DNA of 64,000 nt, taken from NCBI GenBank assembly GCA_907165135.1, contig OU015566.1:12090001-12154000 (forward strand), read 5' to 3'. Numbering within the stretch: position 1 is the first letter of the stretch; each line of letters opens with the position of its first letter. The DNA comes from Oikopleura dioica (lineage: Eukaryota; Animalia; Chordata). The position numbers and the translations under genes are program-made. Shown here one piece after another: positions 1-64,000 of the stretch. Under the pieces are notes generated by a model. It ran no database searches. It saw only the letters and a list, made by a program, of their open reading frames with translations, and had not been told where the DNA came from.

Positions 1-48
1 CTTACTTCGGAGACAAGTCAACACCCGCCAATTTGAAGGTAACTTTAT

Positions 49-333
49 TTAAGCAAGCATATTAGTTAGATCTTTTTTGAATCCAAGTTTGCCAGTCATT
101 CTGATTAATCTCGGTAGTTCCATACACTGTTGAGTAATTTTATCGTACTCCAGGGGAGTGGGGTCCCGGTCCAATCCTTTCAGATATTCTGAATAAAAAT
201 TAATTCTTGAAAAAAGAATACTCCTACCTTCTTCGCAGCGAAAATATAAATCGTGTGCAATAGTAACTCTTTCGCTCATAATTCCTGCGTTTGCTAATCC
301 AGCAATAGATGATAAGATTGTGGAAAATTTCAT
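49..333 (-). CDS. Small orphan, probably secreted protein (94 aa)
   Basis: Single ORF MKFSTILSSIAGLANAG... with signal-peptide-like N-terminus. ATG context ttcagcaaaATG includes a possible trans-splice acceptor. No family recognised. Confidence 0.45.
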   Translation of the reverse strand: MKFSTILSSIAGLANAGIMSERVTIAHDLYFRCEEGRSILFSRINFYSEYLKGLDRDPTPLEYDKITQQCMELPRLIRMTGKLGFKKDLTNMLA

Positions 334-699
334 TTTGCTGAATTTGAGCTCTCAGCATCTTATATACCATCGTTTTATTTGTCTGACAAGTATTTATATT
401 TTTAAATATGCATTCCGCTCTTACATGCTATAAAAATTGGACAGGTAGCATCTCTTAGACGTTGAAAAAGCAATATTGCTTTTGTAACCCATGTTCAGTA
501 TCGACTTGCGTTTTGCTAACATGGGATAGTTTCCTACATGCTTTCCAATACCAACCCCAACATTTCCTGACAGTGAAAGCAAGTAGAAAAGCTTTGAGTA
601 AACTCTAACACATAGCGTTGTTTCAGTCTGACAGCTATTTTGACAGCTAAGCAATCATAAGTCCTCTCAAACTCTTCACGCCATCACTTGAAATTTCAG

Positions 700-981
700 G
701 AGTCTCTCAAAGCCAACGATGAAGTCGAGCGAATCCGTCGAGCGCACATGAACGACATGGAGAACATTTACCCCTTCATTCTCATCGGCTTTTTCTACTG
801 TCTTACAGATCCGAATTCGAACACCGCCAAGTTCCATTTTATAACATTCTTGATCGCGCGAGTACTGCACTCCATTGTCTACATTAACGCTATCAAGCAG
901 CCTGCGCGGGGTATTTGTTTCTTCGTGGGAATTCTTGTCAATGCGTCCATGATTTTTCAATCGATCGCTCACTACATGTAG
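700..981 (+). CDS. MGST1: Microsomal glutathione S-transferase 1 (MAPEG family), 3' exon only
   Basis: After acceptor tttcag (699): ESLKANDEVERIRRAHMNDMENIYPF...ARVLHSIVY...QPARGICFFVG matches the MGST1 VERVRRAHLNDLEN motif. The 5' exons were not found in the window. Confidence 0.9.
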   Translation, partial: ESLKANDEVERIRRAHMNDMENIYPFILIGFFYCLTDPNSNTAKFHFITFLIARVLHSIVYINAIKQPARGICFFVGILVNASMIFQSIAHYM

Positions 982-1708
982 AGTCTACATTGTAGGCCCC
1001 AACACAGGCATCTTCAATAATTATCTATGATTAACAATCCACCATTATCCATTTAAAGCCTAAGCTTCGTAAATATTTACTCGACTGATAAAGACCGAAT
1101 TCTTCCTTGATTCCTGAAAAGAACGAAGTCAGGCAAAATAAATTCCAATACACGAAACTCTTTTATTATCATTCTATTTGGCAGGTACCGGAAATTGATA
1201 AGCAAAATTGCATTTGCATTGTGGCGATGGACACCCTTGATCGGCACACTATCATTCTGAAAGCTGCTTCGATAAACAGATCCAGGCTTAACATAAGTTA
1301 AACAATAGCGTCTTTTGTGCTAAGCGCTAACCAAATGGCCCAGGTAAAAAGAGGTTCCCTAGGGCACACCCAGGGAAACACACAGTTCTTCTGGGCACAC
1401 ACTGTGCTACTAAACGGTAAGCAATTACTTCAATATTGAAATGCCCAAACACTTGCGCCTCCAGTGTACTTTAACTTAGTAACGCGCTATTTGGACCGAG
1501 ATTATGATCACACAATTAAAAAGTGCTATGAAAACATAGAGAAACATGTATATTACAGAGAGTTTCTAGAACACGAGGAAATGAAGACTGTTTGTAAAAA
1601 GTAGGAATCAGTTTAAAAAGTGTCTTCAAATGGAACGGCTGCCAGGAAAGGGTCCATTTTTCAATAAAAATGGGTCGCTTTGATTTCAAAATATTTTCTT
1701 GCCTATAA

Positions 1709-4307
1709 ATGAGCCCTGATAAAGTTTTCGTGCGCCTTCGGCCAACTGAGGCTGTTCAGGCTGTTAAAAAGGCAAAAAACTGTGTTGTAATCGAAGATGA
1801 ATGCGAGTTCGAGGCAACCGGCGTCCTCGACAATGCTTCCCAAGACGAGACTTTCAAAGCTGTTGGTCGTCCTCTGGTTGAAGCAACTCTTCGAGGAATT
1901 TCTTCAACTCTTCTAGCTTACGGTGGCATCGGATCGGGCAAGACCTATTCCCTCTTTGGCGGAAAAGTCAATCACGAGCGCGGCATCATCCCTCGAGCGC
2001 TGGAAATGATCGTTCAGAAGATGGGATCGGCTCAGATCCAAGTCTCTGCTTATGAAGTCAGATCTACGGATCACATTGTTGATCTATTAACACCAGGGCC
2101 CATTGACTTGGTTACGTGTACTGTTGGCGGGCAGCTTAGAGATATTTCAAGCTACCCGTTGAAAGATGGTCAATCTGTCAGGTGCGTTTTTTATTCATTT
2201 TCATTTTTCATAAGTTTTTCTGAAGGGACATCATGAAACTGATCGAAACCAACCGAACAATCAATAGTCACCAAATGACTTCAATAACGATACTCCAGCA
2301 CGATGAAGCCGCGGGAGAAACGATCAAATCTCAACTTCTCTTTGTTGATCTTGCATCTGCGGGCCGGAACTCGGTAGTGTCTCGGCAACTGTCTCTTCTC
2401 GAGCACGTTGTTGTTACACTTGGCTGCAAGCGGGTATGTTAATGTTTAATATTGAAGAAGTTGACTCTAATGTGAAAATAGGGAACGCGAGTGCCATACA
2501 GAGAATGTCGCCTTACTCACACTCTCCAGGCCTCTTTATCTTCCGAAACAAACACAGCCCTCCTGTGTACTCTTCAACCTGACAAGAAACTTTTGTCAGA
2601 AGCTCTGGCAACAATCCGATTCGCTTCCAGAGCCTCAAAGATGCCAATCTCCCGAGAAGTCCGTGACCGCGCGCCAGATCCATTCCTCAAGGTTGCAGAA
2701 CTCAACAAGGAAATAGAAACTTTGAAGAGAGAGCTATCCGTTCAATCGCTACTTACTCGCGGCAAAAGCACAATGGGTGAGTACTTTTTCCCTGTCTCAA
2801 TTTGCTGCTGAATTTCTGAGTGGCTTGACATTTTGGCGTTATCACAACGATTAGGGCCTTCACTATGAACGTAGTAAAAGTTCAGTTCCTCAAATTTGCC
2901 TTGGTGTCATTGAAGTCTTCCGTGTTTACCTTGTCTCTTCCGGCTTTTTGCTGATGTTTAACTTTAGGCATCGAGCCGTTGAACGCGAATCAGATTGCAG
3001 AAGCTCAGCGACAAGTGGAAGGTAAGCTCTTTCTTTAATTTTTAGCTGATGTTTCGAAAAAAGTAACGTCATAAAGGCGGCTAACAAAGCTCCTTTTATA
3101 TGCTCTTTTCAGAATATCTCGCTGGCGGGCAGTACCCTGATGTGATTTCAAACAGACAACTCTGCGCCGTATTTACAGCCTTTAAACAAGTCCTCGCGAA
3201 GGTATCCGAAGAGATGAAGCCGAAAGGAGCGCCCACACCAGTTGAAGATACAAAAGGAAATAAAAGTGCAAAGACAAGTGCTAAAGGTATTAATAGCCTA
3301 AAAAAACTGTTATAATTTTTCATCTCATACATTTTTAACGTTTATTGAAAACAAAATTGGATGAAAATTCATGGTTTAGTGACCAGACCAGCATCAAGAG
3401 CCTCTGTGAAGTCAAGGCTGAGCGGGAGTAAGAAAACTATTTCGAAAGAAATTTTGGAATACCAAAATTTATCACAAATCAAATGATCGAATAATTTTTA
3501 GTCGTCAAAAAAAAAAATAATTTTCGCTAAATTCTGATCTTGTTTTTAGGAAATTCTGGAAAGCAGAAGAACGATGCTGATGATAAACCAGAAACTCCTA
3601 CCCCTAAGTCTGCCAAGAGAGGAGATAAAGGCAAAAACGACAAAAAAGAAGCTTTGGATAAACGAGCATCTGCTTCGAAGGTCGCGCCTCAGACTGAGTC
3701 CACCCTCAGTGATGAAATCGAAAAAGATGCTGGCGCGGATGAACATCCTGAGCCGCCAGAGAAGTAAAGATCCTCTTTTTCTGACCGTTATTGAAATTTT
3801 TGTTTAGGCAAGTGTCGTATAAAATGTTCCGCGAAGGAGAGGGACGAGTTGTGGTCCGACTCTTGCGCGATGCCGAAGTCCAAGCCATTAATTTGGAAAA
3901 AGTCTCACAGGAACAAGCCGAAATTTATAATGACAGGATAAAGATCCGAAACGAACTCAAGGTAAACGATTATAGCCGATATTATCTAACATAAATTCAG
4001 CGCAAAGTCAGAAATACTCCTGATGAAGTACTCCCCGATGGCCGCCCCGTCATTACTGAGGATAAATTAGCTGATATTCTCAAGCTTAAGAGTTTAAAAC
4101 AGGAGCTCACCGACGCGGAGAAAAAATTCCATGTGTCAAAGGCTAAGGCTGAATACTGCCGAGATCAGGCGAGAAAGGTACCTTTGTAATTGTTTTACAG
4201 GATACTTTACTTTTTGATAGATCGCAGAACGAGTCGTCATTGAATTCGCCGAGTGGGAAAAAAGAACCTTCGGACTTGAAAGCAAAACTCCAGCTCAGGA
4301 AGCATGA
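1709..4307 (+). CDS. KIF9: Kinesin-9 family KIF9-like protein with degenerate motor domain (multi-exon)
   Basis: VFVRLRP start, GGIGSGKT P-loop, MPYRECRLTHTLQASL, neck KEIETLKRELS..., IEPLNANQIAEAQRQVE..YL..., tail VVIEFAEWEKRTF. GT-AG introns join the exons in frame. Stop TGA at 4305-4307. Confidence 0.8.
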
Positions 4308-4423
4308 AGACCTCACTTGTAAAGAACTCTCTTCTTTCTGACTCATTGTATATGCACATCTTCATATTTTTACAATAAGAGCTATATTTTTATAAAAATA
4401 TCTCATCTATTTCAAATGTCAGA

Positions 4424-7400
4424 ATGTCGATTTCGGATGATGCTCCAAATATGGTCGTTTCTGGTGAGACCACGCTCTCCGAATCGATGAGGATGATATC
4501 GCCCTTGTCGTCAGCAGGTGGCCAAAGAAAGAAGAAGCCAAGGACTCCGAAATCGACTGCTTCGACCCCCGCTCTGTTCAATTCGAATGTGCCGTCAGAG
4601 AAACCAGCGGACAAAGATGGTTTGCTCAACATTGCCGGTATCTTCCAGTCAATTTTCCCAGACTTGTCAGAGAACAGGTAAGCGTACTCTTCCATGATTT
4701 CAATAACGTTTTCCAGCCTTGGAGAAAAACGAAGAATTCTCCTGAAACAAGCTGAGACTTATGACCAACTGAAGAAAGTCGACAAGAAGAAGCCGAAAAA
4801 GGGAGCAAAGGAGAGTGCGATGGTTCAAAACATCATTCAAAACGACGTGGATACGGATGAAGAGTGGCGACGGGAGATGCTTGAGTACTTACGCAACGCG
4901 ACAAACGAGTACGAAGAGCATGAAAAAAACCTCACCCGAGCTGAACAGTATATCACTGAAGCTCGTGGTCGAGCAGCCGCTTCCGAAAAGCGTAGCCGTC
5001 CAAATAAATTGACGCCAATTCAAGATTCTGTTTTGCCCAATTTCTTTGATGAAAAAGCATTCGCAGGCGCGCATTTGCCAAGCTCAATTTTACTCCCATC
5101 GCAATTTTATCCACCAGAGCCAGAGCAGGATGAAACCACGATTCCGAAAAAGACCCCCAAGTATCTCGAAGGAACGCAGAACACGAAAGCGAATGCAAAA
5201 TCAAGAAGAAATGTCCCTAAGGTCGTCTATTCTTTTGAATATGAGTCGCAGCTTTCTTCTGATTACAAGCCTTCCCCGACTAAGAAAGCTCAACGACCAA
5301 AAGCTGAAGTCAAGGATCGTCCGGTCAAGCCAATGACGGAACCATCTGTTACATGCCGTGGCCTATCCCGCAACGACGAAGAAGAACACCGACGACTAGC
5401 TAATCAAGTCAAAAAGATGCAGCAAGAGCAGTTCGATTTCCTCAAGAATCCACGAAGCGAGGCTCCGGTCAGAGAAGATGTCTTCGTCGCTGACCCTCCA
5501 GAGATCTACTTTAGACAGTGGGAGGTCGGCATGGTATTGGAAACAATTGTCGAAGTCAGAAATCAAGATAAAGTCACGCGAACCTGCACTGTGCTGCCTC
5601 CGGAGCATCCTGCGTTTCATCTTGGACTTGGAAGATATCCTTCTAAGGATGGGCGTATTGGACCTGGATTGTCAGTTTCTTACAGAGTCCAGTTTATGCC
5701 CGAGACCCTTTCCGATGAAGAGACCCACCTTGAAGTTCGTCACCAAGCAGGATCCTTCAAGATCCCGATCAAAGCGATTCGCGACAAGCCAGTTCTTGAA
5801 TTCCCAGAACCAATCGACACCGGATACTGTCTGGTCAACGGATCGCTTGAGCAATCGATAATGGTCAAGAACAAGGGTGGGGTTGGCCGATTCTGCCTTG
5901 TAAAAAAGTCCGACTGGCCAAGTGCAAACTATAGACAGTCGTTACAGGCAAATTACCATACGATCGGCCCGTTTACTATCACCCCCGTCATGTGGCTGGA
6001 TGAGTTGGCAACAGGACAGTCAAAGGAGCTAAGAGTACTGTTTGCGCCGAAGGCACCTGGTGCATTTGAAGAGAGCCTGCTTCTTACGTGCGATAACTGT
6101 CAGACAAAAGAAATAACGATCAAGGGAGTTGCCGAAGAAGTGAATGTGAAAGTGTCAGTCGAGAGTACTGAGCGTAAAATCGGCGACCTATTCGATCCCT
6201 TTTCAACGGATAGAATCAAATTCCAGGATATCAATCCACGATCTTCCAGCACCGTCACTTTCGAAATCGCTAATGATTGTCATTTGCCGTTATCGTTTGG
6301 CTTGGCACTTAAACAACCAGATCTCGTTGCGTATACAGATGAAGAGACGACGCAAAGGACGCATAGAATAGAAGATAATACATCCCCATTCTTTGCGAAT
6401 ATCCCGACTGGAACCATTGCTCCTCATGAACGCCTTCAAATTGAACTTACATTCGCGCCGGAAGAAGTTGGATCATTCCACAGCGTTTTCGAAGTGGTGG
6501 TCTTGGATATTCCTGGTTACAATCGATATCTAGCCGCAGAAGTTGAAGTTGTTGGAAAATGCATTCCTATTGTTGGAAGTATTCTACCACCGATGATGGA
6601 TATTGCTGGGGAAATCCCTGCCGGATTGAGACTAAAAAGACAGTTTCAAATGATCAACATGTCATTGGGTGACTTGAGCTTCCAGTGGGAAGTCAAAAGT
6701 GGACCTTGTTCTATTGAGCCTTCTTTTGGTACGATTCCTGGACGACAGATGGCTCCTCTTCAACTCTGCGTCGAAGCCGAAACGCCCGGTCCGATGGCTG
6801 AAAAGCTCGTCTGCTACATAGATAATGGCGATCCGATAGAACTCGACGTCCGCGCCGTCATCAAGCCACCGCTGATAAAAATCGACCAGCCGAATCTGCA
6901 ATTTGGAATCGTCGAAGTCGGCAAGAAAATGATTACTACATTTACGATTGACAACAGGAACCCAGTACCCGCACCATGGAGTATTACCATCAACCATCCA
7001 GATGTGCGAACGAGTGTAACATCTGGAACGCTTGGACCCCTGGAAGAGATTGAAATTCAAGCCATTTGGGCGCCTAGCTCAGAGTATTCTCTCGAAGGAT
7101 CGGGACTGAAGATTTCCTCAGCTAATAATATCTCCTTGGACTTTTACGGCGACTCGCTGAAACCAGTTGTGAATTTTACAGTGCGAAAATTGGACATCGG
7201 TGAAATCTACGTTGGCGTCGCGGAAAAGTTTTCAGTCGAATTGGAGAACGTATCCCTTGTTCCTGCTCATTTCCAGCTCATCCCAGCTAACTTCCTTCCA
7301 TGCGTTCCAGAAGGAGTTGAATTCTACTTCTCCTCTTCATCCGGTGTACTGGAGTCAAAAGAAAAAATACAAATAGAAGTGGAAATCATCGGTAGAAAAG

Positions 7401-9559
7401 CAATCATCTTTAAAGACTTCATCCTTGCGTGCGAAATATTCAACAGTAATAATCCAACATTTATCGAAATCGCCGGTCAGGTTCAGCCACTTGCCGTTCA
7501 AACTTGGACAAGCTACTCCAGTGATCAATTGAAGCTAAAATTCCCAATCGGAAAGTTGTCAGCCCAAAAGATCTTCATCAAAAATCTGACCGCAATCAGA
7601 AGTTCAATCGAAGTCAAACCGAAACTATTGAAGGGCAAGAATCCAAAGATTAGACTTCACACAAACGAGTTTGACTATATTCCCGCGGCGGAGAAAGAGA
7701 AATATCAACTCCTTAGAATTGGATCGGCATCCTTGGCGACAGAAACGTCCCTGACTTATCGTGAATTCGGAAAAGAGATGCACAGTGGGTCGAAGTTCGG
7801 CGCTTCAATTATCTCATATCCTGAGAGCTGCGAATTGGGACCATTTGAGACGAAGGAAGTAGACATCATCGCCAGTGGAAACTCGTGGGGAACATACAAG
7901 GTAATTTTTCGTGTTGCGTGAGATCAGTAGTTGTTTTATGTGAGGTTTGATTACACGGGCCGAGGCCTCAAAATTGCAGGAACACATTTGACATCATTTC
8001 TGCCTACGATATTCTCAAATTTTGTCCGAGAGCTCAAATCTTATTGGTTCTTATGGTCTTTCTTTAGGACAGCATTCTCATAAATATCGGCGAACTCGAT
8101 CCGGTTGAAATCGCGATAACAGCAACGATAGATGATGTTCCAATAACTGTTCCTTCTCCAATCGTACGCCTCGGAAAGATGCCGCTTGGAGCAAAAGATC
8201 CAGTCAAGAGAACCACGCCGATCACAAACAAGGCGAATCACCCTGTCTCTGTTCGATTTTATGTTCTTTCTGAATTCGACTACTCCGAGTTCAAGAGCAG
8301 CGGCATTATTCCAGGAGAGTTGGATGAGGATCAAGAAGTTCAGTTTGAAAACGATCCGTCTCCGTGGCCGGTGAAAAGACAAGCTGTCAATTTTACCGTC
8401 CCAGATATGCTTAATTTCAAGCCAAAACAAAGTCTCACGTAAGAAAGGATAATAGAAAAAGTCCTTTATCATCGTTTTAGTCTTCCCATTGAATTTGAAC
8501 AACACGAAAACCAACAGCCTGGAGAAATCTCTGCCTATGTCATCGGCATCTTGAGTCTGCCCCTGAAAGCCCGTGGTGATGGTGAAAACTTCTACAGAAA
8601 GACTGGCACTTTTGGACCAGCTTTTGAGCTCAATCTTAGAGCATCTCTTGACTGGGCGAGCTTCCAAATCGAACAAATTGCTGCTCCAGATGTAAGTTCT
8701 TTAGCTAATGCTTGTTTATTCAAATTATTGTTTAGTTTATTGAAAACTCTGCTGATATCATTAGCGGAAATTACGAAAGAGAAAAGCAATTTTCCGTTTT
8801 CAACACATCTGGAATGGCTGCAAGTCTTCACCTAACAATCGAGAAGCCATTTTTGGTAAGATTTTTTTTTTGATTTTTTACTGATTAAAATTCTAGCTCA
8901 ATGGAGATCTATCTGAAAAGACAATTAGTCTCAAGCCAAATACCCGCGAAGTTCTGACAGTAAATCTGGCAATCCCGGACGAAGTTATTTACCAGCAAAA
9001 GCCAAACGAATACTTTTCCTTCGATGAGGAGAGTCATACGATGTCTGCGACTGGAGAGCTTCGAACTGTTGGTTTGTCGAAGAATGAAACGATTCTGTGC
9101 AGAGCGAGAATTTCGTATCCGATCGTAAAGGTCAACAAGACAGAGTTTGACTTTGGAACTTGCTTTTTGGGAGATGTTTTCAAGGTAAAAATTTAACATA
9201 AATCAACAGCTTTGAAAATCGTTCTAGCTCGACATCTGCATGGATAATTTATCAAGCTGCGCAACTCCTTTCCAATTCATCCCACTGGAAAAGAGCAACT
9301 TCTCCGTGTCACCTATTTCTGGTACTCTTGAAGGAGGAAAAGTGCTCACCGCCGAGATCAGCTTCCAAGCAGACTGCGAGATTGGCTACGCTGGTTCTTT
9401 CGAGCTTCATTTTTCGAACAAAGTCGTGAAATTCTCCTGCCGCGGCGCTGGTACCCTCGATTCTGCATATTGTAACCAGTTCAATTAATTCTGATTATTT
9501 TTCTTTTTATACCTAATAAACTATATTTTTATAAACAAGACAATTTCCGGAGATTGTAG
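4424..9559 (+). CDS. DLEC1: DLEC1/CFAP81 ciliary central-apparatus protein (Hydin-like Ig/ASH repeats)
   Basis: Exon 4424-4677, a giant exon 4718-7900 (FLKNPR, GRIGPGLSVSYRVQFMPETL, DTGYCLV) and further exons ending ...CRGAGTLDSAY, like the DLEC1 C-terminus. The stop is either 9488 (read-through of the last donor) or 9559 (spliced). Confidence 0.85.
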
Positions 9560-10730
9560 ACGAGAATAGTTTCATCGAAAAGGAAGTTATCTTAGACAAT
9601 AAGTTTAAGGCGTTTCTTGTTATATTATAATTATGAAAGGTCCCACAGGTTTATCACCTTTATTTGGCCTGATCTTCACGGTTTAGCAGCATGAAAGGCA
9701 TGAGGTCATAAGGAAGGTTTCCCGTCAAAATTAGAACATGTGAGAAGGGGGCGGTGGACCTTGCCGTCCGGTATCATTCCGATGGGACCATATCTATTTG
9801 GACTTGTGGTCAGCAACTTGTCAGACCAAATGTCAATGTAGGTCATTTTCGGTTAGAACTGAGAACTTTTCATACTGACTAATTTGGGGAATTATATTTA
9901 TTTAATGCTGGCCCAGGATTCGTGGGTCACGGTCGGAATATATTCATGTCCTCTTATCAAAGAGTTCCAGACTGATTATCTTTCTGACAGTAAGATATTG
10001 CTGATGTTAATTTATCACTGTCCGCGCCCCTCACATGCATGTTATTTTTCCTCCTCCTCATGACCCCCGGCAACTTGCATTTACGTCAATGAATTGCAAC
10101 GCAAATATTTCACAGAGAAACCGAACTCAGCAACTCTCACTTGCCCGATCTTTTTAGAAATTGGGATGAGGTTTAAAGTTTTAATCCCTTAATGGAACCT
10201 GAACATTCAAGTTTATGAGAACAGGCCATATGAAAGTTAAATTTCCTTTGTATAAATAGCTAATCGACCTATGATCGGATGCACTCGGAGAGAGATTATT
10301 TCGATAACCAAGCTGTCTTAATGACTTTACGAGCATTTTAATTCGGCGCTACGAGAAGCTTCGATCGCCCTCGGATGCGCCTTTAAAAACTCGGATCCCA
10401 AGCTACCTCGCTCACTAGAAAACTATCTCAAAAAGAAGTTGTTAGAATTTTCTTTCTCTGACGTAAATTTCCACTTGCCACCTACGTCCACTTGAGGATT
10501 ATCCTGGGCATTTCGTCAAGCATTGAACTCGCTATTGAAATAATAGAGAACTAAATTGAAGATTTTAAAATAATAAATCAGGTTAGACATCTTTTTCATC
10601 ATATAATCTAAAAGCATTTAATTAAAAGAAACGAATAATTTTCTTTACCTTATTTGATCAATTGTTTTTTCTACACAAAAGCGTTTACAGTACATTTCAA
10701 ATAAAATTTATAATATAGTATTTATAGACA

Positions 10731-11931
10731 ATGGAAGTCGAAGGAAGCCTTGCCGGGCGCGAGTTAGTTTCGCTGCCGCAAAGTCTTTTCTCCCGGATTG
10801 CGATAAAATCGTTGGATCTCTCCAGGAACCAAATCCATGAAGTCCCAATTGAGCTCAGCCACTTGCTCAATCTGAAGACTCTCAACTTGTCAAAGAACAA
10901 GTTGGATGATAAATCCTTCCCGCCTGTTTTGGAGAATCTTGTCTTTCTTGAAGAACTCAATTTGGCCGGGAATAATCTTACTGAAATTCCCAGCTTTGTG
11001 CTTCATCTTCCAAGACTAAAGGTTAGTTCTACCATAGAAGCTTAAATAAACGATTGATTAGGTACTGAAGCTGGCTGAAAACAAAATCACATACATCCCT
11101 TCCGCACTCTCAAAAGTCACCACCCTAGAACGACTCTACCTCGGCGACAATCAACTTTCTTCAATCCCTCCCAAGGTGATTTATCTAGAAAACGATGTGT
11201 TCCCAACAGCTAAATTAGAGGTTTTAGATCTCCGACTTGACAAATTTGCGACTTCTCTCGCTCGCCAATAATAAAATCACCAACGTCCCGGAGACAATGA
11301 AAGATATGGAGAATTTAATATGCCTCCAGTTACATAACAATCGCATCAACTTTTTGCCACGAGGAATTGTCGATTTACAGAATCTTGAGGACATATCTCT
11401 TCGGTAAGAAACTTCATCAATGCCCTCCTATAAATCTCCTTTCAAGAGGAAACCCGTTGATCAACCGTTTTGTCCGAGAGATCACTTACTCCCCACCTTC
11501 CCTTCTCGAGCTTGCCGGACGATCAGTGATACACCATCAACTCGACTTTTCAAAGCTTCCCGTAGTTCTGAAACAACGCCTCTCCCATGCCAAGTGCTGC
11601 CCGAATCCAAACTGCGATGGAGTCTATTTTGATGACCTCTATCGACAGGTACACTTTTTCCCAAGAAATCAAAGGTCATCAGAATTTTCTTTTAGATAAA
11701 ATTTGCTGATTTCTGTGGTCGATATCGAATGCCCTTGCTTCAATTTTTATGCTCGCCGCAGTGCATGATGCCGGAAACTGACGACTCGAGGTAAAAAAAA
11801 AGATACAAACACGCCTATTTTCGAAATTTAACAACGTCAATCTTTCATCAATGATTAAAAACAATTTTAGTGCTTCTACCGACGACGAAAGCTATAATCC
11901 ACGAACAATGAGAAGGGTTCTTCTTGGATAG
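10731..11931 (+). CDS. LRRC58: Leucine-rich repeat protein 58
   Basis: LRRs (LxxLxLxxN) followed by PPSLLELAGR, CPNPNCDGVYFD, IKFADFCGRYRMPLLQFLCSP and terminal MRRVLLG*, typical of LRRC58. Five GT-AG introns. Confidence 0.9.
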
Positions 11932-12063
11932 GATCCAGCGATTTTTGCCACTTTCTTATTTACTGTACCGGATTTTTCTGTATTTGCAATAAAATAATTG
12001 ACGTTAAAATGCAGCCCTGAAAGTCATGAAATAGATAGCGCTACTCACAAAATATATGCTAGA

Positions 12064-14390
12064 ATGTGCGACAAGTGGGAGCCTCTTATCATGATTTTCG
12101 GGCCTACTGGTGTTGGCAAATCACAGCTTGGCATAGAAATTTCAAAGAAATATAACGGAGAGGCAGCGTTTCAAAATTTTATAATTGAAAACTACGAATT
12201 TTGAGCTATTTTGAGCGCATTAAAGGTTATTTCAATGGATTCTATGCAGGTTTATGACGAGCTCGATATTCTCACGAATAAAGTGACGACCGAAGAAGCA
12301 GAGGGAATCCCCCATCACTTATTGTCCATCAAGTCGGTGGAAAAACAATTTAATGTTCGTGATTTCATTCAAAGAGCTGATGAGTTAATAGCAGACATCC
12401 GTAGCCGAGGAAAATTACCACTTCTTGTTGGAGGAACAACCTACTACGCGTTTTCCTTTTTCCTCAGATCAAGCAATGCGTCTTTAACCAAAAACGAAGA
12501 GATAATGGACGAAATTGAGCTCATCCGGAGCTCTTCGCTAGACTCAACAGAACAAGAATCAAATTTATCCGACCTGCTCAAACGACTCGACCCAGAAGCA
12601 TACAAGCTTGTCTGGAACAACCCGAAGAAGATAGGAACCTACTTGGAGAGCTACGCTTCTCATGAATCGATCATTGAGCGCAATAAAAACTCAAAAGTTG
12701 TTCATGAAGACACTCTCATCTTTTGGATATCAAGTGATCGAAAGGTTCTCAATGAAAGGATCGACAAGAGAGCGGATGGAATGGTGACAAAGGGGTTGCT
12801 AGAAGAAATAAAGCAGTTTGAAGAGAAGTATGGCGTAGTGATGGGTTCGTCGAAATACATTGTAATCAAAGATGAGAATCTTTCGCGACCCAAATAAAGA
12901 ACGTTTTGATCAGACTCAATTTGCTTCGATTGGATTAAAGCAACTACGCCCTCTTATCAAGAGTGATGCAAGGTTAGTCGTTCTCGTTTATCATTTCATC
13001 ATTTTATTGAGAAATTATGACTAGTAGTTGCAGACAAGAAAATGTCGAGGCGGCAGAGCAGGGAAGACTTTCCAGCGATTGAAACCTTCGCGCACTTTTC
13101 GCCAGGCTTGGGCATTTTGGGCGGGTCGATCACGAGTGCATTTTGGATCTAAGAACTCAATTGATTTCTTTATCAAAATAGCATAAGAATACTTAGAAAG
13201 ACATTAGATCTGGGATCGCGGCAATCTTTCCATCTCGTTTCCATTTCTCTGTAATAGACTCGACATCCTTCCATGACTTCTTCTGAGGCATATTCAGGGG
13301 CAGGCGGGCAGTAGCAGGTTACCTCAGTGCAGTGCTCGTGATCTTATAAGATATTCTTAAAAAAGGCCAGATCATCAACTATGAATTACCTTCTTCAAGT
13401 TTGCCCGGGTGCAGTTTATGAAAAGTAATGCCCAACTGATACCAACAAGTAAACATCGTCGGGCAAGAAGTGCTATTTACTGCAGATTCAACTGGCAAAG
13501 AACAGGTCGATCCACTTCCTTGGATCCAACCATGAGATGGCCACTAAATCTCTATAAAATAGGATTCCAAGGATTTTTCAGCTACCTGAAACACGGCAAA
13601 ACATTTCGCGATAAGAAAAACTATCAGCTTCATAATTTGCACTCTTTCTAAAACGAAATTTGTCTGGAAGTGTCACTTGCCAAATTGACCTCCCTTGTCA
13701 ACCCAAGTCCACGACATAGCGCCCCGATTCTATTATTGGGAAAGCGCCAATTTTCCATGTTTAGTAACCAAGATCGCGAAAGATGCATTGGCGCCCTGAA
13801 AACAGTCACCAAACGATACGCCGCGCAACAGGAAAAATACATCAAAAATAAGTTTTGTCATTCAATTAGGCCGCCTAAATTACCGCCTGTCTATCAACTT
13901 GATGCTACGGATATATCAAACTGGGTAAAAAACCCAATCCACGAAGTAGTCAATCCGAAATTCAGAACGAAAATGTCCGGGACAAAGCTTTCTCCGGAGT
14001 TGACGAGTACATGGATCGTAAATCCCCCGAGATAAGCGTGCATAAAGGTCAAAAGTCGCCTGGTAGTTGCTTGTCGTCTTTAATGAAGTTTTCAGTGAAT
14101 GATGAATCGATTTGTGACAGTATTGAGGACTACTTCAAACGTAAAATTGGAATGAATGTGCTTGAACGATGCGATGACTGTGATGTTACAGGAACTGTTC
14201 TTGACTACTGTAGCAGTATTTCTACCGACTCAAAGGGAGGACCCAATCAAGAACAGAGAAAGTGACACACGATCAGATGAAAAATCATACAGAAAGTAGA
14301 AGGCATCAAAAACGCGTAAGGGGCCTGCGAAGAAAAGCCGAAAATCTTGCGAAGAGGGATTCGCTTAAACTGCAAAAGTCTTCCGTTTGA
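12064..14390 (+). CDS. TRIT1: tRNA dimethylallyltransferase (MiaA/TRIT1)
   Basis: GPTGVGKS P-loop, GEVISMDSMQVY, PHHL, VGGTTYY, FASIGLKQ, ALKTVTKRYAAQQEKYIKNKF and a C-terminal C2H2-like finger (CDDC...H..SRRH). Contains a GC-AG intron and a 792-nt intron (12973-13764). Confidence 0.9.
13021..13633 (-). CDS. Nested antisense gene: secreted Cys-rich orphan protein (159 aa, 4 exons)
   Basis: Exons 13633-13586, 13543-13390, 13342-13193 and 13148-13021 are joined by 42, 47 and 44-nt GT-AG introns into one 480-nt frame, MKLIVFLIAKCFAVFQWPSHGWIQG...HFLVCNY*. Signal-peptide-like start and 10 further Cys. Confidence 0.75.
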
Positions 14391-14781
14391 AAATATACCT
14401 GCCTTGTTCCGTGGAAGCTCGTTCTCTTCAATTGAAACATTTCAAATTGAAGCTAAAACTCGTTTTATTGAACTTTCAATTGTTTATTTACTAACAATAT
14501 GGAGCAGAGAATGATTTTGAGTCAGTATAACAACGGTTTGATTGCTTTTACAGTAAATTTTCTGGATTTTTAATGATTCGATTTTCGACGAAGCGAAGGG
14601 TGTGCTCGATGATTATGAAGAACGACAGCGAGTTTCAATTTTCATTTTGGAGTTTGGAACAAGCGTTTTTGAATGCATTTTATTGTTTTCTAAAAACAGA
14701 TGAGCACGGAGAGTGGTGGGTAGTTGAGTTACCATTGTAGGAATCAATGATTTCGAAGATGGTTATTTGAAGAAGGAAACT

Positions 14782-15821
14782 TTAATCTCGTCGGCGTTTT
14801 CGCTCTTTTTCGTTTTCTTTCTTTGAGAGGATGATGAGGATCTTTCGGAAGAGGGAGACGAAGTCGATGAAGAGATCGAGCGAGTGGTGGATGAAGTCTC
14901 GGTCGCCGGCTTCGTATCGGGCGACGATGAGCTGAGTGTCGTAGCAAACGAAGCCGGACATGACGCAAACTCCGCCGTACAAAAGCATATCCTGTACTCC
15001 AGTGCTGAATATTCGCTAGTGTCTGACTTCAGAAAGCGTTTTCCTACCTTCCGATAAAGAGGTTCATGAGAGAAATGACAGCCATTGAGAGCAAGCAGGA
15101 GCTGAGCATGGAACCGAGGTAGAGCATGCTTCGCTGTTGGGTCAAAAGAGCGCACTAGAATTGAGAATAATGAGGAATTACGAGGTTTTGACGTTTTCTT
15201 ACGAGAGAGAAGGCGATGAAGACGGAAGCAGTGAGGCTCAAAGCGGTTGGAACGAGAGCAGGGTTGATTCTTGTGGAAAATTCAAGAAGAGGTCGGAGAC
15301 CCGCGCCGGAGAGAACACCAAAGGCCATCAGCTTCACGAGACGGTCTTTCTGGGAGGTTTTGTTCGTTGCTAGAAAGAGGGATATGATGATGGAAGGAGC
15401 TGTTGATTTTACCGATGTTGTAGATGAGGTACATGCTTCCGAGCATGTTGATCCAGACATTGGCGAGAATTGGAACGATATGAGCGAGAATAGAGCCACC
15501 AGCAGCTGCGAGAAGGGTCAAAGTCAAAGCGGAGTAGACTTTTTTCAAGTGTTGTCGGGTGTCACTTCGGACTAAAAGCAGAAAATGAGGAGACGGATAC
15601 GAGGAAAAATAATGAAAAGAAAACTTACTGAATCCTGGAGGCCTAATTACAGCGATAGCCATTATTTTTTGAGTGTGAAATTTATTTACGAAGATAAATT
15701 GGTAGTTTTCATTTGTTTTTTTATGAAAAATCATTTGGAAAATTTCTAGAGAAGACTTACGGTGACTCATTGTAAAGATCTTCTCCATACTGGGTTGAGC
15801 CCTATTCATAAAGTCCATCAT
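14782..15821 (-). CDS. TMBIM6: Bax inhibitor-1 (TMBIM6)
   Basis: RQHLKKVYSAL, RLVKLMAFGVLSGAGLRPLL, YGGVCVMSGFVCYDTQLIV...GDRDFIHHSLDLFIDFVSLFRKILIILSKKE are BI-1 signatures. Confidence 0.92.
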
Positions 15822-16237
15822 CTTCACTTCCACTCAATTGTCTAAAATAATAAAATTGTTCTTCTCCTGGTCTCTCTAACTTTAGGGCAATAAAACTGAA
15901 CTCGAGAAAGAAAAACAGCAAAAAAAGTGGAGAAAGGCCACGTCGTTCTTAGCGCGGCCAATGGGAAAAACGAGCGCCGCGCTAAAAATTCCGATAGAAG
16001 CAGAGAAAAGTCTGGAATATGATTCATTCTCCTGTTAATTTACTTTGTTAAATGATAAATATCATATATTGATACATGTTTTAGAGCTGGGGTCAGTTCC
16101 GAGCAACTAAATATTTGTCTTCTGTAATATTTCTGATAAATTTTAGATTAGTAATAAAAATATAATCTTCATAATAAATGCATATAACAAAGAAGTAAAT
16201 ACGGTCTTTGCTTTTCAGAAAATATAAATTTTGCCAA

Positions 16238-16505
16238 ATGTCCGATAGCGCTGTTTATCAAGAATGCTGTGGTTCGATCTTGCGGCAAATTATTTCTGCC
16301 AAATCGAAGCCAGAATTCGATGAACTCTGTCTTGAATCAATCTGGTTGTACGAAGATCATATTTTGAGAAGGTAATTTCCGATTCAATGAAGATGTTTCG
16401 TAATTTTTCTACTTCATCAGATATTGCCGATTCTTGGCGGCTAGACAGCAAGTTCTAAGAACTGTTTCACAATTTCTTAAATCCTTTGAAAATTTTATAG
16501 TTTAG
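16238..16505 (+). CDS. Small two-exon orphan gene (~72 aa)
   Basis: ttttcag acceptor upstream; exon 16238-16371, 49-nt GT-AG intron, exon 16421-16505 in frame: MSDSAVYQECCGSILRQIISAKSKPEFDELCLESIWLYEDHILRRYCRFLAARQQ... The 3' end is uncertain. Confidence 0.5.
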
Positions 16506-17534
16506 AGCTTAATTTTGAAGGCCTTTGAAATAGAATAATCTTGTGATGGCTTGAATTATTAAACTCATCAAAGTCACCTTGCCAATTTAAAAATCAATAT
16601 GTTTCGCTTTTATCATTTTATGGCAAAAACATATTTTTTAATTTTAATTTTTGAGAATTTAAAAAAAAGAGAGGTGAGATTTTTTTTTTCTATGAAAAAG
16701 GTCTTTTTGGGAAATTGAATAATGGAATGTATTTATCAATGATTTTGCATGAGTTTTATTTTTTACTTTATGTTAGCGTAGTTGTTTTCCTGCTAAATAC
16801 CGCTATCCAGATCGTTTTCTTAATTGCCCATTATAATGTTATCAGACGCGAATGTCTAGACAGGCTTCCCATCGTTCTTATCAACTCCCGTTTCGACTTT
16901 GCTCATTTTGTCTACATATTAGCGGCCTCTAAGAGATTTTATTCCATTCAGAGCGTTGCGGCACTTTTAATAAAGGAACTAGTTTAGTACTTGGTGATCA
17001 TTTTTACCCAAAATAGGGACTTGTGTGGATAGTTGCTGGCTATATTTGTTATAATGACAAGGGAGCGCCGCCCGCCCCGTGAGCGCACTGAGTGGAAGTT
17101 TCAGCTCCCCTACGACTTATAGTAAAGCGGCGCGCGAAAACTATACTCAGCTGCAAATTCCTTTTAAGAAATCCAAGAACCTCCGAGTTAAAGAAAAATA
17201 TCCCGATTTTAAAAATACCTTTTTCCTTTTCCAAGTTGCTGCAAAAGTGACTAGAGCCCCCAACTCGCCGCCCACCGACCACACCGATTAGCATTGTCCC
17301 CCCGTGACCAGCCTGAGGAGCTCTAGCTCTCACTGCGGGTTGCCCAATCGCTCTTGCTCCGCCTCTAAGCTCAGCCTAATAAATAACCTAGAAAATAGGA
17401 TCCCTCGTCGTCAAGGGGCTTACGCTGCACAAACACCTGCGCTAACGCTATCGAAATAAGATCACAAGAAGGATCACCAAGAGAAAAGACAAAGAAGAGA
17501 ATAATCGGCGAAGAAGAAGGCTGGGATTTTCCGC

Positions 17535-20500
17535 ATGGCTTGTCCGCCGAACCAGACAGAGAGTACACCTGGAAGTCATCATCATCCTCACTCGGATCCT
17601 CACCCGCACATTCCGGCGCACCAAGGCGGCCTAGGATTTCAGCCCTACTCGGACTTGCCTACCGAAGCCTCCCATTATGGCGCGTCATCAACTACCCATC
17701 ATCTGGAAACACACTCATCCCTGCATCAAGCTCCCTATTCATCGGTACACTCAAGCTTAGGAAAAGGTTCACTTTTGTTCAGTAATTATCCCCTTTTAAG
17801 GATGAGCAAAATTAATAATTCATCCGTTATGAGTGCTTCTTTACTTCAAGAAAAAAAATTAATATAGTATGATGATGGCACGGTTTTAGTTTAAAAGCGC
17901 TTCTCTGAAGATATATTTTTGCTGCTGTGCCAATGCTCGTCATACGAGTATAGGCTAATACGTACGGGATTAGTGCTATTCTAAAGTTACTGATATTTTT
18001 CGGTACTTCTTTTATTCCACCGAGAATTATTTGTGTAAGACCGTTTTTCAATGGTGACCAACTGATTGAGCGGTGAAAGGTGTAAACGGAAGTTGGTATT
18101 ACTGATTAATGTCTACAGCATATGGGGGCATAAAATGGCCAATCATCCGTTACAATCGCATTATGTTGGCGACATCGATTAGGGAAAAAAACGGGCATGG
18201 TGGGAAGGACCCTTGACCAAGGTACACGACCAAAAACATGACAACTATTTAACCGGAACGAAAGTGAGACTTCACTTTCGACACCCATATGTAAACAAAA
18301 AGAAAAACAACATTCTAGTGTTGTGCTTGACCTGCGTCTCAATACTTGTTTAGGTTAATTATTTTTAAGGGTATCTACATTCTCCATTAGTAGTATAGTA
18401 CTTTGATTATGAGAATTTGAAATAGATAAAGTCTTATGATCATCTTCTTATTGAGAAGTTGTTTATCTGTCTGTCTAGGGACCAATTTATACTTCCAACA
18501 ACCGATAAACTTTCCGATACAAAGTTGAAAAGAGTACGACTTGTACGAGTAATGTCTGTTCAAAAGAATACTTTTGACAAGGAGGGACCTCATTGTCGCC
18601 AAACGTCGTAGTCTATTGATTAAATATTCAGAACCAAACGAAATAAAGGGTCGATTTATTTTGTTTTCGAGGGGCGTAAAACTCGCTTAATCCCCATTTG
18701 ATCAATATTTAAATAATTCATCCCTCCCCGAGGCTTATTTAGCACTGGACATTCGTTGAACCATATCCAACGGAGGGGCACAAACTTGGCTTTTGTTTTA
18801 TTTTTCTATATCGAGAAGATAAAGATGAATTCTATCTTTAGTGAACTTTTAAAAAAAGAGGGCTCTAGTCAACATCAAGAGAGTTCCGGTGGCTTCCAGA
18901 ATTCCTTCAATCAATTACTTCAAACCTCACAGCCAAGTCAGCAGGTAAAGTCAACGAAGAACTCATGATGAATTCGGAGTAGCATTTTCACAAGGAATAA
19001 TTTAGTTTGACATTAGTCAGCAGATGCAACACCTGCATCAGATGAGGATGCTTCAAAGCTTGGGACAGTACAGTCAGCTTGGCTTTTCTGGCTTGAACCC
19101 GAGTGCGTACGGAGTCAACTCCCAACAGAGCGCTGATCACCACCACGGCCTTGATCTTGGAAGAGATCCACTGGTACGTTTTAAGCGAGAATTACGGAAA
19201 CCTAAGTTAAATCAGAAGGATCACCGATCCATTGGCGGTGGAAAACATGTCGACACCAAAAAACAAAAACGCAAAAAGTCCTCCAACGTCAAGCGACCGA
19301 CTACAGCATACCTTTATTTTGTATCAAAATATCGAGAAGAGCTGAAGTCCGCCGGCGACTCCATGCCAAAGGTTAGTGCCGCACTCACAACAGATAAACT
19401 TACGCTGAGGTTTGAAAGCAAGCAAAGGAGATGATGCAAGAGTGTGCTGCCAAGTGGAGGGCAATGACTGACGAGGAGAAGCGCCCATATCATGAGTTGG
19501 CCTGCATAGACAAGGTAACGAGACTCATCAATAATATCTTGGGTTTCCAACTTTATATAGGAGCGCTGGGTAAACGAAAAGGCAGCTGAGAAGAAACCAA
19601 AAGATCAGTGGAGACCAAAACGTCCGCCCAGTGCGTATTTTCTTTTTCTGAAGGATTTCCGAGCAGGCTGGAAGGCTGATAGCTGCAACGATACTGCAGG
19701 AAGTGAAGATGAAAATGAGAACACTGTGGATATGAAAGTAAAAGGCGAACTTGAAGATGAAGATGGATCCAAACTGACGATTTGTGATGAAGATGGTCCA
19801 GAGAAGAAGATGAAAATGGACGAAGACAAGTCAAAGAAACTTGTAAGAGTGAAAATTTGAAAGAGCTATTGGAATTAAAAATATCTTAGAACCCCCAAAA
19901 AGAGATTACCAAACGAGCTGGCTCTAAATGGAACTCAATGACTGAAGATGAAAAAGCACCTTATGTAGCAAAAGCTCTCGAGAACCGCGTTAAATGGGAA
20001 AAACAATTGCAAATTTACAAGAATGAGATCAAGAATGGCGTAAGTAATTCTATTCGCCCTTCTATTAGGGGCCAAACCAAAATCAGGAAGTATAAAGATG
20101 GGAAGTGACAAAAATGGAAGTGATACTTTTGGAATGGGTTTTCATTGGCCGGTAGGCCAAATGCAGCGATCTTATTGGTCTTCAGAAAATGCACTTCCTT
20201 TTTTGTCGCTTCCTATCTTTAAACTTCCTTTTTTTAGTTTGTGCCTCTATTAGATTTATAAATTATAAGCCCAAAAGACATTAAAGTCAATTTAATTTTA
20301 GAAAACAGGAGAACAAGCCGCAGGAAAGCTTCACGAATTAACCGAGGGCGGTGAGTCGGCATTGAATGAAGCAGTAGCGGATTTACCCTCAAAAATGTCT
20401 CCAGATCCGCTTCCGGAAACAATACTCAAAAGCGAACCTTCCGCCGAGTCTAGTACTACCCCGGGTAGTATCCCGCATCCAGATCTCTCTATGACTGACA

Positions 20501-21019
20501 GGTGAGGACTTAGTATTGCAAGAATTTGGACTCACTTAAATTTCAGCCCTCATTCCCATCACGCTGCTTCGCCATTGTCCCGCTCTTCTGCTCCAGTCCA
20601 GTCTTCCCCTGTTTCTGGATTCCCACAGAATATCGCTTCTACTCACTCTACCCCGCCTTCTATCCACGGCAACCTTCCAACCAGCCCTCTCTCGCAGCAA
20701 AAAAGTCCAAATCAGCAAACTATTCCAGCTACTCAAATGCAGCACGCCGGCCTTATCAACCAGTTTCTCCAGCAACATTCAACTGACTCTACACTTCATC
20801 ATTCTCAACAAGGACAGCAATCGCAGCCAATGTTCCATCATCAAACTCCGTTTGGCCACCACCATCAACAACAACAGCCAAATCAACAACTTGATCAGCA
20901 GCTTCGCCAACAACACCCTCAAGGTAATAACAAAAGCTTTCTTTCTTGATATCACTACAACATTTCAGCTCAATTCGAACCCTGGCAGCCATCCCTCTTC
21001 CCCGGCCAGTCGTCGCTGA
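17535..21019 (+). CDS. Tandem HMG-box protein (HMGB-like boxes) with His/Gln-rich extensions
   Basis: Box 1 KRPTTAYLYFVSKYREEL...AAKWRAMTDEEKRPY; box 2 KRPPSAYFLFLKDFR...AGSKWNSMTEDEKAPY. Q/H-rich exons at 17535, 18825, 19021 and 20547-20922. How the 17535 exon connects is uncertain. Confidence 0.75.
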
Positions 21020-21551
21020 GATGAAGCAAAATAACTTATAACCACACACTGCCATAAACAAGTTCATCATTGACATTTCTTTGTAAAATATCAATTTATA
21101 GCTTTGGCGAAGATTCTTCGCTCAGATAGCTTCCTGCTGGTCCTACCTCCGGCTTTATTATCATTGAAACTCAGAATTCGCGCTTTGAAACGAGCTACAA
21201 ACAAATTTTTACCTGGTGCCTACCTACAGACCACCCTATACTATTCTCTGTAACTCTGGGTTGATATTTCTTCATCTATAATTCCGAAATAATGAGTTTG
21301 ATAATGATTGATACCGTTAAGTGTTTCCCCGTCCATAAAACCTACTATTTCATGAATAAAGTGCGCAAATTGAATGATAAAAATTCATCGTGAAGTCACT
21401 GGGAATAAAAATTATTACGAGCATCAAAAGTCAACTTTTAATTCTCGCGCGTTTAATTGATTGGCCGACAAAAGAGTATAAACTTCTTTATTGAAAAAGA
21501 GATAACGGGAAATATAATTAAACGTATTGAACCTCTTCTTCCAAGAGTAGA

Positions 21552-23878
<2,327 letters not shown>

Positions 23879-24367
23879 TCATCCATTGTCTCTTGTATCC
23901 ATTATTTCTGTATAACGAAATTGTTATCGGATTTGCACCAATATTCAATATTGTGTTATTGGAATCTCACAACATCTAATCGTCAAACAAAAGCTCACAA
24001 CTTCTACTCAATATTCAGGATTAAAACAAACGTCTCCTGACATGATAACTCTAGGCTAATTCCCCTTCAAATCAATGATACTACTATTAATATTTATTAA
24101 AAGAACATCTGATGTTATGGATGGTTCATCTGTATACTGAATATACTGGCTTTTGAAACTGCTCGACATACAAAATCGATCTGACTTTATGCTTTTCAAT
24201 GTTTCGCTTTAGATGCCGTTAGACTGAAAAATCGGAAAAACCAGCCTCGCTTCCTACTTTTGTCCATATCGGTTGGACATTTGAAAAGGTAACCCTCTGG
24301 TCCTCGCTCAAGCTCCTTCCAATCTCTACTATTTCCTTCTCTCTCCTCCTAAAACCTCTTTGCCAGA

Positions 24368-27300
24368 ATGGACTCTGGCTATTCAGCACTTTCTGAAAGT
24401 GGCTCTACTTCTCACTTACCAAGAAATCAAAAGACCAAGAAACATGCTTCTGTTTCTATTCAAACGCAAACTGGCGAATCCGGCGGGTACACTCTCCCCG
24501 TCAAGGTATTTACTGAACATTTAACACTTTCATTTACAGTTTTCCTTTGCTCCTTTACTAATCCTTTCCTGTTCCGTGAAAACGAAATCTGAGGGTGATA
24601 TAAGTTTGTCAGGGTGGTCATAGAGATTCAATGTGTATTCAATGTGTGGACGATGGGAGGGATGAGAGAAGGGGCTAATTTCAAATTGTCGATGACTCTC
24701 GCTCTACGTGAGGCGGTGAAGCGTGACCTTACCCGAGAAATGTTCCATTCCGCGGAGGTTGTTTTTGGCGCCGCGGGGGGAGAATACCCTACCATGGTAC
24801 TGAATATTTTGGCCTTCAGCCGTATCGAGCTTAGACCCTAGTAAATTTTGGGGAAACAAAAAAAGAAAGGTCGGCAAAAATAAAAATCGGAAATCCAAAC
24901 TCGATCAACCCCCCTTTTTTATTGTAAAGAGAGAACTAAAGTGGCGAAAATTACAGGCTTCGTTGAGCAATTCTATCCAGTCGACGGGGCTGCCGTCGAG
25001 ACAGTATATTAAATTTATCAGAGACAATTAAAAAACCCACTATCTAGACAAGCCAATGTGGTATGACTGCTCATGTCGGCTACATTCCCGTCCCGTACAC
25101 TACCCACATCGACCCCTACAATAATGTGCAATACACGGTAAATATTGTAAACTCTATTTGATCTTTTCGAAAAAGAAAGCGGATCGAGTCGTAAATTAGC
25201 TCCATATTTTGGATCGTTCGGCCCGCGCTCATCTACACAAAGGGGATCAAATTTAGGTGGATCCAAGACAATATCACCCTCGATTTCGTTTTTTCGGAGA
25301 CCCCTTTTCGACTTTATTGAAAGTTGTGTTATTAACCCGAAATTTTGTGTAGCGTGAGAGAGATTGTTCTGCTGATATTGTCCCATGTGGTGCTCGTAAT
25401 GAATTCAAAAAGGTAACTAAAGTAGAAAATAGAACCTATTTGGTTCTAGGGAAAAATCAGGCCGAGGGATTATCCTTCGAACTCGTTTCGGTTGATTACG
25501 CGAGGCTTATTGAGCCGTGATCAATCATTTTTCCTGCCCCGAGGAATAGAATTGCAGCTAATTGACTCGGGTCTTTTTCATTGATTCGTGTGTTTTCAAA
25601 ATGTATAATGAACTATGAAACGAAATTTATAAATCTTTATAAATAATCTACTGATAGATGAAAACTGATGATGAAGGATCACGCGTGCTCCACGTACGCG
25701 GACTGCCTGATGATGTTTCTGAGCATGAAATCTGGAAGCTAGTACTGCCATTCAAAACATTAGGCCTCATGGTTAACTTTATGCACCTCAAGGTAGGAGT
25801 TTTTCCTTGACCCATCTTGAATCGCTGCTATAGAGCAAGAATCAAGCGTTTATCGAAGTTGACAGCATCGAAATGGCCCGTGAAATGGTCCAATACTATG
25901 TTCTTAATCCGCCATGTATACGCCAGCGAACAATTCATTTACAATTCTCCAACCACAAGCAGCTTAGCCCACCAAGTTCTGCCTTACAAGAGGTTTATTC
26001 CATCCCAAAAACAATCAAGCTAAGAATAAATTTAGAAATTACTTATCGAGTTGCAGAAATTCCAAGAAGTAGAAGGCGGCAATAATCATGTACTCCGGGT
26101 AGTCGTTGAAAACATGACCTACCAGATCACTCTCGACGTACTTACACATCTGTTCAGCCAGTTTGGCAATGTTCTCAAAGTTATTACGTTTACAAAAAAC
26201 AGTAAGCTCCGTCTTTACGACTCTTGATTAAATTTTCGATAGACCAATTCCAAGCGCTCATCCAAATGGACTGTGAAAGTAATGCGCAGGCTGCCAAGCT
26301 CTCACTCGACGGAAAAAATGTTTACACAAACTGCTGTACCCTCAGGTAAGAAGCTGAACTAGCTCGATGAAACTGTTACTAACGACTTCTCCCTGAAGAA
26401 TAGACTACTCAAAGCTGCAACAACTTAATGTCAAATTCAACAATGACAAGTCCCGTGACTACACTCGTCCAGAATTGCCACAAAGTGATGATTACAATAA
26501 CTCGCATTCACACTCACATTCGCATCAGCACTCGCAAATGATTCCAAGTAAGACTTGAAAGTTGAAGAGCCTTTGCTGTATTTTTTAGCTTATCAAAGTG
26601 GCCTTATGGGTCAGGCTCCTCAAATGGGCATTCCAACTTCAATGATGTCTCCTTTGCCAACTATTCAAAACGGTTCCTCGCCATACTCCCCTGCACCGCC
26701 ATCCAATGGCCCGACTGTCCTTCTTGTTGCCAATCTCGATGAGGAGGTAAAGGAACCAACTTTGTGAAAAATGCTCAAGTTACATTTTAGCGTATTACAT
26801 GTGACATACTTTTCACTCTCTTTGGCGTCTACGGAAATGTACTAAGGGTGAAAATTCTTTACAACAAGAAAGATAACGCACTGCTTCAAATGGCCGACAA
26901 CCATCAAGCTACCACTGGTAGAGCTTTCCCTGATGAACCTGTATCTTAACTAAGATTTAGCCCTGACCCACCTGAATAGTCGCGTTCTTCATGATAAGCC
27001 CCTCCGAGTTGTCTTCTCAAAGCATCAACAAGTCCAGCTGCCTAAGGAAAATCACGAAGCCTGTGATCTTACTAAAGATTTCACCAACAACCCTCTCCAT
27101 AGGTTCAAGAAGCCTGGATCTAAGAATTTCCAGGTAGGATTCAAAAAGTTACTCCCATCAAAAACGATGTTTTAAGAACATTCATCCTCCATCCGAAACG
27201 CTACATCTCAGTAACATTCCACCAGAAATCGAGGAAGAACGCATACGAGAACTTTTTGTCCCATTCGGGAATATAAAGAACTTCAGATTTTTCCAGTAAG

Positions 27301-27534
27301 AGAATTAAGTTTTTCAGCAGCATTCAAAGAAATTTTAGTAATGATAAAAAGATGGCCCTCATTGAAATGGGTTCCGAACCTGAAGCTGTAGAAGCCTTAA
27401 TTGTAAGTCTACAACTGTTTTCTCGTCATATATTTTGTTTATTCTAGCAATTACATAACGTGAAGCTGAGTGACACAAACCACCTAAGAGTATCATTCTC
27501 AAGAAGTGCTATTGCTGCTCCAAAAACTCAATAA
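24368..27534 (+). CDS. PTBP1: Polypyrimidine tract-binding protein (4 RRMs)
   Basis: [115 protein letters not shown]. The common first RRM exon starts at 25658. Confidence 0.93.
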
Positions 27535-27830
27535 AGTTCCTCCGTTACCATCCTCTTTCGAGCGGAAGGTTGACTAAAAATTCTATTTGTGTTCGTGTGT
27601 TCTTGCAATTTTACCTTCAAATACAGAGGGTACAAAATTTTTGTCCTCAACAGGTCAAAGAGTAGATTTTCTTGACAAATAGTAAACTCCCATTCCAAAT
27701 CAAGCAGCTCGCAAATATTTACCCAAACTCGCTGCAAATACCCAAATCTTGGCGTGTCTTGGTCCTTTTCAGTGAGCCGCGCCTGCTTTAGAGAACTCTC
27801 GAAGTCGTTTGATAAACGTCGGCGGAAATC

Positions 27831-29650
27831 ATGATGCGAGTACAACATGCTCTCCGGCATGTTCGAGCCAAATCTATCCGTGTTGGATGCGCTTCTGGAT
27901 TTTGGGGTGATTCGACCTTGTCCACCGGTCAGCTTGTTGAAAAGGGAGATCTTGACTATCTTGTGTACGATTATCTCTCTGAGATCACCATGTCTCTCAT
28001 GGTCGGCGCCCAAATGAGACGACCAGAGATGGGCTACGCTCCTGATGTCATCAGAGACATCAAGCCTCATTTCGGAGCCCTTCAGGAGCGCGGCACTAAG
28101 TTGGTTTGCAATGCTGGAGGCATCAACCCCGTTGGTTGTGCTGAGGCCATGTCCAAAGCAGCGGAAGCTGCTGGTTTCAAGGTAGATAATGATCGCTTTT
28201 TAATAATTCACAATCTAGGACCTCAAAATTGCCGCTATCGGAGGCGATCAAGTTGAACAGCCAGGCTACATGACTTCCAATGCGTATTTTGGATGTGAAT
28301 CGGTTGTTGAAGCTCTCAATCGAGGTGCTGATATGGTCTTGACGGGTCGTCTTGCTGATTCTGCATTGATCCTTGGCCCCGCCATGTACGAATTCGGCTG
28401 GAAGATGAACGACTGGGACAAGCTTGCTGCAGGATCTGCTGCTGGTCATATTGTGGAGTGTGGAGCTCAGTGCACTGGTGGAAACCACACTGATTGGCAA
28501 AACGTTGCTGACTCTTGGTGGAATGTTGGCTTCCCCATTGCCATTATCGATGAGTCTGGTTCATTCGAAATTACCAAACCAGAAGGTACCGGGGGCAAGG
28601 TCTCTTGGGCCACTGTTGCTGAGCAGTTGACCTATGAAGTTGGCAATCCCGCTGGTTACATCCTCCCCGATGTTGTTGCCAATCTATCTGAAGCCGTCAT
28701 TGAAGAAGTTGGCGAAAATCGAGTCAAGGTTACCGGAATCACTGGTGTTGCGCCTACCGACACACTTAAACTTGGCCGAACAAAGTTCGATGGTTTCCGA
28801 TCTATCCTTCCTGTCTACATCGGCGGCCGAGATTGCCAAGAAAAAGCCCTCGCAACTGGCCGAGCATTGATCAAGCGAATCGAGGATGAGCTCGAAAAGC
28901 GCGATCTTGGAAAATTCACTCGAGTAACAATGGCAGTCACTCCTCCTCTCGGAGTAAAAACGCCAGAATGCACCCTTCGAGTTGTCGTGCGCCACCCAGA
29001 TCGTGAAGCTCTCAAGTTTTTCGGTCTGGAGATCGCTACTGCTGGAACTTCGATGGCTCCTGGTCTTCAAGCCGTGTCTGGTGGGCGACCAAAGCCTACT
29101 CCCTGTCTTTCTTATCAGTCAGTTTTGATACCTAAAAGCGATGTCACGCCGACCATCACACTTGGCGACGAAGAAATTGAAGTTCCTAACTTTTCTGACT
29201 ACGAGGCAACGAAAGAAATCCCGCAACCAAACGCTCAAGAAGACGCTGTCAGAACGGGCCCATTTACTTATTCAGTCCATGACCTCGCATATACAAGATC
29301 AGGAGATAAAGGCAATTCCTGCAATGTTTCTGTGATCGCTCGAAAGCCAGAATATCTTCCATACTTGAGGTTAGCCTAGAAAATTTTGTCGAGGCTATCA
29401 TATTTTTAGACGACATTTGACCGAAGACAGAATCTTCGAATTCTTCCAAGACAAGTTTGCGGAAGGAGCTACCGCAGAGCTTGTCACCAGATATGACTGG
29501 CCCGGACTCAACGCTCTCAACTTCGTCTTGGAAGAGTCACTTGCTGGTGGTGGAATTGCTTCCGATGCTAATGATCCACAAGGAAAAGCTTATGGATCCC
29601 TTCTGACTCTGATGGAAATCCCCGATCTCCCTCACATAACTGAACTTTAA
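27831..29650 (+). CDS. Acyclic terpene utilisation AtuA-family (DUF1446) protein
   Basis: IRVGCASGFWGDS, DYLVYDYLSEITM, NAGGINP, GRLADSAL, AAGHIVECGAQCTGGN and C-terminal RSGDKGNSCNV...DPQGKAYG. Two short GT-AG introns. Confidence 0.9.
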
Positions 29651-29742
29651 TAAACCAAACTGTAATTCATGCTCTCGCTTCATTCGACAATTCATAATAA
29701 AAAGTCCGATAATTATTTTTCTGACAGTATATTTTGCATAGA

Positions 29743-31941
29743 ATGGTGTCAGGTGGCAGGGAAGTGGCAACAACGGATGCGGACGGAAAGTGGGAAGATG
29801 TTCTTCTCCCACCTGCAGCCATGACTTCCGGGAAATTGGAAGGTCTAATTGGATTCCAAGAATTTGTTCCAAACAGAGAGCCCGTCTTTCAAAAGAAGAA
29901 GCAAAAACCAGCGAAAACTAAGAAAAGAAAACTTGCGAAAAATGCAGTTTTATTCGGGGAAGGTGAAGATTCAATGGTTACAGAGACTGAGTCGTCCATT
30001 CCGTCGGAGCCAAAGAAAAGTAAAAAGGAGCCCACCAAGAAGCCTGAAGAAAAGCCAAAGAAAAAACAGAAAAAGTCGAAAGCCAAATCGTTCGAGCTGA
30101 CAGACGAAGAGAAAGCAGTGTCGAACAGCGAATATGTGTTTCAGAATAAAATTCCTGAATGGCGAAAGTTTAATCTTGACATTGGACTTCTCCGAGCAAT
30201 TGACAGTCTCGGTTTTAAATCGCCAACGGATATTCAGCGCCAATGCATTCCAAAAGGATTGAATACGAAGAAAACGATTCTTGGTGCGGCCGAAACGGGC
30301 TCTGGAAAAACGATAGCTTATGCTTTGCCAATTTTGCATAAAATTATTGGATATTTGGGTTAGTTAAAACCATCGAAATAAGATCTTTATCCCTCTTTAT
30401 AGAAAAGTATAGCGCTCAACCAGATGTTGAGCAATCTGATGAGAAAAAACCGTCCCTGGACGAATATCGAGATTTCAGCGAAGAAAAAACAGTTGGTCCT
30501 CAAGCCCTTATCCTCTGTCCAACCCGTGAGTTAGCGATGCAGGTTCACGACAGCGTACGACTCGTTTCGAAATTCACTACTGTCAAAACTACCGCCATCG
30601 TCGGCGGCATGGCAGCGGAAAAGCAGCAGCGAATTCTCACCAAAATACGACCTGAAATAATTGTCGCGACACCAGGAAGGTTTTGGGAGTTGAGAGAAAC
30701 TGGTCAAGAATATTTGCAGAATTTACACTCTCTAAAGTATTTTGTTGTTGATGAAGCTGATAGAATGGCCGAGAAGGGTCATTTTGCGGAGCTTGACAGG
30801 TATGAATTCAAAAATACAAGCGAAGTTTTAACTTTCAACTTAGAATCGTCGGGGCCCTTGATAAAGCATGCCAGAAGTTCGTATTTTCCGCGACTTTGAC
30901 TCTCACTCACGTGAATTCGGAACGGATGGATAAAATGAATATAAAAGCAGAAACTGCTAAATCAAAGATAAACAAGCTGATGAAAGCGATTGGTATCGAT
31001 AGAAAATCTTCTGAGGTCGTTGATCTATCGAACTCATCCATGGTTGCGTCTTCGATCCAGGAGCTGAAGGTTTCGATTTTGAGCGACAAGGATAAAGATG
31101 TCTGGCTGTATTATCTCTTGAAGGAAGAAGAGGGTAGATCGATTGTTTTTTGCAATTCCATCACTGGAGTTTTGCGACTGAGGTATTCTCAAAAAAATCA
31201 TCCAAAGATCGATCCTAAGATCAAATTCAGGGGTCTTTTGGCGACATTGAAGCTCCCTGTTCACGCTCTACATGCAAATTTGAAGCAAAAACAACGGTTA
31301 AAAAACTTAGATAGTTTCAAAAAATCAACCGATGGTATTCTCCTTGCAACTGATGTCGCTGCTAGAGGACTGGACATCCCCAACGTCGATCAAATCATTC
31401 ATTTCCAGGTTTTAGAAGCTGATTTTGAGCAAATCTATTATTTTTTAGTTTCCAAACGCGGCGGAAACGTACGTTCACCGGTCAGGACGATGTGGTCGAG
31501 CAGGAAGAACTGGAACGGCTGTTACATTATTGAAAGATTCCGATGTTAAAAACTACAAGAAAGTGCTTCATACTTTGAAAAAAGCTCCGCTTGATAATTA
31601 TGACGGCGATATGCCACCAAAATTTTACAACGGTTTGTGTTTAGCAGTCTTCAACTTTTTAATCTATGAATTTAGAGCTAATTGATTTGGCAAAGAAAGT
31701 TGATGTATTCACGTATCGAAAGAGGAAAACGAATAGTGACAAGTGTTGGCTGAAGGTATTTCAACTCATTTGACTTCGTACAAGATAAATGATTATTGTT
31801 TAGAAAAACGCAGAACTTTGTGAAATAGAATTGTCGGAGAGCGAATCGGAAGATGAAATGAATGAACGAAAAGAAATTGAATCTAACGAAAGAAACAAGA
31901 TTAGACTTGCTGAATTGCTCAAAGCTGCAAGCAAGCAATAA
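29743..31941 (+). CDS. DDX24: DEAD-box RNA helicase DDX24/Mak5
   Basis: GKWEDV...EGLIGFQE N-terminal motif, GAAETGSGKT, PTRELA, VATPGR, DEADRM, SATLT, ATDVAARGLDIP, YVHRSGRCGRAG. Confidence 0.88.
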
Positions 31942-32179
31942 ACTGAACATTATTATGCATCAAATCACTCATGAGCAATAATTGTTTCAGAACTTGATCA
32001 TGATTTGTCTGAAAGTCGAAATGCTGACTATATCCGGGGAAAAACTTATCTTTTGTATCGCTTGGTCATAGTTGGTACGTAACAGTACAGAATCGTAATA
32101 ATTATTATTTCTAGAACTATTTTTACTAATAAGGGATGAAAACAAATGATTTTAGTTTAGTTCCTTACCGTTAAAAAGC

Positions 32180-33457
32180 ATGGTGAATTCAATTGATTAT
32201 TTAGCTTCAGACATCACAAGACACTGTCCTTGATTCGATTTATATTTAGTCCGCCCCAGAACACACTCAACCTCCTGTAGATGTAGAAGATGTAAAAGTA
32301 CCATCCCCATCCGGCGAAACTCCTGTAGATGCCCCAGAGACGAGTGCCGAAGCTCCTACTCCTGCTGGTATGGCACCGCACGGACATGCGTATGGCGCTC
32401 CATCTCCTCAACCATATGGTGCGCCACCTCCTCAAGCTTATGGCGCCCCTCCGGCACAAACGTACGGTGCACCAGCTCCAGCACCTGTCCCAGCGCCAGC
32501 CGCCCCACAACAACCTATCATCATAAACATCCAGCAAAACGCTGGTGGATTCAACTGGGCCCCTCCACCTTCTCATGCTGAGGTAGCTCGTGCTAATTGT
32601 CCTCCAGGCATGGAATACTTCCTTGGCATCAACTCAGTGATTGTGCATCAAAGTGTCTCCTGTAGCGACAATTGCAGCTCCCTCTGTTGTCCATGCATCG
32701 CTCCATGCGTTCATGAAGGAAACGAATACAATGTGAGTTCCTTCATTTATATTCGGAATTGATGAAAACTTTAGATTCTGAATAACCAAGAGCAAGCTCT
32801 CTTTGAGTTGAAGGAGATGGAGAACTGCGGCGGCGTCCCAGGAAAGATTTTCGCTGGAGCGAATCGAGGTTTTCACATGATTATGACTGATGGTCTCAAC
32901 AGAGTTGTATGCAAATTAAACCGTAAATACAAATGCAGATCCCCCGTTTGTAATTATTTTCCATGTACTTTGCAAGAAGTCGGTAAGTTTTATCTCCATT
33001 GACGCCTAAAGAACACAAAAACTCAGAGGTTACGGATGGAAACGACCACCCAATCGGATTTATCAAACAATCATCTTCTTTGAAAGAGTTGAAGTATGAA
33101 ATCTGCACTCCTACTGGTGTCCCCACCCTCAAGATAAAGCAAGACCGAAGTTTCTGTGAAAAGCTTTTCCCTGCATGCACAAGCTCATTCTTTCCTTTGA
33201 CATCATACGACGGCAAGAATAGCATTGGTGGCGTGACTAAGGAGCAAACTTGCTGCGAAATTTTCAGTGGAGAACAAAAATACAAGGTCAGATCACTGAC
33301 TCCGAACTGCTCGTTTTCAAGCTTTCTTCAGGTCGATTTTCCAGCAGATTTAGACGTGAGAATGAAGACAACCGTTCTCGCAGCATCGATCCTCATCGAC
33401 TATTTGTACTTCGAAACTGGTGCCTTTGGAATTTGCTCAAAGATCACGCCCTGTTAA
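32180..33457 (+). CDS. Phospholipid scramblase-like protein, divergent copy 1
   Basis: ATG-only first exon, Pro/Gly/Tyr-rich N-terminus (YGAPPPQ repeats), NCPPGMEYF, PCTLQEV, DFPADLDVRMK...IDYLYFE scramblase motifs. Confidence 0.85.
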
Positions 33458-33745
33458 TTCTAATTTTAAAACTGTGACCGAAGAATAATGTTTATTTTGT
33501 TATATCGAAGTCTTAATCATCATCTTAGCAAGGACTCATTTCAGAACTCAACTATGAGTGAGTATCGGTTCGATGTAAAAATGATTAATGATTGGAGTCC
33601 ACCGCTGTAATCCGTGAGTACCGTGTATAAAAATGTTAAGTAATTATGATACTGTTATGATTTCTAGAATTGTTGTCTAAAAATTTGGATTTCTAAAAAT
33701 CGTTTCAGTTTTGTAGTTTGATAATCAAACTTTGATTATTTGACC

Positions 33746-35166
33746 ATGGTAAATTTAGTTTGGTAAAGAATGCTGTTTTCATAATCTAAATGAGTTCCTG
33801 ATATGTGATAGACCTCGAATTTTATTTAGTCTGACGCTCCAGACTACGCTAAGCCTACTCTTCCTGAAGATGGTCAAAAGATACCTTCACCATCTGGTCA
33901 AGCTCCAGAAGATGTCCATGAGGAAAGTTCTGCAGTGCCTACTCCTGCTGGTATGGCACCAGGCTACGGTGCTCCCCAACAACCCTATGGTGCCCCTCGA
34001 GCTCCAGCTCCACAACCCTACGGTGCACCACCTCCCCAACCTTACGCTCCTCGACCTCCTCAACCTTACGGCGCTCCAGCTCCACAACCTTACCGTCAAC
34101 CAGCTCCTCAAGCATACGGTGCTCCACCCGCACAAGCATACGGTGCACCCCGACCTCCAGCTCCTGCCCCCGTACAAGCTCCGGCCCCCGCACCAGCTCC
34201 AGCAGCACCACAACAGCCCGTCATAATCAATATCCAACAAAACGCTGGTGGATTCAACTGGGCTCCCCGACCTTCTCAAGTGGCTCGCCAAAATTGCCCA
34301 CCAGGCTTTGAATACTTTCTTGGCGTCAATTCAGTCGTTGTCCATCAAAATATCTCTTGCTCCGTAAATTGTACCTCGCTTATTTGTCCCTGCTGCACTC
34401 CATGCGTCCATTCTGGAAATGAATACAATGTAAGTCCATTTTTGTCAACCAGAAAATAAAATTCCATGTTAGATTCTCAATGCCCAAGATCAAGCTCTTT
34501 TCGAGCTAAAAGAAACTGAAAATTGTGGTGGTGTTTGTGGCAAAATGTGCGTTGGACCCAATCGAGGATTCGAAATGGTAATGACTGATGGTCTTAACCG
34601 CGTCGTTTGTAAAATAAAACGAACATTCAAATGCAGATCTAGCTGCTGTAATTATCTACCATGTACTCTGCAAGAACTCGGTTAGTTTCACTATTTCTCG
34701 TTCGAAAACATAACATCTCAAAAGAGGTTACCGATGCGCACAACAACCCAATCGGTTTCATCAAGCAGCAAGCTTCCTGTTGTGATATGAAGTATGAAAT
34801 CTGCACGCCTACCGGAGTTCCCACCCTTTTAATCGAACAAGACCGAAGTCTCTGTGAAAAGCTCTTTCCCGCATGTACAAGCTCATTCTTTCCCCTCAAA
34901 TCTTACGACGGCAAGAATAGCATCGGAGGCGTGACGAAGGAGCAGTCGTGTTGCGAAATGTTCAGTGGAGAACAAAAATACCGGGTAAGATTATGCGGCA
35001 TAATTTATGCCACATTTCCAATCTTATAAATTCTCTTTAGGTCGATTTCCCCAAAGATTTGGACGTGAAAATGAAGACGACCGTTGTTGCAGCTTCAATT
35101 CTGATCGACTACTTGTACTTTGAAAATGGCGCCTTTGGAATTATCTCAAACATTATACCTTTTTAA
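33746..35166 (+). CDS. Phospholipid scramblase-like protein, divergent copy 2 (tandem paralog)
   Basis: Same exon-intron layout as copy 1, including the ATG-only exon. NCPPGFEYF, PCTLQEL, DFPKDLDVKMK...IDYLYFE. Confidence 0.85.
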
Positions 35167-36540
35167 CTTATTTTATTATAAATATATTCTATTTTATTTA
35201 ACTAACAATTGATGTCTGTTTCTTGTCAAAAACGATCATTTCTAAAATAGAAAGAAACGGTCTAGGAAAGTCTGGTGACAGGTTGATTTCAACTGCGAAA
35301 CGAGATAACAGCGTTTTGAGAGCGAATTTAGGCTTCTTTGCCTTCAAGCTGAAGCCTTTTATTTTTTTCTTAGTTCTTATTCATTCGTGGTGTCTTGAAA
35401 GGCAAATAGACGAGATAAGCCTTGAAGAAGCGCGTCGATTTCCTCCATAATCAACTTAGAATAAACTGCTAATTTGTTCTCTTTTTTAACGATGTCTCAA
35501 GCCCAGATGAGACTGGCCATAGAGAATTATCGCTTATCTACTTTATAGAGATACCACACACGATGTTTCTCAAGAAAAAGAACATAATCAATCACAATGA
35601 AGCATTTTTGTTTGCCTAAAGGGCATATTTAAAGAACACTAAATACCAACATTCTTTTCTGGCAATAAAAATTTGGCAGTCAAAGTTGGTACGAGAGAGG
35701 AAGCAAAGGAGTTAACGCGGTTTCCTTGCGTTCATGAATTAAAAAACGAAAGATAATGCGAGCGTTGATAAATATTAGAGTGAGAATCTATCGAAAATGA
35801 GAAAGATCAATCAGTATCTATGACGATATCGTTTCTTTTTTGGATATTTTTATGACGAGAACAGTTGAATGAAAAATGTCTGTTCTGCTACCCTGACTTT
35901 GCTTTACTTTTCAAGAGCAGAAACCTGAATGCTTGGTCTCTATAGAAACTTAACTGCGCTTAAAGTTATGAGCATTGTTCTGTCCTTTTCAAGGATAGAG
36001 ATAACCTACTGGGCTGAAAATGATTTCGCTTTGAAATCAAGCCCTGTGCTGTTCTAAATCGAGTTTTCTCCCGAGAGTTATCAATATTCATAGCCAGGTT
36101 TTAATCACGTGCGACCAGTGGTCAGCTCAAAACTTGCCTAGAAATTCTCTTTTGTCCCAGATAGAAAAATAGAGAGGCTTTTGCTCCTACATTAATTTTT
36201 TAGGAAAAATGTAACATTTTCTTTTTCTGAACGCCCTTTCTAATGAATGACCAAGTTATGATTGAGTAAATAAACTTTATGTAGATTATGGAATCAGCAC
36301 GGACCCTCTCCATTAGAAATTTTCAGAGAATTTTTAATCGTGATCGCAAGAGAATGTTTTACCTTCATTGTGACAGGGAAATCTCTTAATGATTGAACAA
36401 ATAGGGCATCACAAAAGTGTATATAAAGCAAATCTTGAATAGTGGCCTAAGATATAAAACTTCATTTCCAACTTCACAAGAGAAACTTCTCCCTAAAAAG
36501 AGTCTTATATTCACTCGTTTCCAGCTTTATCTCACCTAGA

Positions 36541-37790
36541 ATGAGTTATCAGCCGCCTCCACCACCAGGAATGCCGATGCAGCAACAGAATGCCTGGGCA
36601 CCGCCGCCACAAATGGAGCGACCGAGCAATTGTCCACCGGGATTGGAATACTTGCTCCATGTTGATCAGCTGTTGGTAAAACAACAAGTCGAACTCTTCG
36701 AAGCTTTCACTGGATTCGAAACATCTAACAAGTACAAGGTATGTTCACAATATTGAATTTTTGGTAGCACTCAGAATTCTTTAGATTCTAAACAGCATGG
36801 GACAGCAAGTCTTCTTCGCTGGCGAAAAGAGTGACTGCTGCACTCGCCAATGCTGTGGTCCACTTAGAAGCTTTGAAATGGCGATAACAGACAACATGGG
36901 CCAAGAAGTGGCCCGATTCGAACGACCCTTCAATTGTACTTGCCGATGCTGTCTTTGCTACCTTCCGTGCCAGCTCCAAGAGATGGGTTATTAATCTAAT
37001 GCTCCCCAGACCTTCACTCAGCATTTTAGACATCACGGCTAGTGGACAATTAGTTGGAAAGATCAAGCAACGTGCAGACTGCACCGAGCCGGTCTTTTCA
37101 ATTTGCGACGCGTCTGGAGAAGAAATTCTCAAAGTAAAAGGACCCGTGTGCGTGATCTCTTGCTGCGGAGACATTGATTTCGAGGTAACTAATTGTAATG
37201 AACGACTGACTTATTTGATTAAAAAGGTCCTGACAAAAGATGGTCAGCAAATTGGCAAAGTAACGAAGCAATGGAGCGGTCTCGTCCGCGAAGCCTACAC
37301 AGACGCTGATAACTTCGGTGTTAGCTTCCCATTAGATCTCGATGTCAGGGTCAAGCTCACTTTGATGGCCATGGTTTTCTTAATCGTAAGTATACTAGAC
37401 GTATTCTTGCATGATTATTGTTTGATGATGGTTTGTAGGACTCGATGTTTTTTGAAAAAGCTCGCGACGAGCACCCCACAATTTGCCAGAAACTTTGGCC
37501 CTCGTGCCTTTTGAAGCACTTTTGGCAGCTATTATTCTTTCTTATCCCCATCGGGATTCTCATAGCGGCCCCTGCAATCGCTATCCATGCATGGATGCGA
37601 GACAAATGAGGTTCAATCGGTGGCCTTTTTGGGTGACAACCTGACTGGGTGATTTCCATACCTGAATTATGAAATGATAATTTATCACTTTTAATTCCAT
37701 TTCTTGCCATTTTGTTTAAATTTTGACGGAACTAATCTTTTAATCTAGGATTTCATGTTCTTTGAAGAGAACCAGCAGAACAACGATTAA
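36541..37790 (+). CDS. PLSCR1: Phospholipid scramblase (canonical type) with two alternative terminal exons
   Basis: [77 protein letters not shown]. Terminal exons at 37439-37609 or 37749-37790 (DFMFFE). The symbol indicates the family only. Confidence 0.9.
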
Positions 37791-38509
37791 AATGGATGAT
37801 ACAGTATCATTGACCTCTTCTTGCTCGTGGTTTCAATTCATCGAACAGAAATATTAATTTGTATAAAAACAATCTGTACCTAACACTGTCCATAAAAAAA
37901 AACAATAATGAATTCAGGATCGTCATGATTCTTTTTGCTATTTCTCGTTCTCTCGTCCATATGTTGATATTCTAATACGCCTCGTTTACAAATCAGAATT
38001 AAATCAGAAATTCTTCACGATTCTTGACGCCTTTTGCATTGACCTCAGCCTTCCTAAACACCTCCGATTAAGTTCTAAAATAAGCCTCTTATCATTTACC
38101 ATTATATTGACAAGTTACTATTTCTCATTTGCAGTTTACTCGAAAAATTTCCGCATCGCTTGGGTTGCGTTGTTGGGATTATGGCCGGAAACGGCTGTTT
38201 TTTAAGCTTTTTATTGAAAAAAAATCCATATTTTTCAAATAAAGAGACAACAAAAAGTCAGTTTTAACATGTGATACCCCTAATTTTTCAGAATCTTTTA
38301 TCATTTTTTTTGCAAATGCAATTGCGCTTTCTGTTACCGAGTTCCTCTAATTCTTTTTCTTTCAATCCTAACATATTCCTTCCTGCTCTCGTTTAATGTG
38401 ATAGTACATTTTAATAAACTTGCTCATTCAAAAGTATATTTCGTACTTATTCCCTGGAGCCAGGATCTGGTGATGTTGTTTTTCTGTTAAATATTAGCTA
38501 AGCAATTTC

Positions 38510-40232
38510 ATGTTGAGTCGAGCCAGAGTGCTTCATTGTTCCGTGCTTCGTAAGATGGCAAATCAGAGTGCTAAAGAATTCCTCAAATACGTGAATGCGA
38601 GTCCCTCGCCTTATCACGCAGTCGCCGAGTCTGTCAAGCTCCTCGAAGCTGCCAACTACAAAAAAGTCTCAGAGGTACTTTTTTCTCCTATTTCAGTTCA
38701 CTTTATTAATTTAAGAGAGACGAATGGAATGTGAAACCTGGAGACAAGTTCTATGTTGTTCGAAATCAGTCGATGATTACTGCGTTCGCCGTCGGTGGAA
38801 AATGGAAGCCCGGAAATGGCTTCTCAATCGTCGGAGCTCATACTGACTCCCCTTGTCTTCGCGTTAAGAAGAAATCCGATCAGTCTAATCACGGCTCAAT
38901 CAAAGTGGCTGCAGAATGGTATGGCGGTGGGATCTGGAACACTTGGTTTGACAGGTAAAATTCAATAGGAAAGACAAATGATTACCAGGGTTTTAGAGAT
39001 CTCAAGCTCGCTGGGCGTGCCATGGTTCGCCAAGCCGATGGAAAAGTTAAACATCAACTCGTTCACATAAACAAGCCGATTCTAAGAGTCCCTAATCTTT
39101 GCATCCACTTGAATAGGGGCGTGAACGACAGTTTCGGTCCAAATAAGGAGACCGAAATGGTCCCTATTCTTGCCCAACAAGCTACTTATGAGCTCAATAA
39201 GCCTGCTGGGGAGAAGGATAATTCCTATGGAAGTGGAACCTCTATCAAGGGTACTTTTCTCCATTTATATTTATTTAAAATGTAATTATTTGCACATCTA
39301 CCGGGTCTTAATTTGAAATTAGGCAAACATCACCCGCTTTTCATCAAACTCTTGGAAGATGAACTCAAAGTCAAAGCTGAGGACATTCTCGACGTCGAAC
39401 TTTGCTTTGCTGACCATCAGGAGAGTTCCATCGGCGGTGTATTCGATGAATACATCTTCTCTCCTCGACTTGACAATCTTTGCTGCTGCTTTACTGCCCT
39501 CTCTGGTCTTACTGATGCTGACAAAAATCTCGCTGATGACGAGCAGTGCCGAGTTGTTACTCTCTTTGACAACGAAGAAGTTGGTTCTGGCTCTGCACAG
39601 GTTTTAGACCAAAAGTGCTTTCCTTACTCATGTTATGTTTAAGGGAGCTTGCACGAGCTTGATGGAATACATGCTCCGACGAGTTTGTTCCTCCACTACT
39701 AACCCAACTGCTTATGAACAGGCTGTTCCAAAGTCTTACATCGTTTCTGCTGATATGGTACACGCTCTCCATCCCAACTACCCAGAAAAGCACGAAAAGA
39801 ACCATCAGCCCCTTCTCGATCACGGAGTTACAATTAAAACCAACTCAAACCAAGTAAATTCCAATTTTTAACCAAGAAATAATCAATCTCAAGCGATACG
39901 CTACAACTGCAGTTACCGCTTCTCTTTTCCACCAAGTCGCCAACGCTGCCAACATTAACATTCAGGTAATCTCTCTTTTCCAAAGTATTGATTTAAAAGT
40001 CGTTTAGGACGTTATGGTCCGTAACGACTCCACATGCGGCTCTACAATTGGCCCGATCTCAGCTCAAGGGCTCGGAATGAGAACAATCGATCTGGGAGTG
40101 CCCCAGCTGTCAATGCACTCTTGCCGAGAAATGATGGGAACCAAGTCCGTCGAGGAGCTGCGACGCTGCATTGCTGTATTCTTCGAGAAATTCGCTGAGA
40201 TTGACCGAAACACTTCTGTCGATGATGAATAA
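38510..40232 (+). CDS. DNPEP: Aspartyl aminopeptidase (M18)
   Basis: [87 protein letters not shown]. Confidence 0.96.
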
Positions 40233-40395
40233 ATTTTTTCGCTGTCCAAAGTTTCAAAAAATTTAATTTTCAGATCTTCTTCTTATTTTTTTTTCTGCAA
40301 GCATACATGTTCATGAAAAGGAAAAATCTCATGCTCACCAATAAAGTTCATTTATTCAAGGAACCAGATCAAATTTTATGTTCTTCGAACGTAGA

Positions 40396-41746
40396 ATGAG
40401 AATCGTCTGGCTCTTATCAGCAGTAAGTGCTCTTTATTTTGAAATTTCCGAAAGAGACAAGAAATGCTTTATCGAGGAACTTCCCGAGGATACACAGATG
40501 ACTGGCAAATATCTTGTCCAGCTTTTTGACAAGCAAACCAAGGTTTGTTTTACAACTGAGGAATTTGTTCTTATCATTGTTTTTTTCTTATCAGGAATGG
40601 AAAGAAACGGCCCCGGGCTTTGGAATGCATGTTGATGTTACTGATCCAAGAGACAAGGCTGTTCTCTCACGAGCTTATGGAGCCCAAGGAAGAGTGAGAG
40701 AAGACCCTATTTATTTGAAACTAACTCATAAATTCAGTTTACTTTTACATCTCATCACCCCGGCGAGCACAAAATTTGTCTGGCCGGAAACTCTACCAAC
40801 TGGTCTTCCTCTGGTCGACTCCGAGTTCATCTTGACTTACAGGTGAGAAAGTCTTTAGAGGAACTTTATTATCTTTGGCGACGTTCCAAATTTCGCGCGT
40901 TCGCGTAGGTGCTTGCTCTATCACAACGAGGGATAGTTTAATCACAGTAACAATGCAAACTAATGCCCCCTTCTATTACAGATCGGCGAGGACCGTGAAG
41001 GATACAAAGAAATCGCTGAAAAGGAGAAACTCTCGGAACTCCAGCTCCGCGTCCGACAACTTCTCGATCAAGTGAATCAAATTCAAAAGGAGCAGAACTT
41101 CCAGCGCTCCAGAGAAGTCAGATTCAGAAAGACATCGGAAAACACAAATGCAAAGGTCTTTTGGTGGGCGGCAGTTCAGGTACAGTATCTGAGATAGTTT
41201 ATCTCGCGAATATTTGTAGGGTGAATTTACAAAAAATCAACTTTTAATCTAGGGGTTGTACGGCTTTCAAATTATGTATGGGACTTCTCCCATGCATATG
41301 AATTTCATATTAAAATTTTTTTTCCAAAAATATCATGTGATTTTCTTCTAGCGCCCTCTAAAGTAGCCAAAAAAGTTAATTCTTGAGCTTCACTAAATTT
41401 TTTTTTTGAATTATGATCAGAAACCGACGGCGCATCGATTCCGACCCAAAAGAGCACTCAGACTTGAGGCGCTCAAAAGATAGTCCTTTATCGGGGCGAA
41501 AAGGGTTGAAAAACGAAAAAAAAATTTTCGAAAAAAAAAATTTTGTTAAGAACTCGGGCATGATCTTTCACCATGCCGAGTTTCAACAAGATAGGATTTA
41601 TAGGGAAAAAGTCGATTTTTTTGTAAATTCACCCTAAATATTTGACCTGGAATTCAATGAAATCTTAGGTTTTGATCCTTATCGGCGCCGGCATGTGGCA
41701 AATGAAACATCTCAAAGGCTTTTTCGAAGCCAAAAAGCTTGTTTAG
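40396..41746 (+). CDS. TMED9: p24 alpha family GOLD-domain protein (TMED9/TMED4)
   Basis: Signal peptide, [59 protein letters not shown], terminal [12 protein letters not shown]. Confidence 0.92.
41217..41636. mobile_element. Non-autonomous hAT-type MITE in the last intron of TMED9
   Basis: Terminal inverted repeats TAGGGTGAATTTACAAAAAA(A)TC(A/G)ACTTTT, flanked by a perfect 8-bp direct repeat AATATTTG (41209-41216 and 41637-41644). No ORF. Confidence 0.85.
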
Positions 41747-42209
41747 AAGAATATATTTCAACAGAAAGAATCTTAGAATGCTTCAAATTCCAACCTGTAG
41801 CTCAAAAACATCACTTCATTGTACCGCATTATCCCTTCATCAATCGAAAATTGAATGCTTCATAAATACAACCTTGCAAATCTCTTCATCCGAATCATTG
41901 TACGGTAGCAATTAACGCAAACTTCTGACTGTTAAATCTTTCAAATTGTCTTTTGCACAATATTTTTTATGAAACCTCACTCCTGCTCCTAAATTGATCG
42001 TTTTGTACTGAATTCTCGAATTAGATTTGAATTAATTCTCCTGTGCCGGGTCCCGCTAGGTGCAATTATTGTTCCTTTACTATGAAAAAAAACCTTTTTC
42101 TTTCAATCCTCGGTTGCCTTGACAATCATAGTTTGTTATTTCTAGAGCGCTCCTCCGCGTGGATTTGTTTGTTATCACGGATTGAACCGGCGATAAATCA
42201 GCTTTTAAA

Positions 42210-44586
42210 ATGAACCGGTCTAAGTCAGCGCGCTCCGCGTATTCCGATGATTCCAGAGATGAAGGAGACGACTCCACGAGACAAGAACATGCAAAGATTC
42301 TGCAAAGGTATAAAAAGAATGAGAGACAACAGCTGTGTTTTCCCAGGCTTTCGTTTTATTGAGGATTGAGAATTTTTACGATGAAATTATAGCCTGCGAA
42401 TAATTGAGGGCGAGAAGAAAAGATGCCAAAATCAGTTTACTTTGGACTCGCGCAAAGACAAGAAGAAGATTGACCTTCTTCTTCGAGAAAAAGCTGAACT
42501 CGAGAAAAACATCAACTTAGCTCAGTCCCAGGTAAAGCCCTCTGCATCCTTTACAAAGTCCGAAAGAACATGTTTTCAGCAAAATAGACACAGAGATCAA
42601 GTTAATGAAACTGAGATTCGAACAACTCAGCACGATGTTGACATGCTCGACGTTGAGCTGGAGGAAGAGCGCAAGATTGCGGTAAAATAAAACATCAAAG
42701 ATCGTAAAAAACTAATAATTTATAATGCAGGCTGAGCTGGATGCGCAAATCCGAGGGAATCAGAAATCGAATCAGAATACACGTGTTCGCAGCGCGACGC
42801 TTTCGCAAAAAGCTGCCCGCGGAGCTAATGCCACTCGAGACTCAAAAGTCAATGATATCGAAGGGCGGCTTTACAGAGCGAACGCAAAGTACAACCAGAC
42901 AGTCGCTTATAATGCGCAGAAGCGGACTGAAATCCAAACGTACCGACTTGAGCACAGGTAATTAGGCTTGCAAAATATAAATATCAAAAAGATACCGCAA
43001 GACGCGGGAGAGAAACCACGAGTTTCAAAATTTCACTTTCTCTTTCAGAAACTTTGAGCAAGCAGAGCGCAAAATTGACAAGAAACTCAAAGCCGTGAAA
43101 AAAGAGACGCAACAAATAATGGAAGCGAGCGCGATCGCATACGAGCAGCGCGAAGATGCCAAGACAAAGCACGCTAATCAACGAGAGCGCTCAGAGAAAG
43201 AGCTCGCCCAATACAACTCAGATATCAAACAGCTCGAGAGACTCAACGAGAACCATTTCAACCTCAAGGTCTTCATGGAAAATAAGAATCAAGAACGCAT
43301 GGAAGTTAATACTGGACCGAGGTACGGACGAATATCATGTTTTCAACGATCAATCCTATTTTTTCTAGTCAGCGAGCTCTTCAAAAACGCCGTGATCAGG
43401 AGTTCATGTTGGCCAAGTGCGAGCATAACTGGAAACAAATCCAGGAGATCACAGGAACAGACGATATTTCCGTCATGGTGGAGCAATTCAACGAAACTGA
43501 ACGCGAGAACTTTGCCTTGTTCAACTACAATAACGAGCTCAACAACAACATTGAGCACGAAAGCGATGCGATAGCAACTCTGAAAGCGAGATTTACGTAT
43601 GACTTTTCATCCGCTTCAATATCGTTACCTTTTGTAGCTCTCAATCCACCACCTCGCTTCTCAACGACGACGAACGCAACGCCATGCTCATCGCTACGAA
43701 GGAAACCCTAGAAGAGAGCGACAAAGCCATGACAACTGCGATGAATTACCTTCAACAATCCAATGACGAATTCGAGATGCTTACTCAGGGAATTACCCAG
43801 CTTACTAAGCAACTTTCTCTTGATGTTTCGATTGAGCACAATAATGAATTGATGGATGTTCTTGGCGCGATGGAAGACCGCATCAACGAGCTTATCGGTA
43901 AATTATCTTGATGTTTCTCGTTCCTTATTTTTCATCCTCACGTTAGCCGCGAAAGCCGTCATCGTTGAAGAGCTCGATCCGGACATTCATCATACAGCTC
44001 GACTGCTCGTTCCAGGACCACCACCTCTTCCAATCGAGGAACGCAGCGCCTTGTTTTCTGCTCCATCAACTGGGTAAGCGTTTTACAGTAAAACTTTTAC
44101 TCTCAAGTTGAGAGTCTCAACTTGGCAGGATTTCATTTTGTTTAGTGATCTGGCAAACAAGTTACGAAAAAATAAGTTCTTGCAGCTTTTGAAAGGGTAA
44201 TCACTTTACGCATTTATCATCGACCAACTCATTTACCAAACTCGCATTTATCGACGGTTACTTCTCATGCAAGAGCATTTTGCTAATGCATAATCAGGCG
44301 CACTTTCCTTAATTGTATTTACAAATTCTGATATAATTTTAGTGACGCACCAAATAATGAGCAAAAAGAAGACATGATCATCTCGTCCGTACCGCTTGAT
44401 TTGGACGAGCTTCGACTCCGTGTTCGCGAAAAACGCGAACGAGAAGCTTCATCGCTCAACCCCGAGTCTTCCCAGAAGTTCGAAACTACTAGCGAGAAAC
44501 CCTTGACATCAGAGTCGAAGATCAGAAGTCGACAATCATCCATGGCAACATCTCAACCACCAAGCAAGCAGCTCGAAGAGGCCTGA
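42210..44586 (+). CDS. ODAD1: Outer dynein arm docking complex subunit ODAD1/CCDC114/CCDC63-like coiled-coil protein
   Basis: IEGRLYRANAKYNQTVAYNAQKRTEI, SAIAYEQREDAK, FNETERENFALFNYNNELNNNIE, LGAMEDRINEL are DC2-family motifs. GT-AG introns maintain the frame. Confidence 0.8.
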
Positions 44587-44989
44587 AACTTCACATGACA
44601 TTTTTCCACCATAACAAGTACCCTTTCTCATTCCTATCTTCCGCTGTACTTCTTCGCAATGAATCATGATTTCTTTCAATTTATTTAAACCAAAATTTTT
44701 CTATAGTTCAACTATTTTTCTATCCGCTATTTATAAATATATTTTTATATGAAAAAGATAACTCTATCTTCTGATTAAGACTCTTTTATCGCTTTTGAAT
44801 AGTCTTAATTTCTCCTGACTCTTTTTTTAAAAATGCTAAATTTAGACGAGAGAAAATTATGTCATGACAACATCTGACAAAATCGGCCAAAAAAGTGGTT
44901 TGAGTAGGGCCATCAAGGTGCTTATATTATGCGTTGTGTGGTATGCGAGCTCGTCGGCGTCCAACGTCATTAACAAAATCGTTTTGAAC

Positions 44990-45404
44990 TGTAGTGCTTT
45001 TATAAATGCAATAACAAATGTTGGAGACTAAGGGCGTTTTGTTGTGGGGGTAGTTAAAACAACTACGGAGCGTTTATTGTACTGACAGAACAGTCAGTAG
45101 GAGCAGGATTCGTTTTTCAGAAATTTGTGGTATTGATGTTGGCGCAGATTGGTACAGACTGGCACAGAGTAAAAAGGGTGCTTCTTTTTATAGCATTTCG
45201 TTCCGGGTGGCGGGTTTTCATCGGGCCTCACGAGCCGAGGGTGGCGGTGGAATCGGGTGAGTGCGCTTTACGACAGAAGGTGGTGGCGGATTCAGAGGGT
45301 GGTAGTGGTTTTGAAATGCGCGCGCTAATGGCTTTATGGCCATTGCGCGCGGCGGAAATCAACTTTGTTGCAAAAGTCATACTTGCATATATTAATCCAC
45401 TACA
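44990..45404 (-). repeat. 3' LTR
   Basis: Identical to 52870-53284 on line-by-line comparison. Minus-strand TATAAAAA (45192-45185) and AATAAA (45078-45073). Confidence 0.97.
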
Positions 45405-45406
45405 AA

Positions 45407-45418
45407 TCCTTCCCTCCT
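45407..45418 (-). promoter_or_regulatory. Polypurine tract of the LTR element
   Basis: Minus strand AGGAGGGAAGGA, 2 nt before the 3' LTR start. Confidence 0.85.
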
Positions 45419-45444
45419 AGAATTTATGACTTTTGCACCTGATT

Positions 45445-46539
45445 TTAACCAAAGAGCAGATCACGCCAGTTGTCATCTAGCATTTCAACCATGTTGCCGC
45501 TGTCAGTGTTGCTGGAAGATTGAGCTGAAGGAAAGGGGTCGTCAAGAGGCGGATCGCCAGGTGTTTGGTTGCCAAGGACGTCCGGGGCGGAGCTCATCGG
45601 GCCATAACTCAGCGCTGGAACTGACGTTGGAGGTTGGGCTGGTGCCTTAGCCGTCCGGGAGGTATCAGTTGTCAACTGAGTCTGAGTGACCATGTCTTTT
45701 TTGGAGCTAGTAGGGAACGTCGTCGGTGGCAGTTGCTGTGGATCCGGGGCTCTTGGATGTTCCATCATCGACAGAGACGTTGTGGCTGGAGTTGCCGGCG
45801 CGATCGTCACCAGGGGTCTGGGCAGGTGCTCAGTCATATCATTCTGTGGGGCAGCTGGCATCTCAGGCTGGTTGCGCTCGGTTGTCATCGTTGATTGCGC
45901 TTGGTCATCTAAGTCGTTATAGAAGGCTTCATCTTGTTGGTTCTGGGACTGGGTAGGCAGGGCGAACTTAGCGAGTAAGTCTGACAGGAAAGTCTCCAAT
46001 AGGGAATTAGCTTCTTTAAGTTCAATTTGAAAGTTTGGATAGTTAGCTAATTCCCGCCAGACTTTTCGACGTGCTAAAAAGTGTTCTTCGTAGTTGTTGA
46101 TGACCACATTCGCAAACTGCGGGATCGGCCTAAATGACTTTAGTAATTCAACCACAGCTGCCGTCTTTGTCTGCCAGCGAAGAAGGGACTCCCCTTTCAT
46201 GCACTCGTTTTTCCAACAGTCTATAATACTTTCGAATGCTTCTTCAGGAAATGCCCGATTTTGCAGTCGATCAAGGGCTCGTTCTTTTGCATACCGGATA
46301 CTTCCTGTTAAATCGAGTAGTCGAGACCATTTCGGGTCAAGGAAGATTGTTGGCACGTGAATTCCAAAGATTGACGGTAGTACATACCGTTGGAACATTA
46401 CCTTGCCACTGTCATTCATTCGGAAGAAGTGGCAGTCAAGGTTGGTAGTTGCTCCCTGGGAAGGCATTTTCAATTTCTTGAACTTGCGTTTGGCTTGTGT
46501 ATTTTGATACTGGGCCAGGGAGTCTCGTTTCAAAGCCAT
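45445..46539 (-). CDS. Accessory ORF of the LTR element (364 aa, soluble, not env-like)
   Basis: Intact ORF with a basic KRKFKKLK stretch, a predicted helical core, a Pro/Thr/Ser/Gln-rich half and an acidic-hydrophobic end (EMLDDNWRDLLFG). No signal peptide or transmembrane segment visible. Confidence 0.8.
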   Translation of the reverse strand: MALKRDSLAQYQNTQAKRKFKKLKMPSQGATTNLDCHFFRMNDSGKVMFQRYVLPSIFGIHVPTIFLDPKWSRLLDLTGSIRYAKERALDRLQNRAFPEEAFESIIDCWKNECMKGESLLRWQTKTAAVVELLKSFRPIPQFANVVINNYEEHFLARRKVWRELANYPNFQIELKEANSLLETFLSDLLAKFALPTQSQNQQDEAFYNDLDDQAQSTMTTERNQPEMPAAPQNDMTEHLPRPLVTIAPATPATTSLSMMEHPRAPDPQQLPPTTFPTSSKKDMVTQTQLTTDTSRTAKAPAQPPTSVPALSYGPMSSAPDVLGNQTPGDPPLDDPFPSAQSSSNTDSGNMVEMLDDNWRDLLFG

Positions 46540-46585
46540 GCGCGGTGCTTATTGGCCGCCCCAAGGCGAACTGTGCCGCGCCTAA

Positions 46586-47172
46586 TTATTTTCCCACGGT
46601 TGATATTTGGTTTGTGTGTATATTTGATGCTTCTTCTGTGAGCATTTGAGTTTTGTCACCAGTTCTACTCCACACGAGCAGAATCGGATGCTTAGATGCT
46701 TCTTCTGTGAGCATTTGAATCGCAGTCATCAATTCTTCTCCACACGAGAAGACTCGTTTGATGATAATTTTTGGTGCTTCTTCTGTGAGCATTTGAATCG
46801 TAGTCATCAATTCTTCTCCACACGAGAAGACTCGTTTGATGATAATTTTGGTGCATCTTCTGTGAGCATTTGAATCGCAGTCATCAATTCTTCTCCACAC
46901 GAGAAGACTCGTTTGATGATAAGCTGTCGAGTACATAATTTTTGAGTTTTTATTGCTTCTTTTGTGAGCATTCGAGTCTCTTTCATCAGTTCTTCTCCAC
47001 ACGAGCTGAACCAGATGACACTCAGGGTTCGAGTACTAAGCTGCATGCGAAGCGGGCAATTTTCGCTTCTACTGTAGTCGTGTAACGTGCTTCTGAAGGT
47101 AAATCTGAACCCGTTTGGGCCCATTGGGAGCAGACTCCAACAGTTGTAGAGGTCAACGCGTCCAGTAGCCAT
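46586..47172 (-). CDS. Candidate repeat-protein accessory ORF (~195 aa if one A is restored)
   Basis: MATGRVDLYNCWSLLPMGPNGFRFTF... followed by SCGEELMTAIQMLTEEAPKIIIKRVF repeats. ORFs 46807-47244 and 46586-47002 join if the A4 run in the 77-bp unit is A5, as in the neighbouring 78-bp unit. Confidence 0.45.
46629..47006. repeat. Five-copy tandem repeat with a ~51-bp conserved core
   Basis: Core gcttcttctgtgagcatttgaatcgcagtcatcaattcttctccacacgag starts at 46629, 46698, 46776, 46853 and 46955 (periods 69, 78, 77, 102). Confidence 0.93.
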
Positions 47173-47679
47173 CAAATTGTGCTGTGCGGGCTGTGGCAGG
47201 GTTTGATAAGCAGGTTCCTTCTGCTGACTAAGCTGACTTACCACGGATATTTTTCATGAGCTGATGCGGGCTCATGGCACTTGAACTTGAACGTTGCTAT
47301 AGCGGGTGGTGATGGACTTCCAGCATACAGTCGAAATTCTTATCGAAGGTCCAAGAAGATAATCGTTTTACATTCCTAGGGTACGGTGTTGGTTAACTCA
47401 GTGCATCGTTGTCCCGGCGGTAATAACTTCTCCCCCTTAGTAAACGAATTCTAGAGATCGATCAGGGATCTAGAATGGAACGGGTGCGTGGACATATCAA
47501 GAGCAAGATATCTCATTCCACGCTATTTTTGAAAATAGTTTTAGTGCTTTTGAGATGGCGCTAAATTAAGATTTTCAAAAATGTAAACTTAGAGCAAGAA
47601 CAAGCTCTCTCTTCACAGTGGGCTCATGAGAGTGCAAACCAACAATGCATCTCTCCCCTTCCCCTCCTCTTTTAGGAAC

Positions 47680-49902
47680 TTATTTTCGGGGTCGTAATCT
47701 TTTTGACCAATTTGCAGGATCATTTTTGAGGGGCGCAACAGGATCATTATTTTCATTTTTCGGATCCTCTTTAGTTTCTGCATTCTTTTTTGACGCAGTT
47801 GAGCGGGAAATTTTTATTTGGGTGTCTTCCTTGATTTCTTTTGAGACACAATTGAGTTTTTTATCGCGAATGGATGATTGATCGTTTTCGTCATTGATCG
47901 AGACGAATTTTGTTGAGTCGCCGATCTTATTTTTTAGAGGTCGGATCAGGCTTATGTGTCGGCGATACTCGCGTTGTGTGAGTGAACATTTTAGAATGTA
48001 AGAATCTTTTGAGATTCTTTTATGAACATAAAATGGGCCGCTCCAGTTTGTACCTAATTTTCCGTCAAAAAGATTTGGTTTCCAGACTAGCACTTGGGTA
48101 CCAAGTTCAAGAACTGGGCAATTATTTTTATCTTTTCGGAGGAGTTTTTGGTACCTGTGTACCTGGAACGCTTGGATCGCAGGGTGCAGTTGTTTAATAT
48201 AACCATTGAGAGCTTTGATAAATGGTTCTTTGGCACCATCATTTGATGTTCCAATTTTGTAAGGAACATGAAAAGGCCTACCGTAGAGAGCTTCATTACT
48301 TGAGAGCCCGTCTAGTGTTGCTTTTGGTAGGTTATTGAGATAGTATTTAGCTTGCTCCCATTTTTGTGACCAATTGCGATCATTTGCATTCAATTGTTTG
48401 AGTTGAATGTGAATCTCGCGATGGATTCTTTCAACTTTCCCATTTGAACAGGATCGGTATGCAGTTGTTGTAACGTGGCGGATTTGGAATCGCTCGAAAA
48501 TTTGCTTGCAAAGCGGTCCAAATTCACGCCCGTTGTCAGTAACAACAACCTCGGTGATCCCGTGTCTGAGAACAAGAGTGAGGGTCGCTTGCGCGACAGT
48601 TTTGTCACTTTTTGTTCCCAATGGTAAACCGTCTAGAAACCCGGTAAGCGAGTCGCAACAAGTCAGCAGATACCTTTTGTTTGATGAGTCAACTCTTCCA
48701 TAGTCGACAAGGTCGAGAAAAGTTTTCTCAAAAGGAACTGACTCGAAGTTGCGTCGCTCGATCATTGATGGTTTGAGCTTTTTGATCGGTTTAAATTGAA
48801 TGCAAGTGGGGCAAGAGCTCGTTACGGCTCTAAGTTTCATTTGGATATTACTTATGAAAAATTTTTGGCACATTTGGTTTAATTGCTGCGCACCAGCATG
48901 TCCCGTTATACAGTGCAGGTACTGTATGAATTCATTTGCAAGTTGGTCTGGGATAACAAGTTTATTTTTGGAGAACAAGATTCCGTCTTTGAGCGAGAAT
49001 CTTGATTTTTTGTATTTGTCCACTTTAATGCGCTTATTTTTGGTGAGGTTGCACTCTTTTTGCAACTCCCTCATTTTTGTTTTTGTTATTTTCTCGGAAC
49101 CGAAAGAGAAAATAACCTCATTTTCATCATTTTTGATGAGATGGAACATACAGACGCGTTCTGGAAGGAGCTCAAAGTTCACCGAATCGTCCTCTAAGTC
49201 GGAGCTTTTTGATCTTGGAAGGCGAGAAAAGTAATCCGCACTTGCCATGATCGGGCTGTTTCCCGGCTTGTGGATGATTGTAAAATCAAACTGCTGGAGA
49301 TAGCAGTGGATGTTGGTGAGTTTGATATCCAAGTTGGACTGTTGTTGTTCCTTGAAAAGAAAGAGCAGGCTTTTGTGGTCTACAACACAATCGAACTCTG
49401 TATTGAGGAGGTAAAACTCGAAATATTTGATTCCCCAAGTTAACGCAAAGAGTTCCTTTACCCGCATGCTTCTTTTCAGATCAGGACCCGTGAGAGCTTT
49501 TGAAAAATAACCAATAACAACTAGTTTTTCATTTTGATATTGGTAGAGGGTCCCGCCAACACTTCGCCCTGAGCTGTCGGTCACGAGAAGAAGCTTCGCG
49601 CCGAGTTTAAAATGGCCAAGTGTTGGTTTTTCTTTGAGCTTTTGATTCATGTTTTCGAAAGCCTGCTGGTGTTTACTCGTCCAGTTGAATTCTTTTTTTA
49701 GGCTTGTAAGCTCATACAAAGGCGCAAGAATTATGGATGCGTCTTTGACATATTTTGCATTGAAAGTGACCATTCCCAAGTAGCGTTTAAGTTCTTTTCT
49801 AGACGTTGGTACAGCAATTTTCTGTATTGCTGCAATGTGCTTATCTGATGGTTGGATTCCCTGTCTCGAAATTCTGTGCCCAAGGAAATCTGTTTCACGC
49901 AT
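47680..49902 (-). CDS. pol: Pol, 3' part: RT thumb/connection, RNase H, integrase
   Basis: DFLGHRIS, VTDSSGRSVGG, ELFALTWGIKYF, VDHKSL (RNase H); HCITGH...CPTC (HHCC); FLDLVD...TDNGREF...NGKVERIHREI (DDE); WSGPF. No chromodomain seen. Confidence 0.95.
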   Translation of the reverse strand: MRETDFLGHRISRQGIQPSDKHIAAIQKIAVPTSRKELKRYLGMVTFNAKYVKDASIILAPLYELTSLKKEFNWTSKHQQAFENMNQKLKEKPTLGHFKLGAKLLLVTDSSGRSVGGTLYQYQNEKLVVIGYFSKALTGPDLKRSMRVKELFALTWGIKYFEFYLLNTEFDCVVDHKSLLFLFKEQQQSNLDIKLTNIHCYLQQFDFTIIHKPGNSPIMASADYFSRLPRSKSSDLEDDSVNFELLPERVCMFHLIKNDENEVIFSFGSEKITKTKMRELQKECNLTKNKRIKVDKYKKSRFSLKDGILFSKNKLVIPDQLANEFIQYLHCITGHAGAQQLNQMCQKFFISNIQMKLRAVTSSCPTCIQFKPIKKLKPSMIERRNFESVPFEKTFLDLVDYGRVDSSNKRYLLTCCDSLTGFLDGLPLGTKSDKTVAQATLTLVLRHGITEVVVTDNGREFGPLCKQIFERFQIRHVTTTAYRSCSNGKVERIHREIHIQLKQLNANDRNWSQKWEQAKYYLNNLPKATLDGLSSNEALYGRPFHVPYKIGTSNDGAKEPFIKALNGYIKQLHPAIQAFQVHRYQKLLRKDKNNCPVLELGTQVLVWKPNLFDGKLGTNWSGPFYVHKRISKDSYILKCSLTQREYRRHISLIRPLKNKIGDSTKFVSINDENDQSSIRDKKLNCVSKEIKEDTQIKISRSTASKKNAETKEDPKNENNDPVAPLKNDPANWSKRLRPRK

Positions 49903-51196
49903 GCATAAATTGCATTTTTTTTGCGCTTAGTAGAAGTCCGTGATTTCGGCACTGTTTGAAAATAAATTCGAGTGTTTTGAGGTGATTTTCGAAAGAATTG
50001 TCAATAACAATCAAATCATCCAAATAAATGATGATCGAGGGATGGTTCATGAGTTTTGACATAATTCTTGAAAACGCACTCGGAGCTGTTGCTGTTCCAT
50101 AAAGCATTCTGTTTGCTTGGTAGTGCTTGTTACCAAAGCTGAAGGCAAGTTTATGCGAGTCAGATGAAGCGCACTGTACTTGCCAGTAGCCACGGTGGTA
50201 ATCAAGACTACTTATGTAACATGCATCTCCTTTTGTGAGTTTTTCACCTATTCTAGTCATTACTGATAGCATGTGGGGAAGTGGGAAACGATCTAGCTTA
50301 AGAAGCTTGTTTAACCCACGAGCATCAAGCGAAATTCGAATTGTTTTATCGGGCTTTTTGAGAATAATGAGGGGGATGTTAAAATCAGACTGGGTCTCCT
50401 CTATGATTCCAAGATTTTTCCAGTTGTTGATTTCGGTTTCAACTTGGTCACGCAAGTGAACTGGGATCGGTCTCGGAGGTTGGTGGCTTGACAGAGATTC
50501 GTCATGCGTTGGAAGCGCGAATCTGAATCCATGTAACTTGCCAAGGTCATCTGGTGACATAGAAAACGCAAGTTTATATTTTTCGGTTAGACCCTTGAGT
50601 GAAAGTTTTTCATTTCGAGAAGCATCCCCGTAATTCCCAATTTCAGGTATGAAATTCGCCCTTTTCGCTTGTGCTTCCCGCACTGATTGAAAGTTCTCAA
50701 GCGATTTTGATTCAAGGTCAGAGTTTAGGTCAACCTCGATAATTGCTGAGACTTTCGTTGATTGTTTCGAGAAGATTGATGGGTTAATTGTTTTAACCCG
50801 ATGTTTTTCAAGGGTGATAAAGTTTTCACCATCGCAAAATGAGACGTTTTTAAGGACGTCAAGTCCTAGAATTATTGGACAGGATAGGTTCGAAACAACC
50901 AAAGGTAAGGGGTCTAGGGTAAATTTACCATCATCAGAAGGGACCGTGATTTTGACCGGTGAGCACATTACTCTTGGGCGCACTATTTCATCATTTGCGA
51001 CCAAGAGTTCAACATCAGAACTTCTTGTTTTACGAACAAAAGGGAGGGTGTTTTTAATGCAAGTTCGGGTGCAGCCGCTGTCGATCAAGGCTGGATACTG
51101 AAAGTTTTCGACAATGACGTTGATGAATTTTAGGTCTGAAGAAGCGGATCTATAGTTTGGACAAAAGTTGAAAATGGCATGTTTATGGCCGTCTAG
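49895..51196 (-). CDS. pol: Pol, 5' part: aspartic protease and RT, in frame with gag after one UGA
   Basis: ALIDSGCTRT (protease), ILGLDVL, RISLDARGLN, LDYHRGYWQ, YGTATAPSAF, IYLDDL. The frame is open from 51196, immediately after the gag stop. Confidence 0.93.
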   Translation of the reverse strand, partial: LDGHKHAIFNFCPNYRSASSDLKFINVIVENFQYPALIDSGCTRTCIKNTLPFVRKTRSSDVELLVANDEIVRPRVMCSPVKITVPSDDGKFTLDPLPLVVSNLSCPIILGLDVLKNVSFCDGENFITLEKHRVKTINPSIFSKQSTKVSAIIEVDLNSDLESKSLENFQSVREAQAKRANFIPEIGNYGDASRNEKLSLKGLTEKYKLAFSMSPDDLGKLHGFRFALPTHDESLSSHQPPRPIPVHLRDQVETEINNWKNLGIIEETQSDFNIPLIILKKPDKTIRISLDARGLNKLLKLDRFPLPHMLSVMTRIGEKLTKGDACYISSLDYHRGYWQVQCASSDSHKLAFSFGNKHYQANRMLYGTATAPSAFSRIMSKLMNHPSIIIYLDDLIVIDNSFENHLKTLEFIFKQCRNHGLLLSAKKMQFMHA

Positions 51197-52537
51197 TCAC
51201 TCCTGTTTTTTCACGTAGTCCAAAACATCTGCTGGAACTTTGTCAGAGTGAATATATTTGCAGTTTTCTGCATATTTGCATCTGTTGTACTTTGTGTACG
51301 AAAAACAGTGCCCTTTCAGTTTTTCAATGTCGATTTTCGACCTTTTTGATCGTTTGCTGCCCGATTTGGAGTGTGTGCTTTGGGAAGAGTCAAGTTTTTG
51401 GTAGAGCTTGTTAACGAGTTCGCGGAAACGAGCTTTTTCATCATCTTCAGCTTGGATACTGAAGTTGATCTCCTTTTTTGGAATGGAGGCCTCAATTTCC
51501 GCTGCTCGCTTCGCTATGTTCTCAAGAGTGAGCTGTGACTTTTCTCGCATCAAAAGTTCTTTCATTTTCTGATACTGGCTTTCGCAAAATCTTTCTATAA
51601 TTATAGAACGATCATTTTCATTGAGGTGAGTGAGGTCGTAGCCCTGTTTATAGTATGATGTGATCTTTGAGAGGGCTAGTCCGAAACTGTCACTACCTCT
51701 TTGGTAATCTTTAAATTGCTGTTTAAAGAACTCTTTATCCTTCCCAAGCATACTTGTTAATCGATCTTTAAATCTGCCCCAGTCTTGCATGTCTTCCGAC
51801 TCCAGAGATTGGATTATATGAGATCCTTCGGACTCATTGAGCAACGATGTTAGTGCAACGGTTATAATTTCGCTGCTAGAAAGATTTGAACATCGTGCAT
51901 AGATTTCAAGATTTTTAAGCCAAGCTGGGATCGGGATCGATGCGTCATAACGTGGGGGTTTTACTTTTAGATTTGAAGAACGCGAAATTTTTGGTTCAAA
52001 CTGTTGCTTTGGAATGTGTGTCGATTTCGATTCTTTCTTGAAACGCGGCACATCTTTTGATTCCGGCTTTTCAGTTTTCACCTTTTGTTTTCGTGGCTTC
52101 GGAGCTTCCTGGCCGTCTTGAATGACCGTTTCATCAGCTGAATCAGCTGACGAATCATTTGAAAGCTCTGAGCCTGAAACAGATTCAGTTTCTATTTTGA
52201 GCGATGTGATCAAAGCATCTAGATTTTCTACATTTCGGGACGCCAAAATCTTTTCTGTGTCATTTTTATGACGAGCTTGCGCGAATTTTTGGTTTTGGCA
52301 GTCCTCTTGGTACTGAGGAAAATATCTTACGAATTGGCCATCAGCACTTTTCTCAAAGACATATTTCCTATTTTTGACAAAGAAATCTTTATCCAAAGCT
52401 AGAATATTGTGGCAAATTGATTCTTTATCGCTTATGGGGATTTTTGGTGGGTAAGTTTTTCCCTCGAGGTTATCGTAAATAACTAGTAGTTCCCCTTTGT
52501 TAAGGTCTTGTACGTGCTTGAAATAGAGTTCAGACAT
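51197..52537 (-). CDS. gag: Gag (446 aa) with C-terminal CCCH zinc finger
   Basis: First ORF after the 5' leader. Capsid-like region KPPRYD..IPAWLKNLE...WGRFKDRL; terminal C-x8-C-x5-C-x3-H (CFSYTKYNRCKYAENCKYIH). Confidence 0.88.
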   Translation of the reverse strand: MSELYFKHVQDLNKGELLVIYDNLEGKTYPPKIPISDKESICHNILALDKDFFVKNRKYVFEKSADGQFVRYFPQYQEDCQNQKFAQARHKNDTEKILASRNVENLDALITSLKIETESVSGSELSNDSSADSADETVIQDGQEAPKPRKQKVKTEKPESKDVPRFKKESKSTHIPKQQFEPKISRSSNLKVKPPRYDASIPIPAWLKNLEIYARCSNLSSSEIITVALTSLLNESEGSHIIQSLESEDMQDWGRFKDRLTSMLGKDKEFFKQQFKDYQRGSDSFGLALSKITSYYKQGYDLTHLNENDRSIIIERFCESQYQKMKELLMREKSQLTLENIAKRAAEIEASIPKKEINFSIQAEDDEKARFRELVNKLYQKLDSSQSTHSKSGSKRSKRSKIDIEKLKGHCFSYTKYNRCKYAENCKYIHSDKVPADVLDYVKKQE

Positions 52538-52852
52538 GATTTCAAATAGAATGAGTAGAAATTTGGTAAGAGCTCTTGGTTTGGTGCCTTTTTCTTAAAG
52601 GTCCGATCCTATAAGTCCTAAAAGCTTTCCTGTCGGTGGCGCTTCTTATGGAAGTCACTCCGCTCAGTGGGACTCGCTCTGGACTATTGAAAATATCTAG
52701 GGACCTTTGAACCGGGTACTAACCTTTGTTGGCGTTTTCTTTTTTTCGGAGATCGTAGGCAGCAGCTCTTTTCGTATCGTTGTCGGTAAAGTAGGCTTCG
52801 GGGGTCTTCGAACTTTAAGCGATGGACTCTAGTCTTAAAGTTCCTCGCCGTT

Positions 52853-52864
52853 TTTCAGTCACCA
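52853..52864 (-). promoter_or_regulatory. Candidate primer-binding site
   Basis: Minus strand TGGTGACTGAAA begins 5 nt inside the 5' LTR. The TGG is complementary to a tRNA CCA end. Confidence 0.6.
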
Positions 52865-52869
52865 AAATT

Positions 52870-53284
52870 TGTAGTGCTTTTATAAATGCAATAACAAATG
52901 TTGGAGACTAAGGGCGTTTTGTTGTGGGGGTAGTTAAAACAACTACGGAGCGTTTATTGTACTGACAGAACAGTCAGTAGGAGCAGGATTCGTTTTTCAG
53001 AAATTTGTGGTATTGATGTTGGCGCAGATTGGTACAGACTGGCACAGAGTAAAAAGGGTGCTTCTTTTTATAGCATTTCGTTCCGGGTGGCGGGTTTTCA
53101 TCGGGCCTCACGAGCCGAGGGTGGCGGTGGAATCGGGTGAGTGCGCTTTACGACAGAAGGTGGTGGCGGATTCAGAGGGTGGTAGTGGTTTTGAAATGCG
53201 CGCGCTAATGGCTTTATGGCCATTGCGCGCGGCGGAAATCAACTTTGTTGCAAAAGTCATACTTGCATATATTAATCCACTACA
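52870..53284 (-). repeat. 5' LTR
   Basis: Identical to 44990-45404. TATA at 53072-53065 and AATAAA at 52958-52953 on the minus strand. Confidence 0.97.
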
Positions 53285-55027
53285 GAACGATTTTCCTTTT
53301 GCCGTTACCGTCTCCCTGGCGCAGTATATTACCACTCTAGTCTTGCTAGTCCCTCTTGTCAGGGCGTGGCGGCTACCAACGGTTTCGTTTTCTAAGCACG
53401 TAAGTCGCATCGTTTTCGACCTCAAGATGATCTGATTTTAAGACGCTGAAATGGACGATTCTTCCCTTATCATTCGGGAAGTTTTTCTCCCTCGCAGCGT
53501 CCCACTTCTCCATTTCGAAAGTACCAGTCTCGTTCGCACACACCATCAAAGCGTCGATGCCAATTTTTGTCTTGCTCTTAGGCAGAATCATCTGGAAGGA
53601 AAGACAACCATTGAAGATTTACCTCTCTGTGATCCCCATCATCATTGGAATAGGTACACTAAACACATACTATTCATCGATCTTCAATTAATTCTAATCT
53701 CTAGCTATGGCAACGATATCAGAGCTGAATTTTAATATGATCGGAACAATCGCCGCCTTTGCCTCAACAATCGGCTTCGCCCTGCAAAACTTATACACAA
53801 AAAAGAGCCTGCGCGACCTCAACATCCATCAACACGTTTTGCTTCAACACCTCACTTTCTACGGGTTTTTCATGCTTCTTACTCTTTGGCTATTTACTGA
53901 CATGCCAAAAATCATGGACGGTAGGGCACGAGTTATGATTTTTATGGAATTAATCGTTTTTAGCTGACCACAAAAACTTGAGTGTCCACTCAATTATCAC
54001 TCTTCTATTTATTTCCGGAGTTTGCTCACTGCTTCAAAATCTCACTGCATTTTCTGTAATGGCTCTGGTCTCAACTGTCAGGTACTTATTGCTGATCGAA
54101 GCGCTAGAAATCATTATTTTTCAAGTTATTCTGTGGCAAGTGCAACTAAACGAGTCGTCGTTATTGCTGTCAGCTTGCTGACGCTGAAGAATCCTGTCAA
54201 CGGTAATTTTCAATTAGTTAGTCACCGGATAGAGTATAACGTTCAATTAGCATTCAACGTTGGTGGAATGGTGATGGCCTGCTGCGGCGTTTTTCTGTAC
54301 AATCGCGTGAAAACAAATCTACGAAAGATCCCTATTTTACCGACCTTTTCTTCGCCTTCCACGCGAACCGCCTGATATTCCATTCTCCGCTATTTTACTA
54401 TTCAATAAAGTCTTCAATTTATCTTCTCTTCCTCCAGGAGCCAAAAATTACAAGGAGCTGAACAATCCCTAAATGAATATGAATATTTATTTGTATAAAA
54501 ACTTTCGCATAAAGAGTTCTTACGTTTTTCATACTCTATTTTAGTAAATTCTACTTTTAGTAGTACTTTTAACCTCGTCATATATTTCGCAAATGATTGC
54601 GATGGAACCTACATGGTTACGAACTAATAATTAATTTTTATGTTTAAATAACCCGACGAGTAGGTTTCAATTTGCTCATTCTACCACGCCGATGTCGGCT
54701 ACTTAGTTTATATTCCGCCTTATTTTACAATCAAAGATCTCAAAGTACGGCTCTCGCTAAAATACTCTTTCAAAAATACCCTCTTCGCTTTTTCTGTATC
54801 TGTAGTTTTATACCTTCTAGACCAACATAATTCAACGGGCTGTGAACTGATCAAATGGTGATTTCAACTTTACACAAGCAAAAAAACTTTAAAAAATATA
54901 TTATCTGAATAATTTCTAATTATCATGTTTTGAGTTTTGATTATCTCTAGAATGTTGTTGGGGATGTTTTGGATCCAAGCGTCTGGCGAGGAAATCATGT
55001 CAGATTTACGAAACCAGACGGACAACA

Positions 55028-56042
55028 ATGCAGCACTCCAACTCGGCCAAGATTCTTTTCAAGGAACTTCAACAATTCAATGAAAGCCCGATCGAAGGCT
55101 TCAGGTGACAGCGCAGCAACGATAACTACCTAACACAATTGTCCTAGGATTATACAGGTCGATGAGAGTAACATCTATGACTGGCAAATCGCCGTTTTTG
55201 GACCGCCCGGAACACCGTATGAAGGCGGCTATTTCAAGGCGCACATTCGATTCCCTGGCAATTATCCCTTCAGCCCTCCTACTTTTCGTTTCTTGACAAA
55301 GATCTGGCACCCGAACATCTACGAGAATGGAGAAGGTGAGATCCACTAAAAATTCTCAATATTTCATTTTTAGTGTGCATATCTATTCTTCATCCTCCCG
55401 TCGACGATGTCCAAGGCGGCGAATTACCTGGCGAGCGATGGAACCCCACTCAAAGTGTCCGTACAATTCTGCTATCCATCATCTCGGTCCTCAACGATCC
55501 GAATACATTCTCGCCGGCGAATGTAGACGCTTCCGTTGCTTACCGAAACTGGAAGGAGGGCAAGAACACCAAGTACCCAGATCATGTCCGCGCACAGGTA
55601 TTAACAACTTGATTTATTGACAAGCTAATATTTCTTGGCAGGTGGTCGAGACGCAAAAAGATGCGGAGCGAGACGGAGTAACGATTCCTACTACTTCTGA
55701 CGAGTATTGCGTCACGAGCAACAACAATACTAACGATGACATCATGGACGATGAAGAATTCGACTACGACGATGATTATGATGACGATGACGAGTCCAAT
55801 TGCCCCGCTGACTACTCATTTTCGTCTGGAATTCCAAGGTAAGCAAAAATTACTCCCAAGCTTTTCATCACCAATCAGCTTATTTTATTTATGCCCGAGG
55901 GGAGTGTAACTGCTTCTAGAAATGTCGCTAAATTTTTTTCAGCCAAGTGAGTCTCACTCAAGCCCAAAGCACCGAGATGCTGATGCAGACTGGCTCAACC
56001 ACGGCGATCAACGAAATCCCCGACGAGGAAAACACCAGCTGA
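55028..56042 (+). CDS. UBE2R2: Ubiquitin-conjugating enzyme E2 R (CDC34)
   Basis: [63 protein letters not shown] (acidic loop), acidic tail. The stop is 56042 if the last intron is spliced, or 55842 if retained. Confidence 0.93.
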
Positions 56043-56346
56043 TTCCCACCCTCTACAATTCTTTCATAGCGAACATATATTTTCTATTCTTATTTATTTC
56101 TCTGTATCATTTTTCTTTTCTTCACTATTCTCGATATCAATATACTACCACAACGATTCAAAAAAATGTTCCAAACAATATCTTTTTTAGACACGTAGTT
56201 GTTTCCTTTTTTACCTTAATTTTTCATTCGCTGATTCTTCTTATTTCTGGAAAGGCTCTAGAATAGATAGCATTTGTTGTCAGACTCTATTTGAAGCTGA
56301 AAGCTTCACTGGAAACGAGAGATAAAGTAGAAACTAGTTTTCAATC

Positions 56347-57247
56347 ATGGATATGAGCCATTTACTCAGTATTATGCTGGAGACTGAAATGAGCAACGTT
56401 GACCTCAACGCTGATAAATCCGCCACTGCCGCCGGAGAAGAAGTCAAACACCCACTTCAGAACACGTAATGAATTTTTTAAACACACCTTTTGTAGAAGC
56501 ATCAGGAGCAGGGAATAATTTATGCTTTAGCTGGTCACTTTGGTTTTTCAAAAATGAAAAGGGCAACCAATGGAAGGACAATCTCCGTCTTGTCACTTCA
56601 TTCAGCACTGTTGAAGATTTCTGGGCGATCTATAATCATATCCAGGTTGGCAGTGATCGTCCAGTGATTATTGAATCGAACAAGAGTATTTTAAGCTTTC
56701 CTCAAAACTGCCAACAGGATGCGATTACATGCTTTTCAAACAAGGAATCGAGCCAATGTGGGAAGATGTTCAAAACCGAGAAGGCGGTCGTTGGCTGCTC
56801 ACTACTGTAAGTCACTCTTAGATTTCTCAAATCTGATGGCTTTGATAGGACAAGAAAAAGCGCGCTCAGGACTTAGATCGAATTTGGTTGGAGACTCTTC
56901 TTTGCTTGATCGGCGAAGCATTCGATGATGCCAGTGAGGATGTAAGAGGCAATTGAATTTGAGTTGTCTTTAATTTTCATTAGATCTGCGGAGCTTGCGT
57001 CCAAATTCGTCAGAAAGCCGACAAAGTGGCGATCTGGACCACCAATGCGCACCACAAAGATCGAGTCATGTCGATCGGCCGAAAATTTCAGACGAGAATC
57101 AAGCTCGCCCCAGAATCGCTTTTCTACCAAAAACATACAGACACAGCCAACTCTGCCAGCAAACAGGGCTCGAACAAGTCAAGTAAGCACCTCCTTCACT
57201 TATTATTTTTCTTACCATCAAAACTAGAATACGAATACATCATCTAA
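56347..57247 (+). CDS. EIF4E: Cap-binding translation initiation factor eIF4E (class I-like)
   Basis: HPLQNTWSLWFF, TVEDFWAIYNHI, DYMLFKQGIEPMWED, GGRW, WLETLLCLIGEAFD, DKVAIWT. Confidence 0.95.
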
Positions 57248-58231
57248 TTCGCCACGTCCGATCAACCAACGAAAGCTGTAACTCTTTCCCAGCCATGGCC
57301 AAGGAACGGGCTTGTTCCAGTTTCAAACTTTTGACTTTTATTGATTTCTCCCTTGGATCGATTGGAAATTTTCCAATGTTCGCGACTTAAATTCTCGTCG
57401 ATTTTAATTTATATCTGTCTAAATCGCACGAAAAAGAGACTAAGACTATCAAGAAACAAGCCCGTCATAAAGGTATTACTATTTCAACTTTGGCCAACAG
57501 AAAAATGCTTTTGTTTCTATAAACTTGCCTTTCTTACTTTTCTAAACAAACAACAAATATAAAACATGTTACTACCCATCCCCATCGTCCGAGAAAAACC
57601 TAAATCTGTTTGACTTTGAACAAGTTTGAAGAAGCACAACCGTTTGAAAATTCTCAATCCCGCAACGGACACCGTTATCCGTCACAATTCTTCCTTTATC
57701 AAACAAAAAAAAAAACTACAAAAACATTCAAACAAAAACATAATCGCCCCCGATCTACGAAAAACCCCATTCTCTTTCAATGTATCGCCTATTTTTTCAA
57801 TAAAAAAATATAAAATATTCAATTTTCAAAATGCAAATCTCTGTTTTTGCATCGTTCTCCAGGACTCGTTTCAAATTTCTTTCTTTGTTTCTTTTTCAAA
57901 GTATTTATCTATATGTCGTGATCCAAATTTTTATACAGCTACCTTTTGATTAAAAACGAGCGCTCATAAGAAATCATTCGAAAGTTGCTACAGTATTTTT
58001 GGACCATTTGGAGCTTGTATGATGTGTGATCCAAATTCAATCGTTTTCAAGATCGGCACTTCGCGCCCTTTACCCATAACAGTATTTTTATTCTATTTCC
58101 CGAGTCAGGGACTTTTCGTTTATTCATTTAAAACTATTTCTATTTCTCTTGAAATGAATTCGCAATTGAACTAGAACCTTCGAAGATTGTCGCTAAAGAT
58201 TTATCGTTGTCAACTTAGAATGGCTCTTTGA

Positions 58232-59814
<1,583 letters not shown>

Positions 59815-60563
59815 TTTATCCCTAGAATATCCCAATCAACTTCGTTACTTATAATCTCGGTATTTTATTTAACGCGAATCTGATTTCTTTCAGACGGCAA
59901 CTTACTCTATCAAAAACAACTAAACGACGATTTCCCCCTTGAAAATAATCTTGCCATTTAAATTAATTGAAAGTACGCCAGGGGAAATTTTTCACTCATC
60001 AAATTCTTCAAAGTTTTCCATTTTGATTTATCCTTTTTATGACTGCTCTGTATCAATGAAAAGTTTCCCATTATTCGCTCGAGATACGTGCATTCCATTT
60101 ATTTCTTCTTGTCAGACTAAATTTATCGACGACTTCGCCAAATAATTATTAAAAAAGTAAAGACATGTCTCTTAATGAAAAGAAGCTCCTAGAAGTTAGA
60201 TATGGCCGATTTCAGAGAAATTGAGAGCTTTTGAAAATATGACGTCACATGTAACTTCTTCAATGTTTGAAGTAACCTATCACAAGTATGAAGTATTTTA
60301 TTACTGTATCTAACTGTTACTATCCCTTCAATCCCGTACCCCTCTTCCTTATCATTGATCTCATCATTTGGAAAAAATACTTTTTCAAGTTCAGTGTTAA
60401 CATTGTCCTATTCATTCTTTCATCCTTCAAAAATCCCCATTCACCATCTTTGTAACATTTATTCTTTGAGACGACCCCTTGTTTTATGTTCAAAATTTCA
60501 AAAAATATTCAACAGAATAAAATTCATAAAAATGAGCAAAACTAAAAAAGCACCTCTTTCAGA

Positions 60564-61125
60564 ATGCGCCCTATTTTGATAGGGACCATTCTTCAGTTGG
60601 TCACATCGTCAGATCAAGAGAATGACTGCGCATCTTTAGGTTTTGACGAGCAAGGTAATTTGTGAAACGAGTGGATGATTTTTCTATTGCTTGTTTAGTT
60701 TTGGAATGCAATACTTGCAAAGAACTTTCGGATTTTGGACTCGATGAAATCAAGGAAGATTGCTTGAGGTGTTGCAAAAAGTCAGATGAACAAATTGTGA
60801 CTTACAAGGTTTGTACTCCTTTACTTATAATAAGTTTTCTAACTGAATTTATAGTCTGCGCAATTTGAAGTTTGCTCCTGAAAATTGGGCCGATTTCCCC
60901 AAGTATCGGCCTTCATTGATAACCACTCGAAAAATTTCAAAAATCTCAAAGTTAAATACACCAAAGGAGCTCCTCCAAGGATAAAACTCTATGGTCAGTT
61001 GGGGGATATTTTTCAAGCTCAAACAATTTCTAGGAGAGGGCGACTTTGTTGAGGAAGAAGTCAATATCGAAAATTGGGATACAGACACGATAGTACAATT
61101 TTTAGACGAGAAGCTGACGCACTAA
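60564..61125 (+). CDS. SELENOF: Selenoprotein F (Sep15) with in-frame UGA (Sec)
   Basis: Four exons give a signal peptide, CNTC...CLRCC, FEVCS-U-KLGRFPQVSAF (TGA at 60879-60881), VKYTKGAPPRIKL and EEVNIENWDTDTIVQFLDEKL. Not in the ORF track because of the UGA. Confidence 0.93.
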
Positions 61126-61380
61126 TTATGACCTAATCCTGCCTTCTAGAGTTTTCTATTCTTCTATCTTGGTGAAACAAAATGTAGTTGTCCTTCCTCT
61201 TCAAAAATTTTAATTCTGCTCATGATTCTACGCTGAAAGTTTTCTCTGGGAAATGTTTTTCGTATCAGCGTTTTTCATTTTTACTTGGGGAAGTTAAGAG
61301 AAACAGCTTCTTCGAATTTGTGAGTAGTTTTCCAAGGAAAACGTGAAAAAACTTCTGTGCAATAATTAAATCCTGAAATG

Positions 61381-61438
61381 ATCTCTATGACGGCTTGTTC
61401 GCCAAACCGAAATTTCGGAGCTTCTAGCCTGAAGAGGA
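61381..61438 (+). promoter_or_regulatory. SECIS element (type II) of SELENOF
   Basis: ATGA (61387) and TGA (61430) form the kink-turn core, GGCT/AGCC closes helix II, unpaired AAA at 61404-61406, apical mini-stem CCGAAA/TTTCGG, lower helix TCTCT/AGAGG. Confidence 0.85.
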
Positions 61439-61561
61439 CTTTCCTCTCGATCATGGACGGCCTTGGAGTACTACTCACCTTTTCCCAGGGCAAACGTTTT
61501 TTGCAAAAATCGGTTCTTAAATTCTTGTGATGAAGATTTTCTTTGACAGCTTTTTGTTAGA

Positions 61562-63979
61562 ATGCTATCTCGGGCGGCGCGTAGAAAATTGGCCTTTACC
61601 GCTGCCACTGAGCAGCAGGCGAAGCGAGCCCTTGTGCAGGTCTTTGTCGATGGCAAGCCTGTCAAAGTCGAAGCCGGCACCACTGTTCTTCGAGCCTGCG
61701 AAGCTGCTGGTGTCCAGATTCCCCGATTCTGCTACCACGAGCGTCTCTCCATCGCTGGCAACTGCCGAATGTGCCTAGTCGAAGTCGAAAAGATGCCCAA
61801 GGCCGTCGCTTCCTGCGCCTTCCCAGTTATGAAGGGAATGTCTATTTTGACCAACAGTGAGAAATCTCGACGATCGCGAGAAGCTGTCATGGAGTTTCTC
61901 TTGGCTAACCACCCTCTTGATTGCCCAATTTGCGATCAGGGTGGTGAGTGCGATCTTCAGGATCAGGCCATGACTCACGGAAGTGATCGATCTCGATTCT
62001 GGGAGGGAAAACGAGCCGTCGAAGATAAGGTTTAAAAATCTAAAGTATTTGATGCTTACTTTTCTTCCTAGGATATCGGGCCTCTTGTCAAAACTGTCAT
62101 GACTCGATGCATCCAGTGTACTAGATGCGTCCGATTCTGCCAGGAAATCGCTGGTATTGATGAGCTCGGAACAACTGGTCGGGGAAACGATCTCCAGATC
62201 GGTACATACGTCGAAAAGGCTTTAAGCACTGAGTTGTCTGGAAACCTTATTGATGTCTGCCCAGTTGGTGCCCTTACCAGCAAGCCATATGCTTTTAGTG
62301 CTCGCCCATGGGAAACCCGAAAGGTACTAGCTATTATGTGAGCAAATTCAATCATATTCTCAGACTGATTCCGTCGATGTCATGGATGCCGTTGGTACCA
62401 ATATCGTCGTTTCTTCCCGAGCTGGCGATCTTCTTCGAATCATCCCAAGACTCAACGAGGAAGTCAATGAAGAATGGCTCGCTGACAAGGTACAAACCGA
62501 TAGAATTATTGAAAGTTATTAATGTTACAGGGTCGATTCTCTTATGACGGACTCAAGCGACAGCGACTCACCCAGCCCATGGCTCGAGGTGAAAACGGCA
62601 AACTCACCAAGGTCGATTGGCAGGATGCTCTCACCGTTGCTTCCGATGCTATTGCTGATGCTGGTGAGAACATTGCCGTTGTCGTTGGTCCATTCGCCGA
62701 TGTCGAGACCATGTGCCTCGCCAAGGATCTCGCTAACAAGGCCGGCTCCGAGATGGTTACCACTGAGCAGAGCTTTATCGCTAATGGTGATCTTCGATCT
62801 GACTACACTTTCAACTCGACTATTGCTGGCATCGAAGAGGCTGACCGAGTCATCATCATTGGTAATGATTATTGTACTGAAGCACATTATGGCGTATTTT
62901 AGGCTGCAACCCTCGATTTGAAGCTCCACTTATCAACGCCCGAATCCGAAAATCCTGGCTCCACAAGGAAACCGAAGTTGACGTCATTGGTTCTGAGCTG
63001 AACCTCTCCTACACTCACCAGTACCACGGAAATGACCCACAAAGTAAATCCCTCTACTCAACTTTTTCTTTAATTTACTAGTCATCAATGACATCGCTAA
63101 CGGCACCCACCCAATCTGCGAAGAACTCGCTGAATGCGAGCGACCCATGGTCATCCTTGGTTCTTCCGTCTTTGAGCGAGCCGATGGCTCTGCTATCCAC
63201 CAGTCTGTCAAGAAAATGTGCGAATCCTTGAACACCCCCGAAGGCTGGAACCCATTCAATATTATGCACAAGTCTGCTTCTACTGTTGGCGCTCTCGATC
63301 TTGGCTACAAGACTGGTGTTGAACACATCAAGGGCCGAAAGCCTGATGTTATCATCAACCTCGGCGCTGATGAGGGTCTCATTACTCGAGATGATGTAAT
63401 GATCTTTCTGTTATACAGCGGCTGAATTAGTTTTAGGTTTCTTCCACTGGCAAGATCATTTACATCGGACACAACGGTGACGCTGGTGCTTCCTCTGCTG
63501 ACGTCATCCTCCCAGCTGCCGCTTACACCGAGAAGAACGGTACCTACGTTAACACTGAAGGCCGAGTCCAGGTCACTCGAACCGCTATTACTCCCCCTGG
63601 AGCTGCCCGAGAAGACTGGAAGATCGTCCGAGTCCTCTCTGAGCTTAGCAACCTTACTGTAAGTGGATCGACCAGCGATTCACTATAAATTTATCTTAAG
63701 CTTCCATACGACACCCTCAAAGAAGTCCGATCCCGAGTGCGAGAAGTTGCTCCTCATTTAGTTAAATTCGATTCTCTTGAACAAAGCGCGATTTCGGTAA
63801 GTGATCATCAAAATCCTCTCCTCAAATTTGCTTAGATTCCAGCTGAACCCAGCACAATGGCAAACGAACCACTTGTCGCCAACCAGACCCAGCTCTCTGA
63901 GTACTATATCACAGATTCCATCACCAGAAGTTCAAAAGTTATGGCTAAGTGCGTCAAGTACGCCAGAGCACAGGAGTAA
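61562..63979 (+). CDS. NDUFS1: NADH:ubiquinone oxidoreductase 75-kDa subunit
   Basis: Mitochondrial presequence, [86 protein letters not shown]. Confidence 0.97.
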
Positions 63980-64000
63980 AAAGTTCCTTTCTGTTCAAGT

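What the first reader, a model, noticed from the sequence alone, without database searches (positions are those of the whole stretch)
45445..46539. Env-position ORF looks like a nuclear transactivator, not an envelope
The intact 364-aa ORF has no signal peptide or TM helix. It has an NLS-like KRKFKKLK, a ~170-aa predicted helical domain I do not recognise, a P/T/S/Q-rich linker and an acidic-aromatic terminus (DDNWRDLLF) resembling short activation motifs. GGGGCGG and CCAAT lie immediately upstream on its strand, hinting at an internal promoter or separate transcript. An element-encoded activator of its own LTR, or a silencing suppressor, would be unusual for a gypsy element.
Basis: partly seen in the sequence, partly recalled or inferred. 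Interest (0 to 1): 0.82.

Follow-up and report, generated by a model that had tools for sequence, protein, structure and literature searches.

The report
Non-envelope accessory gene in Tor-like retroelement
A young gypsy-type retroelement, probably in a larvacean tunicate genome, carries a conserved soluble protein of unknown fold where an envelope gene would sit; it is a real gene, but its proposed role as a transcription activator is untested.

Summary
Window 44990-53284 (minus strand) is a complete Ty3/gypsy LTR element: two identical 415-bp LTRs, a 4-bp target duplication, gag, pol, a 1140-nt spacer with five ~77-bp repeats, then the 364-aa ORF.

- **Host.** Pol's only close named relatives are Oikopleura dioica proteins (53-60% identity). 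The element is therefore Tor-like and the host is probably an animal.
- **Not an envelope.** ORF3 has no signal peptide, no membrane helix, no conserved cysteines and no furin site.
- **A real gene.** Among 1.84 billion representative proteins it has exactly four relatives (E 7.5e-24 to 1.3e-12). All are unnamed marine-metagenome proteins that share a ~170-residue domain.
- **Fold not recognised.** The domain models as a seven-helix bundle (pTM 0.73). It matches no Pfam family and no solved structure. The best fold matches are Bcl-2-family proteins, but weakly (TM 0.44 or less, E 0.15 or more).
- **Partial conservation.** The basic head is present in 3 of 5 family members and the acidic tail in 4 of 5. 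The terminal motifs are no commoner than in shuffled tails.
- **Promoter.** An internal promoter for the third gene is already published for Tor3b/4b elements.

Verdict: a new accessory-gene family in a known kind of element. The transactivator reading stays possible, at about 0.25. DNA of related elements was deliberately not fetched.

The parts
44990..53284 (-). Complete Tor-like Ty3/gypsy LTR retroelement (8295 bp)
   Evidence: Identical LTRs, target duplication, gag, pol and ORF3. Pol's nearest named relatives are Oikopleura dioica proteins.
52870..53284 (-). 5' LTR (415 bp), with TG..CA ends, a TATAAAA box and an AATAAA signal
   Evidence: 100% identical to the 3' LTR. Sequence read; TATA and AATAAA positions.
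44990..45404 (-). 3' LTR (415 bp). Its AATAAA at 45073-45078 would end both the genomic RNA and an ORF3 mRNA.
   Evidence: That it is used as the polyadenylation site is inferred.
53285..53288 (-). Target-site duplication GTTC, 5' side
   Evidence: Read.
44986..44989 (-). Target-site duplication GTTC, 3' side
   Evidence: Read.
51197..52537 (-). gag (446 aa, intact ORF, no CCHC zinc knuckle)
47680..51166 (-). pol (protease, reverse transcriptase, RNase H, integrase). In this copy it is read in two frames: one frameshift, no other interruption.
   Evidence: Pfam domains. Relatives of 1052-1161 aa with a single ORF align over these outer bounds using two frames. Catalytic motifs are present.
46540..47679 (-). 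Non-coding spacer between pol and ORF3 (1140 nt), the candidate site of an internal promoter
   Evidence: The precedent is the Tor4b spacer holding the internal promoter Penv (PMC4402516). No transcript data exist for this element.
46620..47036 (-). Five tandem units of about 77 bp with two conserved blocks, 80-500 nt upstream of the ORF3 ATG
   Evidence: There is no unusual RNA structure (z -0.9). A 22-nt block matches the LTR TATA region at 18 of 22 positions.
46551..46562 (-). GC-box abutting a CCAAT motif, 13-24 nt upstream of the ATG
   Evidence: Function is not tested.
45445..46539 (-). ORF3, 364 aa: a conserved soluble accessory protein
46468..46491 (-). Basic stretch KRKFKKLK (residues 17-24)
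   Evidence: A basic head is present in 3 of 5 family members.
45955..46464 (-). Conserved seven-helix domain (residues 26-195)
   Evidence: 16 invariant columns and 25-44% pairwise identity. Model pLDDT 76, pTM 0.73.
45448..45954 (-). Disordered P/T/S/Q-rich acidic tail (residues 196-364), ending in DDNWRDLLF
   Evidence: pLDDT below 50. Composition and charge; motif statistics.
45407..45418 (-). Polypurine tract just upstream of the 3' LTR
   Evidence: Read. Its role is inferred from its position.

Best explanation
ORF3 is a genuine, conserved accessory gene, not an envelope gene. It occupies the env slot of a young Tor-like Ty3/gypsy retroelement.

Shown:
- The element is complete and recently inserted.
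- The protein is soluble and has three parts: a short basic head, a ~170-residue seven-helix domain conserved in four distant relatives, and an acidic disordered tail.

Inferred:
- It is made from its own mRNA, which starts in the 1140-nt pol-ORF3 spacer and ends at the 3' LTR poly(A) signal. This follows the published internal promoter of Tor3b/4b elements.
- It acts inside the cell as an adaptor. The helical domain would hold a partner and the acidic tail would recruit host machinery.

The specific activity I commit to as most likely is a transcriptional co-activator of the element's own promoters, comparable in layout to herpesvirus VP16 or foamy-virus Tas. I put that specific reading at about 0.25. 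I put the general statement (real, conserved, soluble, non-envelope accessory gene with its own expression) at about 0.75.
For: - Element anatomy.
- Tor affinity: pol is 53-60% identical to O. dioica proteins and 72% to unnamed marine contigs. All other named hits are at 32% identity or less, over no more than about a fifth of the query where above 27%.
- Real gene: four relatives at E 7.5e-24 to 1.3e-12 in a search with no length filter, and 16 invariant columns. One relative cluster holds ten distinct full-length variants about 6% apart, one of them seen on 14 contigs.
- Not an envelope.
- Fold.
- Modular layout: acidic tails in 4 of 5 members and a basic head in 3 of 5.
- Own promoter: spacer, repeats, GC-box plus CCAAT, and a 22-nt block shared with the LTR TATA region. 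Precedent for an internal promoter in a pol-env spacer: PMC4402516.
Against: - There are no transcript data for this element. The GC-box and CCAAT sit only 13-24 nt from the ATG, an odd distance for a promoter. A start site downstream of them would give a protein beginning at Met25, without the basic stretch.
- An AG-containing site about 45 nt upstream leaves a spliced mRNA possible.
- The domain is not consistently basic and resembles no DNA-binding fold.
- The basic head and acidic tail are not universal in the family.
- Tail motifs are at chance level.
- Whether the four relatives also sit in retroelements was not checked.
- Pol of this copy carries one frameshift, so this copy may not make its own enzymes.
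Confidence: 0.6

Rival explanations
1. The helical domain is a very divergent Bcl-2-like fold. The protein would modulate host cell death or innate signalling, as the Bcl-2-like proteins of herpes-, pox- and adenoviruses do.
For: Bcl-2-family chains (BAX, MCL-1, Bcl-xL, sponge BHP2, vaccinia A49) dominate the top PDB matches of both models. In the viral library the one geometrically good match is a gammaherpesvirus BALF1 (probability 0.97, rmsd 5.1 A over 166 columns), and adenovirus E1B small T-antigen entries also appear. Size and helix count fit.
Against: No match reaches E 0.001. The best E-values are 0.15-0.3, TM is at most 0.44 and rmsd is 5-8 A. The better domain model did not improve the match. 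No member hits Pfam Bcl-2 or any other family. There is no C-terminal membrane anchor. MCL-1 and Bcl-xL entries are very numerous in the PDB, which inflates their share of weak hits.
Confidence: 0.12
2. It is a counter-defence factor that blunts small-RNA silencing or another host restriction of the element.
For: Accessory genes of complex retroviruses often have this role (established knowledge). The tail evolves fast while the core is conserved, a pattern common in host-conflict proteins.
Against: No similarity to any known suppressor or antagonist. Nothing in the sequence points to it specifically.
Confidence: 0.12
3. It is a shuttling RNA-export adaptor of the Rev/Rex type. The basic head would bind RNA and import the protein, and a C-terminal hydrophobic signal would export it.
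For: The last residues fit a class 1a export-signal pattern, and the head is lysine/arginine-rich. Some Tor RNAs are reported to stay nuclear (PMC4402516).
Against: Export-signal patterns in the tails occur at the shuffled-tail rate and are absent from 2 of 5 members. The head is absent in 2 of 5. An unspliced element with an internal promoter has less need of such a factor.
Confidence: 0.08
4. It is a passenger: a captured host or foreign gene carried along with no role in the element's life cycle.
For: ORF3 is richer in G+C than gag and pol (GC3 0.51 against 0.39-0.42), and its codon use is slightly nearer to the host genes in the window.
Against: No named host protein from any organism matches it among 1.84 billion representatives, and there is no paralogue in the window. 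The relatives sit on short contigs, some many times over, and keep full length. Much of the G+C excess comes from the proline/alanine-rich tail.
Confidence: 0.08
5. It is a decayed envelope remnant or a chance ORF.
For: Only its position.
Against: It has relatives at E down to 7.5e-24 and a confidently modelled compact domain, with no envelope feature at all. A 364-codon open frame is itself very unlikely by chance.
Confidence: 0.02

Closest known systems
Tor3b/Tor4b elements of Oikopleura dioica (Henriet et al. 2015, PMC4402516)
   Same: A Ty3/gypsy-type LTR element of a larvacean, with nearly identical LTRs and a 4-5 bp target duplication. A third gene lies after pol, separated by a spacer as in Tor4b. 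In those elements the third gene is transcribed from an internal promoter, not the LTR.
   Different: There the third gene encodes a membrane-anchored, glycosylated, furin-cleaved Env with seven conserved cysteines. Here it encodes a soluble helical protein with none of these. Pol is only 53-60% identical to the named O. dioica proteins. Group assignment was not tested.
Foamy-virus Tas with its internal promoter (established knowledge; reviewed in PMC3185757, which I listed but did not read)
   Same: An accessory gene downstream of the structural genes with its own promoter. The protein has a basic nuclear signal, a structured core and an acidic C-terminal part.
   Different: No sequence or fold similarity came back from any search. 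Foamy viruses keep env as well. DNA binding and activation are not tested here.
Viral and cellular Bcl-2-fold proteins (BAX, MCL-1, BALF1, vaccinia A49)
   Same: A ~150-170-residue all-helical bundle. These are the commonest top fold matches.
   Different: TM is at most 0.44 and E at least 0.15. There are no BH motifs, no Pfam match and no membrane anchor.
Extra ORFs of unknown function in plant Ty3/gypsy elements (from my own knowledge, not checked here)
   Same: Additional conserved ORFs between pol and the 3' LTR that are not envelopes.
   Different: They are in a different kingdom, I know of no sequence relation to them, and I know of none with a described promoter of its own.

Membership tests
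Ty3/gypsy LTR retrotransposon | Two LTRs with TG..CA ends flanked by a short target duplication | tested here: met
   415-bp identical LTRs and GTTC on both sides.
Ty3/gypsy LTR retrotransposon | gag followed by pol, with integrase after reverse transcriptase and RNase H | tested here: met
   Pfam RVT_1, RT_RNaseH, Integrase_H2C2 and rve in that order. Catalytic motifs are present.
Tor elements of Oikopleura | Pol groups with Oikopleura Tor pols | tested here: inconclusive
   The closest named hits are all O. dioica (53-60% identity). All other named hits are at 32% or less. No tree with named Tor1-4b references was built, because they were not fetched.
Tor elements of Oikopleura | Tor4b trait: a spacer between pol and the third gene | tested here: met
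   1140-nt spacer; trait described in PMC4402516.
Tor elements of Oikopleura | The third gene is transcribed from an internal promoter | not testable with these tools
   Only motifs and repeats were seen. There are no RNA data.
Retroviral / errantiviral Env (including Tor Env) | Signal peptide and membrane anchor | tested here: not met
   The highest 19-residue hydropathy is 1.07, and the N-terminus is basic and hydrophilic.
Retroviral / errantiviral Env (including Tor Env) | Conserved cysteines, furin site, fusion-protein fold | tested here: not met
   Three cysteines, none conserved, and no R-x-K/R-R. No fusion protein appears among the listed top fold matches.
Bcl-2 family / Bcl-2-like fold | BH sequence motifs (Pfam Bcl-2) | tested here: not met
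   No member hits it at E up to 1.
Bcl-2 family / Bcl-2-like fold | Same fold by structure comparison | tested here: inconclusive
   The best matches are Bcl-2 proteins, but with TM 0.32-0.44 and E 0.15-3.
Foamy-virus Tas-type transactivator | Sequence or fold relation to Tas | tested here: not met
   No such hit in Pfam, PDB sequences, PDB folds or viral folds.
Foamy-virus Tas-type transactivator | Nuclear localisation, DNA binding, activation of own promoters | not testable with these tools
   Only a basic stretch and an acidic tail are visible, and both are incompletely conserved.

The most novel reading that the evidence does not exclude
Tor-like elements of larvaceans have evolved a 'complex-retrovirus' style accessory gene. 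It would be a new protein family with its own promoter that replaces env and regulates either the element's transcription or the host cell's death or defence pathways. That would be the first such regulator described in a chordate Ty3/gypsy lineage.
Probability: 0.3. Interest if true: 0.8.

Novelty: new variant of a known kind. Interest (0 to 1): 0.55.

Why it matters
Tor elements are the textbook case of gypsy-like elements in a chordate that carry env and drive it from an internal promoter. A sister lineage that keeps the slot, and probably the promoter, but holds a conserved soluble protein of unrecognised fold shows the slot is a swappable cargo position. It also gives a defined candidate for an element-encoded regulator.

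The family is tiny: five clusters among 1.84 billion representatives. It is unnamed and confined to marine samples, so it is not in any annotation resource.

Tried and rejected
- **Word-based protein searches.** The search with ORF3 gave nothing. With the family alignment it returned only one already-known member.
- **Exact look-up of ORF3.** Nothing on record.
- **Pfam.** No family for ORF3 or any relative.
- **PDB by sequence.** Nothing for the single protein or the profile.
- **Duplicated gag domain.** Profile comparison gave probability 0.1%.
- **Paralogue in the window.** None.
- **Structured RNA in the spacer repeats.** Folding energy is ordinary, z -0.9.
- **Rfam and tRNA scans of the window.** Nothing.
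- **Enrichment of export-signal, Atg8-binding or acidic-hydrophobic motifs in the tails.** At shuffled-tail level.
- **Consistently basic domain as a sign of nucleic-acid binding.** Not found.
- **Literature.** Volff et al. 2004 and the supplements of PMC4402516 are not held. I therefore could not check whether Tor elements 'without env' were already seen to carry such an ORF.

Full report
**The element.** The ORF at 45445-46539 (minus strand) is intact, 364 aa, with an in-frame stop four codons above its ATG. It is the last gene of a complete LTR element at 44990-53284.
- The two 415-bp LTRs are 100% identical. They begin TG and end CA and are flanked by GTTC on both sides.
- A purine tract abuts the 3' LTR. 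Each LTR holds a TATAAAA box and an AATAAA signal.
- Reading the minus strand, the order is gag (446 aa), pol (protease motif, RVT_1, RNase H, integrase zinc and core domains), a 1140-nt spacer, then ORF3, which ends 40 nt before the 3' LTR.
- There is a single copy in the window.

**Host and family.** Pol finds unnamed marine contig proteins at 72% identity, then a block of Oikopleura dioica proteins at 53-60%. All other named hits (crab, fluke, skate, isopod and others) are at 32% identity or less, and those above 27% cover only about a fifth of the query.
- The window is gene-dense with very short introns and ciliary genes (CFAP65-like, ODAD1-like), which fits a larvacean genome.
- I take the host for an appendicularian tunicate and the element for Tor-like. 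It is not human.
- Published work on Tor elements (PMC4402516) describes near-identical LTRs, 4-5 bp duplications, polymorphic insertions, a third gene encoding a membrane glycoprotein Env, a spacer between pol and env in Tor4b, and an internal promoter for env in Tor3b/4b. It also mentions a few elements 'without env', but says nothing about another ORF in them.

**State of the genes.** gag and ORF3 are intact.
- Pol is read in two frames in this copy, while relatives of 1052-1161 aa have one continuous ORF. That is one frameshift and no other interruption.
- With identical LTRs, this is either a very recent change or an assembly error.
- gag and pol share a frame and are separated by the gag stop codon. 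Whether that is read through is unknown.

**What ORF3 is not.** It is not an envelope.
- The highest 19-residue hydropathy is 1.07 and the N-terminus is basic and hydrophilic.
- There are three cysteines, none conserved, two N-x-S/T sites and no furin-type site.
- No fusion protein appears among the listed fold matches.
- It is not a copy of gag, and no paralogue lies in the window.

**What ORF3 is.** The word search gave nothing. Because the claim rests on absence of relatives, I used the exhaustive HMMER search, which has no length filter and would also have shown fusions or fragments.
- It returned exactly four proteins of 220-307 aa, at E 7.5e-24 to 1.3e-12, all aligned to residues ~25-260.
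- They are unnamed, from marine metagenome assemblies, on contigs of 1-8 kb. One cluster has 13 members, ten of them distinct full-length variants about 6% apart, and one variant was seen on 14 contigs.
- The alignment shows a conserved domain, residues 26-195, with 16 invariant columns, many of them aromatic, and 25-44% pairwise identity. The tails cannot be aligned.
- No member matches any Pfam family. The profile matches no PDB sequence.

**Structure.** The full-length model is confident only in the domain. A domain-only model with 15 sequences reaches pLDDT 76 and pTM 0.73, and shows seven helices.
- Neither model has a fold match at E 0.001 or better.
- The weak top matches are mostly Bcl-2-family proteins: BAX, MCL-1, Bcl-xL and vaccinia A49, with TM 0.32-0.43 and E 0.3-3. 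In the viral library a BALF1 scores probability 0.97, TM 0.44 and E 0.15.
- This is a lead, not a membership. The threshold for a shared fold is not reached, there are no BH motifs and there is no membrane anchor.

- The basic stretch is real, but only 3 of 5 family members have a basic head. Met25 here aligns with the first residue of the other two.
- Acidic tails (net -7 to -16) occur in 4 of 5 members. The fifth has a short neutral tail.
- The terminal motif fits an acidic activation motif, a class 1a export signal and an Atg8-binding motif equally well. Such patterns occur in these tails at about the rate of shuffled tails and are not conserved in position.
- The domain's pI ranges from 5.1 to 8.95, which does not suggest a nucleic-acid-binding core.

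**Expression.** GGGGCGG abuts CCAAT 13-24 nt above the ATG.
- The composite occurs once in the window against 0.18 expected.
- That close to the ATG it is oddly placed for a promoter. If transcription started downstream of it, translation would begin at Met25.
- Further upstream lie five ~77-bp tandem units with two blocks conserved even in the degenerate outer copies.
- One 22-nt block matches the LTR around its TATA box at 18 of 22 positions. Only 4 of 500 shuffles do as well for the best unit, and the match is weaker for the others.
- The array has no unusual RNA structure.
- Together with the Tor4b precedent, an internal promoter or enhancer in the spacer is the most economical reading. 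It is inferred, and a spliced mRNA is not excluded.

**Composition.** ORF3 has GC3 0.51 against 0.39-0.42 for gag and pol. The domain alone has 0.47. This is compatible with a separate origin of the cargo gene but does not prove it.

**Verdict.** This is a known kind of element with a new kind of cargo. The gene is real and conserved, and the envelope reading is refuted. The activator reading is possible but unsupported by conservation, and the Bcl-2-like reading is a weak structural lead.

- So the context of the relatives and dN/dS were not done.
-, an exact look-up of the window's own ORF3, was made before the host was known. It returned nothing and fetched no DNA.
- looked up protein cluster members only. 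It returned single accessory proteins and no DNA.
- Slip: notebook entry 1 records the bounds of both pol reading frames as the ORF tool listed them, which in effect brackets the frameshift. I wrote it before I recognised a break. I have not deleted it, and I repeat no such bounds here.
Consensus lines printed by the repeat and alignment tools were not used.

Noticed in passing
window 44864-44989 and 53289-54375 (+ strand): The element appears to have inserted, in antisense, into a coding exon of a host TPT-family (sugar-phosphate/nucleotide-sugar) transporter gene. The 42 codons ending exactly at the insertion match TPT profile positions 2-26. The same frame runs open for 48 codons right after the target duplication. 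Later exons match profile positions 134-206 and 248-291. A gene-disrupting insertion with identical LTRs fits the rare, hemizygous insertions reported for Tor elements.
   Followed up: partly
window 47680-51166 (-): Pol of this otherwise pristine copy carries one frameshift relative to single-ORF relatives. This is either a very recent mutation or an assembly error.
   Followed up: partly
window 46620-47036 and 45177-45198 (-): Each spacer repeat unit carries a 22-nt block that matches the LTR sequence around the TATA box at 18 of 22 positions, with the TATA itself replaced. The significance is marginal. It could mean shared factor-binding sites between the LTR and an internal promoter.
   Followed up: partly
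window 45206-45289 and 53086-53169 (-): Four CCRCCACC motifs, two of them overlapping, lie in each LTR within about 100 nt upstream of the TATA box. The window holds 13 in all against 1.06 expected, and 8 of them are in the LTRs. They may be factor-binding sites.
   Followed up: no
window 51197-52537 (-): Gag has no CCHC zinc knuckle. Gag and pol are in the same frame, separated by a single stop codon, which suggests read-through or separate initiation.
   Followed up: no
window 46465-46467 (-): Met25 of ORF3 aligns with the start methionine of two of the four relatives. The true start, and so the presence of the basic stretch, is uncertain.
   Followed up: partly
window 28270-29379 (+): A strong match to the AtuA (acyclic terpene utilisation) family, E 1.4e-93. 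To my knowledge this family is mostly bacterial and fungal. Its presence in a putative tunicate genome may merit a check for horizontal transfer.
   Followed up: no
window 1709-43711 and 56469-62035: Dense host genes with very short introns: kinesin, CFAP65-like (a 1075-aa exon), IPP transferase, DEAD-box helicase, scramblase, M18 aminopeptidase, ODAD1-like, eIF4E, and an NADH dehydrogenase 75-kDa-like subunit.
   Followed up: no
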